This document shows, one piece after another, positions 1-32,000 of a stretch of 32,000 nt of DNA. Location: positions 150,001-182,000 of the forward strand of contig JAFGBS010000001.1 in NCBI GenBank assembly GCA_016933055.1. The letters run 5' to 3'. A program made the translations under genes and the position numbers. Every line of letters begins with the position of its first letter. The first letter of the stretch is position 1. Source of the stretch: Promethearchaeota archaeon (GTDB lineage Archaea; Asgardarchaeota; Lokiarchaeia; Sigyniarchaeales; Promethearchaeaceae). The notes beneath the pieces are model-generated. The model made no database searches. It worked only from the letters and a program-made list of their open reading frames with translations, and was not told the DNA's origin.

Positions 1-1
1 G

Positions 2-343
2 AGTGTTAAAGGAAAGGATAGAACAGAAACTAGTTTTTTTCTTCCCCAAATAGCAAAACGAATGGTTGATCTGATGCCTCGACTCAGCAATATAAAAGTT
101 CGTCGTCAGTGGAGAGGATTGTACCCGATGACTCCTGATGGAATTCCAATTGTTGGAACAGTAAAGAATATTGCTGGATATATAAATGCAGTAGGGATGT
201 GTGGTCAAGGTTTTATGTTAGGCCCTGGATTGGGGGAAGTTCTTTGCCGTTTGGTAGAAAAAAAAATTACATCCCAAGACAAGGAAATACTAAAAGAATT
301 CTCCCTTTATCGTGATTTTGGCAGTGAAGAGAAATTAAAATAA
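2..343 (+). CDS. FAD-dependent oxidoreductase, DAO family (sarcosine oxidase beta / proline dehydrogenase beta-like), 5'-truncated by the window edge
   Basis: The frame is open from base 2 (SVKGKDRTETSFFLPQIAKRMVD...). It carries the C-terminal DAO-family motifs QWRGLYPMTPDGIPIVG and AVGMCGQGFMLGPGLG. Confidence 0.8.
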   Translation, partial: SVKGKDRTETSFFLPQIAKRMVDLMPRLSNIKVRRQWRGLYPMTPDGIPIVGTVKNIAGYINAVGMCGQGFMLGPGLGEVLCRLVEKKITSQDKEILKEFSLYRDFGSEEKLK

Positions 344-361
344 AGAAAAAGCAAGAGAATT

Positions 362-1168
362 CTACGTTTTATTTCTTTTTATTTTCCAGTATATTATAAT
401 ATAAATAGAAAGTATTAGAAATAATATAACTCGTAAGATTTCTACTCGGGTGGACGGACCGAATAATTCTCCTGCTAGATTGTTGGAAAAATGTAGAATC
501 ATCGCAGATATCATGCTAAATTTAGTTTTCTGAAATACAAAAGTTATGATGAACGTAAATAAAAAAGCGGAGATCATGTATATATAAAAATTGGTTGTGA
601 AGATTCCTAAACCATTTTGATAGGTACCTGAAATTAAGAACAGAGGTATGTGCCAAAAAGACCAGAAAATACCAAGAATACTGGAAGATAACGTTGCGTT
701 TACATTGTCCAATAATTTGGGTAATGCATAAGCTCTCCATCCAAACTCCTCGATGAGAACTGTAATAAGTCCAAACCCGATTATTGAAAAAACCCCATAA
801 AAATCTTGCCCTAGATTAACTATATTCGAAAATTGAATGGAATACCCGAAAAACAAAATATCCAATAGAATTGCAGTGATAATTATCATAAATGGCCCAA
901 AAAGGCTGATGAAGAACCATAGGAACGATATTCGTTTCACGTCTGTAAATCTCAGCCAGTATTCAGCACGCTTTGTTTTATTCTCAAAAAATGAAAGAAT
1001 TATCCCGACACAAGAAGGTGCAATTCCTCCAAATGCATAAAGAACGAAGACATACCAAATTGAAAGTGGTTGGTTTATTATTATGGCAATAATCCAACAT
1101 AACCAGCTCCATACATATGTAAACACGAAAAATAAAACTAGATCTCTATAATTTTTCATTCTTATCAC
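362..1168 (-). CDS. CPBP family intramembrane metalloprotease (CAAX protease-like, Abi)
   Basis: Polytopic hydrophobic protein with EEFGWRAYALP (EExxxR), FWSFWHIP and HFSNN motifs. Start is GTG 1168 or ATG 1159. Confidence 0.9.
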   Translation of the reverse strand: MIRMKNYRDLVLFFVFTYVWSWLCWIIAIIINQPLSIWYVFVLYAFGGIAPSCVGIILSFFENKTKRAEYWLRFTDVKRISFLWFFISLFGPFMIIITAILLDILFFGYSIQFSNIVNLGQDFYGVFSIIGFGLITVLIEEFGWRAYALPKLLDNVNATLSSSILGIFWSFWHIPLFLISGTYQNGLGIFTTNFYIYMISAFLFTFIITFVFQKTKFSMISAMILHFSNNLAGELFGPSTRVEILRVILFLILSIYIIIYWKIKRNKT

Positions 1169-1201
1169 TAAATTTACCTATCTAATAGTTAAAAATCACA
1201 A

Positions 1202-1214
1202 TTTTATATATAAA
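1202..1214. promoter_or_regulatory. TATA-box-like element in the divergent promoter between the CPBP protease and OTC genes
   Basis: TTTTATATATAAA reads as a TATA box on either strand, about 35 nt upstream of the minus-strand start. Confidence 0.45.
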
Positions 1215-1305
1215 CAAGAACTCAACTTACTAAACGAAATTGCTTGTTTAGAAAATTTAATGTTTAATATTTACTATCATAATTGAAAGAAAAGAAAGTG
1301 ATTAT

Positions 1306-2238
1306 ATGGTTAGACATCTCACTAAAATTTCTGATTTTACGAAAAAAGAATGTGATTTTATCATCCACAAGGCAATCGAGATGAAAAAAACACCCGAAAA
1401 ATTCTATGCTACTTTGCAACATAAAACTATGTTAATGATTTTCGAAAAACCCTCCTTACGAACTCGAGTCTCCTTTGAGACTGGATTAAATCAATTAGGT
1501 GGGCATGCAATTTACTACTCTATTAAGGATTCCCCTCTTGGAAAGAAAGAAAATATTGCAGATACAGCCCGATGCGCCAGTAGATATGTGGATATCATTG
1601 GAGCTCGTGTTTTTAAAAGACAAGATGTATGGAATCTTGCACAGTATTCGGATGTTCCAGTGATCAATATGTTAGATGACTTCGCACACCCATGTCAGAT
1701 TTTGTGTGATTTCCAAACAATCTTGGAGAAAAAGGGACGATTAGAAAATCTTAAACTCTCCTATTTCGGGGATGCGTATAATAACGTAACTTATGATTTG
1801 ATGAGAATAGCAGCGATCTATGGTTTGGAAATGGATGTGGCATGCCCTACCGGAGGAGAATATTCTCCCGAACAAGGTGTATTGAATGAAATTGCGAAAT
1901 TATCTGAAAAATCTGATGCAAAAGTGCGAGTGGTGCACGATGCATTAGAAGCAGCAAAAGAATCGGATGTATTATATACTGATTCATGGATGAGTTACGG
2001 AATTCCGTTCGATCAAGAAGAAGCACGTAAGAAAGTGTTTATGCCATTTCAAGTCAACCAGAAAGTACTTTCTTCTGCTAAAACTGATGCCATCTTCATG
2101 AATTGTTTACCTGCAATGAGAGGTTATGAACAAACCGCAGAAGTTATTGACGGACCTCAATCCATTGTTTTTGATCAAGCAGAAAACCGGTTACATGCTC
2201 AGAAAGCCATCATTTTATTCCTACTAAACAAATTATAA
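1306..2238 (+). CDS. arcB: Ornithine carbamoyltransferase, probably catabolic
   Basis: Carbamoyl-phosphate motif SLRT (SxRT), HPCQ, YTDSWMSY (SMG-loop equivalent), NCLP (HCLP equivalent) and AENRLH. It lies next to carbamate kinase. Confidence 0.92.
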   Translation: MVRHLTKISDFTKKECDFIIHKAIEMKKTPEKFYATLQHKTMLMIFEKPSLRTRVSFETGLNQLGGHAIYYSIKDSPLGKKENIADTARCASRYVDIIGARVFKRQDVWNLAQYSDVPVINMLDDFAHPCQILCDFQTILEKKGRLENLKLSYFGDAYNNVTYDLMRIAAIYGLEMDVACPTGGEYSPEQGVLNEIAKLSEKSDAKVRVVHDALEAAKESDVLYTDSWMSYGIPFDQEEARKKVFMPFQVNQKVLSSAKTDAIFMNCLPAMRGYEQTAEVIDGPQSIVFDQAENRLHAQKAIILFLLNKL

Positions 2239-2264
2239 CCTTATTTTTTCTTTGGTTGAATATA

Positions 2265-2879
2265 ATGAAAATTCATGACATTTCAATTTTAATTAACGAA
2301 AACATGCTCCTTTATCCAGGTGACAAATCCATTGAAATTCGGCAGGTGAAAAATGTAGACTCCAATGATTGGAATCTAACAAATATTACTCTAAGTTCCC
2401 ATTTAGGAACTCATGTGGATTCACCCAAACATGTTCTGAAGGATGGAATTGGAATCGATCAATTAGGGATTGAGAAATTCACTGGTAATTCACAAGTTTT
2501 AGACTTGCGTTCAATTCCCTTTGGGGAGAAAATCACCCAAAAACATCTTAAACCATATCTAATACAAAAAAATGATATCATCTTATTCAAAACGAGAAAT
2601 TCTTCTATTTTGAATGAGGGATATAATCCAAATCATGTAGAATTGAGTTTGCTTGGAGCACAATATTTGGTAGATTTGAAAATAAAGGCTGTTGCAATTG
2701 ATTATTTGAGTATTGGAACGAAAGATGTCCATGAGATGTTGCTGAAAAGTAATATTCTAATATATGAAACTGTGAATTTATCGGATATCGAAGCGGGAAA
2801 TTATTTTTTCATGGGATTACCATTAAAAATTCCGACTGAAGGAAGTCCAGTCAGAGCAGTTTTAATTCAAAACGCATAA
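2265..2879 (+). CDS. Cyclase family metal-dependent hydrolase (KynB/arylformamidase-like)
   Basis: HLGTHVDSPKH (HxGTHxD) and C-terminal PLKIPTEGSPVRAV. ATG 2265 is preferred over TTG 2256. Confidence 0.88.
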   Translation: MKIHDISILINENMLLYPGDKSIEIRQVKNVDSNDWNLTNITLSSHLGTHVDSPKHVLKDGIGIDQLGIEKFTGNSQVLDLRSIPFGEKITQKHLKPYLIQKNDIILFKTRNSSILNEGYNPNHVELSLLGAQYLVDLKIKAVAIDYLSIGTKDVHEMLLKSNILIYETVNLSDIEAGNYFFMGLPLKIPTEGSPVRAVLIQNA

Positions 2880-2974
2880 TAGCATTTTGTTCGGAAAATA
2901 TAGAGGAAAAGATAACTTTTAAAACCAAATTTTCTCTAATAATATTTTCACTTTTTATATATTTTCGGAGTACT

Positions 2975-3940
2975 GTGATGAAAACTATCGTTATTGCATT
3001 AGGTGGCAATGCTCTCATTAAAAGAGGACAAAAAGGTACTGCAGATGAACAATTTCGTAACTTACAAGTCCCCATAAAACAAATTGCGAGGATGTCTACT
3101 GAATATAACATCATTATTACGCATGGAAATGGTCCGCAGGTTGGAAATTTACTAATTCAGCAAGAAACATGCGAATCAGATAAAATTGCAGAAATGCCCT
3201 TGGAAGTGTTAGTAGCACTAACACAAGGCCAAATTGGATTTATGATCGAAAGCACATTGGATAATGAGCTAATGAAGCTTGAGAACGAGAAATTACCTCC
3301 CGAAGAAAGAAAACTTTTTCTCACCGTTTTGACTTATGTTAAGGTCAGTCAAAGTGATCCAGCTTTTAAGAATCCCACAAAACCTATTGGTCCCGCATAT
3401 GATGAACCTAAAGACGGGTATGTACAGACTGCAAAAGGATGGCGAAGAGTAGTCCCTTCCCCAAAACCTTTGAAGATTTATCAATATCGCGAAATTAAGA
3501 AATTATTGGAAATGAATTTTATAGTTATCGCTTGTGGGGGCGGGGGGATCCCTGTTGTAAAGGAAAAAGTATTTGATATTGATCGGGATTTACAACTCGG
3601 AGAACGTTTGACCGGTGTTGAAGCAGTGATTGACAAAGATCTTGCTAGCGCTAAATTAGGAGAACAAATAGATGCAGATATTCTTTTAATTGCTACAGAT
3701 GAGGAGAAAGTTGCAATTAATTACAAACAACCAAATCAGCGATTTTTAGATAAAATTCCCATTGCTAAAGCCAAGGAATATATGAAACAAGGGCATTTTC
3801 CCGCGGGTTCAATGGGACCGAAAGTACAGGCAGCCATTAATTTTTTGGAAGCGGGTGGAGAGAGGGTTATTATTACTTCGATTGAAAAAATTGAAGACGC
3901 ATTAAATGGTAAAGCAGGGACTGAATTCTATTTGAACTAG
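2975..3940 (+). CDS. arcC: Carbamate kinase
   Basis: IALGGNAL, THGNGPQVG, KPIGP, GGGGIPV, AVIDKDLAS and GSMGPKV motifs. Start is GTG 2975 or ATG 2978. Confidence 0.96.
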   Translation: MMKTIVIALGGNALIKRGQKGTADEQFRNLQVPIKQIARMSTEYNIIITHGNGPQVGNLLIQQETCESDKIAEMPLEVLVALTQGQIGFMIESTLDNELMKLENEKLPPEERKLFLTVLTYVKVSQSDPAFKNPTKPIGPAYDEPKDGYVQTAKGWRRVVPSPKPLKIYQYREIKKLLEMNFIVIACGGGGIPVVKEKVFDIDRDLQLGERLTGVEAVIDKDLASAKLGEQIDADILLIATDEEKVAINYKQPNQRFLDKIPIAKAKEYMKQGHFPAGSMGPKVQAAINFLEAGGERVIITSIEKIEDALNGKAGTEFYLN

Positions 3941-3952
3941 CATTCTAATTTT

Positions 3953-5215
3953 CTACGTATCTTGCGCAACCAAGACTTTTTTAATGATCTTTAGTGCCCA
4001 GTCGATTTCATCCTTAGTGATCACTAATGGGGGTGCAAAACGTATGATGGTAGAATGTGTATCCTTAGCGAGTATACCATTGTGCATAAGGTCTTCTACT
4101 AGGAATCTGATATTCCCCTCGAATTCAATAGCGATTAAAAGTCCTTTTCCCCTTATTTCTTTGACTGGTATTCTTGTTTTATTCTCGGCAATAGCTTTAA
4201 GTCCATCGATGAAATATTTTCCTAACTCTTTAGCTCTTTTAGCTAAATTTCCTCCGATCATTACCTCTAGAGCCTTCATACCAACCGCTGCACCAAGAGG
4301 ATTTCCCCCAAAGGTGCTTCCGTGTGTTCCTGGGGGGATAACGTCGGGACCTATTATTTCACGAGTAGTAACCACTGCAGAAACTGGATATACTCCTCCA
4401 CCGAGTGCCTTACCTAATAAAAACATATCTGGTTTGACATTCTCATGATCAACAGCAAATAATTCTCCAGTTCTACATAATCCTGTTTGGATCTCATCCA
4501 CTATCATTAACATATTATATTTTGAGCAGATGGACCTCACGTTCTTAAGGTATCCTATCGGAGGTATTTTTACTCCCGCTTCCCCTTGGATAGGTTCTAA
4601 TAAAAATGCCACAACATATTGGGGACCGATCTTCTGAATTTCTTTCTCTAATGCCGAAACATCCCCATAAGGAATGATAGAAAACCCTGGAGTAAAAGGT
4701 CCGAAATTTTCATCATGTCGGGTTATGGGATCTGAACTGATACCACAAATCGTGATAGTTCTCCCATGAAAGTTATCCGAACATGCAATTATATGAGCTT
4801 TCTCTTTGGGGATTTGTTTTTTAATGTATCCCCATGCACGTGCCACCTTTAAACCAGTTTCAACTGCTTCAGCACCTGTATTCATAGGTAAAGCCATTAC
4901 TTTGCTTCCATTCAATGTTAAATGGGGTTCTACTAACTCACATACTTGTTTTAAGAACGGTCCCATCACATCATTGTGAAAAGCGCGGGAAGTCAGCGTT
5001 ACCTTATCCAATTGATCTTTCATTGCTTGAATAATTTCCGGATGCAAATGACCAGTATTTTGACTGGAATATGCACTTAAACAATCGAGATACTTTTTTC
5101 CTTCGGGATCAAAAACCCATACCCCTTTTGCACGGGATATTACAACAGGAATCGGATGATAATTATGTGCCCCGTATTCGTGATCCATCTTAATATAATC
5201 TTTCGAGTTCCGCAT
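3953..5215 (-). CDS. rocD: Ornithine--oxo-acid aminotransferase (class III PLP enzyme)
   Basis: YGAHNYHPIPVV, LSAYS, MNTGAEAVETGLKVARAWGY, FHGRT, DEIQTG, PLP lysine in LGKALGGG, and HGSTFGGNPL. Confidence 0.93.
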   Translation of the reverse strand: MRNSKDYIKMDHEYGAHNYHPIPVVISRAKGVWVFDPEGKKYLDCLSAYSSQNTGHLHPEIIQAMKDQLDKVTLTSRAFHNDVMGPFLKQVCELVEPHLTLNGSKVMALPMNTGAEAVETGLKVARAWGYIKKQIPKEKAHIIACSDNFHGRTITICGISSDPITRHDENFGPFTPGFSIIPYGDVSALEKEIQKIGPQYVVAFLLEPIQGEAGVKIPPIGYLKNVRSICSKYNMLMIVDEIQTGLCRTGELFAVDHENVKPDMFLLGKALGGGVYPVSAVVTTREIIGPDVIPPGTHGSTFGGNPLGAAVGMKALEVMIGGNLAKRAKELGKYFIDGLKAIAENKTRIPVKEIRGKGLLIAIEFEGNIRFLVEDLMHNGILAKDTHSTIIRFAPPLVITKDEIDWALKIIKKVLVAQDT

Positions 5216-5335
5216 TTTTCGTTGATCATGTGAAGAGAGAGACGGTCCTCATAAAAACCATTTCTCACTCAAAGCAAAAAAATTGAAAATAACTCAAAAC
5301 TTAAGTTATCCAAAATCTACACTTATACGATAATA

Positions 5336-6412
5336 ATGGTGCAGAGAGATGCTGGATCCATAACAATGGAAGAAATATGGCAGATTCCTGAAATGCTTCA
5401 AAGGGTACTAAAACCTAAAAATCAGATCTGCGATTTAGTCGATAAAATTCTTGAAAATGAGATTAAATCCATTCATCTTGTCGGAGATGGAACTTCCTAT
5501 CACGCTGGATTTCTAGGCTCTTATTTGTTCAATCAATTATGCAAGATTAAGTCATTTGCAGAAGTATCCCCTGAATTTCCTTACTTAGTGGGTTCGATAC
5601 TAAACAAGGAAGATCTCGTAATTGGGATTAGCCAGAGTGGTGAGAGCGAAATGACGGTAGAATCACTAAAGGTCGCAAGATCTATGGGGTGTCTCACTGC
5701 AACAATTTCCAATTATACAGATAGCAGTTTAGCTAAATTATCCGATAATGTACTGGAACTGAAATGTACAAAAGAGAAAAGTGTTCTCGCGACCAAAACC
5801 TATGTAAACACTTTGGGGGTTTTAAGTAGGTTAGCACTAGAGTTAGCGTATATGAATAAAAAAATAAATGAGGATATATATTCTACTACTCTGCAAGAAT
5901 TAAAGGCAATTCCAGATATAATCAAGAATTCTCTGCAACATTTTCGAAAGCAAGTTCGTCACTTTGCCCCCTATTTTAAATTTGCTCCCATATGTTTTGT
6001 ACTAGGATCTGGACCAGATTACGGTTCTGCTCTAGAAATATCGCTAAAATTAATCGAAGGTGCAAGAATCTTTTCCCAAGCTTATTCAACAGCAGAATTT
6101 CCCCATGGCCCCATTACTCTTGCAGATCAATCCTCTTGGATCCTTGCGATTATCCCTGGGGGGGGAGATCGTCGTAAATCCATTTTAAAATTACTTGATA
6201 AAGTCAAGGATCGCGGAGCTACTCTCATGAGTCTTTACACAACAGAAATTATGGATAATGTAGATTTTGGTATTCATATTCCCCGTACAAATATGATGTT
6301 TCAACCGATGGTGTGTATAGTACCAGTCCAAATGTTGACCGTGGAAATTGCATTAGAGAAAGGGATTAATCCAGATAAACCCAAGTGGCTATCAAAAGTC
6401 TCAAGTGTCTAG
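5336..6412 (+). CDS. Stand-alone double-SIS sugar-phosphate isomerase/deaminase (GlmS isomerase-domain-like, no glutaminase domain)
   Basis: GTSYHAG, ISQSGES, ATKTY, LKLIE, EFPHGP and C-terminal GINPDKPKWLSKV. At 358 aa it has no N-terminal Ntn glutaminase. Confidence 0.88.
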   Translation: MVQRDAGSITMEEIWQIPEMLQRVLKPKNQICDLVDKILENEIKSIHLVGDGTSYHAGFLGSYLFNQLCKIKSFAEVSPEFPYLVGSILNKEDLVIGISQSGESEMTVESLKVARSMGCLTATISNYTDSSLAKLSDNVLELKCTKEKSVLATKTYVNTLGVLSRLALELAYMNKKINEDIYSTTLQELKAIPDIIKNSLQHFRKQVRHFAPYFKFAPICFVLGSGPDYGSALEISLKLIEGARIFSQAYSTAEFPHGPITLADQSSWILAIIPGGGDRRKSILKLLDKVKDRGATLMSLYTTEIMDNVDFGIHIPRTNMMFQPMVCIVPVQMLTVEIALEKGINPDKPKWLSKVSSV

Positions 6413-6428
6413 AATTATTAAAAAATGG

Positions 6429-7130
6429 TTACTTTGGAGTAGCTTGCAGTAACCAACCCGCGCAAAACATATCAATTTGATACTTTTTTCCTTGAAACAT
6501 CATGTTATCAAACTGATGCCAATATTTCTTAAGCATAGGCATGTCCGACATCGGAACCGGCTTAAAACCTACCGGCCAATAATCACTTACCTGCAATCCA
6601 TTCTTCTCACAAGTTTCTACCAACTGTTCTATTGTGAGTAGTCTTCGATGACCTTGACGTATATCATGAATATCAGGGGTTTGGGGGTTCTCTATAAATC
6701 CATTACATGCTCCCATTATTCGATTTAAACTCCAAGGGTTGGGGATGGATATAAATAGATTTCCTCTCTTCTTAAGAAAACTTCTAGCTAATTTTAAATG
6801 TGTGTTTTCATCTAATGCTTCTTCTATCGTTCCGAATAGCAAAACCACATCGAATTTTTTCTCAGTTTGAAAATCTTCCAATGTACTGATATGATATTCA
6901 AAATTCTCTCCCTTAAGTGGCTCTTTCAAGTCTTTATCAATTCCTACGTATTTTTGCATTATTCGACCCACTCTTCGGTAAACGGTTTCCGTTTCCCCAC
7001 ATCCCACATCCAGAACAGTAGCATCAATTAAAAATTTATAAATAATTTTGATTTTTAAATCTGCGATATGCTTATCGTATGCGTTTTCATAGGTGATTCG
7101 TTCTTTTTGAATATCTTCTGATTTCTCCAT
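6429..7130 (-). CDS. Class I SAM-dependent methyltransferase
   Basis: Motif I VLDVGCG, VGIDKD, FDVVLLFGTIE, LFISIPN and GHRR. Confidence 0.88.
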   Translation of the reverse strand: MEKSEDIQKERITYENAYDKHIADLKIKIIYKFLIDATVLDVGCGETETVYRRVGRIMQKYVGIDKDLKEPLKGENFEYHISTLEDFQTEKKFDVVLLFGTIEEALDENTHLKLARSFLKKRGNLFISIPNPWSLNRIMGACNGFIENPQTPDIHDIRQGHRRLLTIEQLVETCEKNGLQVSDYWPVGFKPVPMSDMPMLKKYWHQFDNMMFQGKKYQIDMFCAGWLLQATPK

Positions 7131-7219
7131 GTTTTAATCCCTGTTGATGATTGGTCATACATTTTTAATGTAAACTATAAATCATAAAGGTTTTTGGTAA
7201 TGCGGAGACTTCATACACT

Positions 7220-8038
7220 ATGAGTTCAAGAGTGCGCGATTTTCCCAGTGCTCGGGATCTAATGACTCGTTTTGTATTAATGTTGCCTTCTACTGCGAAT
7301 TTTGGGGACCTAATTGAATTAATGTATAAAAATAGGGTTTCTGCAGTGGTTATTAACGATCCCGAAACCCAGAACTATTTTATAGTCTCGCACACCGATG
7401 TAATTGAATTTCTCCAATACTCCAAATCTCAACGCAATGATATATACAATATACCTCTTAAATTCATCATGAAATCTCCAGTTGAGATTATTGATCAGAA
7501 TATAAGCATCGATAAAGCTATTCATATGATGAACGAACGAGGATTTAAACGTTTGGTTCTTGGGAAGAACGGAATCCCGACCGGAATTATAAGCACACGC
7601 GATATTCTGATGTGGAATAACAAATTTTTTCGTCCTGGAAAACCCGTTATGCTATTAGTACTGGACAATGACACGAGTATTCTTCTCGCTAAACATATCT
7701 TTAAAGAAAATATAACGCGTGGAATTAATCAAAGCTTAGTAGAGATTTTCGGAGGGGCAATTGCTTCCATAAATTCGATCACAAATGAGGTCATCAATAC
7801 AGATGGTAAGATACGAATTCTTCAAAAAGACAATTTTACAGTGTTATTCGAACCTCGGGATAAAATTACAGCTTTATTAGTAACGACAAATAGTAATATT
7901 GAGTTACGTCGTCGACTTTTTGCTTTCGTGGAAGCGATATCTGAAAAATACCGATCCTTATTTGAATCTACCGAATATAAAAATCATGCTAAGGAAGAAA
8001 TTGATATATTAGAATGGATTCATCTATTTAATGGGTAA
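7220..8038 (+). CDS. CBS-pair protein with C-terminal longin-like domain
   Basis: aa ~11-133 form two CBS repeats (ARDLMT...IVSHTDVI; KFIMKSPV...GIISTRDIL). aa ~141-270 show the longin-like beta-beta-alpha-beta-beta-beta-alpha pattern (MLLVLD...ILLAKH...IFGGAIASINSITNE...FTVLFE...TALLV...LRRRLFAFVEAISEKY). Confidence 0.75.
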   Translation: MSSRVRDFPSARDLMTRFVLMLPSTANFGDLIELMYKNRVSAVVINDPETQNYFIVSHTDVIEFLQYSKSQRNDIYNIPLKFIMKSPVEIIDQNISIDKAIHMMNERGFKRLVLGKNGIPTGIISTRDILMWNNKFFRPGKPVMLLVLDNDTSILLAKHIFKENITRGINQSLVEIFGGAIASINSITNEVINTDGKIRILQKDNFTVLFEPRDKITALLVTTNSNIELRRRLFAFVEAISEKYRSLFESTEYKNHAKEEIDILEWIHLFNG

Positions 8039-8049
8039 ATAAAATTTTA

Positions 8050-8433
8050 TTGGACAGTATTTTATTTTCATTTATGGATCTTCTTCATTTAACAGTGTAT
8101 TGCCAGTATCAAAACAACCCAATTAGCAACAATATAAAATTCTTCCTCCGTCCAATCCTGCCTGATGAAATTAAGGGTGTTAAATTGGTTTACCGTTCAT
8201 CAGAAGATTCTAATTTTAAAACCCTCAAAATGAACACTCAAACCGATTCCATTCCCAGTTATCACATTACTATTTACGAGGCTCCAGCGGGGATGAGGGT
8301 TGAATTTTTCTTCTTAGTGACTTTATTAGACAACACGGAAAAAATCCTCAAACACCAAGGAACCAATATTGAATATACTATTTTGAAATCCCATACAACT
8401 ACATTACGAATGGATTTAATTCCACAGAATTAA
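8050..8433 (+). CDS. Small cytoplasmic hypothetical protein, probable beta-sandwich (E-set/carbohydrate-binding-module-like)
   Basis: 127-aa ORF starting 11 nt after the CBS gene. Alternating beta-strand pattern VKLVYR...MN...YHITI...G.RVEFFF. No signal peptide. Confidence 0.6.
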   Translation: MDSILFSFMDLLHLTVYCQYQNNPISNNIKFFLRPILPDEIKGVKLVYRSSEDSNFKTLKMNTQTDSIPSYHITIYEAPAGMRVEFFFLVTLLDNTEKILKHQGTNIEYTILKSHTTTLRMDLIPQN

Positions 8434-8501
8434 TTCACCACCTACTCAAATTTATCAATAGTTGTAACATAAGGGTTCCTATAGTAATTAGGAGAATCAA
8501 T

Positions 8502-9854
8502 ATGAAACTAATTGTAATAGGTGGAAATCCCGCTGGATTGTCTGCAGCTAGTGCTGTGAGAAGGGAACATGCGGATTGGGATATAATGGTGTATGAAATG
8601 GGTAATTATATATCCTATGGCTCATGTGGGCTCCCGTATTATGTCTACGGTTTAGTAGAAAAACGAGATAATTTAATGACATTAACTCCTGAAATTCTAC
8701 AGAAAAAACGAAATATCCCTTTAAAATTATGTCACAAAGTCACTGCGGTAGATTTTGATAAAAAAATAGTGAAAGTATTAGATATCAAAAATTCTCAAGA
8801 ATTACAAGATTCTTACGATTATTTGGTGATCGCTACGGGTGCAGAACCCAAACAACTGGCTATTGATCATCCCAATATTTTTTATCTACACACTATTCCC
8901 GATGCAGATAGAATTAAAATGGAAATAAAAAAGAAACCATTTACCTCGGGAGTATTAATTGGTTTGGGATATATTGGATTGGAGATGGTGGAAGCCTATT
9001 GGGAATTAGGGGTTAAAAATTTAACTCTAATTGGTCCACGGTTAATATATGTTACCGAGAGTCAAAAATATATTCGAGAGGAATTGGAAAAACACAAAAT
9101 AAGAGTAATTTTGGGTAACTATGTCAAAAATATAGAAATTCTTGATAATGACAAACTGCGAATTTCCTTGAAAGACGAACAAGTAGATACAGATTTTATT
9201 CAAATGTCAATTGGAGTGATTCCGAATACCACCCTATTTAAAAACACCCGGTTAAAAATGGAACAAGGAGCCATTGTGGTGGATGAGTTTATGCGTACAA
9301 ATATCGATGGTGTATTCGCTGCCGGGGATTGTGCAACAAGTTTTCATAACATACTTAACGAGAACGTATATTTACCTCTAGCACCTGCAGCAAACAAACA
9401 AGGACGCATAGCAGGTAAAACAATTGCATCAGAGGGAACAGTGGATTCTTTTTCTGGTATTTTTGGGACTTCGTTATGGAAAGTATTTAACTTATACTGT
9501 GGAAGGACAGGGATATCCGAACAACAGGCATTTGAGCTAGGGATACAGGCTGATCATATTCTCATTGAAGCAAATGAAGTAGCACATTATTATCCCAATA
9601 TGCATGGGAAATTAGGAGAGAAAATGTCAGTTTTATTAGTGTTTGATGTACTCAGCCATAAGCTATTAGGAGCAGAGATCACATCACCTAGTCCTATTGG
9701 AGCAAAAAAGATCGATGTACTAGCTACTGCGCTGGCTGCTTCAATGACAATTGAAGATCTGCAGAAACTGGATCTAGGTTATCATCCAAGCATTAGCCCA
9801 GTTTGGGATCCTATCCTCGTTGCTGCGAATGTAGCCCAAAAAAAATTGAAATAG
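8502..9854 (+). CDS. cdr: CoA-disulfide reductase / NADH oxidase family flavoprotein
   Basis: IGGNPAGLSAAS (FAD), SYGSCGLPYY (redox Cys), GLGYIGLE (NAD(P)H), AAGD and C-terminal YHPSISPVWDP. Confidence 0.88.
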   Translation: MKLIVIGGNPAGLSAASAVRREHADWDIMVYEMGNYISYGSCGLPYYVYGLVEKRDNLMTLTPEILQKKRNIPLKLCHKVTAVDFDKKIVKVLDIKNSQELQDSYDYLVIATGAEPKQLAIDHPNIFYLHTIPDADRIKMEIKKKPFTSGVLIGLGYIGLEMVEAYWELGVKNLTLIGPRLIYVTESQKYIREELEKHKIRVILGNYVKNIEILDNDKLRISLKDEQVDTDFIQMSIGVIPNTTLFKNTRLKMEQGAIVVDEFMRTNIDGVFAAGDCATSFHNILNENVYLPLAPAANKQGRIAGKTIASEGTVDSFSGIFGTSLWKVFNLYCGRTGISEQQAFELGIQADHILIEANEVAHYYPNMHGKLGEKMSVLLVFDVLSHKLLGAEITSPSPIGAKKIDVLATALAASMTIEDLQKLDLGYHPSISPVWDPILVAANVAQKKLK

Positions 9855-9857
9855 GAA

Positions 9858-10802
9858 TTAACTAAGGGGAAGCAGCATTTCATAATATTTTTTTATATTT
9901 TTTATAACCCACCACGTGGATTTGAACCCTTGAATGGCTGCTTTCTGGAGAGTAGCTTCTAAGAACTCTCGGTTCGGATAATTGGGTGGTACCTTAAGAT
10001 GTAATTCACGTATATTGTATAAAGATCGCCACAATTGAATTGACCAATCAACAAGCTTGAGAATTTTTTTATTATACAATTGTTTAGATTCCGTTGGAAG
10101 ATCAAAATCCATTATCCATTTATAGAAAAAAGTACCTTTTCCGTATATTTCTTCATCCTTTCTTCGTATACGATGCTTCTCAATTACCCCATGATCTTCC
10201 AATTCATACATTATGTTTTGAAGCTCCGCTTTACTAATTGTAAAACCATTGGATTCCAATTTAATAATGATTTTAAGATCACTAAGCCCTTTCAATTTCA
10301 TCATGGATTTATTTAAAGCTACCACAATGTATTTTTTGTCGATTAAATCTTGTTCCGAGGAAATAAACTGTAGTAATGAACCGATAAATTTTTCAGCAGT
10401 CATATATCTAACGGGATCGCGATCCTGTCGCTTAAAATCCTTAATAAATTGTCTAGATTCGTGGAAATAGGTATTAAATATAGTAGAAACTACGTTTCTG
10501 ATTAAATAGTAACCATCAATTAATGCAGTCTCCAATCCAGAGAGTAATTCAATTTTTCCTTGAATGGACTCATCAAATTTTCGTTTTTCAGCTGGAAACC
10601 GACGCATGGTATGAGGATTTGGGTTAATATCTTTAAAACTAGCCTCCCATAATTCCTCAAAAAACACATAGTGGGTATTTACTAAAGTCGACTCTCGTTT
10701 GATGATCTCCCAAAGTGTTCGTGTAAAGAGATCTTTCTCCGAGTCCTCACTCACATTTCTAACCTCAATTAGTCCTTTTCCCTCATTATTTTGGTTTACC
10801 AA
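9858..10802 (-). CDS. Hypothetical protein, helical N-terminus plus probable winged-helix domain
   Basis: 314-aa ORF. The segment ISKAELQNIMYELEDHGVIEK...FFYKW fits a wHTH recognition helix plus wing. The TTG start overlaps the upstream stop, so the start is uncertain. Confidence 0.65.
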   Translation of the reverse strand: MVNQNNEGKGLIEVRNVSEDSEKDLFTRTLWEIIKRESTLVNTHYVFFEELWEASFKDINPNPHTMRRFPAEKRKFDESIQGKIELLSGLETALIDGYYLIRNVVSTIFNTYFHESRQFIKDFKRQDRDPVRYMTAEKFIGSLLQFISSEQDLIDKKYIVVALNKSMMKLKGLSDLKIIIKLESNGFTISKAELQNIMYELEDHGVIEKHRIRRKDEEIYGKGTFFYKWIMDFDLPTESKQLYNKKILKLVDWSIQLWRSLYNIRELHLKVPPNYPNREFLEATLQKAAIQGFKSTWWVIKNIKKYYEMLLPLS

Positions 10803-11938
10803 CCAGGAGTGGCGGATTTTTCCACTTTGACATCAAAGTTAAAATCATATTGATCCAATCCTAATTCCTGTTTCATTTGGAGAAATTGTTTTTGAGTCTC
10901 TTTAGAGATTGGTACTCCTTTATTCTTTCTTTCTTGGTATGCTAAATATTCTTTTTCACCTGCAATATATATATGGTCGGCACCAGGTGCTTTTTTGGCA
11001 TTAGCAAGCTGTCTTAGTAAATCTCCCGTGATTCTCTTAAATTTCTCTAAATCAATCATGGAATTTATGTCGATAGCAAAGAAGAAGTGTCCAAGATTAT
11101 AAGGGACGAATTCTCCGTTGACAATACCCAAACAAGCTTGTAAATAGTTAGACTCAGTTAAGCAGGCAGACAAGATTTCGACAAAAGTAGCATAATTATA
11201 TCCTTTATATCCGGCGAGATCCTCCCCGATTCCTCCTAATGGAGTCAATGCTGCCTTAAATTCTAACATTTTTTTCAAAATTACTGGAGCATCTGTTGCA
11301 GCATTACCATTCTCATCAATAACCCATCCGGGGATTGCTTCTTTTCCAATACGTGCATAAGTTTCGATTTTTCCGCGTTGAGTAATAGAAGTGGCATGAT
11401 CCGCACACCAGTGAAATTTCCAGTCGGTCGGTAATGCAATTGTTAACGGATTAGTTCCTAACATTGGTTCTACTGACCAAGTAGGTGCAATAGATGGTCG
11501 AGCATTTGTACCACAAATTCCTATACAACCTTGATCTGCAGCCATAAGTGCATAGTAACCCGCAATACCGAAATGATTACTGTTACCCACCACAACCAAA
11601 CCTATTCCGTTCTTTTTTGCTTTATCAATCGCAGATTGCATAGCTTTTTTACTAACGACATGTCCCATTCCATTTCCTGCATCCCAACGAGCTGTTCCAG
11701 GGTTATCCTTTATTACAGTTATTTTGGTAGTAGAAAGTTGTTGTCCTCGCTTAATACGGGCATAATACATCATTAATCGTCCAACACCATGAGAATCAAT
11801 GCCTCGTTTATCCGATGTGATTAATACGTCTGCTACCACTTTCGCATCTTCTTCGGGAACTCCAGTTCCCATCATCACATCTTTCATGAAACGTTCAAGT
11901 GTATCAAAATCGACATAAGTATATTCTTCTTCTGACAT
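10796..11938 (-). CDS. Ldh_2 family oxidoreductase (type-2 malate/L-lactate/sulfolactate dehydrogenase family)
   Basis: DKRGIDSHGV, DAGNGMGH, NSNHFGIAGYY, LGTNPL, PLGG...GYKGY and PGADHIYIAGEKE. Confidence 0.92.
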   Translation of the reverse strand: MSEEEYTYVDFDTLERFMKDVMMGTGVPEEDAKVVADVLITSDKRGIDSHGVGRLMMYYARIKRGQQLSTTKITVIKDNPGTARWDAGNGMGHVVSKKAMQSAIDKAKKNGIGLVVVGNSNHFGIAGYYALMAADQGCIGICGTNARPSIAPTWSVEPMLGTNPLTIALPTDWKFHWCADHATSITQRGKIETYARIGKEAIPGWVIDENGNAATDAPVILKKMLEFKAALTPLGGIGEDLAGYKGYNYATFVEILSACLTESNYLQACLGIVNGEFVPYNLGHFFFAIDINSMIDLEKFKRITGDLLRQLANAKKAPGADHIYIAGEKEYLAYQERKNKGVPISKETQKQFLQMKQELGLDQYDFNFDVKVEKSATPGW

Positions 11939-12001
11939 AAGAAAGAGTTCTCATTTCTCAATTTTAAACTCTATTCTCAATCACACAATAAATTTCTACA
12001 A

Positions 12002-13885
12002 CTAGAAAAAAATTACATAATATATATTATATTTCCAAAACAACAAGAGGAAGAAATTAAAGATTGTAATAGAGATGGCATCTAATTTAGAATATACCAC
12101 TACTAAAAACACAGAAAAACTAACAACTAAGTATGGTAAAAGGTAATAAATCGCATATTTATACAACTGTAAAAATACAAAAACAGATGGAAAGCTTAAC
12201 GGTAAATACATCAATAAAATAAAGAAAAGCGTCTTGACATAAACATAATGATCTACAGAGTCTGGTTTACTAGCTTGAATGCAAATGAATTCTATAATCA
12301 CAATTTGCAGATAGAATATAACGGCAAAACGCAATAAAACATTAATCCCTGAGGATAAGAAATTAAACCCTAGCCAATGGTACATCATAAGATGTCCAAA
12401 TACCCAAAATGACAAAATAGTCTCAATCACTAATAGAACGATATTTGGCAGATCTAAAATAGTAAGTTTCGGTTTTTGGATGGGAGGATCTTTGATTTGC
12501 AATCGTCGGAAAAAGAAAACGAAAAAAATCCATATATACATTAATTGAAACGATAAGGGAGATCTGAATAATGTATCGCTCAATGTATCGTTGAAGTCAA
12601 ATACAGTTCTGAATAAATTTAAAAAACGATCACCTAAAGAAAAATATAATAAATTGGTTGAAACTGTGATTTCAAGAACATAAAGAAGTAAATGAATACC
12701 GATCACCGCTAAAATAATACTACGAAAGTATTCGGAAGTATCATAAAGATATTCAAAATCACGGGTAAATCGTTTTTCCAACCGCAATTTTTCGGAAGGG
12801 TATTGTGATTTGGTTTCGATTTTCAAAAGATTAGGAATCTCTATCAATTCGTTTTTAGTGCGTTCTTTTTTCCACCGATATATTTTATTCTTAATCCAAC
12901 TGAATTGAACGGGTATTAACTTGATTACATAGTACAAGAGGATGAAACCTATAACAATAATAACACCGATCATGATAAATAATGAATAAATACGTAATGA
13001 AATCGGACGCGTTGATACACTCTCTTCCGTGACATTTAATGCGTAATTCATCCATTCAATTTGCTTCTTGATGGCATTGGGGTTATATAATCCGGATCCA
13101 TGAAGGAAAAGTGGGAATTCAGTATTAATCTCCCGTGCAGTCCCGTTATTAAAATCACCATATAACACATTCATTTCTGGAAAATTCCATGCAAGGAGAT
13201 TAGATTCGCTAAATTCTGAAGTTCGGATAGGTTGATAATTATCTGTCAACACCAATAAGTTTCGAGGATTATCTTCTGTGATAGGATTCGAATATTCGTA
13301 AATAAAATCACGAAAGGTCCAGTAGGTGGTTGTATTCACGTACATATTGTAATAATCGTAATAATCTTCATGCAGTATTCGAAAAGTTCCCATATTAGCG
13401 GTAATCACCCCTTGAATCAGATCTGGTCGTAATCTAGCATACCAATAAGCAAAATGTGCTCCGTGAGAATGCCCCATTATTCCAATTTTCGAGTTATCCA
13501 CAATTGGATTTATCAAGAGATTATTCACAACCGCCTCAATTTCTAGAAAGGTGTAGAAGGTAAAATCGATTGTAAAACGGACAACCATGTATCCTTGACG
13601 AACATATTCTGACGTAAGAAGATTTAATGATTTTTCATCCACTAAATCTCCATGCAATAATATAACAACGGGTAACGTACCGCTGAAATCGATGGGTGTA
13701 TTGATTATATAATCTTTTTCGTAACGAATTGCTTCATCAGTTAGGGGATTAGTAGATATCACATTAATTGTTTTCTTTGATCTTGATTGGAATCCGTAGA
13801 TTATCAAAAAATGACCGGACACAAAAAATGCAAATATCGCAATGAGAACAAAATACTTAATCATTTTTCGGATTTTACGATTCAT
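12002..13885 (-). CDS. Membrane-anchored alpha/beta hydrolase fused to a polytopic C-terminal membrane domain
   Basis: N-terminal signal-anchor, VILLHGD, nucleophile elbow GHSHG, a candidate catalytic His (FLHGSG), then about 8 hydrophobic helices. ATG 13885 or 13864 is more plausible than 13936. Confidence 0.75.
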   Translation of the reverse strand: MNRKIRKMIKYFVLIAIFAFFVSGHFLIIYGFQSRSKKTINVISTNPLTDEAIRYEKDYIINTPIDFSGTLPVVILLHGDLVDEKSLNLLTSEYVRQGYMVVRFTIDFTFYTFLEIEAVVNNLLINPIVDNSKIGIMGHSHGAHFAYWYARLRPDLIQGVITANMGTFRILHEDYYDYYNMYVNTTTYWTFRDFIYEYSNPITEDNPRNLLVLTDNYQPIRTSEFSESNLLAWNFPEMNVLYGDFNNGTAREINTEFPLFLHGSGLYNPNAIKKQIEWMNYALNVTEESVSTRPISLRIYSLFIMIGVIIVIGFILLYYVIKLIPVQFSWIKNKIYRWKKERTKNELIEIPNLLKIETKSQYPSEKLRLEKRFTRDFEYLYDTSEYFRSIILAVIGIHLLLYVLEITVSTNLLYFSLGDRFLNLFRTVFDFNDTLSDTLFRSPLSFQLMYIWIFFVFFFRRLQIKDPPIQKPKLTILDLPNIVLLVIETILSFWVFGHLMMYHWLGFNFLSSGINVLLRFAVIFYLQIVIIEFICIQASKPDSVDHYVYVKTLFFILLMYLPLSFPSVFVFLQLYKYAIYYLLPYLVVSFSVFLVVVYSKLDAISITIFNFFLLLFWKYNIYYVIFF

Positions 13886-14316
13886 TGCCGGGTTCCTAGA
13901 ATTTTTGCAGATCCATTCATAAAAATGACAATACATACTATATGTAAAGAACTCTATATTAATTTTCTATTTTCGGTTTAAAAGAAAAGGGAATAGTTTG
14001 CGTGAAAATTCAAAAAAGAAAAGATTAAACCTTAGCTAAACCGTTTCATGGTTCTATTACGGATCCGACACCCATGGATAACTCATATACTTTTTATTTT
14101 TTTTTATTATGCCATAATATAACAGTCCTATAATTTTTCCAATGCCCGGAAGAAAAATATCATATCTGTCATCTTCATTCTAAATAGGTGTAGATTAGTT
14201 CGTGTCCACAAGATCCCGATGTAGGAACCTAAGGAAATTCCCTTGATTATCAACTAAACACAACGCAATTTTTAGTTATAATCAACTTCAAATAGCATCT
14301 TTTTTATGGGTAGATT

Positions 14317-15279
14317 ATGGACGAAAGCGAGACTTTTTCGCAAAAATCTGAAAAAAGAACCTTTTTTCAGCGACTCTGGAACGGAATTAAAAAAATTTCC
14401 CTACAACTCTGGGAAATGATTAAGAGATCCTTCCGCGAACACAGTAAAACCACGTGGATTTGGATAGGAATATTTATTTCAGTTCTGGTAATTACTGTTT
14501 TCCTTTGGATTGTACAATTCTATAATCCCGATCTTCTTTTTAGATTAATTATTAATTATATTGTAAAACCAATTTATGAAATTCGTTTCTGGGGACATCT
14601 CATCTTTTTTCTTGTTATGGGAATTCAAGCGATCCTTTTACCTATACCGTCTGAAGCGATTTTATTGAGTGGAGGAATGATTTGGGGTTGGTGGGGAATA
14701 CTAGATGGCATAATCGGAAGCATATTTGCTGGAGTTATTACCTATTATATGGTTTTAAAGGGAGGAAGACCATTAGCAGAAAAATTCGCTGGGAAGGAGG
14801 CAATTGATATTTTGGATCGTTTTATCAACAAATATGGAGCATGGGCAATTTTTATTTTACGTGCTCTTCCCTTTATGGCTTTTGATCCCGTTTCATTTGC
14901 TGCAGGATTAACAAAAATCAAGACTCGAACATACTTGTTAGCGACTTTTTTAGGTTCAGTTATTAGGGTGTTGTTTTTTGTATTTTTAGGTGAAGTACTA
15001 TTTCTACCAGATGGTGATATTGGTTACTATATAGAGCATCCACTAGAAATGGAATATGCAATTCAAGTCGGTGCACGTCCCTTTAATATCATGTCCATTA
15101 GTATTGTGCTTATTGGGGTCACATTTCTTGCTCTTTATCAATTTGTGCTTATGCCTTATCTCCAAAAAAAAGGGGAAAAAAAGAAATCTAATTCCGTAGT
15201 TAAACCAGTGGGAACCTTAAAAGTGAATGGGAAGGGAAAAGAAGAAGAACACAAATCCGGACTATCGGAAACCAGATAA
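14317..15279 (+). CDS. TVP38/TMEM64 (VTT/DedA superfamily) membrane protein
   Basis: QAILLPIPSEAILLSGGMIWG and LRALPFMAFDPVSFAAGLTKI re-entrant-helix motifs. Confidence 0.88.
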   Translation: MDESETFSQKSEKRTFFQRLWNGIKKISLQLWEMIKRSFREHSKTTWIWIGIFISVLVITVFLWIVQFYNPDLLFRLIINYIVKPIYEIRFWGHLIFFLVMGIQAILLPIPSEAILLSGGMIWGWWGILDGIIGSIFAGVITYYMVLKGGRPLAEKFAGKEAIDILDRFINKYGAWAIFILRALPFMAFDPVSFAAGLTKIKTRTYLLATFLGSVIRVLFFVFLGEVLFLPDGDIGYYIEHPLEMEYAIQVGARPFNIMSISIVLIGVTFLALYQFVLMPYLQKKGEKKKSNSVVKPVGTLKVNGKGKEEEHKSGLSETR

Positions 15280-15367
15280 ATCACTTTTTTTGGTTATAAT
15301 TTTTATTTATTCTAGCTTATAACTTTATAATCTAGTACCAATTGATAGATTCATATTCAACTGGTGG

Positions 15368-16642
15368 ATGAAAACATACGTGATACCAATCTGGGTTTCT
15401 TTTCTTATCACCCTTGCAATAATTCTTCTATTGGCAAAATGGGATTTAGGCATTGGGATGTTTATTGGAGCAATTTTTCTAGCAATTATGACAGTAGACC
15501 CTTATCGAGTCAATTTAGGAGAGGTATCATTAGTAGTATTTCTGAATCCTCAAAACATCTTTCTTGCGTTAGCTGTTACTATAATACCGTTATTGGGAGG
15601 TATAATGAACGAATCTGGATTGATGATGGAATTGATTAATCGTTTAGATGTGTCAAATAAATGGTCATTAATGTTATCACCCAGTTTATTTGGATTACTT
15701 CCAATGCCTGGGGGTGCGTTATTGAGTGCCCCTTTAGTAGATAAAATCGATCCTAATATACCCCCTCCAAAAAAAGTAGCTATCAATGTGTGGTTTAGAC
15801 ATGTATTAATTCTAATTTATCCGTTACAAGGCTCTATATTGGTAATCACCGAAATTGTTGGATATCCGAACCCTTACTTAACAAGTGGAGTTCTCCTTAT
15901 TCCATTTATAATTATGGTTACAATAGGATATCTTTATCTAATCCTAACAACTCCCAAAATCGAACGGAAGAATAACAGAAAATTATGGATTTTTCTTAGG
16001 GATGTGTTTCCTATCCTTTTAGCCCCTTTAATTGATATAATAGGGCGAATTTGTTTAGGACAATTGGAGAAAAATAATATAATTGTACCAAATTGGGTTG
16101 TTCCCGAGATTTTTTTGTTTTTCGGATTAATCTTAAGTGTGGTAACCTCCTTATGTTTTTCGAAAATCGCTCAATCAAAAGAAATCAGTTATATTCCACC
16201 GAATAGAATTTTCAGCATTTCCAAGAAGATGAAAGTGTGGAAATATCCTATTGTGATTTTTGCTATGTTCTTCTTTTTAGAAGTTTTCACTCGATCGGGA
16301 TTGCCGGAATTTATCAGCGCTCTTAATGCTCCTCTTTCTCTGTTACTTTTGCTATCTTTTGTACTGGGGATTGGTACAGGTAGAGTTCAATTACCAGGGT
16401 CGATTATATTTCCGATATATATGACCCAATTTTCTCTTACGATAGTACCATATTTCGACTTTGCATTGATATATTTTGCCATCTTTTTAGGGTATATTAT
16501 GACCCCTATCCATCCATGTTTAGCCTATTCAATTGACTACTTTAAAACAACTTACCCCAAATCTTTTAAACATATTGTAATTCCGTGCTTAATCGGATTA
16601 GCATCATTATTTGTAGTATATGGTATTTCCTTACTATTTTGA
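15368..16642 (+). CDS. DUF401 family polytopic membrane protein (putative transporter)
   Basis: GLLPMPGGALLSAPLV, NVWFRH and TPIHPCL motifs, about 11 TM segments, and a GGTGG SD-like site just before the ATG. Confidence 0.8.
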   Translation: MKTYVIPIWVSFLITLAIILLLAKWDLGIGMFIGAIFLAIMTVDPYRVNLGEVSLVVFLNPQNIFLALAVTIIPLLGGIMNESGLMMELINRLDVSNKWSLMLSPSLFGLLPMPGGALLSAPLVDKIDPNIPPPKKVAINVWFRHVLILIYPLQGSILVITEIVGYPNPYLTSGVLLIPFIIMVTIGYLYLILTTPKIERKNNRKLWIFLRDVFPILLAPLIDIIGRICLGQLEKNNIIVPNWVVPEIFLFFGLILSVVTSLCFSKIAQSKEISYIPPNRIFSISKKMKVWKYPIVIFAMFFFLEVFTRSGLPEFISALNAPLSLLLLLSFVLGIGTGRVQLPGSIIFPIYMTQFSLTIVPYFDFALIYFAIFLGYIMTPIHPCLAYSIDYFKTTYPKSFKHIVIPCLIGLASLFVVYGISLLF

Positions 16643-16694
16643 ATTGGTTAGAAAAACCATATAATTCATGTCATTTTGTTTTTAATTGGTATTA

Positions 16695-17990
16695 ATGGTA
16701 GAACTTCTAGCACCTGCAAAAAATATAAAATCCATCAAAGCCGGACTAGAATATGCGGATTCCTTCTATTTCGGATTCGAAAAATATAATATGCGCATAC
16801 AAGCGGACAATTTCACACTACAAGATCTCCCAAAAGTAGTTACATTGTTACATGATTCTAATAAAAAGGCATATTTAACTACAAACATCCTTTTCTATGA
16901 AGAAGAATTAGAGGATTTACGTAAATTATTAAAATTTGCTCAATCCATCGAGTTTGACGCTGCAATTTTGCATGATGTTGCAGCAGTATCGTATGCAAAA
17001 GAAATTGGGATTCCTTTTCATATAAGCACACAAGCTAATGTTTCAAATTCCGTTTCAGCTAAATTTTATGAATCATTGGGAGCAGAACGGATTATCCTTG
17101 CTCGCGAGTGTTCTCTTTCTCATATACGTAAAATCAGTAAAGAACTCCATAAAGCTGAAATCGAGGTTTTTGTCCATGGAGCTATGTGTACATCCATTTC
17201 TGGTAGGTGTTATTTTTCACAAGATGTATGTGGGGGAGATGATGCTTTTTCAGCTAACAGAGGTCGATGTGTGCAACCTTGCCGACGCGAATGGACGGTA
17301 ATTGATAACCAAAATAATGAATACTTATATGATGGAGTCAGATTCATGAATTCTCGTGATCTCTGTCTGATTGAATTTATTCCAGAATTAATCCAAGCGG
17401 GGGTGAAAGTCTTTAAAATTGAGGGTAGAATGCGTTCTCCCCATTATGTATATTGGGTCACCAAGATATATAGAGAAGCTCTGAATGAATTCGAAAAGGG
17501 TAATTTTACCATCGACAATAAGAAAAAAGTGGGTATGTGGATTCATGAACTAAAAAAAGTGTATAATAGAGGATTTACTCAAGGATTTTTGTTTCATCGT
17601 ATGCAAGCAAGTGATCATCAACCGAAATCTCCCACAAATTTATCTCATTGGAGATTAATCAAACTCGGCACGATTACATCTTATAACAATCCCATAGGAG
17701 TTGTTCAATTAACCAATGGTTTTGTCAAAGAAGGATTGCGAATCCTTATTAAGGGAGATACTCAATCGGATACCTTTTTTCATCAGAATATCCAACAATT
17801 GTACCTAAATGGAGTAAGAGTAAAAATGACCAAAAAAGCAAGCGAAACCCATCCAATTTCTGTCTCAATGAAATTTAACGAACCTGTTAATCCCACATCT
17901 GATTCTTTATACTTGTTCACAAATGCTACCTATAAGCACCGAAAATCGAGTTCCAAACATAAAAAGAAAAAAGAATATTATCAACTTTAA
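16695..17990 (+). CDS. Peptidase U32 family protein (Fe-S; RlhA/TrhP-type RNA hydroxylase family)
   Basis: ELLAPA, RIILARE, EVFVHGAMCTSISGRCYFS, NRGRCVQPCR and FKIEGRMR. ATG 16695 is preferred over TTG 16686. Confidence 0.9.
   Translation: MVELLAPAKNIKSIKAGLEYADSFYFGFEKYNMRIQADNFTLQDLPKVVTLLHDSNKKAYLTTNILFYEEELEDLRKLLKFAQSIEFDAAILHDVAAVSYAKEIGIPFHISTQANVSNSVSAKFYESLGAERIILARECSLSHIRKISKELHKAEIEVFVHGAMCTSISGRCYFSQDVCGGDDAFSANRGRCVQPCRREWTVIDNQNNEYLYDGVRFMNSRDLCLIEFIPELIQAGVKVFKIEGRMRSPHYVYWVTKIYREALNEFEKGNFTIDNKKKVGMWIHELKKVYNRGFTQGFLFHRMQASDHQPKSPTNLSHWRLIKLGTITSYNNPIGVVQLTNGFVKEGLRILIKGDTQSDTFFHQNIQQLYLNGVRVKMTKKASETHPISVSMKFNEPVNPTSDSLYLFTNATYKHRKSSSKHKKKKEYYQL

Positions 17991-32000: not shown

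What the first reader, a model, noticed from the sequence alone, without database searches (positions are those of the whole stretch)
1306..2238. OTC carries the signatures of the anaerobic-protist (Giardia-type) catabolic enzyme
Seen: SLRT instead of the usual STRT, GGHAIYY, NNVTYDLMR, YTDSWMSY, IFMNCLPA (Asn in place of the His of HCLP) and EQTAEVIDGP. From memory, this exact combination matches the arginine-deiminase-pathway OTC of Giardia and other metamonads, not canonical bacterial or archaeal ArgF. Inference: this is an Asgard member of the clade behind the eukaryotic ADI-pathway OTC, which bears on an archaeal origin of that pathway.
Basis: partly seen in the sequence, partly recalled or inferred. 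Interest (0 to 1): 0.62.

Follow-up and report, generated by a model that had tools for sequence, protein, structure and literature searches.

The report
Giardia-type ornithine carbamoyltransferase in Asgard archaeon
This Asgard archaeon's ornithine carbamoyltransferase belongs to the same unusual enzyme lineage as that of Giardia and other anaerobic protists, a link first published in 2016, but here it appears to work with an ATP-yielding arginine synthetase rather than with arginine deiminase.

Summary
Window 1306-2238 (+) encodes a 310-aa OTC with all six quoted motifs, and its best solved relative is Giardia OTC (3GRF), which has the same variants.

An ML tree places it in a 16-sequence Asgard clade that is sister to a eukaryotic OTC group containing six metamonads. 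The union has 100/96 support. An AU test rejects grouping it with the canonical OTCs of other Asgard families (p 0.00095).

- SLRT is not diagnostic. DSWMSY[GH], MNCLPA and EQTAEVIDGP also occur in DPANN-type outgroups. Only NNVTYDLMR marks the Asgard+eukaryote clade.
- Novák et al. 2016 already placed a Lokiarchaeum OTC in this eukaryotic group, so the relationship is not new.
- In 151 sampled Asgard genomes the type occurs only in the window's own order.
- No arginine deiminase, argG or argH was found in this genome.
- The gene sits in a conserved cluster: ArcE-like ligase, aldehyde oxidoreductase plus proline-dehydrogenase-like pair, OTC, carbamate kinase, ornithine aminotransferase.

The OTC is therefore most likely the catabolic ArcB of the arginine synthetase pathway (Michimori 2024), not of an ADI pathway. 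This is a new member of a known kind, of moderate interest.

The parts
1306..2238 (+). Ornithine carbamoyltransferase, 310 aa, Giardia/eukaryote-type (P0001); proposed ArcB of an arginine synthetase pathway
   Evidence: ORF. (TIGR00658 358.5 bits against cut-off 280.85; NF001986 364 against 306). (3GRF is the best PDB hit and shares the motifs). (phylogeny, identities, motif table, AU test).
2256..2879 (+). Cyclase/arylformamidase-like metal hydrolase (207 aa, HxGTHxDxPxH), inserted between OTC and CK; an accessory gene, not a core part
   Evidence: PF04199, E 1.5e-18. (TIGR03035 109.6 bits, below cut-off 223). (found at this position in only 1 of 80 related loci, L009, 47% identity).
2975..3940 (+). 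Carbamate kinase (321 aa), same strand as OTC; converts carbamoyl phosphate plus ADP to ATP
   Evidence: NF009007 310 bits against cut-off 266; TIGR00746 355.9 against 358.25. (CK lies downstream of OTC in 67 of 80 related loci).
3953..5215 (-). Ornithine--oxo-acid aminotransferase (420 aa), convergent with CK; removes the ornithine made by OTC
   Evidence: TIGR01885 518 bits against cut-off 378.4. (present beside CK in 57 of 80 loci).
2..343 (+). C-terminal end of a 388-aa FAD-dependent oxidoreductase (DAO family). With the preceding 698-aa Fe-S flavoprotein it forms a proline-dehydrogenase-like pair. Further upstream, outside the window, lie an aldehyde:ferredoxin oxidoreductase and the ArcE-like ligase (G000:C16:143248-144669, i.e. 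5.3-6.8 kb before window base 1).
   Evidence: Pfam. (DAO in 65, Fe-S flavoprotein in 58, AFOR in 44 and ArcE-like in 27 of 80 loci within 7-kb flanks). (ArcE-like fold).

Best explanation
The gene encodes a genuine ornithine carbamoyltransferase of the divergent lineage also used by Giardia and many other eukaryotes. In this Lokiarchaeia-type Asgard it is most likely the middle enzyme of an arginine-fermenting module that works without arginine deiminase. The proposed steps are as follows. An ArcE-like P-loop ligase converts arginine + ADP + Pi to citrulline + NH3 + ATP. The OTC phosphorolyses citrulline to ornithine + carbamoyl phosphate. The adjacent carbamate kinase makes a second ATP. The adjacent ornithine aminotransferase passes ornithine on to glutamate semialdehyde/P5C, which the neighbouring proline-dehydrogenase-like flavoenzyme and aldehyde:ferredoxin oxidoreductase could process further. 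What is shown: enzyme family, clade membership, gene neighbourhood, co-occurrence, and absence of detectable ADI, argG and argH. What is inferred: the direction of flux, the ArcE activity and the fate of ornithine. In evolutionary terms, the Asgard clade is sister to the eukaryotic metamonad-containing OTC group, and DPANN-type archaeal sequences lie outside both.
For: Enzyme identity: the protein passes two curated OTC models. It keeps SxRTR, HPxQ and the Lys two residues before SxRT (criteria from PMC3282769 and PMC4581275). Its best solved relative is Giardia OTC 3GRF, which has identical SYG/NCLP-type variants and for which kinetic properties are published (Galkin 2009, cited in PMC7818446). 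Clade: a careful ML tree (LG+C20+F+G4) gives the Asgard clade 100/99, the Asgard+eukaryote union 100/96 and the eukaryote side 97/77. The AU test gives p 0.00095 against all-Asgard monophyly. Identities to metamonads are 55-63%. Catabolic context: CK lies downstream in 67/80 loci and OAT in 57/80. The own genome (91% complete) has one OTC, no PF02274 ADI, no argG and no argH above cut-off. Only 2 of 19 sampled genomes with this OTC type have argG. ArcE link: the ArcE-like gene lies directly upstream of OTC in Promethearchaeum syntrophicum MK-D1, Lokiarchaeum ossiferum and 8 other loci. In the own genome and 10 others it sits in the order ArcE-AFOR-FeS flavoprotein-DAO-OTC. Within the window's order, 18 of 19 genomes with this OTC have it and 0 of 9 genomes without the OTC do. 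Its AF2 model (pLDDT 82) hits cDPG synthetase (E 2e-16) and then LpxK 4EHX/4EHY (E 1e-8). These are the same relatives that Michimori et al. 2024 (PMC11032458) report for characterised ArcE TK2200, and that paper also notes arcE homologs in Lokiarchaeota, some located near arcB/arcC.
Against: No activity was measured for any of these proteins. The ArcE-like protein matches no Pfam or NCBIfam model and could not be aligned to TK2200, because no reference sequence was reachable and the last homolog search returned only 'GTPase' or 'cDPG synthase' names. The arginine synthetase reaction is close to equilibrium (dG0' -6.8 kJ/mol, PMC11032458). The genome also has a carbamoyl-phosphate synthetase, so the module could run towards arginine. 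The SMG loop Met-to-Tyr and HCLP His-to-Asn changes have not been examined structurally here. The genome is 91% complete, so the absences are not proven.
Confidence: 0.7

Rival explanations
1. Anabolic or bidirectional use. The OTC makes citrulline from ornithine (supplied through OAT from glutamate or proline) and carbamoyl phosphate. The ArcE-like enzyme then runs in reverse to make arginine, replacing the missing argininosuccinate synthetase and lyase.
For: argG and argH were not found although the cell needs arginine. carB is present. Michimori 2024 showed that ArcE supports arginine synthesis in vivo when citrulline is supplied. OTCs are reversible.
Against: CK is tightly linked to OTC (67/80 loci), and Michimori et al. 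use CK as the marker of the catabolic route. The cluster is embedded in amino-acid-oxidising genes (AFOR, proline-dehydrogenase-like pair, OAT). The closest characterised relative, the Giardia enzyme, serves catabolism.
Confidence: 0.2
2. The Asgard-eukaryote sister relation reflects lateral transfer rather than vertical descent from the Asgard ancestor of eukaryotes. Candidate routes are from a DPANN-like archaeon into one Asgard order and into early eukaryotes, or directly between Lokiarchaeia and eukaryotes.
For: In 151 sampled Asgard genomes the type occurs only in the window's order (f1 3/3, f2 16/25). All 20 tested OTCs from other families are canonical (STRTR/SMG/HCLP, 40-50% identity). 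The AU test rejects Asgard monophyly. The nearest outgroups include Woesearchaeota and Aenigmarchaeota sequences. Novak 2016 found the Lokiarchaeum CK not allied with eukaryotic CKs and could not exclude transfer.
Against: Asgard and eukaryote groups are reciprocally monophyletic sisters and neither is nested in the other, which is what vertical descent predicts. The gene order OTC then CK in Asgards matches the domain order of eukaryotic OTC-CK fusion proteins (Naegleria P0277; P0122/P0271). Loss or replacement in other Asgard lineages is possible.
Confidence: 0.5
3. It is a carbamoyltransferase for another amine (putrescine, N-acetyl- or N-succinyl-ornithine, or an unknown substrate), as the altered SMG and HCLP motifs might suggest.
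For: DxxxSMG is DSWMSYG and HCLP is NCLP. The putrescine carbamoyltransferase model scores 284 bits.
Against: That score is far below the PTC cut-off of 500. AOTCase scores 179.5 against a cut-off of 288 and YgeW about 45 against 453-500. The Lys before SxRT that PTCs lack is present, and there is no PTC C-terminal extension (criteria in PMC3282769). The same motif variants occur in the Giardia OTC, a kinetically characterised OTC. No agmatine deiminase was found.
Confidence: 0.04

Closest known systems
Giardia lamblia catabolic OTC (PDB 3GRF; Galkin et al. 2009) and the metamonad-containing eukaryotic OTC group of Novak et al. 2016
   Same: Shares the motif set GGHAI[FY]Y, NNVTYDLMR, DSWMSY[GH], MNCLPA and EQTAEVIDGP. 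It is the best PDB hit (300 bits). Identity to Paratrimastix, Monocercomonoides, Pyrsonympha, Trimastix, Histomonas and Aduncisulcus OTCs is 55-63%. The two groups are sister clades with 100/96 support for the union. OTC is paired with carbamate kinase.
   Different: The host is an archaeon. The upstream enzyme is an ArcE-like ligase, not arginine deiminase. The genes are clustered in an operon-like array. Some eukaryotes (Histomonas, Naegleria, GEM-RC1) have reverted to HCLP/EVT.
Lokiarchaeum sp. GC14_75 OTC as placed by Novak et al. 2016 (PMC5052871)
   Same: Same Asgard clade. The LCGC14 marine-sediment sequence P0066 is 74% identical to the window protein and falls in the 16-row Asgard clade. 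The conclusion that it groups with the eukaryotic ADI-type OTCs is the same.
   Different: In 2016 a single sequence sat at an unsupported position inside the group. Here 16 Asgard sequences form a supported sister clade. The restriction to one order and the ArcE partnership are additional.
Arginine synthetase pathway of Thermococcus kodakarensis (ArcE TK2200, ArcB TK0871, ArcC TK2158; Michimori et al. 2024, PMC11032458; PMC13260591)
   Same: No ADI. An ArcE-family protein plus OTC plus CK are present. Ornithine is passed on towards proline/glutamate. The ArcE-like protein has the same structural neighbours (LpxK, cDPG synthetase).
   Different: The Thermococcales OTC looks canonical: the solved P. 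furiosus OTC has STRT/SMG/HCLP in the alignment (T. kodakarensis TK0871 itself was not examined here), whereas here it is the Giardia type. The genes are clustered here. This genome also has a CPS, which T. kodakarensis lacks. Orthology to TK2200 was not shown by direct alignment.
Canonical archaeal ArgF (e.g. Pyrococcus furiosus OTC, PDB 1A1S/1PVV) and the OTCs of other Asgard families
   Same: Same fold and family, same length, with conserved SxRTR, HPxQ and CLP. P. furiosus OTC is the second-best PDB hit (282 bits).
   Different: The canonical enzymes have the STRTR, NNVxHS, DxWxSMG, MHCLPA and E[VI]T motifs. Identity is 40-50%. They fall in separate clades, and the AU test rejects a union with other Asgard OTCs.

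Membership tests
Ornithine carbamoyltransferase (EC 2.1.3.3; TIGR00658 / NF001986) | Score above the curated whole-protein cut-offs | tested here: met
   TIGR00658 scores 358.5 against 280.85; NF001986 scores 364 against 306.
Ornithine carbamoyltransferase (EC 2.1.3.3; TIGR00658 / NF001986) | Carbamoyl-phosphate motifs SxRTR and HPxQ | tested here: met
   SLRTR at 50-54 and HPCQ at 128-131.
Ornithine carbamoyltransferase (EC 2.1.3.3; TIGR00658 / NF001986) | Lys two residues before SxRT (FxKxSxRT), which pairs with the ornithine alpha-carboxylate and is absent in putrescine carbamoyltransferases | tested here: met
   FEKPSLRT, with K48. The criterion comes from PMC3282769 and PMC4581275.
Ornithine carbamoyltransferase (EC 2.1.3.3; TIGR00658 / NF001986) | DxxxSMG ornithine loop and HCLP motif | tested here: inconclusive
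   DSWMSYG keeps Asp and Ser but has Tyr for Met. NCLP keeps Cys-Leu-Pro but has Asn for His. The same variants occur in Giardia OTC 3GRF, which is published as a kinetically characterised OTC, so they are probably compatible with the activity.
Ornithine carbamoyltransferase (EC 2.1.3.3; TIGR00658 / NF001986) | Catalysis of ornithine + carbamoyl phosphate <-> citrulline + Pi | not testable with these tools
   Needs an enzyme assay.
Giardia-type / eukaryotic 'second group' OTC clade (Novak et al. 2016) | Branches with metamonad OTCs to the exclusion of ordinary bacterial and archaeal OTCs | tested here: met
   The 49-row Asgard+eukaryote clade has 100/96 support and includes six named metamonads. 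FastTree and the quick tree agree. Giardia itself is not in the tree.
Giardia-type / eukaryotic 'second group' OTC clade (Novak et al. 2016) | Shared sequence signature (GGHAI[FY]Y, NNVTYDLMR, DSWMSY[GH], MNCLPA, EQTAEVIDGP) | tested here: met
   All five motifs are present. NNVTYDLMR is confined to the Asgard+eukaryote clade, while the other four also occur in DPANN-type outgroups.
Arginine deiminase (ADI, arcABC) pathway | An arginine deiminase (PF02274 / arcA) in the genome | tested here: not met
   No match at E <= 0.01 in the own genome, which is 91% complete. No full-length ADI was found in any of the 19 sampled genomes with this OTC type; 6 have weak hits to DDAH-like ORFs of roughly 220-290 aa.
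Arginine deiminase (ADI, arcABC) pathway | Catabolic OTC linked to carbamate kinase | tested here: met
   CK lies 737 bp downstream on the same strand in the window, and downstream of OTC in 67/80 loci.
Arginine synthetase pathway (ArcE-ArcB-ArcC; Michimori et al. 2024) | An ArcE (TK2200-family) protein | tested here: inconclusive
   A 446-474-aa P-loop protein (RTGCGKS) lies 6.6 kb upstream. Its fold neighbours are cDPG synthetase and LpxK, as published for TK2200p. Homologs are named 'GTPase' or 'cDPG synthase'. It shows synteny and co-occurrence with OTC. It was not aligned to TK2200 and no activity was measured.
Arginine synthetase pathway (ArcE-ArcB-ArcC; Michimori et al. 2024) | OTC and CK present while ADI is absent | tested here: met
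Putrescine carbamoyltransferase | No Lys before STRT, a 230-loop (Y/W)(G/W)(V/L/I), a ~20-residue C-terminal helix, and a score above the TIGR04384 cut-off | tested here: not met
   The Lys is present. The loop is SWMSYG. The protein ends at residue 310 without an extension, whereas PTC chains are 339-359 aa. TIGR04384 scores 284 against 500.
N-acetyl/N-succinyl-ornithine carbamoyltransferase and YgeW (knotted transcarbamylases) | Score above the curated cut-offs | tested here: not met
   NF003384 scores 179.5 against 288. The YgeW models score 45-46 against 453-500.

The most novel reading that the evidence does not exclude
The cytosolic arginine-fermenting OTC of LECA descended vertically from a Lokiarchaeia-like Asgard ArcE-OTC-CK module. 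Eukaryotes later swapped the ATP-conserving arginine synthetase for arginine deiminase and, in some lineages, fused OTC to CK in the ancestral gene order. This would make the OTC one of the few energy-metabolism enzymes traceable to the archaeal host.
Probability: 0.2. Interest if true: 0.65.

Novelty: new member of a known kind. Interest (0 to 1): 0.4.

Why it matters
Few catabolic enzymes of anaerobic eukaryotes trace to the archaeal host rather than to bacteria. The metamonad-type OTC is one candidate. This locus shows that its Asgard sister lineage is real, well supported and present in the cultured Promethearchaeum and Lokiarchaeum.

Three points sharpen the published 2016 picture:
- In the sample the Asgard version is restricted to one order.
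- It is nested among DPANN-type archaeal relatives.
- It is wired to an arginine synthetase-like enzyme, not to ADI.

The question can now be tested in cultured Asgards by arginine tracing and enzyme assays. Any claim of an "archaeal origin of the ADI pathway" must treat OTC, CK and the arginine-to-citrulline step separately.

Tried and rejected
1. **The cyclase-family hydrolase between OTC and CK as a non-homologous arginine deiminase.** Rejected. It occupies this position in only 1 of 80 related loci. The OTC-CK gap elsewhere holds unrelated accessory genes: TPR-TIR, VapBC, GH2, CitMHS, MFS and LRR.
2. **SLRT as a signature.** Rejected. It is frequent in ordinary OTCs.
3. **A broad Asgard distribution suggested by NCBI titles (Hod-, Hermod-, Odin-, Heimdall-, Helarchaeota).** Rejected for the two titles I could check. 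The 'Hermodarchaeota DZ1M.51' and 'Odinarchaeota H3B.4' MAGs are the same genomes as G057 and G099, which fall in the window's GTDB order.
5. **Reading Galkin 2009 (PMC2753476).** The paper is not held.
7. **Naming the nearest outgroups.** The cluster look-up returned no organism names.
8. **Reaching T. kodakarensis TK2200 through a divergent (Odinarchaeum) ArcE-like query.** The top 120 hits were Odin- and Bathyarchaeia 'GTPase' proteins only.
9. **Bacterial-type promoter and terminator scan.** No signal above shuffles.
Full report
**Observation**

Window 1306-2238 (+) is a clean ATG-started ORF of 310 aa. It passes the curated OTC models (TIGR00658 358.5 against 280.85; NF001986 364 against 306). 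It falls far below those for putrescine, N-acetylornithine and YgeW carbamoyltransferases.

Against all PDB sequences the best hit is 3GRF, the Giardia lamblia OTC (300 bits, E 1e-88), ahead of Pyrococcus furiosus OTC (282 bits). The printed alignment shows that Giardia has the same variants at every quoted motif, whereas Pyrococcus has the canonical STRT, NNVAHSLM, DVWASMG, MHCLPA and EVT.

**What the signature really marks**

I built a motif table over 106 aligned OTCs. It shows three things.
- SLRT is widespread in ordinary OTCs and is not diagnostic.
- GGHAI[FY]Y, DSWMSY[GH], MNCLPA and EQTAEVIDGP are shared by the Asgard clade, by the eukaryotic group, and by a set of outgroups that includes Woesearchaeota and Aenigmarchaeota sequences.
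- NNVTYDLMR is confined to the Asgard+eukaryote clade, and the outgroups have NNVTHSL-type sequences.

The OTC-defining Lys two residues before SxRT is present (FEKPSLRT), and there is no PTC-type C-terminal extension (criteria in PMC3282769 and PMC4581275).

**Phylogeny**

An exhaustive search of 50%-identity representatives and a second word-based search seeded with a eukaryotic member supplied named eukaryotes:
- the metamonads Paratrimastix, Monocercomonoides, Pyrsonympha, Trimastix, Histomonas and Aduncisulcus;
- Mastigamoeba, Naegleria, Euglypha and Aureococcus.

The window protein is 55-63% identical to the metamonad enzymes, 58% to a Woesearchaeota sequence and 46% to the nearest ordinary representative.

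FastTree on 195 rows, a quick IQ-TREE run and a careful IQ-TREE run under LG+C20+F+G4 (PMSF) on 86 rows agree. In the careful tree:
- 16 Asgard sequences form a clade (100/99);
- that clade is sister to a 33-row eukaryotic group (97/77);
- the union has 100/96 support;
- next come two unnamed sequences and then the DPANN-type clade, all within a 62-row clade (100/97).

The bootstrap had not fully converged (correlation 0.98), so the values are approximate.

I then added 20 OTCs from other Asgard families and forced all Asgard OTCs together. This costs 390.7 log-likelihood units and is rejected (p-AU 0.00095).

**Prior knowledge**

Novak et al. 2016 (PMC5052871) already placed a Lokiarchaeum OTC inside the well-supported eukaryotic group that holds all Metamonada, at an unsupported internal position. 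They noted that no Lokiarchaeum ADI was available and that its CK did not ally with eukaryotic CKs. They proposed, cautiously, an Archaea-derived ADI pathway in LECA. The relationship is thus known. This window adds another member and, through the comparisons made here, a clearer sister-group topology.

**Distribution**

Among 151 evenly sampled genomes of the phylum, OTCs 65-100% identical to the window's occur only in its own GTDB order (family f1 3/3, f2 16/25). Every other family has OTCs of 40-50% identity. All 20 that I extracted are canonical (STRTR or SLRTR, SMG, HCLP or HDLP).

NCBI titles in the 80 related loci suggest a wider spread (Hod-, Hermod-, Odin- and Helarchaeota; even Bdellovibrionota and Acidobacteriota). 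However, two of these MAGs are demonstrably the same genomes that GTDB places in the window's order (identical contig coordinates). The cultured Promethearchaeum syntrophicum MK-D1 and Lokiarchaeum ossiferum both carry the gene (69-70% identity).

**Genomic context and likely function**

In the window, OTC is followed on the same strand by a cyclase-family hydrolase, then carbamate kinase, then a convergent ornithine aminotransferase. Across the 80 loci the counts are as follows.

| Gene | Loci with the gene (of 80) |
|---|---|
| CK downstream of OTC | 67 |
| OAT next to CK | 57 |
| DAO-family flavoenzyme upstream of OTC | 65 |
| Cyclase between OTC and CK | 1 |

The OTC-CK gap is an insertion hot spot for unrelated genes.

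The own genome is 91% complete. Searches of it gave these results:
- one OTC plus an ATCase-like paralogue;
- no ADI-family gene;
- no argG;
- no argH above cut-off;
- no agmatine deiminase;
- one arginase-fold gene;
- a carB.

Only 2 of the 19 sampled genomes with this OTC type have argG. None has a full-length ADI. So the enzyme is uncoupled from classical arginine biosynthesis, and the ADI pathway as such is not present.

**The missing first step**

ArcE is the arginine synthetase discovered in Thermococcus kodakarensis. It catalyses arginine + ADP + Pi <-> citrulline + NH3 + ATP and replaces ADI in organisms that have CK but no ArcA. Its homologs were noted in Lokiarchaeota, sometimes beside arcB/arcC (PMC11032458; PMC13260591).

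I tested this lead.
- The ORF (G000:C16:143248-144669; probable start at Met29; P-loop RTGCGKS) matches no Pfam or NCBIfam model.
- By sequence it weakly hits only cyclic 2,3-diphosphoglycerate synthetase in the PDB (E 1.8e-4).
- Its nearest Atlas clusters are 'putative GTPase' and 'cDPG synthase'.
- An AlphaFold2 model (pLDDT 82) finds cDPG synthetase (E 2e-16) and then LpxK 4EHX/4EHY (E 1e-8) as its best folds. These are exactly the relatives published for TK2200p.
- It lies directly upstream of OTC in MK-D1, L. ossiferum and eight other loci. In the own genome and ten others the order is ArcE-like, aldehyde:ferredoxin oxidoreductase, Fe-S flavoprotein, DAO, OTC.
- In the phylum sample it occurs in 127 of 151 genomes. 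Within the window's order it is in 18 of 19 genomes that have this OTC type and in 0 of 9 that lack it.

I could not align it with TK2200 itself, so membership in the ArcE family is probable, not proven.

**Best-supported mechanism (confidence about 0.7)**

Arginine is converted to citrulline with ATP gain by the ArcE-like enzyme. The Giardia-type OTC phosphorolyses citrulline. CK harvests a second ATP. OAT, and perhaps the proline-dehydrogenase-like pair and the aldehyde oxidoreductase, dispose of ornithine.

The main functional rival is the same module running towards arginine in a genome lacking argG and argH (about 0.2). A different amine substrate is unlikely (about 0.04).

**Evolutionary reading**

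The OTC tree fits descent of the eukaryotic enzyme from an Asgard-like host: the two groups are reciprocal sisters, and OTC-CK fusion proteins in Naegleria and a Mastigamoeba-like sequence have the Asgard gene order.

Other facts keep lateral transfer equally plausible. The type is restricted to one Asgard order. Its nearest outgroups are DPANN-type archaea. No ADI was found. The Lokiarchaeum CK was published as not allied with eukaryotic CKs.

**Verdict**

The feature is a new member of a known kind, not a discovery. Moderate added value comes from the ArcE partnership and the narrow distribution.

Noticed in passing
window 2256-2879 (+): A cyclase/arylformamidase-family metal hydrolase (HxGTHxDxPxH) is wedged between OTC and CK. 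It is shared only with the closest relative L009 (47% identity), and its substrate is unknown.
   Followed up: partly
L015, L019-L023, L027, L030, L032, L036, L044, L046 (between OTC at ~7001-7930 and CK): The OTC-CK intergenic region is an insertion hot spot in related Asgard genomes. It holds TPR-TIR proteins (7 loci), VapB/VapC-PIN pairs (5-7 loci), a GH2 glycosidase, CitMHS and MFS transporters, a radical-SAM protein and LRR proteins.
   Followed up: partly
P0277 (Naegleria fowleri, 713 aa), P0122/P0271 (637 aa, metagenome, sister to Mastigamoeba OTC): These are eukaryotic OTC-carbamate kinase fusion proteins with OTC at the N-terminus, matching the Asgard gene order OTC then CK. Their CK parts are 36-41% identical to the window's CK.
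   Followed up: partly
L011, L018, L025, L038, L047, L068, L082, L087 (record titles): NCBI titles of MAGs carrying this OTC (Hermod-, Odin-, Hod- and Helarchaeota, Undinarchaeales, Bdellovibrionota, Acidobacteriota) disagree with the gene's otherwise order-specific distribution. Two of them (L011 = G057, L018 = G099) are placed by GTDB in the window's order. The 2.9-Mb 'Bdellovibrionota' chromosome OY764265.1 carries OTC (73%), CK and an ArcE-like gene and may be mislabelled.
   Followed up: partly
G046:C29:104522-106130 and G081:C71:11598-13206 (Asgard family f7): An ADI-superfamily gene of ~334 aa lies next to an atypical carbamoyltransferase with WNMIHSWGI and ITFISMG motifs (like representative P0242). 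This may be a different ureido-compound pathway.
   Followed up: no
G060:C49:10456-12680 (Asgard family f12): A full-length arginine deiminase (E 6e-47) sits adjacent to a canonical OTC, in a genome that also has an ArcE-like gene and a second OTC. This is a rare Asgard genome with both routes.
   Followed up: no
phylum sample: Many Asgard families (e.g. f7 26/26, f12 18/19) have a canonical OTC and an ArcE-like gene but no argG. This suggests the arginine synthetase route is the common Asgard way of linking arginine and citrulline.
   Followed up: partly
window 10796-11938 (-): An Ldh_2-family dehydrogenase (PF02615, E 1e-114). The family includes pyrroline- and piperideine-2-carboxylate reductases, so this gene may belong to the same proline/ornithine metabolism.
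   Followed up: no
window 5336-6412 (+): A stand-alone SIS-domain protein matches only the C-terminal isomerase half of GlmS (residues 256-597 of the model) and has no glutaminase domain. It is probably a sugar-phosphate isomerase or deaminase.
   Followed up: no
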